Assembly: GCF_963921235.1 (NCBI RefSeq)
Contig: NC_086097.1
Location: forward strand, 7,626,001 to 7,690,000
Reading direction: 5' to 3'
DNA length: 64,000 nt
Origin: Mobula hypostoma
Lineage: Eukaryota
Shown here one piece after another: positions 1 to 64,000 of the stretch. Each line of letters begins with the position of its first letter. Position 1 is the stretch's first letter. Under the pieces are notes generated by a model, which saw only the letters and a program-made list of their open reading frames with translations, was not told the DNA's origin and made no database searches. A program made the position numbers and the translations under genes.

Positions 1-217
1 TTATGAGTAGCTGATGAACATCATAAATTCTGGTCTTGCGACCACTGACGCCAGGCAGACAATCTCTGAAGAGTATTGATAATGGTTGGGTCACCTGTCT
101 TGTAAAAACACTGCCCAGATGAAAGCAATGGAAAACCACTTCTAGAGAAAAATTTTCCTAGAATAATCATGACCATGATTGCCCATGTCATATGACACAG
201 CACAAAATGATGATGAC
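1..217 (+). mobile_element. RTE-dependent SINE-like element, 3' part, ending in (TGA)n
   Basis: Contains the RTE/BovA-like motif GCAATGGAAAACCACTTCT and ends TGATGATGA. Homologous copies at ~25008-25297 (+) and 56417-58468 (-). Confidence 0.6.
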
Positions 218-218
218 G

Positions 219-705
219 GGTAATATATTCTCAGGGGTGTATGAGGTATCCAGAGAGGTGTGGCACGTCTGGTGAAGGGGCTTGTTGTGTCCATTCCAGG
301 GAATCTTCACTCATCTTTGGACTTCACCAGACACTTATCTCTCACCTATGGTTCCAAGTAGCTGTCTGCATGTGATCGCAGTACACTGGGTGCATCGCTT
401 CCACAGGCGGGTTAAATCAGGTGAGATAGTCGGCAGGGGCCTGATAACCTGGTTAGATAGGGTCATGGAGCCTAGCATATGAAGCCTGATGAGCTAGGTA
501 AATGAGATGTACAGTGTGGACCAATGGCCACAAAGTGGGTTCTGCAACCCCTCGTGGAGAATGAAAGGTGTGAAGGTGCAACTAAGGAAGGCCCAACTGT
601 AATGACCTCTTGAACCAGTGGACCCAGACTTCTGAGGTTGAGAGAGTGGAACTGCCCATCGCAACAGTGTTTTTCATTTAAAAACTCTCGCACAGGTTTC
701 CTGTC
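219..705 (+). mobile_element. Non-coding element resembling an RTE 5'UTR
   Basis: GC-richer block without an ORF. Long-range complementarity CTCACCT (341-347) / AGGTGAG (419-425). Family assignment is by resemblance only. Confidence 0.35.
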
Positions 706-1314
706 AGGCAACCTTTCAATATACGCTTTACAAAGAAAAAGAGGAAATAAAGTGTCCTGAAAGACGATAAAAGATTCATTTGTCCTCAACATGTGTGTCC
801 GAGGAAGATTTGCTTCAGCCGCAGGGCTACATTAGTTTTTCTCATTGCTCTATTTGCTGCCCTCTCCCTCTGCTTTGTAATTGTTTATTAGCAATCTCAC
901 AGACTGTGCCCAGAGTACATTGCAACAGCCCATTTAACTGTCTCATCTTTCCAAAGGCAGCTAATTTCTGCTACTGATGCTGGAAAGTAGTGTAATGGAG
1001 AGTCTGTATTACTTGCAGAAATGTAACACTCTGTAATCTGAGCATGCAGGCTGTTTGATAGATAACCGTAGAGATGGTAACCTGTAGAACATGCTTAAAA
1101 GTGGAAAACTCAATCTTTCTATGTTTACTAATGTCAGCTCAGTTCACAGAGTTGGCGAAGGCAATGATAGTTTTTACAGGAACTCAATTTTGTTGAAAGC
1201 CCAATTTGAGATTGAGACCAAATGACAATAGGGCTAAAAGACATAGGAACAAAATTAGGCCATTTGTTCTGTTCTGCCACTCCACCATGGCTAACTTATC
1301 AACCCTCTAAACCC

Positions 1315-1554
1315 GCAAACATCAGGAATTCTGCAGATGCTGGAAATTCAAGCAACACACATAAAAGTTGCTGGTGAACGCAGCAGGCAAGGCAGCATCT
1401 CTAGGAAGAGGCGCAGTCGACGTTTCAGGCTGAGACCCTTCGTCAGGACCCTGACGTGAGTCCTGACGGAGGGTCTCGGCCTGAAACGTCGACTGCACCT
1501 CTTCCTAGAGATGCTGCCTTGCCTGCTGCGTTCACCAGCAACTTTTATGTGTGT
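1315..1554. mobile_element. Palindromic PLE pLTR mini-insertion with hammerhead motifs on both strands
   Basis: 94-bp inverted arms 1355-1448 and 1461-1554 (3 mismatches). 40-nt tail on the left arm only. 14-bp TSD AACCCTCTAAACCC at 1301-1314 and 1555-1568. Homologous to the 3' end of the PLE at 12778-12876. Confidence 0.92.
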
Positions 1555-1828
1555 AACCCTCTAAACCCATCCTCTTTCCATCTTCCTGTAACCTTTGATG
1601 CCCTGACTAATGAAGAACTAATCATCCTCCTCTTTAAATATATCCAATGGCTTGGCCTTCATTGCCATCTGTTGCAATGAATTTCCTAGATTTACCACCC
1701 TCTGGCTAAAGAAATTTCTCTTCACCTCTGTTCTAGATGGACGTTCCTCTATTCTGAGGCTGTGCTGTCTGGTTCTAGACTCTCCCACTACAGGAAATAT
1801 CCTCTCCACATCCACTCTGTCTAGGCCT

Positions 1829-2047
1829 CTGGACCCCACCATGCCACTGGATCTGGGAGGGGATGTCAAGAGGGTGGGTCTGGACCTGTGCAACCCCCTA
1901 CTCACCTAAAATCCATTCACACACACGCTGTTCCTTTCTGAGGAGTGGGGTATCCTACCTATCAAACCCCACTAACTGACTGAAAGGAACCAACATCATC
2001 CTATTGGATGGATAGCCAGAAGAAGAAGAAGAAGAAGATGATGATGA
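1829..2047 (+). mobile_element. Short non-LTR (RTE-type) non-autonomous insertion with (GAA)n(GAT)n tail
   Basis: TSD TCTAGGCCT at 1820-1828 and 2048-2056; microsatellite tail ~2018-2047; splits a CR1. Confidence 0.7.
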
Positions 2048-2430
2048 TCTAGGCCTTTCAATATTTGATAGGTTTCAATGAGATACCCCACCCCCCTATT
2101 CTTCTAAACTCTGGTGGGTACAGGCCCAGAGCCATCAAATGCTCTTCATACATTAACCCTTTCATAGGGCTCATCTGAAAAACAAAGTCTCTGAAAAGTT
2201 ACAGGGGATGACCAAAAATATTTTAAATCTCTCAAAAGTACAATTCTTCCAATGGAAGTACAAAAACATGGATTTGGTGATTGCAATCATCATGAAATGA
2301 GCAACACCTTTTGTATTTTGATGAATGAGGACATCCCAATGTTCTTTTTGATAATTATGCCTTCTATTCTCACATTGCAATTTTTTCCATTGCTGTTTTC
2401 CTGAGTCAATTGAAAAGTTAGTTGAAACTA

Positions 2431-3392
2431 TACACAGTGGCAGCTTTATTAGGTACACCTGCACATCTACTCGTTAATCAAGTCCAGTAACTTTTTTATT
2501 GTCATTTCAACCATAACTGCTGGTTCAGAACATAGCAAAAATGAGACAACATTTTCCAGGACCATGGTGCTACATGAAACAATACAAAAACTACACTGAA
2601 CTACGTAAGAAAAAACACAAAAACTACACTAGACTACAGTCCTATCCAGGACTGCATAAAGTGCACAAAACAGTGCAGGCACTACAGTAAATAATAATAA
2701 ATAATTAGCAAGACAGTAGGCACAGTAGAGGGTATAGTAGGCTGGTGTCAAGCCAGGTTCTGGGTATTGAAGAGTCTGATGGCTTGGGGGAAAAAACTGT
2801 TACATAGTCTGGTGATGAGAGCCCAAGTACTTTGGTGCCTTTTTCCAGATGGCAGGAGGGAGAAGAGTTTATATGGGGGGTGCGTGAGGTCCTTCATAAT
2901 GCTGTCAATAATATCTAATCAGCCAATCATGCGGCAGCAATTCAATGCATACGAACATGCAGACATGGTCAAGAGGGTCAGTTGTTGCTCAGACCAAACA
3001 TCAGAATGGGGAAGAAATGTGATCTAAGTGACTTTGACTGCGGAATGATTGTTGGTGCTATATGGTGTGGTTTGTGCTGATCTCCAGGGACTTTTACGCA
3101 CGAGATCCTCTAGAGTTTATGGAGAATGGTATGGAAAAACAAAAAAAAAATCCAATGTGTGGCTACTTCTGTGGGTAAAAATACTTTGTCAAAGCGAGAT
3201 CAGAGGAGAATGGCCAGACTTTTTCAAGATGACAGGAAGGCGACAGTAAATCAAATAACCATACATTACAACAGTGGTGTGCAGAAGAGATCTCTGAAAG
3301 CACAACACATCAAACCTTGAAATGGATAGGCTACAGCAGCAGAAGATCACATCATGTTTCACTCCTGTACCTGAAAAAGTGGCCAGTGAATG
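2431..3392 (+). mobile_element. Internally deleted Tc1-like DNA transposon, interrupted by a LINE fragment (~2478-2903)
   Basis: TIRs CAGTGGCAGCTTTATTAGGTAC / GTACCTGAAAAAGTGGCCAGTG. Transposase N-terminus MGKKCDLSDFDCGMIVGA from 3007, and RRMARLFQDDRKATVNQIT (HTH region). Confidence 0.85.
2478..2903 (-). mobile_element. Rex1/Babar-type LINE 3' end
   Basis: Antisense of the FSLLPSG..H..SFFPQAIRL-type C-terminus plus 3'UTR. Confidence 0.75.
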
Positions 3393-3509
3393 CATGTTTC
3401 TGCTCTGCAGCATTAACTGGCCCTGCAAGCTATTTAAGCCAGTTCAGGTAGTTTGAAGAAATCACAGATGCTGGACACTAGTGATGTCAGGATCTGATGC
3501 TTGATAATA

Positions 3510-4482
3510 TCAGATGTACCATGGAGAGCATTCTCGCTGGTTGCATCAGCATCTGGTATGGAGGAGCCACCGCACAGGATTGGAAAAAGCTGCAGAGAAG
3601 TTGCAGTCTCAACCAGCTCCATCATGGCCACTATCCTCCCCTGCATCCAGGGCACCTTCAAAAGGTGCTGCATCAGAAAAATGTCATCCATCATTAAGGA
3701 CCCCCATCTTGCAGGGCATTCCCTCTTCTCATTGCTACCATCAGGGAGGTGCAGGAGCCTGAAGACACACAATGATTGTTTCAGGGACATCTACTTCTCC
3801 TCCACAATCAGATTTCTGAATGGACAGGAATGAGAGGGTTACCATATGAGGAAGATCTGGCAGCTCTTGGGCTGTATTCCTTGGAGTTCAGGAGAATGAG
3901 GGGAGATCTCATAGAAACATTCCAAATGTTAAAAGGCCTGAATAGATTAGATATTGCAAAGTTATTTCCCATGGTAGGGGATTCTAGGACAAGAGGACAT
4001 GACTTCAGGATCGAAGGACGTCCTTTTAGAAAAGCGATGCGGAGAAATTACTTTAGTCAAAGGGTGGTAAATCTGTGGGATTTTTTGCCATGAGCGGCTG
4101 TGGAGGCCAAGTCATTGGGTGCATTTAAGGCAGAGATAGATACGTTCTTGATTAGCCAGGGCATCAAAAGATATGGGGTGAAGACAGGGGTGTGGGGATG
4201 ACTGGAAGAATTGGACAGCCCATGATTGAATGGCGGAGCAGACTCAATGGGCTGAATGGCCTCCTTCTGCTCCTATATCTTCTGGTCTTAAGGACTATGA
4301 ACTCATGTACACTATCTCAGTATCTTCTTTTTTTATTGTTCTCTTTCAGCACTATTCATCTAATTTAACTTTTTAAATATTTCTTGTTAGAGTTTATATT
4401 TTGTTTATTATTATGTTTTGCACAGCTGTACCAACAAATTTCATGACATTTGTCAGTGATACTAAACCGGATTTTGATTCTG
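3510..4482 (+). mobile_element. Rex1/Babar LINE 3' end, split by a CR1 insertion
   Basis: MESILAGCISIWYG and IIKDPHLAGHSLFSLLPSGRCRSLKTH...IRFLN; (GATTCT)-like tail at ~4470-4482. Confidence 0.85.
3827..4290 (+). mobile_element. CR1 LINE 3' end
   Basis: GMRGLPYEEDLAALGLYSLEFRRMRGDLIETF...RNYFSQRVVNLW plus CR1 3'UTR. Confidence 0.92.
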
Positions 4483-5220
4483 AAAAGGTACTTCTCAGCA
4501 TCGTGGAGATAACTAGATATCTACAAAAATCTTTTAGAGGTCAGAAGTTAGGAAGTTGCTGCTTTATTTTGTCAGGAAGCTCTAACAGGGGTGCATTTTT
4601 CATAAGGAATGACCTCCCTTTTTGTGGTTTCTGCATTTGATAATATTTAGTGATTGATCTGAAGATTAAGAACATTCTGAATACTTGTTTCAAGTGGATG
4701 TAAGCACTTATGTTCTACATCTATCAAAATACAGGCACAATACAAGCTTTTATATGATGTTTAAATGTTTGTAAAGGCAATTAGAAAGAGCCTGATGATT
4801 CATAGACAATTTATCAGCTAGCAATCTAAAGAAACCATTAATGTAACAAACACTGTCTCAGAATCCAATACTTAAATGAAATGTGCATTAGAAGCTATAG
4901 TATTTCTCAGATATAATTTTCACAGTCATATAAAATGTAGGCAGTTCAGGCTACAATATCAATAAAAAGTCCATTACTCTCAGCTCAGAATATTACTTTA
5001 AAACTGTATTATTTGATCCATTTAGTAATCAAATAATGAGAGCTTAGCTACACACTATCAGATGAGTTGGACTTGCACTATTCCTATTTTGATTTCTTCA
5101 TGTAACGTTTTCACTAATGCATTCAATACTTAATATTTTATCATCACAGTATATTACTCATAAAGATTGCTGGAACATTAAAACATTTCAGCAGCAATTT
5201 AGGAATAAATTTTAAGATCA

Positions 5221-5610
5221 TAAGACCATGAGTAAAATTAGGTCATTTGGCCCATCGAGTCTGCTTCACCATTTCGTCATGTCTGATCTATTTTCCCTCT
5301 CATCCCCCATCTCCTGCCTTCTCCCTATATCTATTCATTCCTTGACTAATCAAGAATCTATCAAGTTCTGCCTTAAATGTACCAAACGGCTTGGCCTCCA
5401 GAGCCACCCATGGCAATAAATTCCACATATTCACCACTTTCTGGCTAAAGAAATTCCTCCTCATCTCCACTCTAAATGGACATCCCTGTATTCTGAGGAT
5501 GTGTCCTCTGGTCTTAGACTCCCACGCCACAGGAAACATTTTCTGCACATCCACTCTATCGAGGCCTTTCAACATTCGATAGGTTTCAATGAGATCCCCC
5601 CTCATTCTTC
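5221..5610 (-). mobile_element. CR1 LINE 3' end
   Basis: ORF 5300-5722(-): RRMRGDLIETYRMLKGLDRVD...RNFFSQKVVNMWN. Confidence 0.9.
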
Positions 5611-6082
5611 TGATTTCTCTTTGTTTGCTGTCATTTGTGCTGTCATCTGAGTGTTGATTTTCTTTGATGCTATTGCACTTCTTTGTATCTGCTGTGAATG
5701 CCAGGGCAGTACATGGTGACATAGATGTATTTTGATAATAAATTTACTTTGCACTTTGAATATTGAATCAAGAGGCAATGGTTCATGATAAGTTGGAGCA
5801 AATCTTTTGGTTGGCTCTTCTTAGAGAGCGTTACCGAGATATACTTATGGATGCACTGTGGACCATGCAGTTCAACTTCAAGATGTATGAGAGAAGACAC
5901 AAAGTGTCTTAGAAAAAGGGCATCCACTTTATTATTGACTAACAATAACTACTAAACATGGGATACTTATCTTATTCTGATATCATAATGTTATTAAATT
6001 ATGACTTATTTAACTATAAATAAAATGGTAATTACATTTTCAGAAGAGCTGTCTTTTGAGCAAGATCTTGCCCAAGACTTTG

Positions 6083-6968
6083 ATTAAGTGCTTCAATAAA
6101 TTGCAATCAACCTTTTCAGTGTAAAGAAGGGAATTTGCTCCAAGTTTGTTGATCCACCTTGCACTAACCCTGGTTCTCTTTGGACAAGACCAGTAACCCA
6201 GCATAGTCAGATCCCTGACGTGATAGAGAGATGGCAGCTGCTGGGAGTCTTGAGCAACACACACAAAATGCTGGAGGAACTCAGCAGATCAAGTAGCATC
6301 TATGGGCTGAAACATCTGTAGATGCTACCTGATCTGCTGAGCTCCTCCTGCATTTTGTATGTGTTAGTCAGATCCCAAATAAGCAAATCAAAGCTCAGAA
6401 GAAAAGCTCTTCTTTGGGATGCCATGGTAGTGTAGTAGTCAGAGTGATGCTATTACAGCTCGTGGCATTAGAGTTCAATCCTGGCATCGTTGTACAGTGT
6501 TTGTATGTTCTCCCTGTGAAACGTGTAGGCTTTCACCAGGTGTTCTGGTTTCCTCCCACAGTCCAAAGATGTATCATTTAGTAGGCTATTTTATCTCAAT
6601 TGTCCTATATAAGGCTAGTGTTAAATAGGTGAGTTGCTGAGTGGTGTGGCTGCTCCACGATGTATCGCTAAATAAAGCAAAATTAAGTGCTCCAATAAAT
6701 TGCACTAAACCTTTTCAAAGTAATAAAGGGGTTTCTCTCAAAGCCTGTTGATCCACCTTCCATTAACCAACACTAAACTGGCTCTCTTTGTACAAGAACA
6801 GAAACCCAGCGTAGTCAGATCCCTGATATGCAAGAGTGAGAACAAATGCTGGGAATATCAGGCAACACATCCAAAATGCTGGAGGAACTCAGCAGGTCAG
6901 GCAGCTTCTGTGAAGGAATTAAGCGATGTTTCACTCCAAGATCTCCATGAGTGTGTTAGTCAGATCCC
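6083..6968. repeat. Old tandem duplication (6083-6376 and 6682-6968), each copy carrying the same PLE mini-insertion
   Basis: Both copies start ATTAAGTGCTYCAATAAATTGCA. Both have TSD TAGTCAGATCCC (6204/6365 and 6812/6957) around a pLTR remnant. Confidence 0.85.
6417..6675 (+). mobile_element. HE1-like tRNA-derived V-SINE
   Basis: A/B-box-like head, V-domain-like GGTGTTCTGGTTTCCTCCCACAGTCCAAAG, AAAT-rich tail. Confidence 0.8.
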
Positions 6969-7073
6969 TGTAGACTACTGTGAAATTGTTACAGATGGTG
7001 CAATAGAAACCTTATCATTGGTGTAACATCTCTTTTTCTGGTGATCTCAGTTATATTGACAGTAAAGATTCTG

Positions 7074-7515
7074 TGAATGAAAGGGTTAACATATGAGGAG
7101 TGTTTGATGGCTCTGGACTTGTACTCACAGGAACTTAAAAGAATGAAAGGGGACCTCATTGAAACCTATCAAATATTGAAAGGTCTGTATAGAGTGGAAG
7201 TAGGGAGCACATTTCCTATAGTGGGGGAATTTAGGACGAGAGGGCACAACTTCAGAATAAAATGACCTCCATTTAGAATAGAGATAGGGAGGAATTTCTT
7301 TAGCCAGAAAGTGGTGAATCTGTGGAATTCATTGCCACAGATGGCTGCGGAGGCCAAGTCATTGAATATATTTAAAGCAGAGGTTGATAGGTTCATGATT
7401 AATCAGGATGTCAAAGGCAGAAGGCAGGGGAATGGAATAATAAATCAGCCATAATAGAACGGTGGAGCAGACTCGATGAGCTAAATGGCCTAATTCTGCT
7501 CCCATGTCTTATGGT
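7074..7515 (+). mobile_element. CR1 LINE 3' end
   Basis: MKGLTYEECLMALDLYS...GDLIETYQILKGL plus 3'UTR. Confidence 0.9.
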
Positions 7516-8429
7516 GATAAGGAGAGGGATAGCATTTACTTCACATCCAGCCACTCAGCCCTGTGACTGAGTGGGATTGTGGCAGGAGACACTTCAATTG
7601 GAATGCTGACCAGTGAGAAAATTAAAGCAGGTAATTGTCTGAGCTATTACCTTCCATTTTAATTAAATTTTATTATCTTTTGTGTTTTTATTTTTAAGCA
7701 AAGTTTAATTGACTAATTTTTAAATGTCAGTTAATCTTAGACCATCAGGACATTTCTGCAGGAGGGAATACTTATTATAAAGTGTCCTTTTATGTTTACT
7801 AACTTTCAGAGTCCTTAAGGGATGGATTTTGGGTGCGGAACGTCAGGTCATCTGACCGCTAGCCTTAGAAATGGTAAATGAGCAGCAGATCCTTGCTGCT
7901 GGTTAATACAGTCCAGCAAAGTTCAAAGTATATACGATTTTCTGCTCCACTGCAATGAATGCCTACCCTCAAAGTACATATATATCACCATGTACAATCC
8001 TGAGATTAATTTTCTTGATCAGACAAATTCAATAGAATCAGTGAATAATTGCACGTGAACAAAGACTGACAAATAACCAGTGTGAAAAAGAAGACAAACT
8101 GCAAATATAAATAGAAGATAGACAGACTGAAGAATAGTTAGATAAATCAATCAATCTGAGAACATGAGTCTTTGAAATTGAGTCCATAGTTAGTGGAATC
8201 ATTTCAGAGCTGAGGTGAGTGATGTTATTCAGCAGGTACAGCAGCCTCCTCACCATTCTAACAACCCAGGATGAAATTCTGACTTCGAATGTTCTCTGAA
8301 TTTGCATGCTTTATCCATTGCCACTTGGGTTCCCTCTTGAAGCTCATATCCCACACCTTCCACATTCTAATGGCATAGATTAATTAATCTTGTCATAAGT
8401 GAGTTGTTGGGTCTGAGAGTCGATTGTTT

Positions 8430-9196
8430 TCAGAATCAGGTTTAATATCACCGGCATATGTCATGAAACGTGTTGTTTTGCGGCAGCAGTACAAAACAAT
8501 ACATAGTAATAGAAAATTGTGAATTACAGTATATATATTAATATATACTAATATTAATATTTATAATTAATAGATACATTAATAAAGAATAGTTAAAATA
8601 AATGTAATGAAAAAAAGAGCGGGAAAAGTAGTGATAACAGGTACATGTCCATTCAGAAATTACATGGCAGAGGAGAAAAAACTGTTCCTGAATCATTGAG
8701 TGTGTGCCTTCAGGCTCCTGTACCTCGTCCCTGATGGTAGCAATGAGAAGGGGGCATTCCTGAGCAGTGGGTTAGTGATTGATGCCACCTTCTTGAGCAA
8801 TCACTCCTTGAAGATGTCCAGGCTGCTGATGAGGTTAATGCCCACGATGGAGCTGACTGGTTTCTCAACTCTGCAGCTTTTTCCGATCCTGAGCAGTAGC
8901 CCCTTCCTACTAAGTGGGGATGCAACCAGTCAGAATGCATTCTACAGTACATCTGTAGAAATATAGGAGTGTCCTTGGTGGCATACCAGATCTCCTCAAA
9001 CTCCCAATGAAGTATAGCTGCTGTCATGCCTTCTTCATAACTGCATCAGTTTGTTGGACCCAGGATAGATGCTCAGAGATATTAACACCCAAGAACTTGA
9101 ACATGCTCACTCTTTCCTCTTCTGATCCCTCTATAAGGACTAGTATGTATTTTCTCATCTTACCCTTTCTGAATTTCACAATCAGTTCTTTGGTCT
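8430..9196 (-). mobile_element. Rex1/Babar LINE 3' portion
   Basis: Antisense of KELIVKFRKGK...FKFLGVNISE...LLPSGTRYRSLKAHT; (GATTCT) tail at ~8430. Confidence 0.85.
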
Positions 9197-9530
9197 TTCA
9201 AGTAGTTCTGATAAGCGGAAGCATTCAAAAATCTATGGCCAATTCAAATTCATCCATTTTATGCAATCATCCAAAACTGATCTTTATGCAATTGAATTAA
9301 TTTTCCCTAAAACTATTAGGTGACTTTTACCATTTATTGTTCATGTATAATCAATTACAAAGACTTGTCTGACATGATCATTGATCTTGACTTGGATTGG
9401 CTGAAACACACATGGAGAATATGGAGAAGGACATTTCCTCTAAGTCTGCATTTATATTGTAAACAATCCAGGACTCAACGTGCTGCTCTCTGTCACTGAT
9501 CAAAGTTATGGAATACCAAACTCCATACCA

Positions 9531-9826
9531 ATAATAAACACAAGAAAGTCTACAATGCTGGAAATCCAGGGCAACACACACAAAATGCTGGAGGAACTCA
9601 GCAGGTCAGGCAACATCCATGGAATGAATAAACAGTGGACAATTTGGGCTGAGACCCTTCTTCAGGACTGGAAAGAAAGGGGGAATATGCTTGAACTGAA
9701 GAAAGGTCTTGGCCTGAAACTGTTTATTCATTTCCACAGATGCTGCCTGACCTGTTGTGTTCCTCCAGTATTTTGCGTGTGTTGCTCCAGATTTCCAGCA
9801 TCTGTAGAATCTCTCATGTTTATGAT
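9531..9826. mobile_element. Fully symmetric (two-tailed) palindromic PLE pLTR element
   Basis: Left arm ~9531-9670 is the reverse complement of right arm ~9696-9826, including the tail on both ends. Degraded hammerhead CTGAAGAA..GAAAC at ~9696-9720. Confidence 0.85.
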
Positions 9827-10057
9827 TTGCTGCTCCACTGCAGAGTCTTTTCGAGGGATGACTACACTAAAGAAGTTTAAATCTTCACTTCACACTCTCA
9901 CTGCTCCTTCTCTGTAATCTCTGCTGCCCACTGATTCTTCAAACATTTAATCCCAAGACTCGCTACCAAAGTCACGCATCCCTCCTGGAAGCTTGTCTTG
10001 GCTACCGTCTTGTTCCATATGGCTTCCAGATCAGTTTTCAGGTCTCTTGGTTTGGGC

Positions 10058-10453
10058 ACCTGATAGTCCATTTGGGTAGCCTCCAATCTGATGGCATGAA
10101 TATAGATATTTCCTTCCAGTAAAAAAAAAACTTCCCCTCCCTTTTCTTCTGTTCCCCACTCTGGTCTCATGTGCCTATCACCTCCGCCTAGTGCCCCTTC
10201 TCCAATGGTCCACTCTCCTCTCCTATCAGATTCCTTTCTTCTCCAGCCCTTGACCTTTCCCCCACACCTGGCTTCTCCTATCACCTTCCAGCTACCCTTC
10301 TTTCCCTTCCCCCCCCACCCACCTTTTTATTCTGGCATCCTTCCCCTTCCTTCTCAGTCCGGAAGAAGAGTCTCGGCCCGAAACAATGACCACGTACTCA
10401 TTTCAGTAGATGCTGCTTTACCTGATGCATTCCTCCAGTATTTTGGGTGTGTT
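10058..10453 (+). mobile_element. PLE 3' fragment (GIY-YIG C-terminus and pLTR)
   Basis: LGSLQSDGMNID, a pyrimidine-rich UTR and a degraded hammerhead at ~10355-10390. Confidence 0.85.
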
Positions 10454-10957
10454 GATTTCCATATCAATAAGGAAATAGCTGCGCTGTATAAGTGCCATTC
10501 ACAAAGGCACTTTTTTCCTGTTTTTTTCTCACAGGCACTAAATGATGGTTTTGGCAGCAAGACTCACAGCCCCTGAATAAATTAATAACAAATTGTCGAG
10601 TTTAACAGGAATAAATACAAACTAATACAGATGAGACAAGACGAAAATATCTTCCAGGAACAGCTTGAGAAATATGGAACCGTCATAGAATTGGAATTGT
10701 TTTATTATTGTCACATTGGGGGTGGCACTGGAGCACAGTGGTTAGCACAATGCTTTACAATACCAGCGACGCAGGTTCAATTCCCACCACTGCCGGCAAG
10801 GAACTTGTATGCTGTCCTCATGACCACATGGATTTCCTTCGGGTGCTCTGGTTTCCTCCTACAGTCCAAAAATGTACCGGTTGATAGGTTGATTTGTCGT
10901 TGTAAATTGTCCTGTGATTAGGCTAGGGTTCTGTCCAGGTAGACCCATTGTTTCAGC

Positions 10958-12477
10958 TTGCTCCTGCCCCAGCGAACTCATTTCTGCATACCTCGACAAT
11001 GTTTTATAGCCCCCCCCGCCCCCGTTCAATTCCTTCCCACCTATGTTCGTGACACTTCTCACGCTCTGAATTTTTTGAATGATTTTAGGTTCCCTGGGCC
11101 CCACCACTTTATTTTCACAATGGATGTCCATTCCCTATATACCTCCATTCCCCACCAGGAAGGTCTCAAAACTCTCAGCTTCTTTTTGGATTCCAGTCCT
11201 AATCAGTTCCCCTCTACCACCACTCTCCTCCGTCTACTGGAATTAGTCCTTACACTCAATAATTTCTCCTTTGGCTCCTCCCACTTCCTCCAAACTAAAG
11301 GTGTAGCAATGGGCACCTGTATGGGTCCTAGCTATGCCTGTCTTTTTGTTGGCTTTGTGGAACAATCTATGTTCCGTACCTATTCTGGTGTCAGTCCCCC
11401 ACTTTTCCTTCGCTACATCGACGACTGTATTGGTGCTGCTTCCTGCACGCATGCTGAGCTCGTTGACTTTATTAACTTTGCCTCCAACTTTCACCCTGCC
11501 CTCAAATTTACCTGGTCCATTTCCGACACCTCCCTCCCCATTCTTGATCTTTCTGTCTCTGTCTCTGGAGACAGTTTATCTACTGGTGTCTACTATAATC
11601 CTACAGACTCTCACAGCTACCTGGACTATTCCTCTTCCCAAACTATCTCTTGCAAAAATGCCATTCACTTCTCAAAATTCCTCCGTCTCTGCTGCATCTG
11701 CTCTCGGGATGAGGCTTTTCATTCCAGGATGAAGGAGATGTCTTCCTTTTTTAAAGATAGTGGCTTCCCTTCCTCCACCATCAACCCTGCTCTCAAACGC
11801 ATCTCTCCCATTTCATGCACATCTGCTCTCACCCCATCCTTCTGCCACCCCACTAGGAATAGGGTTCCCCTGGTCCTCACCTACCACCCCACCAGCCTCC
11901 GAGTACAACGTATTATTCTCCATAACTTCCACCACCTCCAACGGGATCCCACCAAGCACATCTTTCCCTCCCCCCCACCTCTGCTTTCTGAAGGGATCGC
12001 TCCCTACGCGACTCCCTTGTCCATTCGTCCCCCCCATCCCTTCCCACCGATCTCCCTTCCGGCACTTATCCTTGTAAGCGGAACAAGTGCTACACATGCT
12101 CTTACACTTCCTCCCTTACCACCATTCAGGGCCCCAGACAATCCTTCCAGGGGAGGCGACACTTCACCTGTGAGTCAGTTGGGGTGATAAACTGCGTCTG
12201 GTGCTCCCGATGTGGCCTGCTATATATTGGCGAGACCCGACTCAGACTAGGAGACCATTTCACTGAACACCTACACTCTGTCCGCCAGAGAAACCAGGAT
12301 CTCCCAGTGGCCACACATTTCAATTCCACTTCCCATTCCCATTCTGATATGTCCATCCATGGCCTCCTGTACTGTCAAGATGAAGCCACACTCAGGCTGG
12401 AGGAACAACACCTTATATTCCGTCTGGGTAGCCTCCAACCTGATGGCATGAACATTGACTTCTCTATCTTCCATTAA
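10958..12477 (+). pseudogene. PLE reverse transcriptase / GIY-YIG endonuclease ORF, lightly disrupted
   Basis: RT motifs FTMDVHSLYTSIP, KGVAMGTCMGPSYA and RYIDD. Frameshift in the C-run ~11966-11980 and TGA at 11989-11991. Then linker CKRNKCYTC (12073-12099) and CSRCGLLYIGETRLRLGDHFTEH. Confidence 0.93.
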
Positions 12478-12777
12478 TGCCCCTCCTCCCCTTTTTACCC
12501 CATCCATTATTTATTTATTATTATTTTTTCCCCCTTTCTTTCTTCTCTTTTTTCTCCTTCTGTCCCTCTCACTATATCTTCCTCTGGCACTCCTCTCTCC
12601 CTTTCTTTCCCCCTAGGCCTCCCGTCCCATAATCCTCTCCCTTCTCCAGCCTTGTATCCCTTTTGCCAATCAACTTTCTAGCTCTTGGCTCCATTCCTCC
12701 CCCTCCTGTCTTCTCCTATCATTTCAGATCTCCCCCCGCCCTCCACTTTCAAATCTCTTACTACTTCTTCTTTCAGT

Positions 12778-12815
12778 TAGTCCTGACGAAGGGTCTTGGC
12801 CCGAAACGTCAACTG
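12778..12815 (+). ncRNA. Minimal type I hammerhead ribozyme motif in the PLE pLTR
   Basis: Stem I TAGTC, core CTGACGA(A), stem II GGGT-CTTG-GCCC, GAAA, palindromic ACGT helix III, GTC cleavage triplet (cut after 12810), stem I' AACTG (GACTG in the copies at 1491 and 60182). Confidence 0.85.
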
Positions 12816-13549
12816 TACCCCTTCCTATAGATGCTGCCTGGCTTGCTGCGTTCCACCAGCATTTTGTGTGTGTTGATTAAATTGAGTATTGATGGACAGC
12901 AGGGCTCAAAGGGCCGGAAAGGCCTGTTCTGCGCTGTATCTCAATAAATAAACAAATAAATAGAATTTTCCAATATCTGTTTGATGAAGTATATTTGACT
13001 GGAGAAAAAACAAATATATCCATTTGCAGGGACATTTGCGATACTTTGGGAAATGCGCTCTGACGAAAATGCTAACTGATTGAAATTATTACAGTAACTG
13101 CTTTTCCAAGAATTTAAAACATGCAATGCCTCCAGATAGAATTGTTTTTTTGCTACACCTGGGGTGATTTTAGAAGTTTCTGTCATTCTTGTTCATACCT
13201 GCTGTTTTCAAGCTGATATCTACGCCTGAACAAAGAGGAATATTGGACTGAGTCATCACTTTAGTCTCCAGAGTATCACCCCAGGTTCAGATCCCTGACT
13301 GTCATCTCAGTCATGTTGATGATACCTGCCATGACGTGAATGCCTGCTCATTGCTTACCAGACACACTTCTGCAAATCCATAAAACAGTTGCAAAATTGG
13401 CTGCATCACCGTCTGGTTTTGGGGGGTGTGTGGGTGGGATGCTAATGACAATATCGAAATCAGCTGCAGCTGTAAACTTAGACAGCTCCATCATGGGCAC
13501 TAGCCTCCATAGTATCCATCATTCAGAATCCCTTCATCCAGGTCATGTC

Positions 13550-13550
<1 letters not shown>

Positions 13551-13581
<31 letters not shown>
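13551..13581. repeat. (TG)n microsatellite inside a Rex1/Babar remnant (~13398-13695)
   Basis: Direct reading. Confidence 0.95.
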
Positions 13582-13583
<2 letters not shown>

Positions 13584-14902
13584 ACCTACACACACTTACA
13601 TCTTTTTTTCTATTATTTTGTTTTGCATTGTACTGCTGCTGCAAAGACAACAAAGCTCACAGCATATGTCGGTGATATTATATCTGATTCTGATTTAAAT
13701 AGATGCTTGTTGGTATATGATTTGCTGTGGGCAAGAAAACTCATGGTAAAATTGCTTCACATAATTAGGCACTCAAATTTCCTTTAATCCCAGCAGTGAA
13801 CGTTTGGAAGACCTTGGTCAAGAGCAGTATACAGCAATTTGATTATAGTGGCACACAATTGTAGAGTTAGTGATGGGGCACAAAGAGGTGCATTGAGGAG
13901 AGATAGCTGAGTAGGATAACTAATCGATATATTTTAATGAAAGATGAATGTCTGGGCAATACCATTTGGTTCCAATGGATGGTCTTTCGTTACAGCACAC
14001 TTTGCCACTGTTAATCTGATTCATATCCTAAGGCATAATTAAAAATATATTAACTAGTTCTGGCAATGATTTCTGAATGAAATAACCGCAGTTCACAGGT
14101 GCAATAGTGAAACATCGTGCACAATTTGTATTTTGTTAAATATGGCCGTCATATCTCCAGAAGGATCACAAAGTAAATTTGAATGTTTTGAGTTAACTTG
14201 GAGTTCAAAAGTTCAGAAAAACATTGAGTCGTTACTTATATCATTTTGTACATTTGATAACATCATGTTATTAATTAGGAAATAAGCAATTGGCATGGAA
14301 AGTGCTAAATGAAAGAATGGTGCAGTATTAACCAACTCATTATAGAGCAAAAGAGCAAATAGCTTTTCAGTATATCTGCCCTCTTATCTCAGGTTATTAA
14401 AGGGTGGTAGCATGTAATGAGTCATTGTGAGAGAGCCTGTCTGAGATGCCGAAGTGCTGGGTTATGGACGGTAGTTTTTGAGAGACTCTTGATCAAGCTC
14501 TCTTCGGGGTCTTTGCTATTGCTTCCATGGTTGGGGGAAGAGGGCTGGTGCTTTTGACGGAGCAAGTAGGGGAGAGGGGAACAGGGAAGCTTGATGCTTT
14601 TCCTGCTGCTTGTACATAGGAGAGGAAAGGGGGAGCTTTGGGGTTCTGATGTTTTTATCATTCATTCTTTGGGGCTTTTTCTGTTACACGGATATCTGTG
14701 AAAAGTAATAATTTCAGGTTGTACACTGTACACATTCTCTGATTTTAAACTAAGTCATTGAACCATTGTGTTATGAAACACTACAGCTCAGAAACAGGCC
14801 CTTCCGCCCATCTAGTCTGTGCTATTAATTTCCACAGTCCCTTCATGCTACACCTGGACTAAAGTTCTCCAAACCCCTCTCATCCATGTACCTATGCTGA
14901 TG

Positions 14903-16157
14903 CACATGATGCAATAGGCTGTAGCCAGCATGGCTTCCTGAAGGAAAATATTGCCTGACAAATCTGTTGTAATTCTTTGAAAGACTATCAAGCAGGATAG
15001 ATAAAGAATCGGTAGATGCTGAAGCTGCTTAACAAGCTACGAGCCCATTGTCTTACAGGAAAGATCTTTGCATGAATAAAACAAAGGGTGATTGGCAGGA
15101 GGCAAAAAGTGGGAATAAAGGAAGCCTTTTCTGGCTGGCTGCCAGTGAATAGTGTTATTGCACAGGAACCGATTATTGGTTATGTTATATGTCAATAATT
15201 TGGATGATGGAATTGATGACTTTGTTGCAAAGTTTTCAGCCTATATGTAGATAGATGGAGGGGCAGATGGTTTTGAGGAAAAATGGAGGCTGTGAAAAGA
15301 TTTAGACAGATTAGGAGAAGGGGCAAAGAAGGAGAAGATGGAATAGAGGTTTGGGAAGTGTATGGTCATGCACTTTGATAGATGAAAGGGTTGACTATTT
15401 TCTAAATGGACAGAAAATCCAAAATAAAAACTGAGGCGTAAAGGGATTTGTGAGACCTTGTGCACAATTCCCTAAAGGTTAATTTGCAGGTTGAGTCAGT
15501 GATGAGGAAGGCAAATGCAATGTTAGCATTCATTTCGAGAGGACTAGAATATAAAAGCAAGAATGTAATGTTGAGAATTTATAAAGCACTGGTGAGGCCT
15601 CACTTGGAGTATTGTGAGCAGTTTTGGGCCCCTGATCTTAGAAAGGTGTGCTGAAACTGGAGAGGGATTAAAGGAGGTTCATGGAAATTATTCCAGGATT
15701 AAACTGCTTGTCATATGAAGAGCGTTTGATGGCTTTGTCCCTGTATTCTCTGGAATTTAAAAGAATGAGGGGTGACCTAATTAAAACCTACCAAATGGTA
15801 AAAGGCCTTGATAAAGTGCATGTGGAGAGGATGTTTCCTATGGTGGATTAGTCTAAGGGCATAGAACTCAGCTTCAATATAGAGGAGCCTCCTTTTAAAA
15901 AAGAAATGAGGAGGAATTTCTTTAGCCAGAGAGTGGTTGAACCTGTGGAATTCTTTGACACAGGCAGCTGTGGAGCCCAAGTCTTTATGTACCTTTAAGG
16001 CCCAGCTTGATAGATTCTTGATTGGTTAGAACATAAAGGTTACGGGGGGTGGGGAAAGGCAGGAGATTGAGGCTGACTGAAAAAATGGATCAGCCATGAT
16101 GAAATGTCGGAGCAGACTCGATGGGCAAAATGAACTGCTCCTATATCGCATGGTCTT
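14903..16157 (+). mobile_element. Degraded CR1 LINE (RT to 3'UTR)
   Basis: RKANAMLAFISRGLEYKSK...YKALVRPHLEYCEQFWAP; QHGF-like and FAD-like remnants upstream. Confidence 0.9.
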
Positions 16158-16495
16158 AATTTTTAAGTGATATTTCAGTAATCTTGTGTGCATTTCACTG
16201 AAGGTAAACACTGAGTTAGACCCGCTTTCCCAGACTCACCTTTCTTTCTTTGAATTAGTTTAATGTTTTGAAGCTACAAAACATAACATCCACAAATTTC
16301 TCTTAAATGTTGAAATCAAACCTGGGTCCACCACTTTCACTGTTAGCTTGTTCCACACTCTCACCACCCTCTGAGTTAATAAGTTCCCTCTCATGTTCCT
16401 TTAAACATTTCTCCTTTCAAGCTTAACTCATGATCTATAGTTTTGTAATTTTTTAAAATATTTTTACATAGGCATTAAGAACATATGCCTTAAAA

Positions 16496-16872
16496 TGTAT
16501 AAAATCCTAAAAGGATTGGACAGGCTAGATGCAGGAAGATTGTTCCCGATGTTGGGGAAGTCCAGAACGAGGAGTCACAGTTTGAGGATAAAGGGGAAGC
16601 CTTTTAGGACCGAGATTAGGAAAAACTTCTTCACACAGAGAGTGGTGAATCTGTGGAATTCTCTGCCACAGGAAACAGTTGAGGCCAGTTCATTGGCTAT
16701 ATTTAAGAGGGGGTTAGATATGGCCCTTGTGGCTAAAGAGATCAGGGGGTATGGAGGGAAGGCTGGTTCAGGGTTCTGAGTTGGATGATCAGCCATGATC
16801 GTACTGAATGGCGGTGCAGGCTCGAAGGGCCGAATGGCCTACTCCTGCACCTATTTTCTATGTTTCTATGTT
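16496..16872 (+). mobile_element. Young CR1 3' end, same subfamily as 37920-39094
   Basis: YKILKGLDRLDAGRLFPMLGKSRTR...; (CTATGTTT)n tail; few mismatches to 38716-39094. Confidence 0.95.
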
Positions 16873-16919
16873 TTAACCAAAGAGCTCATGTTTATTTGCA
16901 AGTCAGCAGATTTAAAAGC

Positions 16920-17467
16920 TGTGTTCTGTCCATATACTGGTGTAGGACAGAGCGCGGCCTTGCCAATCTGCCATCATTTCACGCCACGATCCTCTGGAAG
17001 ATCCTCCATATATTTTGGCCAGGAAATACATTATTCTCAACCGCACACTAGTCCTTCAGTGTCATAGACCACAAAAGCATAAGATACAGGAGCAGAATGA
17101 TGTCTTTCAGCCCATTGAATCTGTTCCTACATTGCTTCATGGCTGATCCATTTTCCTCTCAACCCCATTCTCCTGCATCAAGAGGTCATAGCCTCTTCAA
17201 TCATCATGAGGAAGTGTTGGAGATGGATTGGGCAGGTGGTGAGAAGGTGGGACAACTCCATCATCAAGATAGCACTTTATTGGCCCCCTGAAGGGTGGGG
17301 AAAATGCAGGAGACCAAAGACAACTTGGCGATGTACTGCAGAGGCAGAAATGAGAATCTTGAACCACACCTGGGGCACAATAGAGAAGATAACCAAGAGC
17401 AGACAAAGGTGGAGGAACTTCATTGCGGCCCTAAATGCCAGCAGCATAATGGGCTGTAAGTAAGTAG
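16920..17467 (+). mobile_element. RTE-clade LINE 3' end, interrupted by a CR1 3'UTR piece (~17063-17177)
   Basis: LWKILHIFWP, then WRWIGQVVR...IALYWPPEG...RPKTTWR...RQRWRNFIAAL; (TAAG)n tail. Confidence 0.85.
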
Positions 17468-17755
17468 GCTGAAAGCTCTTGCACTTTGAGTCTTCAGGCT
17501 ATTAGTGCTGAATGCTTGCTCCATATTTGTCTGTGACAGTTTTATATTGGTGCCAAGCAGGTACCCAACATGACTTGCTCGTCCAAGGGATAACGGTATA
17601 AATACAATTATGGATCCAGAGTGAAACTGTTTACAGATATACTGCAACATTATTTTGTCAATCCTAGCAAGAATGCTTTTATAGACAATGTAATAACAGT
17701 GAAACATTGAAAAATCAAAACAAGAAATCTTTTTTGCCATTAAAATTAGAATCAG

Positions 17756-17889
17756 GACTGCCAAAGGGTCACAGCCCGAAATATCAACTGTAATTTCCAT
17801 AGATGCTGCCTGACCTGCTGAATTTCTCCAGCATTTTGTGTATGTTGCTTGGATTTCCAGCATTTGCAAATTTTCTCTTGTTTGTGATT
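17756..17889 (+). mobile_element. Solo PLE pLTR (degraded hammerhead to tail)
   Basis: CTGCCAAAGGGTCACAGCCCGAAAT...GATGCTGCCTGACCTGCTG...TTTTCTCTTGTTTGTG. Confidence 0.85.
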
Positions 17890-18239
17890 AAGTTTGTGTA
17901 CATTTCTATTCAGAAATGTTCTGGTGGAGGTTAAGAGGCTGTTCCTGAAATGTTGAGTGTGTTTTCAGGCTCCTGTGCCACCTCTCTGATGGTAGCTATG
18001 AGAAAAGGGTGATAGGGATCCTTAACGATGAATGCAACCTTTTTGAGCCATCGACTTTTGTAGGAGTCCTTGTTGCTGGACACTTTCAAAAGATGAATTC
18101 ATTGCAATGTAAATGATTCTTAGCTCAAAATTTAAAAAGCATCCATTTGTTTGAAATTATAATCATCTATCACAAAAAGATAGACTGGTCAAGCCTCCAT
18201 ACAATTTGAAGAAGCTAGCTGATGTGAATTATTCACACA

Positions 18240-18345
18240 AGAGATGCTGTGAACCCAGAGCAACCCACTCAAAATGCAAGAGGAATTCAGCAGGTCAGGC
18301 AGCATCTAAGGAAATGAATAAACAGTTGACGTTTCAGGCCGAGAT
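18240..18345 (-). mobile_element. Solo PLE pLTR
   Basis: Reverse complement of the pLTR, including GACGTTTCAGGCCGAG. Confidence 0.8.
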
Positions 18346-18354
18346 TATTTATTG

Positions 18355-18580
18355 ATTTTATTTAGATATACAGCGTGATAACAGGCCCTTATGGCCCAAA
18401 AAGCAACCATGTGACCAACTAACCTGCTAACCTCCATCTTTCGACCATGGAAGGAGACCGAAGCACCTGGAGGTAATCCATGCAGTCACGGAAGAAACAT
18501 ATGAACTCCTTACAGGCAGCGGCAGGAATTAAACCGAGGTCACTGGCGTTGTAAAATGTTACACTAATTACGATGCTAAC
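18355..18580 (-). mobile_element. HE1-like V-SINE
   Basis: Antisense head, V-domain and tail. Confidence 0.75.
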
Positions 18581-19293
18581 TTGCCTCTTTTCCCTTGCTC
18601 CATTGTCTTGGAGATTTTCCTCTTCAAACATACACCTAAAAGCTTTCTCAGAGTTATCCTTAATCTGCTTCCGCAACCCTTCCAAACGATGCCAAGCTTT
18701 GTAATGTAGAATATTCCTTCTGCTTTCATAACCTAGGGTACCTTACATTTGGACCACTACTTATTCCAGAAATAATTTTAAAAAATGGAAGGGTGGGGTA
18801 AATTATGAAGGAAGAGGTTAGATGTTTAGAACTGGAAGCAGAAAAATATTTTAAAGATCAGGGATTGAGAGCTAATGGGAATTGACCCAGAGAAGGAGAG
18901 TTTGGGGCCTAGCATTAAGCACCCCATTTCATACAGAATGCTGTGACAGGCTTGGAGGGCCTGATCACCCACTCCTGCTATTCATGTATTCCTGTGGAGC
19001 ACGGGCAGTGGCACAGATCACTGGAGCAATTTATACCGTGTACTAGGATGTAGTCTCTGACCAGGAACAGAGTGTGCTTTGCACTTACAAGTCAGCTCCT
19101 CTAATTCAGCAACAAACTCCAAGGTATTTCACAACAGCAAATATCAGACAAAATTTAATGCAGGACTACTGAGAAAATCACCAAACGATTGATGAAAGAG
19201 ACGCATTTTCATAGAGGGGGGAAAGGCTGTAATCAGCAAGTCAACAAATGAGAATTGTTGATAGTATTGAAGGTAGAGGGGATGAGTAGAGCT

Positions 19294-19360
19294 GGCGGGG
19301 GGAAGGCGCGAGAGGCGGAGGGGGGAACGGCACGAGAGGCGGAGGGGGGACGGCGCGAGA
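19294..19360 (+). repeat. G/CpG-rich minisatellite, about 3 x 20-24 bp (GGCGGAGGGGGGAACGGCRCGAGA)
   Basis: Direct reading. Confidence 0.9.
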
Positions 19361-19547
19361 GTTAGAGGAAGATTCTTTTCCCATTCTCTTGCCTTCTCCC
19401 CATAATCTTTGACACCCTGATGAATCAAAAACCTATCACCCTGCGTTTTAAATATACACATGACTTGTCCCCATCGCTGTCAGTAGCAGTGCATTCCACA
19501 GGTTCACCACTCTCTGGCTGAAGAAGTTTTTCATCATCCTCTCAAAG

Positions 19548-19950
19548 TAGGCTGTAAAGAGTTATAAACTTAGCTCCATTATGGGCACTAGCCTTCAAAG
19601 TATCCATGACATCTTCAAGGAGCAATGTCTCAAAAAGGCAGCATCCCTTATTACCCTGATCTTATTGCTACCGTCAATAAGGAGGTACAGGAGCCTGTTG
19701 GCATCCACTCAGTGATTCAGGAACAGAATCTTCCCCACTGCCATCTGATTTCTGAATGGACATTGAACCTATAGACACTACCTTATTACTTGTTAATCTC
19801 TATTTTGCACTACTCATTTAATTTAACTAGTTACATATATATATATATACACACACGCCCACTTACTGTAATCCACATTTTTTTCTATTACTATGTATTG
19901 CATTGTACAGCTGCTGCAAAGACATCAAATTAAACCTGATTCTGATTCTG
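19548..19950 (+). mobile_element. Rex1/Babar LINE 3' end
   Basis: RRYRSL..FRNRIFPTAI remnant; (GATTCT)n tail. Confidence 0.8.
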
Positions 19951-20209
19951 AAACGAGTGCAGCTTGGATCGTCATTTCGGTTCGTATGGATGAGATTGCC
20001 TGAGGAGCCTGTTTCCATGCATGTCTCTATAGTTACAAGAAATTGAAAATTAAAGAGCATACTGGAACTGTACAGTATATCAAGAAGGTGTCAGTGATGA
20101 TGTGGATATGTGGCTGGAGTTTGGCGGAGACCCAAGGAGACATCAACAGCTGCACTGTAAAGAACCACAGGCCACCTCCTCTTCACAGTTCACTGTGGAT
20201 CTCACTTAC

Positions 20210-20268
20210 ATACGGCTGTGTACCAAAATACCATAGTGAAAGGCAAGTCAGATGGCAGATGTTATCCC
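20210..20268 (-). other. Candidate 59-nt spliced exon of an unidentified transcript
   Basis: Acceptor CTATTCTCCTGCAG| and donor |GTAAGT in non-repeat DNA. Confidence 0.4.
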
Positions 20269-20341
20269 CTGCAGGAGAATAGATATAGTGAGTATAGGGA
20301 CATTTACCAGTCGAGGATTTTTTATCTCAAGTTTTCGAGAC

Positions 20342-20868
20342 TTAAGACCATAAGATATAGGAGCAGAATTAGGCCATTTAGCCCAACAAAACTGCTCTGT
20401 CATTTCATCATGGCTGATTCATTTTCCTCTCGGCCCCAATCTCCTGCCTTCCTCCCCTCCTCCCCATATCCCTTTATGCCCTGACTAATCAAGAATCTAT
20501 CAATCTCTGCCTTAAATATAACCAATGATTTGACCTCTACAGCCACTTGTGGTAATGAATTCCACAGATTCACCACTCTCTGGCTAAAAAAATTCCTCCT
20601 CATCTCTGTTCTAGGACACTCCTCTATTCTGAAACTGTGCCTTCTGGTCTTAGATTCTCTCACTATAGGAAACATCCTCCTTACGTCCACTCTATCTAGG
20701 CCTTTCAATGATATCCCCTCAATCTTTTGAATTTTAGCAGGTACTGGCCCAGAGCCATCAATCACTCCTCATGTGATAAGCCTTTCAATCCCAGAATCAT
20801 TTTTGTGAATCTCCTTTGAAACCTCTCCAAAGACAGCACATCCTCACCAGTGCCTTATAAAGCCTCAA
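20342..20868 (-). mobile_element. CR1 LINE 3' end
   Basis: LKGLDRVDVRRMFPIVRESKTR...RNFFSQRVVNLWNSLP. Confidence 0.9.
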
Positions 20869-21537
20869 CTCATTGATTCTTTATTATTAATTTTGTTTTG
20901 TAGTTACACGGTTTGTTGCCTTTTGTACATTGGTTGTTTGTCTGTCTCTATTGTTTGCATTTTTTCATTAATTCTATCATGTTTCTTACTATTTACTGTG
21001 AATTATCGTAAGAAAAGTAATTTCGGGGGAGCATGTGGTGACATATATGCATTTTTCTGGTACATCTCCTCTGAACTTTGAGTTCTCCAGTGCTGATGTA
21101 AGTACTGCAATCCTATTTTGAATTATACCGATGACTCTAAAAATGTTAAGTCATCTACTCTGCTTCATTTTAATTTATCTCAGTTTGTTGTGCAGTTTCT
21201 GATTTGTATTTCACTAAATTATTCATTTTTCATTGTTTTGGGCCCATTATCTGAGAAGGCATATGCTCGCGTTGAGGCAGATTCTGAGGAAGTTTATGAG
21301 AAAGATCCTGGGAATTAAAAGTTTAATGTATGAGGAGCATTTGATGGCTCTGGGCCTGAACTCACAGAAACTTAGAAAACGAGGGGGTTCTCTTTGAAAT
21401 CTACTGAATATTGAAAGGCCTAGATTGAGTAGATGAGGAGAGGATGTTTCTTTTCGTGTCTTTAGCACAATACTAAAGGCACTATTGTGTTTATAGTACA
21501 ATCTTTACCTCCATGGACAAATAAAGCATGAATACTG

Positions 21538-21660
21538 TAATGATAAAGGGTCCTGACCTGAAACACTGACTGTTTATTTCCCTCTAGATTCTGCCTGACC
21601 TGTTACTTCAACTCTTCTGTGTGGTGCTCCAGATTTCCAGCACCTGCAGTCTCCCATGTC
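21538..21660 (+). mobile_element. Degraded solo PLE pLTR
   Basis: TGATAAAGGGTCCTGACCTGAAACACTGACTG...GATTTCCAGCACCTGCAG. Confidence 0.75.
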
Positions 21661-22142
21661 TTCATCAACAATAATGACCTATTTTGTCCTTCCCATGGGT
21701 TTGTTCATCATCAGTACTAATTTTGAATTGAAACTAATACAAACATTGAGCTCACTCTCTGCTTCGAGTCGAGCCAGTTTCTAAATGGTACTACAGGTTG
21801 AAATTCTCTAGTCTGGCACTGTGGTCTGGCGCATTTTGATTCTGTTGTGCAGATCTATACCAGTTAAATTATTCTATCCCAGATATAACTAAAATCTAAA
21901 ATTAACTAACAACTGTACAAATTCACAGTTTATTAACATACCTGTACAATCTCTGATCTCAGCCAATTTACAGAAACTTTGGGTTATGGGGCAGTTTTTG
22001 TGACCCCAGGAGTATCTAAACTTAAAAAGAATTTGTCATACTTGAAATATATTTAATATTTTAGTAATATCAGTAATATTGTAAATATATTGTTTGATTA
22101 AACATTCTTTGTTGGTTGACTTATCTCATTCTGGGTTGTATG

Positions 22143-22548
22143 TCTGAGTCTGAGGCTTCTGTTGGTCAGAGTTGACCATGGGATGTTGCATCAGCTATCA
22201 AGATACACAAGCCTGGGTGGTACAGATATGAAGAGCAAGCAGTTGCCCATGTAGCAAGCTCCCCCTCTCAACACATCTGACGAACCCAAAGGAACAGCAG
22301 ACACCAATACAGATTGGTACCAGGAACATCGCAGAAGTTGCCAGTCACCATTGAAATCAAGGTAGGACTGCCTTAGGGACTCCAGCTCTGGATTATTTCC
22401 TCAGGTTTACTCCTGACGCCCTCCCCATGAATAGACAATGCAGTGGAGGTTTGAGCTCAGCGTTTGCCTCTCCCTAGCTGAGCGGCCAACCATGACTGAT
22501 GAGCCCCACCTGCCCGAAGTGACTGGTTTTAAGGTGCCGGTAACCTGA
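22143..22548 (-). mobile_element. Non-coding RTE-type element (family of 60000-60689), 3' half
   Basis: Colinear similarity to 25397-25790 and, in reverse, to 60300-60689. Confidence 0.8.
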
Positions 22549-22549
22549 G

Positions 22550-22853
22550 CTTATTCTCACCTATTTATTACTTCCTGCTGGGTCCTCTTCTTTTCTCCTA
22601 TACGATTCTCTTCTTCAGCACTTGACCTTTCCCACCCACCTGGCTTCACCAATCACTTTCCTACTCGCCTCTTTTCCCTCCCCCCACCTTTTTATTCTGG
22701 TGTCCTCCCTCTTCCTTCTCAGTCCATGAAGAATGGTCTTGGCCAGTAATGTAGACAGTTTACTCTTTTCCACAGATGTTATCTGACCTGCTGAGTTCCT
22801 CCAGCATTTTGTGTGTGTTACTTTAAACTTCCAGCATTTGCAGATTTTGTGTT
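22550..22853 (+). mobile_element. PLE 3'UTR and pLTR fragment
   Basis: Pyrimidine-rich UTR like 10140-10355, then pLTR with tail. Confidence 0.8.
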
Positions 22854-23128
22854 AATGATAGACCTGATTCTGATATGGGTCTTCAGTGTGAATTGAAAGT
22901 GGTAACAGGGCAGGAAGAGTAGAATCATGGTTGGGAAAAGGGGAAGAGAGGGAAACACTGGAAAGACTTTCTGTGATGATCAATAAGCCAATAGTTTGGA
23001 ACCAAATGACTTTGCCTGGAATCTTAGGGATGGATGTGTCTGCACCCACACCACCTCCTGCCCCTAGCACTCCTTCTCTGCAACCTTTCTCAAACTTCTC
23101 CCATGGCACTCCCTCACCATTCCCAATA

Positions 23129-23549
23129 GACACCAACAGAACCAACAAATTCATTCGAAAGGCCAGTGATGTTGTGGGGATGGAACTGGACTCTCTCACC
23201 GTGGTGTCTGAAAAGAGGATGCTGTCCAAGTTGCATGCTATCTTGGACAACGTCTCCCATCCACTACATAATGGACTGGTTGGGCACAGGAGTACATTCA
23301 GTCAGAGACTCATTCCACCGAGATGCAGCACAGAGTGTCATAGGAAGTCATTCCTGCCTGTGGCCATCAAACTTTACAACCCCTCCCTTGGAGGGTCAGA
23401 GACCCTGAGCCAATAGGCTGGGCCTGGACTTATTTCCTGGCATAATTTACATATTACTTTAATTATTTATGGCTTTATTACTATTTAATTATTTATGGTG
23501 CAACTGTAACAAAAAACAATTTCCCCTGGGAACAATAAAGTATGACTAT
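23129..23549 (+). mobile_element. Young Rex1-type LINE 3' end, (TATGAC)n family
   Basis: KFIRKASDVVG...ILDNVSHPLH...PRCSTECHRKSFLPVAIKLYN; highly similar copy at 62994-63380. Confidence 0.9.
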
Positions 23550-23809
23550 CCTTTGCTCTCGCCAGATTTACAAACTTCCTCTCCACTCCACATTGACAAA
23601 TACAGTATTGTGCAAATGTCTTAGGCACTCTAGCTTATACATATGTCTAAGACTTTTGCACAGTACGGTGTGTGAATGGTATTTGTCATTATGCTCACCA
23701 TGTCGTAAGGAGTGCTTCACTCAAGAAAGAAACTTAAGTTGACAACATGTGTTCTTTGTATTAGTTTCTGGAGTTACAAAACATAACGGTATTCTCTGGA
23801 TAATGACCA

Positions 23810-24066
23810 GGGTGCCACAGTAGCTTTGCTGTTAGCATGATGCTATTACAGCTTGAGGCATTCAGAGTTCAGAGTTCAGTCTGGCACTAACTTTAAGGAG
23901 TTTGTACATTCTCCCCACACCTATGTGTGTGTTCCAGTTTTCTCTCAAAGTCCAAAGATGTGCTAGGTCAATTGGTCAATGTAAATTGTTAGGGTTAAAT
24001 AGTTGGGTTGCTGGATGGTGCGGCTCATTGTGCCAGAGGACCTGTTCCACTCTGTATCTCTAAATA
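23810..24066 (+). mobile_element. HE1-like V-SINE
   Basis: Head, V-domain remnant and CTGTATCTCTAAATAA tail. Confidence 0.75.
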
Positions 24067-24519
24067 ACTTGTGGTCAGGAACTTGTGTGGTCTGGCAAAA
24101 GTCAAGGATAAAAGCATGCATCAAGTCCTGGTATTTGCATCTCAATAATATCATTATCTTCTGATTGAAACCCAAATACACAAGAGTCTGAAATTGGGTA
24201 AGATGATATCTGTCATCCACCACTGGTGCTGTGGCTGAAACATGTATCATCTACAAAATACTCTACAGTTACTGCTTAGACTACTCTTTACTAGCCCACA
24301 AGCTCTAGCACTGAGAACAAAACATTTCAGGAATCTGCACGTTCTTCTCCAGGTAGTAACTTGTAAGTGTATCACTGTTCCAATTTGATCTAAATCTTGG
24401 AACTTCCTGGATACTCCTGTGGGTTTTTTGACAGTGGATGAAATATGGTAGTTCCACAAGGCAGTTCACCATCACTTTCTCAAGAACAATTAGAACACAG
24501 AACAGTGCAATACAGGAAC

Positions 24520-24965
24520 AACTTGTCACATGAAGAGCCTTTGATGGCTCTGGGGTTATATTCTGTGGAATTCCGAAGAATGAGGGGTGACCCAATTGAA
24601 ACTTATCAAATCGTGAAAGACCTTGATAGAGGGGATGTGGAGAGGATGTTTCCTATGGAGGGAGAGTCCAGGACCAGAGGACACAGCCTCAGAATACAGG
24701 GGCATCCTTTTAGAACAGAGATGAGGAGGAATATTTTTTAAGCCAGAGTGGTGAATCTGTGGAATTCATTACCTACCACAGGCAGTTGTGTCATTGGGTA
24801 TATTTAAGGTAGAGGTTGATAGATTCTTGATTAGACAGGACACAGCAGGATATGGGGGTGGGAGAAGGCAGCAGATTGAGTGTAAATATGGATCAGCCAT
24901 GAGGAAATGGTGGAGAAGACTCAATAGGCTAAATGGCCTAATTATGCTCCTATACCTTGTGGTCT
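24520..24965 (+). mobile_element. CR1 LINE 3' end
   Basis: LMALGLYSVEFRRMRGDPIETY...RTRGHSLRIQG. Confidence 0.9.
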
Positions 24966-25043
24966 AAATACTCATTCTTGACCATGATCACTGCAATACA
25001 GAGTCTGTAAGGCAATGGCAAACCACATCTGTAGAAAAGTTTC

Positions 25044-25218
25044 AATCACAAACAAGAGAAAATCTGCAGATGCTCGAAATCCAAGAAACAAAACAAAATG
25101 CTGGAGGAACTCAGACCAGGCAGCATCTATGGAAAAAAAGTACAGTTGATGCTTCGGTCCAAGAAGCTTTTGGGTGTGCCTGGCCTACTGAGTTCCTCCA
25201 GTGTTTTGTGCGTGTTGC
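25044..25218. mobile_element. Palindromic PLE mini-insertion inside an RTE-type SINE
   Basis: Tailed minus arm plus tail-less plus arm; degenerate TSD with core TGTAGAAA at 25030 and 25222. Confidence 0.8.
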
Positions 25219-25396
25219 TTTTGTAGAAATGCTTGCCAAGAACAATTATGGTCATGGAAAGACCATAATCACCCATGCCAAATGACATGGCACAATGAAT
25301 ATCTATTATTGTAGATCTTCAGTATTTTATTTGCTTTGTGAAAACTACATTTGTTGCCTTGAATTTCACGTCAAGACATTGAGCAGGTTTTGTGAG

Positions 25397-25966
25397 CGAG
25401 GCCTCCATTGGAGAGAGTTGACCATGGGTATTACATCTTAGCTGTCTAGATACACAAGCCTGGGCTGTATGATATGGAGAACAAGCAGTGGCCCATGTAG
25501 CAAGCTACCTCTCTCCATGTATCTGATGAACCCAAAGGAATGGCACAGACTGATACAGATTGGTACCAACAGTGTAGCAAGAGTTGCCAGTCGGCAGTGA
25601 ACTCAATGTAGGACTGCCTTCAGGACTCAAGCTCCGGATCGTTCCCTTGGGGTTTACTCCTGTATTGGGTATAGCTGCAAGGCTGCAGAGGAATGAAATC
25701 AGTTTTCTTCTCCTAGATGAGCTGCCAAATATGGCTGACAAGCCTCACCTGCCAGAAGTGACTGGTTTTAAGTGCCAGTAATCCAGCTTTACTCCTTCTC
25801 GTGTCAGTAGAAACATTTCTTCTGGGCTTAGTGGCCAAGTCACACAAGGCCTGGTGTTGGACTTGGTTGTCAGAGGCTATTTGAGGCTCACGCCATTGGG
25901 AGCATTTAATAAGTAGTGGGAGCTTGCCCCCATTACCACCCCTGGCTATAAAAACCTTACGGAACC
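25397..25966 (-). mobile_element. Full-length non-coding RTE-type element (5' end GGTTCC)
   Basis: End-to-end reverse-complement similarity with 60000-60689. Confidence 0.8.
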
Positions 25967-26267
25967 AGGTTTTGTAAATTCATGGAAATGGCACAGAAGA
26001 GATTCTGTAGCTGCTGGAAATTCAAAGTAACACAGAAACTGTTGGAAGCACTCTTCAGGTCTGGCAGCATCTATGGGTAGGATAAACAGTCAAGTTTTAG
26101 GCTGAGACTCCATCTGAACTCATGCTGTAAAAAAATGTATGGCACAGAAGAGGGCCACTCCAGCCACTTTGCTGACATTACATTATACAACAATGAGGAA
26201 AATCTCTCTTCCCAGTGCTCCGTCCATTGCCTTCACTGTTCTCGTGCTTTTACAGATACTTTTAAAA

Positions 26268-27270
26268 TATGCTAGGCAAACTGAAAGGTCTTAATATGGA
26301 TAAATCACCTCGACCAGATGGACTGTATCCCACAGTTCTGAAAGTGTTTGCTGAAGATATAGCAAATGCATTGGTTATGAGCGTTCAAAGATCACTTGAC
26401 TCTGGCATGGTTCTGGGACACTGGAAAATAGCACATGTCAATCCACCATTTTAAAAGGGAGGAAGGCAAAAAGAAATTATAGGCCAGTTAGCCTAACCCC
26501 AATGGCTGGGAAAGTGTTTGATTCCATTATTAAGGATGAAGTTTTGGGATACTTGGAGACTAATGATAAAATAAGTCATGGTTTCTCTAAAGGGAAATGA
26601 TGTCTGACAAATCTGTTAAAGGTCTTCATGGAAGTGACAATCAGGATGGACAAAGGAGAGTTAGTGGATGTCATTTACTAGGAATTTCAGAAGACTTTTG
26701 ATAAGGTGCCACACATGTGGTTACTTAAAATAAAATCCTATGACGGTACAGGAAATATACTGGCATGGGTAGAGGAATGGCTAACAGGCAGGAGGCAGTG
26801 AGTGAGAATGAAGGGGGCCTTTTCTGGTTGGCTGCCAGTGACTAGATGTGTTCCTCAGGGGTCGGCGTTGGCACCTCTACTTTACACATTGTTTGTCAAT
26901 GATTTATAAAATAGAATTGATGGTTTTGCGGCAAAGTTTACAGATGATACGAAGATAGGTGGAGGGGTAGGTTGTGATGAAGCAGCAATGCTTTTGCAGC
27001 AGGACTTGGACAAATTGGAAGAATGGGTAAAAAGTGGCAGCTGGAATAATGTTGGAAAATGTATGACAATGCATTTTGGTAAAAAGGCCAAAAGTGCAAA
27101 CTATTATCTAAATGGGGAGAAAATTCAAGCAGAGGTGCAAGACTCCCAGAATGTTAATTTACAGGTTGGTAAAGAAGGTAAATGCAATGTTGATATTCAG
27201 TTCAAGGTGTATTGAATATAAAAACAAGGAGACAATGCCAAGGCTGTATGACACTAATCAGGCCGTACTT
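26268..27270 (+). mobile_element. Degraded CR1 RT fragment
   Basis: DKSPRPDGLYP, NYRPVSL, VPQGS and KFTDDTK remnants. Confidence 0.9.
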
Positions 27271-27281
27271 GTCTTATTGTC

Positions 27282-28580
27282 CATGGGAAAGAGTACAGTC
27301 GACATTTTGGGCCGAGACCCTTCAGCAGGACTGAGGAAAACAGATGAGGAGTAGAGTTAAAAGGTGGGGGTGCAGAGAGAGAAACACAAGGTTATAGGTT
27401 AACCAGAGAGGGGGTAGTGTGAAGTAAAGAGCTGGGTAGTTGATTAGTGAAAGACATGGGGCTGGAGAAGGAAGAATCTAATAGCCATAGAAGAAAAGCA
27501 GGCAAGGAGATAAGGTGAGAGGAAAAATAGGATGGGGAATGGTGAACAAGGGGAGGGAGGTTGGGGCCTTTTATCGGAAGTTTGAGAAATCGATGTTCAT
27601 GCTATCAGGTTGGAGGCTACCCAGATGGAATATAAAATGTTGTTCCTCTAACCTGAGTGTAGACAGTAGATGAGGCCATGGATTGACGTATTGGAATGGG
27701 AACGGGAAGTGGAATTACAATGGGTGGCCACTGGGAGATCCCGATCCTTCTGGCAGAGTGAGCGTAGGTGTTAGGTGAAACGATCTCCCAATCTACGTCA
27801 GGGTCTCATTGATGTACAGGAGGCCACACCGGGAGCACTGGACACATTGCATGACCCCAACAGTCTCACAAGTGAAGTGTCACCTCACCTGGAAGGATTG
27901 TTTGGGGCCCTGAATGGTAGTGAGGGAGGGGGTGTAGGGGCATGTGTAGCACATGTTCCGATTGCAAGGGTAAGTAATTCCAAGCCTTTGTGTATATCTA
28001 AGGCAGAGGTTGATAGATTTTTGATTGGTCAGGGCATAAAGGGATATGGGGTGAGGAAGGGTAGTGGAAGGCAGGAGATTGGGGCTGAAGGGAAAAGTGG
28101 ATTGGCAAAGATGAAATGGCTGCAGGCCTAATGGCCTAATTCTGCTCCTACATCTTATGGTCTTAAGATGCCAGAATAAAAATTTGCGGGAGAGGATGGT
28201 AGTTAAAAGGTGATAGGTGAAGTCAGGTTGGTAGGAAAGGTCAAGGGCTGATGAAGGAGGAATCTGACAGAGGAGGAGAGTGGACCAAAGTGGAAAGGGA
28301 AGGAAGAGACCTAGGGGAAAGTGATAGGCAGGTGAGAAGGCGTTAAAAGTCAGAGGCAGGAATGGAGGAAGGGTGGAGGGAGGGTAATTCCTCCCCCCCC
28401 CCCAGAAAAAGGAGTCGATATTCACGCCATCAGGTTGGAAGGAACCCAGCTGGAATACAAGGTGTTGCTCCTCCAGCTGGAGATGTGGCACATCTTGGAA
28501 CAAGAGGAGGTCATGGACCAGCATATTGGAATGGGAATTGGAATCAAACTGTTTGGCCATTGGGATGTTCTGGACAAACA
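27282..28580 (-). mobile_element. Two PLE 3' fragments (GIY-YIG to pLTR) separated by a CR1 3' end (~27980-28165, +)
   Basis: LEEQHLVFQLGSFQPDGVNID and CNRNMCYTC in ORF 27880-28581(-); hammerhead-like antisense motif at ~27295-27332. Confidence 0.85.
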
Positions 28581-29156
28581 ATGTGCACTAGACAATAAAT
28601 TGTCTAATTTGTGTAAAAGGCAGTTGGACAGGTATACAAATGGCAAAAGTTTAGATGGTTACGGGCCAAATGTGAAAAAAATGTTCCTTGTATCACTTGT
28701 GGAAGCCACCATGATGTCTTTGGCCATGAGAAAATAAGGGAACAAGAGAGCCACCTTTGCTAAAAAGATGATTAATCTATTATTCTTTCTCAGATGCTGT
28801 CCAAGCTGTAGATTTCTCAGTGATTTTTTTTATATTTAAGGCGACCAATTGCTTAGTTGAAGCCCAAGGCTGGTATTATCCTGCAATCTCGTTAAAGGTA
28901 GATGCAGGTGAGTCACTGGATAAAAAGGAACTTGCAGGCATGTTAAATAGGTAGCTTTTCTCTTGTTATTGACACTCGAGAGCAAAACGCACGTGGTGCT
29001 AGAATATCTGTACAAAGTCCAGGGAAGGCAGTCAGTAGACTTTACATGTTAAAAATTGCAAGTGGGGAAAATAACAGGACTTCAGAGAAGTCTCTAGTAC
29101 CTGATAGTTTTGAGAACTTTAAAAAGGAGCAAATGAGAAAACTGAAAATGTATTAC

Positions 29157-29321
29157 TGATAATCTCCCAAAGCTCTCGATGAAGATACTGGTGCTTTTTC
29201 AAATGGAAAATCATAGAGCTGAACTTCAGAGCCGGCTAATCTTCTTTTCTGTGTGATGGGTTTCAGACTCAAATTCACAATTTTACACAAGTGACTTGGC
29301 TGTTCAGCATCGTCTGTTTGC
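29157..29321 (-). CDS. Candidate 165-nt coding exon, unidentified protein (QTDDAEQPSHLCKIVNLSLKPITQKRRLAGSEVQLYDFPFEKAPVSSSRALGDY)
   Basis: Bounded by TAG| and |GTAATA, length divisible by 3, only one frame open, non-repeat DNA; splice sites are weak. Confidence 0.35.
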
Positions 29322-29489
29322 CTAAGTGATACCCAATATGTGTGGGTAACAGTTACATTATAATGGCCAACAATGCCCATTGCCTAGTCTCAATGTTAAA
29401 CACTGGAATAGATTGCAGGAAATCCATCAAATATGAAGCATTCATTTTTCAAGATTGTCTGATGTCATTTCCCGTAAAGAAGTGTAAAG

Positions 29490-30085
29490 GGGAACAAAAA
29501 ATTGTTACTCTGGATCTGATACAGCACAAAAAAGCACGGTAAGATAAAGAACACAAAACACAATAAATACAAATACAGAAGATAGCTTACATACATAGAT
29601 CAATTGTATGCCTATAAATCGATACTAGGTGCAAGAATGTCCACCTAATGCGACTCTGACAGGAAATGATAAAGTAGTGGTAGTGGGGGTTGTGGAGGGT
29701 GGGTTAGTGGGTGGAGATGTTGATCAAGTGTACCTCTTGGCGAAATTAACTTTGAGTCTGATGGTCCTGGTGTGGATGCTCTGTCGCCTCCTCCCTGATG
29801 GGAGTGGGACAAACAGTTTATGAGCAGGGTGGCTGGGATCCTTCATGATGTTACTATCCCTTTACCGGCAGCTTTCTGTATACATGTCCTTGATGGCAGG
29901 CAGGTTGGTGTCAGTGATGTGTTGGACCGTTGACAATCAGTCGTACATCCTTCCTGTCTGCCGCAGTACAGCTTCCATACCGTGCAGTGACGCAACTTGG
30001 CAGAATGCTCTCTACTGTGCTTCCGTAGAACGGCGTGAGTTTGAATGTGCAAACTCAAGCTTTCTTCAGCCTCTTCAGAAAGTGG
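29490..30085 (-). mobile_element. Rex1/Babar LINE 3' end
   Basis: Antisense of CVTARYGSC...DPSHPAHKLFVPLPSGRR. Confidence 0.8.
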
Positions 30086-30975
30086 AGGCACTGGGAGAGA
30101 CTACAGATAATCCAAATTGGAAGCAGGTGGTAAAGGATGATTTCCTCTCTGCTTTTAACATCTTCAATTGTAGGAACTCAAATCAATGAAAGCCCAAGCA
30201 CAGAAAGTTTGCGGTTACCTTGATTAACTTTTATAGATGTGACATGGGAGCACTGCAGGTGATGTTCAAAACCAAATGGTGTGCCAAAGTGGGAAGAAAA
30301 ATGTTCGGCTGAATTGAAGGTGCATTTGCCTCCTGATGAATTATTTAGTTTGAAATATCATGGCCGTATTCAAAAGGACATTAAAAAGATATGAGGCATT
30401 TCCATTTCATAAGTGAAATCATATAGCAGGCATTTCATTTAGGCTTAACAAAACTGCCAGAAACATTTAAAGGATTTAGCATTCAAGACTGATGTGAAAC
30501 TTGCAATAAGAAAAAGAGGTGAATCTAGCAACCAGTGAAATATTTTCCTTTTTGTAATTTGTCTTCACCTTTTTGCAAAAAAAAAATAAATTACTGGTTA
30601 CTCTTAGTGAAGACTGGTTCCATGAGTAAAAATAATCTTATTGTACCTCAGCTGCGATTGCTCTTCTTACAAGCAAATCATAGTAATGGACTGACACCAG
30701 GAGTGGGAATAGTGGGCAGATTTTCAGAATTGTTCAGCAATACTCACTTCGTTTGTAGAGCTTCAATTGTCGTCCAAGCCTGAGAACAACTGATTCTTGA
30801 GGAATGGCATTCAATTTTAAGGTGCAAGTTTTATGATATATAAACTCAATCCTGATGTAGGTTCTTCAACCAAAACATTGACAATTCCTTTCTATTCAAT
30901 CTGATGAATTTTTCCAAGTTGTTGCTTCACTTTCTGGAATCTGGAATCTCTTGTGTCTGTCTGCATTATGAGATA

Positions 30976-31175
30976 CACTCAGTGGCTACTTTAGTAGGTA
31001 TACCCCTATACCTGCTTGTTAATGCAAATACTGCATGGCAGAAACTCAGTGCATTAATGCTTGTAGACATAGTCCATAGGTTCAGCTGTTGCTGAGAGCA
31101 AACGTCAGAATGGGGAAGCAATGTGAGCCAAGTGACTTTGACCACGGAATGATTGTTGGTGCCAGATGGGGTGAT
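30976..31175 (+). mobile_element. Tc1-like left end (same family as 2431-3392)
   Basis: TA-CACTCAGTGGCTACTTTAGTAGGTA TIR; MGKQCEPSDFDHGMIVGAR. Confidence 0.8.
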
Positions 31176-31544
31176 TCGAATAAAGGAAAGGGGAAGAGGT
31201 CAGGATAAGAAGTTAGGGGGAAGGGGAAGGAGGACAAGCTGGCAGGTGATAGGTTAACCCAGGTGGTGGGGGTTGTGGGATGAAGGAAGGAGGAGGGAGG
31301 TGACATGTGGAACAGTTAAATGGCTGGAGAAGAAGAAATCTGATGGGAGAGGAGAGTGAACCATGGAAGAGAGGGAAGCAGGAGAAGCACCAGAGGACAG
31401 TAACAGACAGGCGAGAAGAACAAAGAGGTAAGATGACAGCCAGAGTGGGGTCTGAGAAGAAGAAAGAAAGGGGAAGGATGCAAAATTACTCCCGTTCTGT
31501 CTGTGTCTTCTGTCTGCCTACCTACCGACTTCCTTACCTGCTTA

Positions 31545-32350
31545 CTTACTGAGATACAGCACAGAGCAGGGCCGCTTCATGCCACACCACCCAGGAACCC
31601 ATAAATTTAATGCTAGCCTAATCATGGGAAAATTTACAATGATCAACTAACCTTCCAACCGGTACCACTTTGGACTGTGGGAGGAAACTGGAGCACTGGG
31701 AGGAAACCCACGTGGTCATGAGGAGAATGTACAAACTCCTTAATGCAAGACCACAAGACAGAAGCAGAATTAGGCCATTCAGCCCATCATGTCGACTCTT
31801 ATTTCATCATGGCTGATCCCAGAATCCATTCAACCCCATACACCTGTCCTCTCACCATATCCCTTGATGTCTCAACCAATCAGGAATCCATCAACTTCCT
31901 CCTTAAGTATACCCACGGTCTTGGCCTCAGCCACAGTCAGTGACAGAGCATTCCACAAACTCACCACTTTTTAGCTAAAAAATTCCTTCTAACTTCTGTT
32001 CTAAAAGGACAACCCTCAATTTTGGCTGTGCCTTCTAGTTCTGAATACCCCCACCAGAGGAAACATCCTCTCCATATCCACCCTATCTAGTCATTTCAAC
32101 ATTTGGTAGGTTTCAATGAGATCCCCACGCATTCTTCTAAATTCCAGTGAGTGCAGCCCCAAAGCTGCTGGACGTTTCTCACCTGTTAACCCCTTTATAC
32201 TTGGAATCATCCTCGTGAACCTCCTCTGGACTCTCTCCAATGACAATACATCCTTTCTGAGACAAGGGGCCCAGAAAGACAGCAGCTGGAATTGAACCCA
32301 AGTCACTAGTACTGTTAAGCATTGTTCTAACCACCTCACTACTGTGCTGA
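31545..32350 (-). mobile_element. HE1-like SINE split by a CR1 3' end (~31745-32274, -)
   Basis: SINE V-domain at 31670-31740 and head at 32277-32350; CR1 LERVQRRFTRMIP...RRMRGDLIETY in between. Confidence 0.8.
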
Positions 32351-32697
32351 CCTTTTTGATGCACCTCAGTTATAATCCTTAAATTTTCTAGATTTTTGGC
32401 GCCAACTGTAAAGGAACACTGATACCGAAACACATCACTCCAATGGCTAGACTCTACAGTCGAATTTCATTTGTCGGAGAGTTATTGCTAGTACTCTTTT
32501 AATGGGTCCCAAAGCATCTGAAGAGTATGCTATGCTGAAATGCTTCAATGATCACAGGAGGTCTCAGTGCTAAAGGGCATGGAAAGGTTATGGGACAGCT
32601 ATAGGTAATTGAATGCTCTACCTGTAAAATAATAATCAAACAAATATGTTAAAGTTCTGTCATTGCAAAACATAACCACATCGCAATTGTGGATGCC

Positions 32698-33855
32698 TAA
32701 GAAAAGGCAGCATCCATCATTAAAGACCCCCATCACCCAGAACATGCCCCTTTTATTGTTACCATCAGGGAGGAGGTACAGGAGCCTGAAGATACACACT
32801 CAACAATTCAAGAACAGCTTCTTCCCCTCTGCCGTCAGATTTCAGAATTTTATGAACATTACATCACTACTTTTTAAATTCAACTTAAATATACACTTTT
32901 TGCTGTAATTCACAGTTTTTATTATGTACTGCTGCCACAAAACAACACATTTCATGACCTGTGCTGGTGATATTAAACCTGATTTGGATTCATAAACGGC
33001 ACGTGAAGCAAATGCTTGACTCATGCCTGTACATGCCTTTGGTCAAGTCGATGATGTCATGCTTGATCGAGAGATTGGTAGCGTTGGTAGTGCCTAGCTT
33101 TCCCAGTTTGAAAGTTCAAAGTACATTTATTATCAAATTATGTATACCATATACAACCTTGAGATTTGTCGTCTTATAGGCAGTCACAAAAGATACACAA
33201 TAGAATCCATAGAAAATTCCACACAAAGACCGCCTAACTTGCAATGTGTGGAAAAAAAAAAGCAAATCGTGCAATCAATAGAAAGGTAAGCAAACAACAC
33301 AGAATATTAACCACAGAGTCTCCAAAAGAGTCTGCAGCCACAGAGTTAGCTCAGTACTGAGGTGAGTACAGCTGGTCCAGGGTCCCGGTGAGTACAGGCC
33401 ACAGCCACGAAGCCAGTTCAACACAGGTGAGTGCATTTGGTCCAGGAGCCCGATGACTGCAGGCCACAGCCAGAGACAGTTCAGTGCCTAGACGAGTCAA
33501 AAAGTAATCCCTCAAAAAGATGGCATCCATGATTAAGGACCCCCATCTCCCATGACATGCTCTGTTCTCATTGCTATCATCAGGGAGGAAGTATAGGACC
33601 TTGAAGACATATGCTCTGATTCCAGAACAGTTTCTTCCTCTCCACAATCAGATTTCTGAATGGACTATAAACCCATGGACACTACATCACTAATTTTCCC
33701 TCTTTTTGCAGTACTTATTTAATTTTTTTAAAAGTTAGAATTATTACTGTAATTTATAGTTTTTTTTAATTACAATGTATTGTAATGTACTGCTGTTACA
33801 AAGCAACAAATTTCACAATATATGGCAGTGATCTTAAACCCAATTCGGATTCTGA
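32698..33855 (+). mobile_element. Cluster of Rex1/Babar 3' ends (32698-32990, 33505-33855) with an antisense repeat between them
   Basis: LLPSGRRYRSLKIHTQQFKNSFFPSAVRF; GATTCT-like tails. Confidence 0.8.
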
Positions 33856-34883
33856 GTGAAGCTGGTCCAGGAGTCCGTCGAGTGCTGGGTAACAGCATCT
33901 CACGTACCCAAGTCTCCAGTGTAACCCGCCTGATGGTAGTAACAAGGGAGGGAGATGGGTCAAGCACAGGCAGATGGGATGGGCTCAGGTGATGGATCCT
34001 GGCTAACATGGAGATTTGAACTGAACACCAATTCATTCTCTTCCCTCATCCCAAACGCCTTTACTACAGCTTTTGTAGTACTACATTTATTGATGTTCCA
34101 TTACTTTACATTATTGTTCTGTAAACCATGAAGAACAATGGTTTGAGCCAACACCCATGAAGTAAACTCAGCAACCTTAAAGACTGATGAGGTGGCACCT
34201 TGTGTAACAGAGCAGATCCAGGAATATACTATGGAAACTGCTCAAGTGGGCAGGGAAATGTGAGCGAGGCCCAGGTATCTTCTGTGGTAAAAGATAATAC
34301 TTTTTCCTCAGTTTCACAGCTTTATCGTCAGAGAAGAGAAATTTGCTGTGGAAATGGAGTCAGTTATCAGAATGAAGACTCATAAAAGATTAATACAATT
34401 CCTTCATCAGGAATGGAAGAAAGGTGATAGATGTCAGATGATTCAAAGATGGCTTATTAATTTTCTTGGCTTAGTGTCAACATCTGGAGATCAATCCTGG
34501 GCCCAATATATCAATGCATTTACAAAGAAGGCACAGCAGTGACTATATTTCATTCGGAGTTTGAGCAGATTTGCTATGTGACCAATGACACTGGCAAATT
34601 ACTACAGAAGTACTGTGGAAAGCTTTTAACTAGTTGCATCATTTTCTGGTATGGTGGGGGAAGTGCCACTGCACAGGATCGTATAAAGCTGCAAAAAGTT
34701 TATGCTCAGTCAGCTCCTTCATGAGCACAAGGCTTCACAACACCCACATCATTTTCAAGGAGTGATGCCCCAAAAAGATGGCATCCATTCACAAGGCTAT
34801 GTTCTCTTCTCATTGCTACCACCAAGGGGGAGATGCAGAAGCCTAAAGTCACAGACTCAACAATTCAGGAACACTTTCCTTCA

Positions 34884-37370
34884 TAAGACCATAAGACATA
34901 GGAGCAGAATTAGGCCATCTGGCCAACTGAGTCTGCTCCACCATTCAATCATGGCTGATCTTTTTATTTATCCCCCTCAACCCCAGTTCCTATCCCTCTC
35001 CCCGTAACTTTTGATACCATGTCTAATCAAGCGCCTATCAATCTCTGCCTTAAATACACCCAACAACCTGGCCTCCACAGCTGCATGTGGTAACAAATTC
35101 ACCACCCTTTAGCTGAAGAAAATTCTTTGCCGCTGTTTTAAATGGGTGCCCCTCTATTCTGAGGCTGTTCTCTCTTGTCCTAGACTATCCCACCATGGGA
35201 AATATCCTTTCAAATTCTACTGTCTAGGTCTTTCAAAATTTGAAAGATTTCAATGAGATCCCCCGCTCATCTTTCTGAATTTCAGTGGGTACAGACCCAG
35301 AGCCATCAAACATTCCTCGTGTGATAACCCTTTCATTCCTGGAATCATCCTTGTGAACCTCCTCTGGACCCTCTTGAATACTGGCACATCTTTTCTAAGA
35401 TGAGGGGTCCAAAACTGTTCACAATACTCAAGGTGAGGCCTCACGAATGCCTTATAAAGCCTTAGCATCATATCCTTGCTCTTGTATTCTAGACTTCTTG
35501 AAATGACTGCTAACCACCAACTCAACCTGCAAGTTAACCTTCAAGTCCCTCTGCATCTCAGATTTTTGGACTTTCTTCCCGTTTAGAAAATTGTCTGCAC
35601 ATTTATTTCTACTACCGAAGTGCATGACCATGCATTTTCCAACATTGTATTTCATTTGCCACTTTCTTGCCCATTCTCCTAATCTGTCTAAGTTCTTTTG
35701 CTTCGACAAAGTCATCTACTCCATCATCCAAATCATTTATATACAGCATAAAAAGAAGTGGTCCCAACACCAAACCCTGTGGAACACCACTAGTCACTGA
35801 CAGCCAACCAGGAAAGGATCCTTTTATTCCCACTCGCTGCCTCCTACCAATAGCCAATGCTCTAACTATGTTAGTGACTTTCCTGTAATACCACAGGCTC
35901 TTACATTGGTAGGTAGTCTCATGTGTGGCATCTTGTCAAAGGCCTTCTGAAAGTCCAAATATACAATATCCACAGCATCCCCTTTTATCTATCGTATTTG
36001 TTATCTCCTCAAAAATTTTCAAGCAGGATTTTCCCTGAAGGAAACCATGCTGACTTTGTCCTATCTTGTCCCGTGTCATCAAGTACTCCATCACCTCATC
36101 CTTAACAATTGACTATCATCTTCCCAAACACTGAGGTCAGGCAAACTGGTCTATAATTTCCTTTCTGCTGCCTTCTTCCTTTCTTAAAGAATGCAGTGAC
36201 ATTTGCAATTTTCTAGTCCTCTGGCACCATGCCAGAGTCCAATGATTTTTGAAAGATCATTTCTAAAGCCATCACAATCTCCAGTGCCACCTCTTTCAGA
36301 ACCCTAGGGTGTAGTTCATCTGGTCCATGTGACATATCTACCTTTAGGTCTTTCAGCTTTTTGAGTACCTTCTCTTGTAATAGTAACTGCACCCACTTCT
36401 CTTCCTTCACATACTACAACATCAGGTACACTGCTAGTGTCTTCCACAGTGAAGACTGATGCAAAATACTTATTTAGTTCATCAGCCAGCTCCTTGTCCC
36501 CATCATTATTTCTCCTGCCATATTTTCTAGTGGTCCTATATCCATTCATTTCTCTTAGTTATAACATACTTGAAAAAACTTTTACTATCCACTTTGATAT
36601 TATTTGCTAGCTTCGATTCATATTTCATCTTTTCCCTTCTAATGCTTTTTTTAGTTGCTCTCTGTAGGTTTTTAAAAACTTCCCAATCCTCTATCAACCC
36701 ACTAATTTTTGTTTTGTTCTATGCCCTTTCTTTTGCTTTTACAATGGCTTTGACTTCCCTTGTCAGCCATGGTTATACCATTTTACCATTTGAATATTTC
36801 TTCATATTTGGAATAAATGTGTCCTGCACCTTCCTCATTTTTTCCAGAAATGTGTCCAGCTCCTTCCAATTTATTTTGGCCAGCTCCTCTCTGATACCAC
36901 TGCAATTTCCCTTACTTTGTTGAAATACTGCTACATCAGACTTTACTTTCTCCCTATCAAATATCAAGTTTAAATGAACCGTATTGTGATCATTGTCCCC
37001 TCAGGGTTCTTTTACCTTAAGCTCCCTAATCACCTTCATCCATTACATAACACCCAATTCAATATAGCTGATCCCCTAGTAGGCTCAATGACAAACTGTT
37101 CTAAAAAGCTATCTCTTAGGCATTCAACAAACTCACTCTCTTAAGATCCATTACCAACCTGACTTTCCCCCAGTCGGCCTGCATGTCAAAATATTCCTCG
37201 ACTCCCATAACATTGCCCTTTTGATTCGCCTTTTCTATTTCCTGCTGTAATCTGTGGTCTCTCTCCCAGCCACTGGAAGGCCTGTACACAACTGCCATCA
37301 ACGTCTTTTTACCCTCACATTTCTTTAACTCAACCCACAACGGTTCAACTTCTTCCGATCCAATTTTCTT
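34884..37370 (-). mobile_element. Long degraded CR1 LINE (endonuclease C-terminus, RT, 3'UTR)
   Basis: [66 protein letters not shown]. Confidence 0.93.
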
Positions 37371-37689
37371 TCCTACTAATGTCAGAGTTCTGAATGGACA
37401 ACAAGCCCATGAACACTACCTGCCTACCTTTTCCCCCTTTTACACTACTTATTTAATTTAACTTTTTAATATGCATCTTACTGTAGGTTGAAATTGTTTG
37501 GTTATTATGTATTGCAATGTACTACCGCTGCAAAACACCAAAATTCATGACGTATTAAACCTGATTCTGAAGAGGGAATTAAAGATGACAGGCCGTACCT
37601 GCAAAAGACATGAGAAGCTAATTCATTAAAACAAAAGTGATCTGTCATATCTATGTAAATATACTTGGTCTACAAAATTTTTAATTTAT

Positions 37690-39139
37690 TTATTTAGCAA
37701 TACAGTAGTGAGTGCACCCCTCCAGCCTTTTGAGCCAGACTGTCCCAGCGACCCCGACTAACTCTAGCGCAACCACAGGACAATGTACACTGACCAATTA
37801 ATCTTTGCACTGTGGGAGGAAACCTGAGCACCTGGGGAAAACCCAGGTGTTCCACAGGGAGGATGTAGAGAGACTCCTGACAGAACTGAACTCTGAACTC
37901 CAGAACACCCCCCAAACTGACAAGGTCCCACACAGGAGATTAGTGTGCAAACTTAAAGCACACGGTATTGGGGGTAAGATATTGATGTGGATGGAGAATT
38001 GGTTAGCAGACAGGAGGCAAAGAGTGGGAATAAACGGGACCTTTTCAGAATGGCAGGTGGTGACTAGTGGGGTACCGCAAGGCTCAGTGCTGGGACCCCA
38101 GTTGTTTACAATATATATTAATGACTTGGATGAGGGAATTAAATGCAGCATCTCCAAGTTTGCAGATGACACGAAGCTGGGTGGCAGTGTTAGCTGTGAG
38201 GAGGATGCTAAGAGGATGCAGGGTGACTTGGATAGGTTAGGTGAGTGGGCAAATTCATGGCAGATGCAATTTAATGTGGATAAATGTGAAGTTATCCACT
38301 TTGGTGGCAAAAATAGGAAAACAGATTATTATCTGAATGGTGGCCGATTAGGAAAAGGGGAGGTGCAACGAGATCTGGGTGTCATTATATACCAGTCATT
38401 GGAAGTGGGCATGCAGGTACAGCAGGCGGTGAAAAAGGCGAATGGTATGCTGGCATTTATAGCGAGAGGATTCGAGTACAGGAGCAGGGAGGTACTACTG
38501 CAGTTGTACAAGGCCTTGGTGAGACCACACCTGGAGTATTGTGTGCAGTTTTGGTCCCCTAATCTGAGGAAAGACATCCTTGCCATAGAGGGAGTACAAA
38601 GAAGGTTCACCAGATTGATTCCTGGGATGGCAGGACTTTCATATGAAGAAAGACTGGATGAACTGGGCTTGTACTCGTTGGAATTTAGAAGATTGAGGGG
38701 GGATCTGATTGAAACGTATAAAATCCTAAAGGGATTGGACAGACTAGATGCAGGAAGATTGTTCCCGATGTTGGGGAAGTCCAGAACAAGGGGTCACAGT
38801 TTGAGGATAAAGGGGAAGCCGTTTAGGACCGAGATTAGGAAAAACTTCTTCACACAGAGAGTGGTGAATCTGTGGAATTCTCTGCCACAGGAAACAGTTG
38901 AGGCCAGTTCATTGGCTATATTTAAGAGGGGGTTAGATATGGCCCTTGTGGCTACGGGGATCAGGGGGTATGGAGGGAAGGCTGGGGCGGGGTTCTGAGT
39001 TGGAAGATCAGCCATGATCATAATAAATGGCGGTGCAGGCTCGAAGGGCCGAATGGCCTACTCCTGCACCTATTTTCTATGTTTCTATGTTTCTAAACTG
39101 TATTAGCTTCGCACTAACTGCTACTCCACAAGGGTGCCC
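37690..39139 (-). mobile_element. HE1-like V-SINE split by a young CR1
   Basis: Body 37690-37919 and head 39095-39139; joined across TSD AAACTG. Confidence 0.8.
37920..39094 (+). mobile_element. Young 5'-truncated CR1 LINE with an uninterrupted RT C-terminal ORF (to 38998)
   Basis: SGVPQGSVLGP, YINDL, KFADDTK and VRPHLEYCVQFWSP with no stops over ~359 codons; (CTATGTTT)n tail; TSD AAACTG at 37914-37919 and 39095-39100. Confidence 0.97.
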
Positions 39140-39584
39140 AAAATGCACCAAGAGAACCATGTGAAGTGAAGGAAATCAGTAGGGCAAAAGACACTCAGTG
39201 TTAAATAGTGTTTCTGATGATCAAGGTCACTCAGTGGTTTTAATTTAATTTTGCCATTTTTAGTCCTTGTGGTTGGATCCGTGGGAACTTTTGTTATAGA
39301 CATAGAAAGCTGTCCCTGCAAATCAGGACATGTTTCACTGACAGTGGGAGAAAGGATACTACTGTTAAAATTGTATTGCCAGACAAAGGTAGATAATGCA
39401 GTGCCTTGCAGATGTATATATTCCCTCAAGAACTAGAGAAATGGAATTTATGTAGGAACACAAGAATGGATAGCAAGTTTTCAGATCAATGTTCATGTAA
39501 TGTCTGACGGCAATACATGCACAGTCAAATAACTGAGGGAGTAATGAAAATAGCTTTGATCTGAACTGTTCCATATTTTTTCAT

Positions 39585-39862
39585 TTTAGAGATACAGCAC
39601 AAAACAGGCCCTTCCAGATTTGGAGAACAAGCTGTTGCTCATGCAGTGGAGGCGTGCCACCCAGCAGCCCCCCTATTTAACCCTAACCCCATCACAGGAC
39701 AATTTACATTGACCAATTAACCTACCAACCAGTAGGTCTTTGGAACATGGGAGGAAACCCACATATTCACAAGCTCTTACCAACAGCACAGAATTGAAAT
39801 CTAAACTCCAATGTCCTAAGCTACAATAGCATTGCACTGACCACCACTCTACTGCAGCACCT
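39585..39862 (-). mobile_element. HE1-like V-SINE
   Basis: Antisense tail, V-domain and head. Confidence 0.7.
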
Positions 39863-40348
39863 TTATTGCAGGGAACCGTTGTCAGCTGACAAGGTCTGGT
39901 TTAGCATAGCGTCAGATTTTTATCACTTAACTCTTAAAAGTAGCTATACATCTATGTGCACTATAATTCATCACAATAATATCCAAGAAAACTAATAACA
40001 TGCCCTTAGAGGAAGGCAAAGCGATGATTTTAACTGCTTTAGATTATACACTGAGGTCACTTCCAATTTGTGAAAGTTGAATCCAGCCTGGTATAGTTAT
40101 CCAATGCTGGTAAATTTTTAGTTACATAACGTCTGATCTTAAATTACTCTCAGCATTATTTGTTAATCACAGATTCTAATCTCAAAAGTGAATTTGTATA
40201 ACGAGCAATTAGTGGAGATCTATAGTGATATGCCTCATCTCCCTTTGGAAGTATTCAAATGCACAATGGCACACTTTAGAAAACATTATGTACATTTAAA
40301 CACACTTAAAGTAACACTACCTCCCAGAAATTATAACCATTGCTACTC

Positions 40349-41220
40349 TGCTATCATCCCTGCTAGTGTTGCTTCCAATCAATTTTGGCCAGATTCCCTC
40401 TCATGCCTCTAATTCCCTTTATTCCATCGTAATACTGGTACGTCTGAATTTAAGTTTCCCCTTCACAAACTGCAGGGTGATTCTGATTATATAATGATCA
40501 CTGACCTTTAAGGGTTTCTTTATCTTAAACTCTCTAATTTCAGTTCATTGCACAGCACCCAGTCAGGACAGATGATCCACTAGTGGGCTCAACCATGAGC
40601 AGCTCCAAAAAGCCAGCTCATAGTATTTTAGAAATTCTCCCTTTTGGGATCCGGCACGAACCTGATTTTCCCAATCTAACTGCATATTGAAATACCCCAT
40701 GACTATCCTAACATTTCCCTTTTGACATACAATTTCTATCTCCCATTGTAATTTGTAGACCACACATTTACTACTGTTTGAGGTTCTGTATACAACTCCA
40801 GTCAGGGTCTTTTTACCCTTGCAGTTCCTTAGCTCCACCGTCAATGATTCAACACTAATTTAATTTCTTTCTTTCTTTTTTTTTTACTAACAGAGCCGTG
40901 CCACCCCTCTGCATACCCACCCGTCCTTTTGATACAATGTATATCCTTGGACATTAAGGTCCCAGCTATAATCTTCTTTCAGCCATGATTCTGTGAAGTA
41001 CACATTTCAATCTATAACAATGCTACAAGTTCATTGACCTTATTCCATAAACTCCATGCATTCAAATATAACACCTTCAGTCTTATACTCACCCATTTTA
41101 TTTTTGTCCTCCTTTTACATTGCAACACATCAAATTCACTGCAATTTTACTCTATCATCAGCCTCTCCTTGATAGCAGTCTCACTACATACTAGCCCTAT
41201 TTGTAAACCAACTGCCTAAT
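40349..41220 (-). mobile_element. CR1 ORF2 endonuclease region, degraded
   Basis: VELRNCKGKKTLTGVVYR...IVMGYFNMQLDW. Confidence 0.85.
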
Positions 41221-41280
41221 CGTCAGCATTATCACTTAATCATCAGCACTGTCACTCTGGTTTCCATCCTGCTGCCAGAT

Positions 41281-42201
41281 TAGTTTAAACCCCCCTGAAT
41301 AGCTCTGGCAAACTTACCTGCAAGAATATAGGTCCCCCTCTGACTCAGGAGTAACCTGTCCCTTTTGTACAAGTCATACCTTCCCAAGAAAAGATCACAT
41401 TGATTGAGAAACCTGAACCCTTGCTCCCTACACCAGTTCCTCAGCCATGCATTCTTCTGCCAAATCATCCTATTCTTACCCCTCACTGGCATGTGGCATG
41501 GGCAGGAATCCAAAGCACACTACCATAGATATTCTGCTTTTCAGCTTTCTACCTAGCTCGCTAAAATCGCTCTTCAGGACCTCCTCACCTTTCCTACCCA
41601 TGTCATTGGTGCCAATATGTACCAAAGCTTCTGAATGTTTACCCTCACCCTTCAAAATGCCATGGACCCGATCCAAGACATTTCTGACCCTAGCGTTGGG
41701 GAAGCAACGTGATCCGCTGTCTCTGTTGTACCCACAGAATCTCAACTCCATTTCTCTAACTATGGAATCTCCTATCACCACCGCAGTCGTCTTCACCTCT
41801 GTTCTCTTCTGAGCCACAGCAGCAGGCTCAGTGCCAGAAATCTGGTCACTGCGGCTCCCCTCTGGTAGGTCGTCCCACTCAAGAGTAACCAAAGTGGTAT
41901 ACTTATTATTGAGGGGAACCACCACAGAGGTACTCTGCACTGAATGCCCCCTTTCCTTCCTTCTCCTAACAGTCACCCAGTTACCTTCCTCCTGAACCAA
42001 GGGCTGACTACCTGCCTGTACTCTGACCCATTACATCCTTTGTCTCCCATAGGAGTCAAAGGTCATCAAGTTGCAGCTCCAGCTCCAATACAATCTCTGA
42101 GGGCTCGGTGCACCTGGTGCAGATGTAGTTATCGAGCGGCTTGGAGGTCTCCCAGAATTCCCACATCTCCACACAGAACAAAACACAGCCCCTGGGGCCA
42201 T
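41281..42201 (-). pseudogene. CR1 ORF1p (Zn-finger/leucine zipper plus SGNH esterase-like domain), frameshifted
   Basis: MAPGAVFC..MWEFWE...YICTRC...ELELQLDDL; AVVIGDSIVR, RCFPNARV, VHIGTNDMG, NAWLRNWCREQGFRF, LYKRDRL. Confidence 0.9.
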
Positions 42202-42624
42202 TCTCCCTGCACTAACTGTGCCCTAACAGATCAGGAATGAAGAATAAAGAAGAAAAAGACAAGCTTACCATATACTTAGCTCGTCAGAGCCTGAGAGCCA
42301 AAATCACTCCAACACTGGCACACTCATAACAATATCCACTCCCTTGTGCCTGCCTTATTTTTATTTGCCCTGTTTAATGAATCCTGCTCAGTGATTGGTC
42401 AGAGACCAACTTTGAAAAATGCCTTTTTAATCTTGAGTGCAAACTGAATGAAAACATAGCTCTTTTCCTGTGCTCTCACTCTGTGATTGGTTGCAGTTCA
42501 ACTCAGCATATGCAATTCGGATAAGAAGTATACACCACTAAACTTAAATAAGAGCCCAACCCAGAAAAGTGAAGAAATTGTCACTAAAAAGAGAGAGTTA
42601 ATTGATGAAAGGGCATGATCCAGC

Positions 42625-43260
42625 ATTGAAGACATCCCCATAATCTGAGCAGACTGGATGTCAACAAGGAAGCATCAAACGCCTGGCTCCAAGTTGGAGA
42701 CCACCTCCTGAAACAGAGGGTTTCCTTGTGGCAATACAGGACCAGGTGGTTAATAAAAATAATTATCAAAAACACATAACTAAAGACCAACAAATTCAAG
42801 ACAATAAATGCAGAAAATACCAAGATAATCCAGAAACAATCCAAAATGTTACAGGATCCTGAAGCAGGTTAAATCAATCTGATTACTTACACAGGCATAA
42901 TCAAGTGGCAAACATCACTCATCAAAATCTTGCTTTAAACTGCAAACTCATAAAAAACACTGTAACTTACTATAAATACAAGGCTGATCCAGTTTTAGGG
43001 TTCGAGTCCTATAAACTATATTACGACTGATCCATTATTACATATAGGACAGTCCATAATAACTGTCTGGATATAATATTACGGGATAAACAAGCACTAT
43101 CACCTTACTTACTAGATATAGCCATTCCAAACACACAGAAATCAATACTGTAAGTAAAAACCACCAGAATATGCTGAATTAAAATAATAAATTGAAAGAC
43201 TATGGGACATGAATATGGTATAAATTGCCCCAATAGTAATACCTACAACTGGTATCACCC
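42625..43260 (+). mobile_element. R4/Dong-clade non-LTR retrotransposon C-terminus (CCHC zinc knuckle plus restriction-like endonuclease), degraded
   Basis: Translation by eye: PETEGFLVAIQDQV...DNKCRK...ETIQ...YLHRHNQVA...KLYYD*SII..RTVHNN.LDII..DK...LLDIAIP...YAELK...IERLW...PIVI.TTGI. Confidence 0.85.
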
Positions 43261-43457
43261 ATTGTTTGTTAATCACAGATTCTAATCTCAACTGTGAATT
43301 TATAATTAATGAACAATTAGTGGAGATATGGCTTATCTCCCTTTGGAAGCTTTCAAATTATTCAAATTTGAAATATTTAATTTAGTTTCCACTAACTAAA
43401 ATTTGTCAGATGATAAACAATTCTTAGTTAATAACTTTGAAATATAATGAGTAAACC

Positions 43458-43990
43458 CTTCTCAGGCTTCCAGTCGGGTATAGATATCGATTTTAACTGA
43501 TAATTTGATGACAAATTCTAAATTCTTCACCAGGAATGATACCTGGGCATGCCTAGTCCAATGGTATATATGCTCCTATCGTCAGTCCCATCTGATTGGT
43601 TAGACCTCATCCAATCAGGTTTCTGCTGCCCCACCTTGTTTACAATCAAATTCCAGTTGTTACTCAGAGTGTGACCTTTGTATTTGTTAAAATTCTTTCC
43701 TCTTGTTTTATTTTAATGACTTCCTTTACCAGGTGGTCTGAAAAGCCACTGGTGCAGCACGGTAGTGTTGTGCTGTCGCAGCCAATACCATGGCTGTCGC
43801 GACAGCGGAAACCTGATTGGATGAGGACTAACCAATCAGGAGGGACAGACTACAAGAACTGGACATGCCCGGGCATCTTCCTTGATGAAGGTGGCAGAGC
43901 TTGCCATTAAAACACCAGTCAAAATCAATACCTGTACCCTGCTGGAAGCCCAACAAGTTTATTCGTCAAATAAGTTGGGAAAGTACTAGA
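43458..43990. mobile_element. Second PLE family (Penelope/Poseidon-like): inverted pLTR pair around a GIY-YIG C-terminus
   Basis: Inverted arms ~43465-43625 and ~43807-43950. Minus strand reads HLVKEVIKIK..., then NFNK..G.TLSNNWN. Degraded hammerhead TTGATGAAGGTGGCAGAGCTTGCCATTAAAAC at ~43882-43913. Confidence 0.75.
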
Positions 43991-44139
43991 ACCTTAATTT
44001 AAATTTGAAATGCAATGTTTTAATAGTCAGCAATAAGTATCAAGTGGATACTTATGAACATTTTGTCACATCAATGCAAATATTATATGAAATATAATCG
44101 AGGTTAGATGCCTCAATTGGAATTGGACACAGCGATGCA

Positions 44140-45140
44140 GTTACAGAGAAGGCACAACAGTGGCTTTATTTCATTAGAAGTTTGAGGAGATTCGGAATGT
44201 CACCGAAAACACTCGCGAGTTTCTACAGGTGTACCGTGAAGATCATTCAGGCTGGCTGCATCACCATCTAGTATGGGTGTTGGGAGGGGACTGCACAGTT
44301 CTTACCAATTGGCATAGAGGGATCAGCAGTGGAGAGAGTGGGCAGCTTCAAGTTCCTGGGTGTCAAGATCTCTGAGGATTTAACCTGGTCTCAACATATC
44401 AATGTAGTTATAAAGAAGGCAAGACAGTGGCTACACTTCATTAGGAGTTTGAGGCGAATTGGCATGTCAACAGATACACTCAAAACTTCTATAGTTGTAC
44501 CATGGAGAGCATTCTGACAGGCTGCATCACTGTCTGGTATGGAGGGGCTACTGCACAAGACCGAGAGAAGCTGCAGAAGGTTGTAAATCTATTCAGCTCC
44601 ATCTTGGGTACTAGCCTACAAAGTACTCAGGACACCTTCAGGGAGCGGTGTCTCAGAAAGGCAGCGTCCATTATTAAGAACCTTCAGCACCCAGGGCATG
44701 CCCTTTTCCTTGCTGTTACCATCAGGTAGGAGGTACAGAAGCCTGAAGGCACACACTCAGCGATTCAGGAACAGCTTCTTCCCCTCTGTCATCTGATTCT
44801 TAAATGGACATTGAATCTTTGGACACTACCTCACTTTTTTTTTAATATACAGTATTTCTGTTTTTGCATGTTTTTAATCTATTCAATATACATATACTAT
44901 AATTGATTTACTTGTTTATTTATTTATTTTTTTCTCTGCTATATTATGTATTGCATTTAACTGCTACTGCTAAGTTAACAAATTTCACATCACATGCTGG
45001 TGATAATAAATCTGATTCTGATTATATAGTTCTTACCATAATTTACAGTTTTTACTGTTACATATCGCAATGCAGTACTACTGCATAACAACAAATTTCA
45101 TGACATATGCCGGAGATATTAAACCTGATTCAGATTCTGA
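44140..45140 (+). mobile_element. Rex1/Babar 3' end (44308-45022) nested in another Rex1/Babar remnant
   Basis: VERVGSFKFLGVKISEDLTW...ESILTGCITVWYG...; AGTTCTTACCA duplicated at 44297 and 45028. Confidence 0.85.
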
Positions 45141-45704
45141 TCTGGTTGATGTCAGACAGACAGTTTCATAAAAATGAGGTTCCTAGACTCCAACATGTTA
45201 ACCAGATGGTGAGACTCAGATGATTCCTTGATGAGGTGTGGGCTTGAGGATTTCATCTGATGCCCTTGATAAATGTACAGGTACTGATCATGGTTTTAAT
45301 TCTAATATTCTCAGGCTCAACAGAATCAGCTTATAAAAGAAGGTTGCTGTCTAAGCAGCATTATCCAGAGTAATCAATTGAGAGCATTATAATATGTCAT
45401 CTATCATCTGTTCAAAATTGTGAAGGACCTCACATACCACATCTATGCAGGTTATCAAGATGAGTTATATATAAATTGCCAATCATATTCACAATGTGGA
45501 CAGAAGCAAAGATGCCTAAAATGCAAATGTCAAAATAAGAGATGGGCACAATAAATTAGTGGAATATGCCTTTGCATTGTGAAACCTGACACAATACTAA
45601 ATATAGTAAAGAGCAGGAGTCCCTCAATACTACCTTCTGGAACTACAAATTATTATTTTTCTAATTTCAGTAGACATATGTTATCCATACTCTCTATCTT
45701 CTCA

Positions 45705-46108
45705 AGATTTAAGATTTCCAGTACACAAGCGTAAAGGAGAACAAAATAATTGTTACTCTGGATCTGATTATCAAAAAAAAACACAGTAAGATAAAGAATA
45801 CAATAATAAAAAGCACAATAATTATAAGCAGATAAAATAGTTTATATACATTAATTAGTTGTATGTCCATAAAGTGACACTGGGCATAGGAGTGTTTGTA
45901 CATAAGGTGACTCTGACAGGAAATGATAAAGTAGTTGGGGTTGTGGGGGGGGTGGTATTGTTGAGATGGGTGGGTCACTGGGTAAAGATGTTGATCAGAC
46001 TCGCTACCTGGGACAAGTAGCTGTTTTTTTTTGAGTCTGATGGCCCTGGTGTGGATGCTATGTAGCCTCCTCCCTGATGGGAGTGGGTACAAACAGTCCA
46101 TGAGCAGG
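45705..46108 (-). mobile_element. Rex1/Babar 3' end
   Basis: PLPSGRRLHSIHTRAIRLK. Confidence 0.8.
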
Positions 46109-46444
46109 GAAAGAGCAAACCAGTTTTGTCCTTCTTAATACTTTTCTTTCAATGATATGGACTTTAATTTTTAAGCTAGTAGTCCCTTATGTGGTACATA
46201 TTTGATTACTTTTTCAAGTCTGCAAATGATCCACCCATAAATATTCCCCTGCTCACTACTTTAGTTGGTTCCATAGACAGTTCAATAGATAAGATCGATC
46301 TTATCTTCATATGAACCACATACATTTGGCAACAGCTATACAGTTGCTTTATCTTAATGAACAGTCGCTGCATGAGATTTACTCTTCACTTCAAGCACTT
46401 CATTCACTTATGGGTTGTAGACATTAAAGGCAAGACAAAAAGGA

Positions 46445-46710
46445 AGCGTAGCAGTTAGCGTGACGCTATTACAGCTTGGAGTTCAATATCAGCACATCTG
46501 TAAAGACTTTGTACACTCTCCGCATGACCACCTGGGTCTCCTCTAGGTGCTTTGGTTTCCTCCACATCCCAAAGAACTACCATTTAGTAGGTTAATTGGT
46601 CATTCTAAATTGTCCTGTGATTAGGGTTGTGTTAAATAGGTGAGTTGCTGGATAGCATGGCTCTTTGGGCTGGAAGGGCTTGTTCCACAGTATATCCATC
46701 AATCAATAAA
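46445..46710 (+). mobile_element. HE1-like V-SINE
   Basis: Head, V-domain and tail. Confidence 0.75.
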
Positions 46711-47129
46711 TCGACAGATGGATAGATACCCGTCTGTCTTTAGACTTGGAAAGGTTCTGAGGAGCAACATTCTTTTGGCCACTGCAGCTCATCAGGGTAA
46801 GAATAACAGTCTATTTCTGGGGAGACAAGGTAGAATATAATTTGGAGCACTTCGAACTAGTAGTGACTCTCTTGTGTACTTCCTGATCTTGAAATTGTAC
46901 ATGGTGAAAACTGGGCAATTTGTGAGTTGAAATCCAGATGATTTAATGGAATTGGAATCACTGCCTTTCCAGTATTCTCCATCAACATCATACAAAACGG
47001 TTTGTCCAGAGGATTTGAATGGCCTGTTGCATTAATAACTAGAGAGGAGATAAGGATAACTGCCACTGGAGTTAACTGTTGGCTTTCTGTTTATTACAGC
47101 CATGAGATAGTTATTATTTGTTTAGTTTT

Positions 47130-47350
47130 ACTTTATTGGGAAATACAACATAGTAATTGTCCTTTCTGAACCAACGAGCCCACACGATCCAATTAAACCC
47201 ATGTGACCAATTAACCTACTAACCCATACGTCCAGCAGCTGGAGGAAACTCACACAGTCACGGAGAGAACGTGTAAGCTCCTTACAGGTAGCATCGGAAA
47301 TTAAAGCCAGATCACTGACACTGAAATAGCATTACGCTACCATGCCACCC
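47130..47350 (-). mobile_element. HE1-like V-SINE
   Basis: Antisense head ending CATGCCACCC. Confidence 0.7.
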
Positions 47351-47597
47351 TTGCATCCCAAATATCTAAACTTGGCAGACAACTTATCATTCTGACCTAA
47401 CCTCAAAATTTGCTGCTGATCTCTTTAAAGTTATGCACAAGCATGTCTCTCCTAAACACGAAACTCTGTAAGCAGTGCTCAGCATGAGGTTATGTCAGAC
47501 TGACGTATTCGCTTACTGATAACTACCGATGAAACTCCAAACCAATTTTTTTTTAATTGATAGAGCAAAGCTGGAACTCTGAATAGTCCTTTATTCA

Positions 47598-47895
47598 GTG
47601 GGTTGGCAGCACAGTGGCCTAGTGGTCATCAAAGCACTTTACAGTACCAGCAACCTAGGTTCATTTTCCGCTGCTGTCAGTAAGGAGTCTGTATGTTCTC
47701 CTCAGGACCGCATGGGTTTCCTCCAGACGCTCCAGTTTCCTCCCACAGTCCAAAGACATACTGGTTGGTATGTTAATTGGTCATTGTAAATTGTTCTGTA
47801 ATTAAACTAGCATTAAATTAGGCAATTGGGGGGTGGTGCCGCTCAGAAGGCCAGAGACCCTATTCTGCACTGTATGTCAATGACAATAAATAAAA
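47598..47895 (+). mobile_element. HE1-like V-SINE
   Basis: GGGTTTCCTCCAGACGCTCCAGTTTCCTCCCACAGTCCAAAG V-domain. Confidence 0.8.
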
Positions 47896-47983
47896 TCCAT
47901 TCAGTCAAAAAATCAACAGTGCAACCAGAGCACAACTATTTCAAGGCCACAAACAGTATTTGAGATGTTGTCAGGAACAAAGA

Positions 47984-48062
47984 CCAATCAGTGAAAGTCA
48001 GCCTGTGATTGGTTGACAGTCAACCTATATGCATTGGTTGCTTGTGGCTTCCGTAGCACGTG
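47984..48062. promoter_or_regulatory. Candidate promoter/enhancer: three CCAAT boxes, a palindrome and an E-box
   Basis: CCAAT 47984, ATTGG 48008 and 48033, GGTTGAC-A-GTCAACC 48011-48025, CACGTG 48057-48062; locally more CpGs. Confidence 0.4.
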
Positions 48063-48486
48063 CCACGCCGATAGTGTTTGATGTAGACAGTAACTACTGC
48101 CGCTCCTTAGATCTTCTTGCCGGCTTCACTCTGCTTTAACTTACCCACAAAGTGATGGAGTGTGGTGAAAACAGCACACGTTAACAACCATTAGCAGACA
48201 GTCCAGCAGTGGCCTAATGTCGTGAGATCCTGGCTCAACTTCAAGATTCATTTTCTTTTAGGAATCAGAAATCAAGGAATAAAGGTTGTTAACTGTCATT
48301 TCAGGAACATAAGCGTAAAGGAGAACAAAATAATTGCTACTTGGAACCAATGCAGCACAAAAAAAAACACACAAAAAGATAAAGAAGACAATAATAAAAA
48401 ACACAATAAAACAAATAAAAATATGGGATAGCTTATCTACATAGATTGATTGTATGTCCATAAAATTACCCTTTCCTTTAACGCAT

Positions 48487-48857
48487 GAGTTGGGCAGATG
48501 AATCTCTTCAGCTATGGTTGGCAGCACACCTAGGAGAAAGAAAACTCTGATCTCAAACCTCCACTGCCTTGTGACTATCCCACTCATGAGGAAGGCTTCA
48601 GGAATAAACCTTGAGGAAAAATCTGGAGCTAGATTCTCCGAGGCAGTCCTACATTGAGTTCGATACTGACTGGCAATTCCTGCGACGCCGCTGGTACCAA
48701 ACTGCAATGGTCTCTGCCGTTCCTTTGGATTCATCAGCTGTGTGGGTGCATAGACAACCGCTTACTCTCCACATTGTAGCGCCCTGGCTTCGTTCTGGCT
48801 GGTGTATACAGCTAGGTGCAACATCTCTGGTTGAACCTGACCAACAGAGGCATCTGA
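48487..48857 (+). mobile_element. Non-coding RTE-type element (family of 60000-60689), 3' half
   Basis: AAAACTCTGATCTCAAACCTCC...GGCAGTCCTACATTGAG shared with 60380-60500. Confidence 0.8.
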
Positions 48858-50062
48858 GTGACAGGTGGGGTAAGAATTGTTACTTCTGTAAGAGTTAGTC
48901 TTCATAATAAAAACAAGAAACTACTGAATTATTGTAAAAATACATTCAGATCACAAATAGCCTTCAGGGATTCCAGCCTGGACCACATGCTACTCCAAAA
49001 TAGTTAGCTTTCAACTGCTCGTTAGCTCAGGGGCAATAGGCACAGAGAATAAATGCAAGTATTGTCAGCAACGTTCACATCTGATAACTAAATGTGTTTG
49101 AAACTCCATTCTTCAATACCAGAAGTGACCATGTTTATGGGCATTGACTGGATTGAGAAGGAATTTCTTTAGCCAGTCGACAGTGGATCTGTGGAATTCA
49201 TTGCCACAGATGGCTGTTGAGAACAAGTCCTTGGGTGCATTTAAAAGCAGAGGTTGATAGGCATTTAATTAGAAAGGGTGTCAAAGATTACGGGGAGAAG
49301 GCAGGAGAACGGGGTTGAGAGGGATAATAAATCAGCCATGATGGAATGGCAGAGCAGACTCAATGAGACAAATGACCAAATTTTGTCCCTATGTCCTACG
49401 GTCTAAATCTTAAGAATCTTATTGCGGTACTGAATTGGTAAGGAGTACCTGTTGGTAATGCACACAATTGCTAGCTATCTAACGTTTTGTGCCAGGAGCA
49501 ATTTCTAAGTGCTTGAGAGAATTTATACTCTCTTGGTAACCTCGACTCACACCATAGTACATAAATAGCTTGAAGCATTATCACATAAGTCCTGACCAGG
49601 TGTGCATGAAAGCTCAAAGAATAAAAGCAATTGTGGCACTGTTTCCTTTCAAATTCATTTACAACTTTTTTAGAGATTTTTAAGTCCTTACAATTGCATT
49701 GTTATCAACCTTGGAATAGTGCTTCCTCTGATAGCCCACCAGTAAACACATTTGCATAAAATTCCTTTGTGTGCTATTTTAACCTAACATTAACCTATTT
49801 TGAAGAGAGTCAACAATTGCTGTAAAATCAGAACACAATGAAATTTTATTCAGTTTCTTTAGATAGATAGATAGATAGATATACTTTATTAATCCCGAGG
49901 GAAATTTGGTTTCGTTACAGCCGCACCAACCAAGAATAGAGCATAAGTATAGCAATACGAAAACCATAAACAATCAAACAACAAAATGCAAACTATGTAC
50001 ATTTAACCAATGTACTTCCAGCTGAAATTAAATCTGCAAACGTCCATTCCTTGTAGCATATA

Positions 50063-50425
50063 AGATCATAAAACCACAATATATAGGAGCATAATTAGGC
50101 CATTTGGCCCATTGAGTCTGCTCCACCATTTCAGCATGATTGATCCATTTTCCCTCACAGTTCCAAACTCCTGCCTTCTCTCTGTATCCTTTCATGCTCT
50201 GACTAATCAAGAAACTGTCAAACTCTGCCTTAAATATACCCAATGACTTGGCCTCTATAGCCACCTGAGGCAACAAATTCCACAGATTCACCACTGTCTA
50301 GCTAAATAAATTCCTCCTCATCTCTGTTATAAAAGGACACCCCTGTATTCTGAGGCTGTGTCCTCTGGTCTTAGACTCCTCCACCATTGGAAACATTTTC
50401 TCCACAGCCACTCTGTTGAGACCTC
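50063..50425 (-). mobile_element. CR1 LINE 3' end
   Basis: VVNLWNLLPQVAIEAKSLGIFKAE. Confidence 0.88.
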
Positions 50426-50728
50426 TATGTACAGAAAGATGTCGAAAAAGGGGCAGTGACTTCACAAAGTATCAGCCCCCCCACCCCCGCTCATGGACTA
50501 TTTGTCCCACTCCCATCAGTGACGAGACTACACAGCATCCACACCAGGACCACCAGACTTAATAGCAGTTACTTTCCACAAGCAATAAGGCTGATCAACA
50601 CTTCCACCCACTAACCTACCCCACAACCACTACTTTATCACTTTCTGTCAGTCACCTTATGTAAAGACACTCCTGTGCCTAGTGTCACATTATGGACATA
50701 TAATCAATCTATGTATAGAAGCTATCTT

Positions 50729-51044
50729 TATATATATAAAGCATCCATTAGTCTCGTGAGAGCATGGATTTGCACCTTGAAAGGTTTCCCGGGTGCAGGC
50801 CTGGGCAAGGTTGTATGGAAGACCGACAGTTGCCCATGCTGCAGGTATCCCCTCTCCATGCCACCAATGTTGTCCAAGGGAAGGGCATTAGGACCCATAC
50901 AGCTTGGCACCAGTGTCGTCGCAGAGCAATATGTGGTAAAGTGCCTTGCTCAAGGATACAACACGCTGCCTCAGCCAAGGCTCGAACTAGCGACCTTCAG
51001 ATCACTAGACAAACACCTTAACCACTTGGCCACGTGCCAACACG
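50729..51044 (-). mobile_element. Composite SINE: tRNA head, CORE-like box, RTE-type tail
   Basis: A-box TGGCCAAGTGG, B-box GTTCGAGCC, TCCTTGAGCAAGGCACTT; tail similar to the 60000-family 3' end; TSD GAAGCTATCTT at 50718-50728 and 51045-51055. Confidence 0.8.
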
Positions 51045-51459
51045 GAAGCTATCTTATTTATTTATAATTATTATGTTTTTACTTTATAATAGTATTCTTT
51101 ACATTATTGGGCTTGTTTGTGCTACATCAGATCAGGAGTAACAATTATTTTGTTCTCTTTTATACCTGCTTACCTGAGATGACATTAAACAATCTTGAAT
51201 TCTGATAAAGTAACTTTCTTGGCAACAGGTTATAAACTATTTCACTGTCAGCAGTATCCCCACTGGAATGGCTGCACCTGATTGAAATTCTAGATCATTC
51301 TCCCATTGTGGCCACCCAACCTATTGTTGAAACTGCTCAAATGTACATTCATTTCTCAGAGTCATTTCTGTGCATTAGTTATTCCTATGTGGTCCTGCTT
51401 TGGAAAGCAGCTTCAGGGAATGCTGTTGTGATGGAGAACTCCAGTTTCCGGAATGTTGG

Positions 51460-51740
51460 TTATTTAAAAAGAAAGTGACAGGACTGATCCACTCCTTTCA
51501 TGGGCTGCCAGCGAGTCTCCTCCCTACTGATCCAAATTGAAGATGGCATGCCAGAAATATTCAGGACTGCTAGACTTCTAACAACTCATAAATTAATCGG
51601 GTCAGATTTCAGAAGCTTCCTACTGACGTGCTCAGGAAATAAAGCTGGAAATAATAGCATCTCTGGCTGCAGATGTTCTTTATCTCTCCTGAAGGCTTTA
51701 AACTTTATTTTTAAAGTTGCAAGCAAAACAGAGAATTTAT
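51460..51740 (-). pseudogene. Exon-like block with one in-frame stop (unidentified)
   Basis: Acceptor CTCTATTTTAG|, 50 open codons (KFSVLLATLKIKFKAFRRDKEHLQPEMLLFPALFPEHVSRKLLKSDPINL), TGA at 51586-51588, then about 41 more open codons. Confidence 0.25.
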
Positions 51741-52547
51741 CTAAAATAGAGTCACAGATAGTCTGTTTGTGAAACTGGTCTGATAATTGCTACATGTATA
51801 TCTTGATGATATTAAGGGAAATCAAAGGTAATATGGCTGTTTGGGCAAATGATGGGACCTCATCAATAAACTGTTCTCACAAACTATGGACTCACTTTCC
51901 AAGGACTCTCCATCTCATATTATCAATATTTATTGCTTATTTACTTCGTATTATTATTATTATTTCTTCTTTGTGTGTTTGTACATTTTGTTGTCTTCTG
52001 TACTCTAGTTGAACACCCTAGTTGGGCAGTTTTTCATTGATTCTGTTATGGTTATTATTCCATAGATTTGTTGAGTATGCCCACAAGAAAATGAATCTCA
52101 GAGCTGCATATGGTGACATGTATGTACTTTGATAATAAATTTACTTTGAAATTTGAAACACAGATAAATTTCTCTACTTCAATATTCATTTACTGAATCA
52201 GTAAGAATGCTTCCTATTTATATTGTAATATATCGCTTCAACATGCTGTAGGGATGTAGTCACTGCTCTGTCATTGGCAAAGTGTCTTTGTTTATTACTG
52301 TAATAACTATTTAATGCCTCTCTGTGATGTCATCATTGATAAGTGCCCTGGTGCAACAGACAGATATAAACTTGTCTGTCATGAATTCCTTATTTCAGGC
52401 ACATCACCAGCAAGGTCTCAAGTGGAAATGGGACTGTTTTTTCTCAGAAGGGGAATTATGAATCAGAAAGCAAATAAACCTGAACTTCTTTCACTCTCTT
52501 CCTGAGTTCCATTTATTGAAGGGCATTGGCTAAGTCATTTTTATTAT

Positions 52548-52677
52548 TAACACAGGAGATTTCACAGATGCTGGAAATCCAGAGAGCACACACTAAATGC
52601 TGGAGGAACTCAGCAGGTCAGTCAGCATCTATGGAAATGAATAAGCAGCCGATGTTTCAGGCTGAGACCCCTCATCA
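52548..52677 (-). mobile_element. Solo PLE pLTR
   Basis: Antisense tail through the hammerhead (GATGTTTCAGGCTGAGACCCCTCATCA). Confidence 0.85.
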
Positions 52678-53473
52678 TAACTAGAAAGATAGAGTGAAGA
52701 AGCCAATTCTTCCACATTTCTTTGTGGAAAATCTCATCCTTGACTTTTCCACGGGGAAATGTGGTATTCTCTCTGACCTCTCAGAATTAGAATCAGTTTT
52801 TCTTTTCGGTGGCTTACATGACACCAGAATTTGTTGTTTTCTGGCAATATTACAGTACAAAGACATAAAAATCACCATAAATGACAAAATAATTAAATAG
52901 TGCAAACAAGAAAGGAATAATAAAGTGTTATTCATGGTTTCGAGGAGTCTGATGATGAAAGGGGAGAAGCTGTTCTGAAATGGTTGAGTCTTGTTTTCAG
53001 GTTCCTGGACTTTCCCCTCCTGTAGTAGTTAAAAGAAGAGGGTTTGTCCTGGATGGTCCTTAGTGTTAGATGCCACCTTCCTGAGGCATTGCCTCTAGAA
53101 GATACCCTCGATGGTGGTAGGAGGGCTGATTCTACAATCCATTGCAGCCTCTTACAAGTCTGTCTATTGAAACCTCCATATCAGCCTGTGATGCAACCAG
53201 TCATAATGCTCACCCACCGTATGTCTATAAAAGTTTACAAGACTCTTTGATAACATGCAAGTCTCCTCAAATTCCTAATGAAGTAGAGCCACCATCCATC
53301 CTCCCTTTTCCACTTGCTCTGTTAAGTATATGGGATTGAACTACACCAATCACCCTTCTGATATCTACTTAATGAACATATATCTTGTTGGTGTAACTCA
53401 CTTCTTCTAAGCCCATTCGGCCCCAGGACTCTCCACAAATTGATTTCCTTCAGCTGCAGCTGCAATTCCCTTT

Positions 53474-53570
53474 CAACACACACAAAATGCTGGAGAAACT
53501 CAGTAGGTCAAGCAGCATCCATCGAAATGAGGAAACAGCCAACTTTTCGGGCCAAGACCATTCTTCAGGA
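53474..53570 (-). mobile_element. Tail-less PLE pLTR fragment
   Basis: CAACACACACAAAATGCTGG...TTTCGGGCCAAGACCATTCTTCAGGA. Confidence 0.8.
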
Positions 53571-53852
53571 AAATGCCCTACCGTCAGGACTTCAAATCCT
53601 GATTTCTGGACTTTTCTCCCCCTGAACTTTCAACCTATCTTCTTAAAATTTCCTTTCCTTACAAAGCTTTTAATCAAGTCCATCTCCCCAGTTCTTCCTT
53701 TGCTTGGCAAACTCTATCTTAGTGAGTTTTTCAGACTAGAAGCCCAACATGTTTTGTTCCAATAAGCCTCAAGAATTTTGCTCCCCTTACATGTCTTGAA
53801 TCTTGAATGTAATTTTTAATGTTAGTTTTGTCATCTATATCTATATCATCTA

Positions 53853-54818
53853 TTGCACTCAACGTCAGTAAGACAAAAGAGCTGATTGTGGACTTCAGGA
53901 AAGGTAAGATGAAGGAACACATACCAATCCTCATAGAGGGATCAGAAGTGGAGAGAGTGAGCAGCTTCAAGTTCCTGGGTGTCAGGATCTCTGAGGACCT
54001 GGTCCCAACATATCGATGCAGCTATAAAGAAGGCAAGACAGTGACTACACTTCATTCGGACTTTGAAGAGATTTGGTAAGTCAACAAATTCTCTCAAAAA
54101 CTTCTACAGATGTACAGTGGAGAACATTCTGACAGGCTGCATCACTCTCTGGTATGGCGGGGTGGTGCTACTGCACAGGACCGAAGGAAGCTGCGGGGGT
54201 TGTAAATTTAGTTAGCTCCATCGGGTACTGGCCTTCAAAGTACATAGTAACACAGAAACATAGAAAACCTACAGCACAATTCAGACGCTTCGGCCCACAA
54301 TGCTGTGCAGAACATGTTCTTTAGAAATTACCTCGTGTTACCTATAGCCCTCTATTTTTCTAAGCTCCATGTACCAATCCAGGAGTCTCTTAAAAAACCT
54401 TATTGTATCCAGGATATCTTCAGGGAGCAGTGTCTCAGAAAGGCAGTGTCCATTTTTAAGGAGCTCCAGCACCCAGGGCATGCCACTTTCTCACAGTTGC
54501 CATCAGGTAGGAGGTACAGAAGCCTGAAGGCACACACTCAGCGATTCAGGAACAGCTTCTTCCCCTCTGCCATCCGATTCCTAAATGGACATTGAACCAG
54601 TGAACACTACCTCATGCTTTTAATATATATTATTTCTGATTTTTGCATGATTTTTAATCTATTAAATATATGTATACTGTAATTTATTTATTATTATTAT
54701 TATTATTATTTATATTTTTTCTTTTTTCTTCTGTATTATGTATTGCATTGAGCTTCTGCTGCTAAGTTAACAAATTTCATGACACATGCAGGCGATAATA
54801 AACCTGATTCTGATTCTG
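53853..54818 (+). mobile_element. Rex1/Babar LINE 3' portion with an internal antisense CR1-tail insertion (~54250-54405)
   Basis: LNVSKTKELIVDFRK...VERVSSFKFLGV...SGRRYRSLKAHTQRFRNSFFPSAIRFLN; (GATTCT)n tail. Confidence 0.9.
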
Positions 54819-54819
54819 A

Positions 54820-55729
54820 TGATCTGGGTGATCATGTGGTTAATTGGATCAGCAAATTTGCAGATAACAGTAAGACTGGGAGTTCAGTAGACTGTGAGGA
54901 AGGCTATCATGTCTTGCTGAGGGATTTGGATCAGCTAAAAAGATGGCAGATAGAATATAATGCAGAGAAGCGCGAGGCGTTATACTTCAAGAGGACCAGC
55001 TAGGGCAAGTCTTATACCGTGACTGATAGGAAACTGAGAAGTGCAGCAGAACAAAGGGATCTGTGAATACAGGTCCACAATTCATTGAAAGTGACGACAC
55101 AGGTATATAGGGTTGTAAAGAAAGATTTTGGCACAAGTATTGAATACAAGAGATGGGATGTTTTGTTGAAGTCATCATTGATGAGCCTAATTTGTGGTAT
55201 TCTGTGCAGTTTTGGTCAACTACCTACAGGAAAGTTGTAAACAAGGTTGAAAGAGTACAGAAAATAATTACATGGATGTTGCCAGGACTGGAGGACCAGA
55301 GTAAGAGGAAAGATTGAATAGGTTAGGATTTTATTCCTTGGATCATAGAAGATTGAGAGGAGATTTGTTAGAGGGAAACAAAATAATGAGTGTTATGGAA
55401 AGGGTAAATGCAAGCAAGCTTTTTCCATTGAGGTTGGGTGGGAGTACAACTAGAGATTATGGGTTAAGGGTGAAAGGTGAAGTGTTTAAGAGGAACATGA
55501 AGGGGAACTTCTTCACACAGTGGGTGGAGAGAGTGTGGAGCAAGACGCCAGTGCTAGTGGTGCATATGAGCTCGTGTTTAACATTTAAGAGAAGTTTGGA
55601 TTGGTACATGGATGGTAGGGGTATGGAGGGCAATGATCGTGTGCAGGTCATTTTAAATGGTTCTGCGTGGACTGGATGGAGCAAGAAAGTTGTTTCTGTG
55701 CTGTACTTCTCTGTGACTCTCAGACTCTA
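54820..55729 (+). mobile_element. CR1 (HER1-type) LINE RT-to-3' fragment
   Basis: WISKFADNSK...; RLGFYSLDHRRLRGDL...KGNFFTQWVERVW. Confidence 0.88.
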
Positions 55730-56891
55730 GTTCGCAACTGTATAATGAGGGCATTTGACCAAGAGGAGTCTATTCAGCTCTTTTAGTGTGTTCAAATCTT
55801 GGTAAGATTATTACTGAGCTATATCTTAAGAGTTTCCACTCACTTTTGTTTTGTACCCTTGATTACTTTGCTGAAGAAAAGTTTCATCAAACTCAATTCT
55901 GAACTTGTTAATTAAACCAAACTTCAACAGCATTTTGGATTAGTCAGGGCATGAAGGGATATGGGGAGAAGGCAGGAGTTTGGGGCTGGGAGGGAAAATA
56001 GATCAGTCATGATGAAATAGCAGAGCAGACAGGATAGCCCAAGTGACCTAATTCTGCTCCTGTCTTATGGTCTTATGGATGAGATAGTTTCAGATTGCAA
56101 TGCGTGGATTGTTATGGTGTGATCAAAATGCCCTTGTTATCCCTTGATGAATGTTATGGGGTGCTATGGTAGTGTAGAGGTTAGCACGACATTATCACAG
56201 CTCATGCTGTCAGAGATCGATGTTCAGTTCTGGTGTCCTCTGTATGTCCTCCACGTGCATACGTGGTGCTCCTCTGGGTGCTCCAGTTTTCTTTCTAAAA
56301 TGAACCAGTTAGTAGGTTCGTTGGTCATTGTAAATTATCCTCTGATTAGCTTACAGTTAAATAGGTGGTTTGCTGGATGGTGCGACTCATTGGGCTAGTA
56401 GGGCCTGTTCTGCGCTATCATCATTTTGCACTGTGTGGAATGACATGGGCAATCACGGTCTTTTCAGAAATAGTTTTCCATTGCTTTCCTGTGGACAGTG
56501 TCTTTACAAGACACTATCAATACTCTTCAGAGATTGCCTGCATGGCACCAGTAATCACATAGCCAGGGCTTGTGATATGCACCCCTTGCTCCCGTGGTTT
56601 CACGTGAACCTGACTGGGGGGGGCTACACCTTGCCCAAGGGAAGCATGCAGGCCAGAGGATGAAGGAGGGCCTTACGCCTCCTTTGGTAGAGGTGTACAG
56701 TGCCTATAAAAAGAATTCAGCACCCCCTTGGAAGTTTTCATGTCTTATTGTTTTACAACATTGAATCACAGTGGATTTAATCTGGCTTTTTCTCGTGACA
56801 AAGTGAAAACAGATCTCTACAAAGCGATCTAAATTAATTACAAATATAAAACACAAAATAATTGATTGGATAAGTATTCACCCCCTTCAAG

Positions 56892-58062
56892 CCAGTATTT
56901 AAGTAGACGCACCTTTGGCAGCAATTTCAGCCTTGAGTCTGTGTGGATAATCTAATCTAATCTGATCTAAACATCTTGCATATCTGTATGTTGCAATTTT
57001 TCCCCATACTTCTTTACAAAACTGCTCAAGATCTGTCAGGTTGCACGGGGATTGTGAGTGAAGAGTGTTTTTCAATTCCAGCTACAAATTCTCAATTAGA
57101 TTGGGGTCTGGACTCTGACTTGGCCTCTGAAGAACATTAACTTTGTTGTTTTTAAGTTATTCCTGTGTAGCTTTGGTTTTATGCTTGGGGTCATTGCCTT
57201 GCTGGAAAACAAATCTTCTCTGAATTTGCAGTTCTCTTACAGACTCAATCAAGTTTTCCTCCAGGATTTCCCCGCATTTTGCTGCATTCATTTTACCCTG
57301 TACCTTCAGAAGCTTTCCAGGGCTTGCTGGAGTGAAGCATCCCCTCTGCATGATGCAGCTGCCACTAGGCTTCATGGTAAGGATGGTGTAGTTTTGATAA
57401 TGTGCAGTGTTTGGCTTATGATAAACATTGTGTTTACTCTGTGGCAAAGAAGCTCAATTTTGGTTTCATTAGACCATAGAATCTTCTTCCAGCTGACTTC
57501 AGAGTCTCCCACATGCCTTCTGGCATACTCTAGCTGAGATTTCATCCGAGTTTTTTGCAACAGTGACTTTCTCTTTGCTACTCTCACATAAAGCTGTGAC
57601 TGGTGGTACCCTGGCAACAATTGTTGTATGTACAGTCTCTCCCATCTCAGGTGCTGAAGCTTGTGTCCTGCTGAAGGGTTTCAGCTCAAACTGTGGACTG
57701 TACTTTTGTCCATAGATGCTACCTGCCCTGCTGAGTTCCTCCAGCATTTTGTGTGTGTTGCTCGGATTTCTAGTACTGTATCTGCAGATTTTTTCTTGTT
57801 TGACGCTTGTAACTCCTGAGTTGTCATGGGTCTCTTGGTGGCATCCCTCACTAGTCCCCTTCTTGCATGGGCACTCAGTTTTTGAGGACAGCCTGCTCTA
57901 GGCAGATTTAAGGTTGTCCTATTTTCTTTCCATTTCTTGATTGACTTAAATGCACTCCAAGGAATATTTTTGTGACTTGGAAATTTTCTTGTATCCATCT
58001 CCTGACTTGTGCTTTTCAATAGTCTTTTCACGGAGTTGCTTGGAGCGTTCTTTTGTCTTCAT
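56892..58062 (-). pseudogene. Tc1 (DD34E) transposase, frameshifted and interrupted by a PLE pLTR
   Basis: MKTKERSKQLREK..KSGDGYKKISK; WKKILWSNETKIEL; FVFQQGNDPKHK; YPHRLKAEIAAKGAST. Confidence 0.9.
57665..57804 (+). mobile_element. Solo PLE pLTR inserted in the Tc1 transposase
   Basis: TSD GCTTGT at 57659-57664 and 57805-57810; starts at hammerhead stem I (GTC-CTG). Confidence 0.85.
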
Positions 58063-58734
58063 GGTGTAGTTTTTGCCAGGGTACTAACTCAGCAGCAGCT
58101 GGACCTAACAGATATAGGTGTACTGTTCCTATAATCAATTGAAACACCTTGACTGCACACTGTGATCTCCATTTAACTAATTGTGTGACTTCTGAAACCA
58201 ATTGGCTGCACCAGTGATGGTTTGATGTGTTATATTAAAGGAGGTGACTACTTATGTAATCAATTATGTTTTATTATTGTAATTAACTTAGATCACTTTT
58301 TAGAGATCTGTTTTGGCTTTGACATGAAAGAGTCTTTTTCTGGTGATCAGTGTCAAAAAAGCCAAATTAAATGCACTGTGATATGATGTTTTAAATCAGT
58401 AAAACATGAAAACTTTCAAGAGGGGTGAATACTTTTTATAGGCACTATATCTCCACCCTGTCATCCCAGTGTGCTGTATTTCTAAATAAAATAGAAAGAC
58501 AGAACAGACTTTAAACAAAAACAGGAAAAGGGGAATGAATAAATAAAGGGTTGCATTTGTAGAGCATTTTGTAACTTTGGACTAATCTCACCATGTTCTT
58601 TATCCAAAGGAATATATTAGAAGAGTTGTCACTATCGTAGGAAATTTAGGATTAATTTGTGCTTGGTGCTGAGTTAATTTGTTTGTTGGAAACACAGGAT
58701 AGGTCGAGTGAGACTGAGTTGTAGGAAATAAAGG

Positions 58735-58970
58735 TGGTCCAGGTGACTTATCTACCTTCAGACCCTTCAGTTTCCCAATAACCTTCTCCCTAGCAATTGC
58801 AACTTCACACACTTCATGACCCCTGACATTTGGAACTTCAACCATTCTGCTAGTGTCTTCCACAGTGAAGACTGATGCAAAATACTTACTCAGTTCATCC
58901 ACTGTTTCCTTGTCCGCCTCTCCAGCATTATTTTCCAGCACTCCAATGTCAACTCTTGCCTCTCTTTTAT
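58735..58970 (-). mobile_element. CR1 ORF2 internal fragment
   Basis: DELSKYFASVFTVED...LKGLKVDKSPGP. Confidence 0.85.
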
Positions 58971-59210
58971 ACATTATACACTTTGATAATAAATTAACTT
59001 TGAACTTTAACAATGTTGAATGATGGATAGCTTTTGTCTTTGTCTTTGTCCTTAAAGTAATTCAATGTGTTCTTTTCTATTCAGCTGAGACAGTGTACAG
59101 AGCCTGTGTTTAATACCTTATTCAAAGATAGTAGTAGCAATGCGCTGGATACTAGCCTGCTCAAATCTCTGGAGTGAGATTTGAATTCCAAAACCTTCTG
59201 ATGTAGTGTT

Positions 59211-59441
59211 TGATGCACTATCAATTACTCCAAAAGACTGGAAGTAGAGTAAATACTGAAAGGCTTTTATTAACAGTAAATGGACCAACGTCCATGCTGA
59301 GTATCTGTCCTGGACTGAGAGAGGAGCAATGGCACAATCGCCTTTATTCAGGGGTCTGTGTGAGGAGCCTCAGGAGCAGTCAGCAGAGGGGCGTGTCCAG
59401 GCAGGTAACCCAGTTACAACATATATACATGGTTTACCACA
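59211..59441 (-). mobile_element. Solo LTR (231 bp) of an LTR retrotransposon, probably Gypsy or BEL
   Basis: TG...CA termini; 5-bp TSD GTGTT at 59206-59210 and 59442-59446; minus-strand AATAAA near the 3' end. Confidence 0.85.
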
Positions 59442-59999
59442 GTGTTAGTGATATTACCAACCAGGACTAAATGTTACTTTATAGAAGTGCATAGAAAATT
59501 CAAAGTGAATGTAATACTTCAAAGAAGCAACCGACTCTTAGAATGCAGATTATTGTAAAATAATTTAACACCCTTGCCTTCATTAGTAAGGTCAATGAGC
59601 CCAAATGTTTGGATGTTACGTGCAAGATGTTGATGAGTCCACACTTGATGTTTTGTGTGCCGGTCAGGTCATCCAGTTCAAGTTTAATTGTCATTCAGCC
59701 ATACACATGAGTATAGCCAAACACAATGAAGGTCACAGGAAAAGGCAAGAGAATGGGGTTGAACGGGTTAATAAATCAGCTATGGTGGAATGACAGTGCA
59801 GACTCGATTGTCTGAATGGCCTAATTCTGCTCCTATGTCTCTTGGTCTAAGATTGAGAAGGATATAGACCAAATACAGGCAAGTAGGATAAACTCGGGCA
59901 GGCAATTTGATTGATATGATGAATTGGGTTGAAGGGTTTGCTTCCATACTAAATGACTTACTGACTGTACCCACAAATAAAATGCAATTAAAGTCAAAT

Positions 60000-60689
60000 G
60001 GTTCCTTAAGGGGGTGGTAATGGGGATAAGCTCCCACTACATATTAAATGCTCCCAGTGATGTGCTTCTCAAGTAGCCTCTGACAAGCAAATCCTACTCC
60101 TGGCCTTCATGTGTGGCTTAGCAAACACAAAATAATCTGCAGATGCTGGGGCCCTGACGAAGGGTTCCGGCCCAAAACGTCGACTGATCCTTTCCACGGA
60201 TGCTGCCCGACCTGCTGAGTTCCTTCAGCGTGTTGTGATGTGTGGCTTAGCTACGAAGCCTGTCAGAACTGTTTCTACTGACAGGAGAAGGGGTAAAGGC
60301 GGGTTACTGGTGCCTTGAAACCAGTTGCTTTAGGGAGATAAGGTTCATCAGTCATGGTTGGCAGCTCATCTAGAAAAAGGAAGACTATGATCTCAAACCT
60401 CCACTTCTTTGTGGCTTTATCCATTCATGGGGAAGGCTTTGGGAGTAAATCCTGAGGAAAAATTTGGAGCTGGAGCTTCTAAGGCAGTCCTACATTGAGT
60501 ACAATGCTGACTTAGAACTCCTGCAACTCCACTGGTGATAAACTGTATCAATTTCCGCTGTTCCTTTGCCTTCATCAGCTGCCTGGAGAGGGGGAGCTTG
60601 CTTTCCATATCATTCTGACCAGACTTTCATATCATCTAGAGAACTAGAATGCAATATCCATGGTTGACCTCAACCAACTCAGGGCCTCA
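60000..60689 (+). mobile_element. Full-length non-coding RTE-type element (5' end GGTTCC), interrupted by a PLE mini-element
   Basis: Same ends as 25397-25966(-); no ORF; RTE 5'UTR-like GAAGACTATGATCTCAAACC motif. Confidence 0.8.
60123..60237. mobile_element. 115-bp minimal PLE insertion: inverted tail plus hammerhead segment
   Basis: 14-bp TSD ATGTGTGGCTTAGC at 60109-60122 and 60238-60251; CTGACGAAGGGTTCCGGCCCAAAACGTCGACTG. Confidence 0.9.
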
Positions 60690-61149
60690 ATCTAAGGTCA
60701 AACAATAAAGTCATCAGAAGATTTTACTATTGTTTATCACGGTCAAAGTCAAAGTAAATTTATTATCAAAATACATATATGTCATCATACACAACCCTAA
60801 GATTCTTTTCTTGTGGGCATACTTAATAAATCCAAAATAGAATCAATGAAAGACTTCATCAACTAGATGTTCAACTAGTGTGCAAAAGATAACAAACTGT
60901 ACAGATACAAAGAGAAAGAAATAATAATAACAATAAATAAACAATAAATATCAGGAATATGATATGAATTGTCCTTTAAAGTGAGTCCATAGGTTTTACA
61001 TGGAGCTTAGAAAAATAGAGGGCTATAGGTAAGCCTAGTAATTTCTAAGGTAGGGACATGTTCAGCACAACTTTGTGGGCCGAAGGGCCTGTATTATGCT
61101 GTAAGTTTTCTATGTTTCTTTGTTGTGGGAATATTTCCATGATGGGGCA

Positions 61150-62180
61150 AAGAAAACACAGCGCTCTCTTTTTCTTTACTTCCTCAGAAGTTTGTGAAAC
61201 TTTGACACACTCCTATAGCTGTACCATGGAGAGTTTATCGACTGGCTGCATCACAGCCTGGTATGGAAACACCAATCCCTTTGAATGGATAATTCTACAA
61301 AAGGTAATCAATTCGGCTCAGTACGTCATGAGTAAAGCCTTTCATAGAATCATAGAATCATAGGATCATAGAAATCTACAGCACATTACAGGCCGTTTAG
61401 CCCACAATATTCTGCCGACCATATAACCTGCTCTAGAAATTGCCTAGAATTATCCTATCGCATAGCCTTCCACACATTCAGCACACCAACATGAGACACT
61501 TTTGCAGGAAAGCAGCATCCATTAACAGAATACCTTACGACCCAGGCCATGTTCTTGCTGCTGCCATTAGGTAGAAGGTACAACAGCATCAGAGTTCACA
61601 CCACCAGTTCAAGAAGTGTTACTATCCCACATCCATCAAGGTCTTGAACAAAGGAGATAACTTCACTCACATGCCCACCGATTGAGATGTTCCCACAACC
61701 AATGATCCCACTTTATGAAATCTTTGTTTTGTTATCTCATGTTCTTATTATTTATTACTATTTATTTATATTTGGATTTGCACTGTTTGTTGTCTTCTGG
61801 TTGAACTTTCATTAATCCTGTTATAGAAACTATTCTATTGATGAGTATGCCCACAGGAAAATGAGCCTCAGGTTTGTATGTGGTGACATATTAAAAACTT
61901 TGATAATAAAATTTACTTTGGAATTTGAAGTTAAGTGAAGTTATCCCCTTTGGTTCAAAGGCCTGATGACTGAGGGTAATAACTATTCCTGAACTTGGTG
62001 GTGTAAATCCTGATGCTCCTGTATCTTCTTCCAAGAAGAGAGCACGGTCTGGATGGTGGGGTATCCCTGATGATTGATGCTGCTTTCCTCCAGCAACTTT
62101 CAACGTAGATGGACTGGGCCATATCTTCTACTTTTTGTAGGATTTTCCATTCAAGGGCACTGGTATCCCATACCAGGCTG
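61150..62180. mobile_element. Cluster of Rex1/Babar remnants in both orientations with CR1-tail insertions
   Basis: TMESLSTGCITAWYG; (TTTGAA)-type tail at ~61910-61930. Confidence 0.7.
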
Positions 62181-62993
62181 TGTTGTGGCGAGAAGTTACA
62201 AAGTAGTAATGGATTCAGAAGAACTTTGAGAAGCTTTTCATAGGAAACACAGAAGTTAAAAATTCAGAGGTAAATATTGTGTCCCAAACAAAGCCTTGTC
62301 TGCGGTCCAGAATCAAGAGAGAAAGATATCAACGTGTTCTCTGAAAATGAGTTGAATTTGCACTGTGTTATGTCTTGGGCAAAAAAAAAATCACAAACAT
62401 GAGTCATTTGAATAAATTTCTAATGATTTCAGATGAAAGTGAGGGAGCATAGACTTCAGTTAAAGTTAAACATGTTTTTTTCTAAGATTTGATGTATCCT
62501 GGGTAGTAGGAGAGAGAAATGGCTGACTACAGACCACATCAAATGATGGGAATGTTCTTGTCTGCTGATATCAAGGATTTTAAGTGAAGTGAGACTACAC
62601 AGTCTGAAACTAGTTCCTGTACAGAATAGAGCTGCAGTAAAAAGGGGCTCATATTTCATCGCTAATTTGCACTAAGTTGACACAGGTGGAATTGCTGATG
62701 CATTTCTACCCAGAGATAGGCATAACAAGGTGGAAAGGAAAACAGTGGTAGAAACATTCATCCAGACGAGGATTAATGGTCAACTGACAGAAAAAGGATT
62801 AAGTAAAGCAATCCACCATGAGTTTGTTGAGGACAAATCATGTTGAACCAATTTGATAGAAATTTTATGTGGAGGTGCAGGAGAAGGACCTGCTTACTGC
62901 TTATTTATTATTATTGTTCTATTTTTTTTTCTCAGCTCAAGCTGGTCCAGACTGAGATAAGGACATAGCCAAGCACACTCATTTCTCAATTGC

Positions 62994-63380
62994 TGGGAAC
63001 TCTCTGACGGTGGTGTCTGAAAAGAGGATGCTGTCCAAGTTGCATGCCATCTTGGACAATGTCTCCCATCCACTACATATAATGGACTGGTTGGACACAG
63101 GAGTACATTCAGCCAGAGACTCATTCCACCGAGATGCAACACAGAGCGTCATAGGAAGTCATTCCTGCCTGTGGCCATCAAACTTTACAACTCCTCCCTT
63201 GGAGGGTCAGACACCCTGAGCCAATAGGCTGGTCCTGGACTTATTTCCTGGCATAATTTACATATTACTATTTAACTATTTATGGTTCTATTACTACTTA
63301 ATTATTTATGGTGCAACTGTAACGAAAACCGATTTCCCCAGGGATCAATAAAGTATGACTATGACTATAACTATGACTAC
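62994..63380 (+). mobile_element. Young Rex1-type LINE 3' end, (TATGAC)n family
   Basis: Nearly identical to 23190-23549; (TATGAC)n tail at 63354-63380. Confidence 0.9.
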
Positions 63381-63874
63381 TTTTGGACTTTTCTAATGAT
63401 GTTTATTATTGTGACTGTCTGGAGATTTACATAAATATTGCTGTGTAGACCTGTGTAGACTTTGGGATGATACCAGTTGTAGATATTACTGTTGAGACAA
63501 TGTATACTCTGTTCATGTTCCATAGTCTTTCAACTTTCTCTTTCATTCAGCATATTTCTGGTATTCATCACTTACTGATTTCTGTATGTTGTGAGTGTTT
63601 GGAATTGCTATATCTATTAAGTGAATTGTACTTTTATTGATTATCCTGTACTATTATATCTGGACAGTTATTATGGATTATCCTGTCTGTAATAATGGAT
63701 CGGTAAAAAAACAATTTGTAGGATTCTGACTCTAAAACTGGATCAAGCTTGTGTTTATAATAAGACATAGTAACTTTTGTAAGTCTGTATTTTTATTATT
63801 ATTAATTTCTTAGCGTTTACCGTGAATGCATACAAAAAATGAATCTTAAGTTGTATATGGTAACAAATAACCTC

Positions 63875-64000
63875 ACAAATAGAGAAAGCCTGGAGAGTGT
63901 GAGAGGCAGGATAGGCAGGTGATAGTGAAGGGATGGGCTCAGACCGATAGTTTGAAATGTGTCTATTTTAATGCAAGGGGTATTATGAACAAAGCTGATG
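63875..64000 (+). mobile_element. Start of a CR1 ORF2 endonuclease domain (runs off the window)
   Basis: LKCVYFNARGIMNKAD. Confidence 0.8.

Follow-up and report, generated by a model that had tools for sequence, protein, structure and literature searches.

The 240-bp palindrome in this 64-kb window (the window being the whole stretch of DNA that was analysed) is a real and fairly young insertion of two back-to-back pieces of the terminal repeat (pLTR) of a Penelope-like element (PLE). We regard it as probably a dead-on-arrival, ORF-less insertion of a Neptune/Nematis-type PLE that was made by dual priming. The insert lies between two 14-bp target site duplications (TSDs) on the plus strand, at 1301..1314 and 1555..1568, which are identical at 14/14 positions, and this 14-mer occurs just twice within the 64-kb window (chance at fixed register 3e-9). 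From left to right it comprises a 40-nt tail (1315..1354, minus strand), a 95-nt arm that starts at hammerhead helix I and has its sense on the minus strand (1355..1449, placed by inverted-repeat and parent alignment), 10 nt, and a 95-nt inverted arm (1460-1554). The tail is present on the minus arm only, outside the inverted repeat, and occupies the interval between the two 3' ends of the family as delimited by copy 3' ends and contig loose ends. Aligned to the parent, the tail-less right arm, with its sense on the plus strand, extends 4 nt more (1456..1554), and 1456-1459 match the upstream letters of the parent at 3/4 positions; neither arm includes the other, the tail being confined to the left and the four upstream-like nucleotides to the right. 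The head-to-head junction is spanned by a 7-bp fold-back palindrome (1441..1456, no strand assigned) of the kind known from PMC3846280, and the arms differ at three positions, all of them transitions (1440/1469, 1431/1478 and 1412/1497). An earlier note on this DNA had reported the exact TSD, the insert size, the three mismatches and the joining of an inverted tail-less copy to a tailed one, all of which stand, together with an arm length of 94 bp that is corrected here to 95 nt.

The insertion splits an old LINE fragment (1229..1830; 68-81% identity to other copies in the window), which we take to be CR1-like. Among 13 aligned LINE paralogues in the window, five cross the site (49395-49159, 5200-5567, 31742-32090, 34883-35231 and 56076-55939) with flanks overlapping by 12-14 nt and a single copy of the target, bearing out the earlier claim that the cassette is a true insertion; in the other eight the alignment falls short of the site on one or both sides. 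The exact TSD, the three arm differences and a contig over the left joint rule out an assembly artefact: a contig of run X1, which may be the window's own source, equals window 801-1342 with 0 differences and crosses the joint between left TSD and tail. The contigs from organisms B and C break off at 1261 and 1257, ahead of the insertion site. Divergence amounts to 1.6% per arm (95% range 0.3-4.6%), compared with 1.0% per lineage to organism B and 3.3% to organism C.

The arms derive from a family whose coding copy lies ~10 kb away, which confirms the PLE origin that had been proposed for them. This parent (10943..12883, plus strand) is 5'-truncated and frame-broken, and comprises an RT frame (10943-12187; Pfam RVT_1, E 4.8e-5, below the curated cut-off), a GIY-YIG-type endonuclease (EN) frame with a CX4CxxC linker (11992-12477; GVI..C..C..YIGET recognised by eye, no Pfam match), a pyrimidine-rich 3' region and, downstream of the EN frame, a tail-less pLTR with a hammerhead (12780-12883) that is 85-86% identical to the arms, identifying these as the element's terminal repeat. 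The order of RT and C-terminal GIY-YIG EN, the two cysteines between GIY and YIG, and the CX4CxxC linker, which falls within the CX2-5CxxC pattern upstream of GIY-YIG, make this family an EN+ PLE of Neptune/Nematis type by the motif definitions given in PMC8557442. The cassette itself carries the marks of an EN+ PLE insertion, namely a one-end tail in the range of 30-40 nt, an inverted 5'-truncated copy and a TSD. A protein search with the EN frame passed 13 of 260 candidates, the best from Mobula hypostoma and Hypanus sabinus at 74-88%; the same frame gave only two chance-level matches in the PDB. A metagenome scan and a viral contig scan each gave 0 matches. Three ray database proteins bearing host-gene names for a kinase domain, mucin-2 and a chitinase domain (P0003, P0004 and P0011) contain this PLE endonuclease region at 74-78%, and these regions are probably annotation artefacts or exonised repeats.

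The family is abundant and the subfamily of the cassette arms is young. A pLTR profile built from copies in the window (nhmmer) gave 22 matches in 64 kb, 21 of them at E 2e-8 or better; with the remaining match (E 0.65) dropped, 21 arms were counted, or ~1 arm per 3 kb. More than 100,000 X1 contigs fall on the 1.3-kb stretch that holds the arms and the flanking LINE together. Summed contig depth on 1505-1548, which is no copy number by the tool's own warning, drops ~1,700-fold from organism A to organism C as against 2.2-fold on the old LINE flank, and it is this disparity that marks the subfamily as young.

We propose that the palindrome was built at insertion and would not be a replicating unit. 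A GIY-YIG endonuclease would have nicked both strands 14 nt apart, a spacing read from the TSD, and each nicked 3' end would have primed reverse transcription on one and the same pLTR RNA, yielding a tailed cDNA of 135 nt from a distal start site and a tail-less one of 95-99 nt from a proximal site. Both cDNAs would have passed through an uncut hammerhead and halted at its 5' edge, one end would have folded back over 7 nt, and the two would have been joined head-to-head, with the hammerhead carried along as a passenger that is predicted to be silent. Consistent with two start sites, pLTR copies show two 3' end classes ~40 nt apart, and contig loose ends with unrelated clipped sequence occur at 1314/1317 and 1352. 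In vitro work on a lizard Poseidon element (PMC11167929) describes two internal RT start sites, one at each end of the tail, both target strands nicked and extended, and uncut RNA as the main template; if each nick primes one site, these two-site, two-strand findings predict the anatomy of the cassette. The letter at 1389/1520, common to both arms, is absent from 96-97% of the family depth, which argues for one template or for arms homogenised later, and since both arms span the cleavage site the template hammerhead was uncut under dual priming and self-priming alike.

Self-priming, in which one cDNA folds back at its 3' end and is copied into the second arm while the tail results from off-centre resolution, is the alternative that draws on the same junction, and we judge it unlikely. 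It was put forward in PMC3846280 from junction palindromes, the tail is ascribed to EN-mediated resolution in PMC8557442, and both the 7-bp fold-back and the near-identity of the arms, shared rare letters included, would follow from it. However, the fold-back ends after 7 nt and the right arm then resumes with upstream letters absent from the left arm, the short arm stops at the common tail-less end of the family, and a second insert in the window (60109-60251) is made of pieces without any overlap. Because neither arm of the cassette contains the other and the pieces at 60109-60251 share nothing, simple fold-back copying is insufficient. Dual priming has its own difficulties. The junction fold-back fits the self-priming model of PMC3846280 equally well, the right arm's 4-nt extension, with 3/4 letters matching, is weak, and the shared rare letters could stem from later conversion between the arms. 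The enzyme studied in vitro is from another clade (Poseidon) and a lizard; its authors describe the start site as AC-rich (PMC11167929), unlike the sense RNA of the cassette family, which is GU-rich at both ends. The eight paralogues that do not align to the site on both sides also count against dual priming, as do the less regular inserts elsewhere in the window.

Those other inserts show how variable the head-to-head class is. The insert at 60109-60251 (115 bp, 14-bp TSD) has an inverted piece that is tail only and another arm that is tail-less, and it is the best local evidence of two separate primings; a contig joint 1339->1463 has the same layout. Further inserts lie at 6204-6376 (149 bp, head-to-head, 12-bp TSD) and 6812-6970 (131 bp, 14-bp TSD, the inverted part a mere stub). 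Together, these TSD-flanked inserts of 115, 131 and 149 bp overturn the earlier suggestion that the 240-bp cassette is the smallest complete product of its mechanism. The inserts at 6204-6376 and 6812-6970 have a common 12-14 bp target inside a 77% local duplication, and they may represent one duplicated event or a preferred target. Two more head-to-head pairs have no clear TSD, one at 25045-25221 and an older one at 9536-9821, whose arms lie 27 nt apart and are both tailed; the missing TSDs and the double tail sit poorly with dual priming. Fold-backs at nine other 5' junctions were of 3-7 bp and none was convincing.

The centres of the head-to-head pairs in the window all differ, which bears on the improbable reading of the palindrome as a non-autonomous, MITE- or retrozyme-like unit copied whole by PLE machinery. 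Such a unit would account for the clean ends and TSD, pLTRs suffice in trans (PMC3846280), and some X1 head-to-head joints reach a depth of 30-185 compared with 16 on the unique flank, a depth that is no copy number and yet might mean copied junctions, to the detriment of dual priming. Against it, the centre of the cassette has no second copy in the window, each head-to-head pair having its own, and among the 15 contig joints listed the 10 that link left arm to right arm do so at varying points. The inverted repeat differs from TIRs in leaving the tail outside, and the locus has no tandem array of the kind that defines non-LTR retrozymes, namely same-strand tandem hammerheads (10.64898/2026.07.22.740005). 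Two named candidates were rejected on these grounds, a MITE or TIR DNA transposon because of the outlying tail and the centres that differ between copies, and a non-LTR retrozyme because there are no head-to-tail tandem hammerhead units at the locus.

Hairpins are prone to deletion, and in principle the cassette could have been left behind when a longer inverted PLE insertion subsequently lost its central part (ORF and upstream pLTR). PLE insertions of that long, inverted form with one TSD have been described (PMC3846280, PMC8557442). We nevertheless hold such a remnant to be quite improbable, as both breakpoints lie where many solo copies start and the junction fold-back is a signature of synthesis.

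Where the arms begin may carry information about the RNA from which they were copied. Measured from helix I, the starts of 21 arms fall within 4 nt in 8 cases, at +5 to +60 in 7, at -5 to -60 in 2 and further upstream in 4; the offsets were read by hand and the focal arm served as the seed of the search. A scan statistic gave a clustering p of 0.0007 over -60..+60 and 0.02 without the focal arms, and 0.009 and 0.11 with a narrower null, so that the clustering of arm starts at helix I is suggestive only. Contig loose ends at 1449 and 1459 and joints at 1448/1449 coincide with the end of the reference arm and were left out of this clustering. Directly before helix I, all four long copies (12766-12780, 10343-10357, 22708-22722 and 27331-27345) have a pyrimidine tract ending in CAG, and the young subfamily has two tandem AG. 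We take the pyrimidine tract with its CAG to be a candidate splice acceptor (3' splice site) or initiator. In Drosophila virilis Penelope, an intron end coincides with helix I (PMC4209133) and 46 bp separate the start site from a 75-bp intron behind it (PMC2377424). It is conceivable, and we offer it tentatively, that an abundant short pLTR RNA starts at the 5' edge of the hammerhead and that the ~95- and ~135-nt arms are run-off cDNAs, strong-stop-like, from two internal RT start sites. If this were true, the cassette would be the complete footprint of one PLE reaction, with both nicks priming on uncleaved RNA, and there would be thousands of these footprints in ray genomes, sufficient to settle twin-priming versus self-priming from sequence alone.

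As the earlier note had stated, the arms carry minimal type I hammerhead motifs, one on each strand. The minus-arm motif (1414..1449) has no helix III loop and, by the definition in PMC4209133, an intact CUGAnGA...GAAA-C-GUC core, with C3-A9, G12-A14, A15.1-U16.1 and H17 all in place; the plus-arm motif (1460..1495) has a single core change, A9 to G, again as reported. What had been overlooked in calling the minus arm intact is that position 11.1, a C in the parent copy at 12780, is U in both arms, so that G10.1-U11.1 replaces the G10.1-C11.1 pair, which PMC4209133 lists as highly conserved in minimal hammerheads. Exact-core matches in the window are found only at 1446 (minus) and 12783 (plus), on opposite strands, leaving no same-strand partner with which a dimer could fold, and Rfam at its gathering threshold gave 0 matches in the window. 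Single minimal motifs show no cleavage, and dimers only low cleavage, in PMC4209133.

Folding predictions indicate that the palindrome itself probably switches the hammerhead off. In single arms the modelled pairing probability of helix II is 0.30 (left) and 0.95 (right), but in whole or nascent cassette transcripts it falls to 0.0000, from which ribozyme and hairpin would be mutually exclusive, with the hairpin prevailing; helix I has a probability of 0.0 in all folds of this model, which cannot draw a dimer. A transcript in either direction contains one sense motif, made after its antisense arm. The expectation that read-through would give both a ribozyme and a hairpin is thus not supported for either strand, while its second half is supported by the model: if transcribed, the site would form a ~94-bp hairpin, with a predicted -206.9 kcal/mol for the plus-strand RNA (z -26; 0 of 200 shuffles equally stable). 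Any dsRNA effect of the cassette, including the role as an ADAR or Dicer substrate raised in the earlier note, would depend on such transcription. Run X17, presumably RNA, left most of the unique flank without cover, which speaks neither for nor against expression, and A>G and T>C tallies in contigs are family-wide and uninformative on editing. The intact minus-arm core and the very stable hairpin are also what one would expect if the host had retained the cassette for a function, as a ribozyme or as a dsRNA regulator. Such a role is highly improbable here, given a location inside an old repeat, arms decayed by three transitions of which one is in the core, the loss of helix II in context, and the cleavage behaviour of minimal motifs noted above.

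The cassette resembles several known systems without coinciding with any of them. EN+ PLE insertions described in PMC3846280 and PMC8557442 likewise have head-to-head pLTRs, a 30-40 nt tail at one end, a TSD and a junction palindrome, and inverted 5'-truncated pLTRs with a one-sided tail are already standard in these reports; their TSDs are of 8-10 bp rather than 14 bp, whereas the cassette has no ORF between its arms, measures 240 bp in all and belongs to a family of batoid hosts. The metazoan PLE hammerheads of PMC4209133 share with the arms the type I core, the lack of a helix III loop, the palindromic 15.2-16.2 and an extra nucleotide between 9 and 10.1. That report includes pairs of motifs in Schistosoma, one on each strand and ~100-700 bp from each other; in the cassette, by comparison, 10 nt separate the motifs, neither arm retains G10.1-C11.1, helix I has only 3-4 bp and helix II 4 bp. 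The Anolis carolinensis Poseidon reaction (PMC11167929) is a close parallel to the origin proposed here, with an RT start site at each limit of the tail, nicking and extension of both strands and an uncut template, but it concerns a clade other than the one indicated by the CX4CxxC linker (Neptune/Nematis type) in the window, and the accessible part of that report has no palindromic product. Non-LTR retrozymes (10.64898/2026.07.22.740005) are also non-coding, PLE-derived and provided with a type I hammerhead, but they are same-strand tandem repeats able to dimerise, in contrast to the inverted pair of the cassette. We found no description of ORF-less palindromic cassettes in elasmobranchs in the main text of openly readable papers; the supplements of PMC4209133 and of the retrozyme preprint may list the family.

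As a single locus the cassette is an ordinary transposon scar, and its value is that of a clean example of a very abundant class. Short inserts of this kind, lacking an ORF and framed by exact TSDs, bear on how PLE head-to-head repeats with a one-sided tail arise: they preserve the two priming sites together with the two stop points, and they show the hammerhead uncut in the template. At the density of arms in this window, such cassettes may also supply ray transcripts with a sizeable amount of hairpin RNA.

Several smaller features of the window touch on the same families. A solo tailed arm at 57655-57810 starts exactly at helix I and has a flanking 10-bp repeat with one mismatch. Just upstream of two other solo copies lie short pieces of the hammerhead 5' end, a direct duplicate at 53570-53600 (~53580-53590) and an inverted 7-mer at 17751-17757, which are possible aborted template jumps. 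The minus strand at 27280-28587 holds more decayed PLE 3' portions with EN-frame remnants and a pLTR (27280-27331) shortened on its 3' side. Finally, an open RT frame of 398 aa on the plus strand (37802-38998; Pfam RVT_1, E 2.6e-17) belongs to a LINE related to the host fragment of the cassette, and a 3' piece at 16490-16873 is 96% identical to this LINE.
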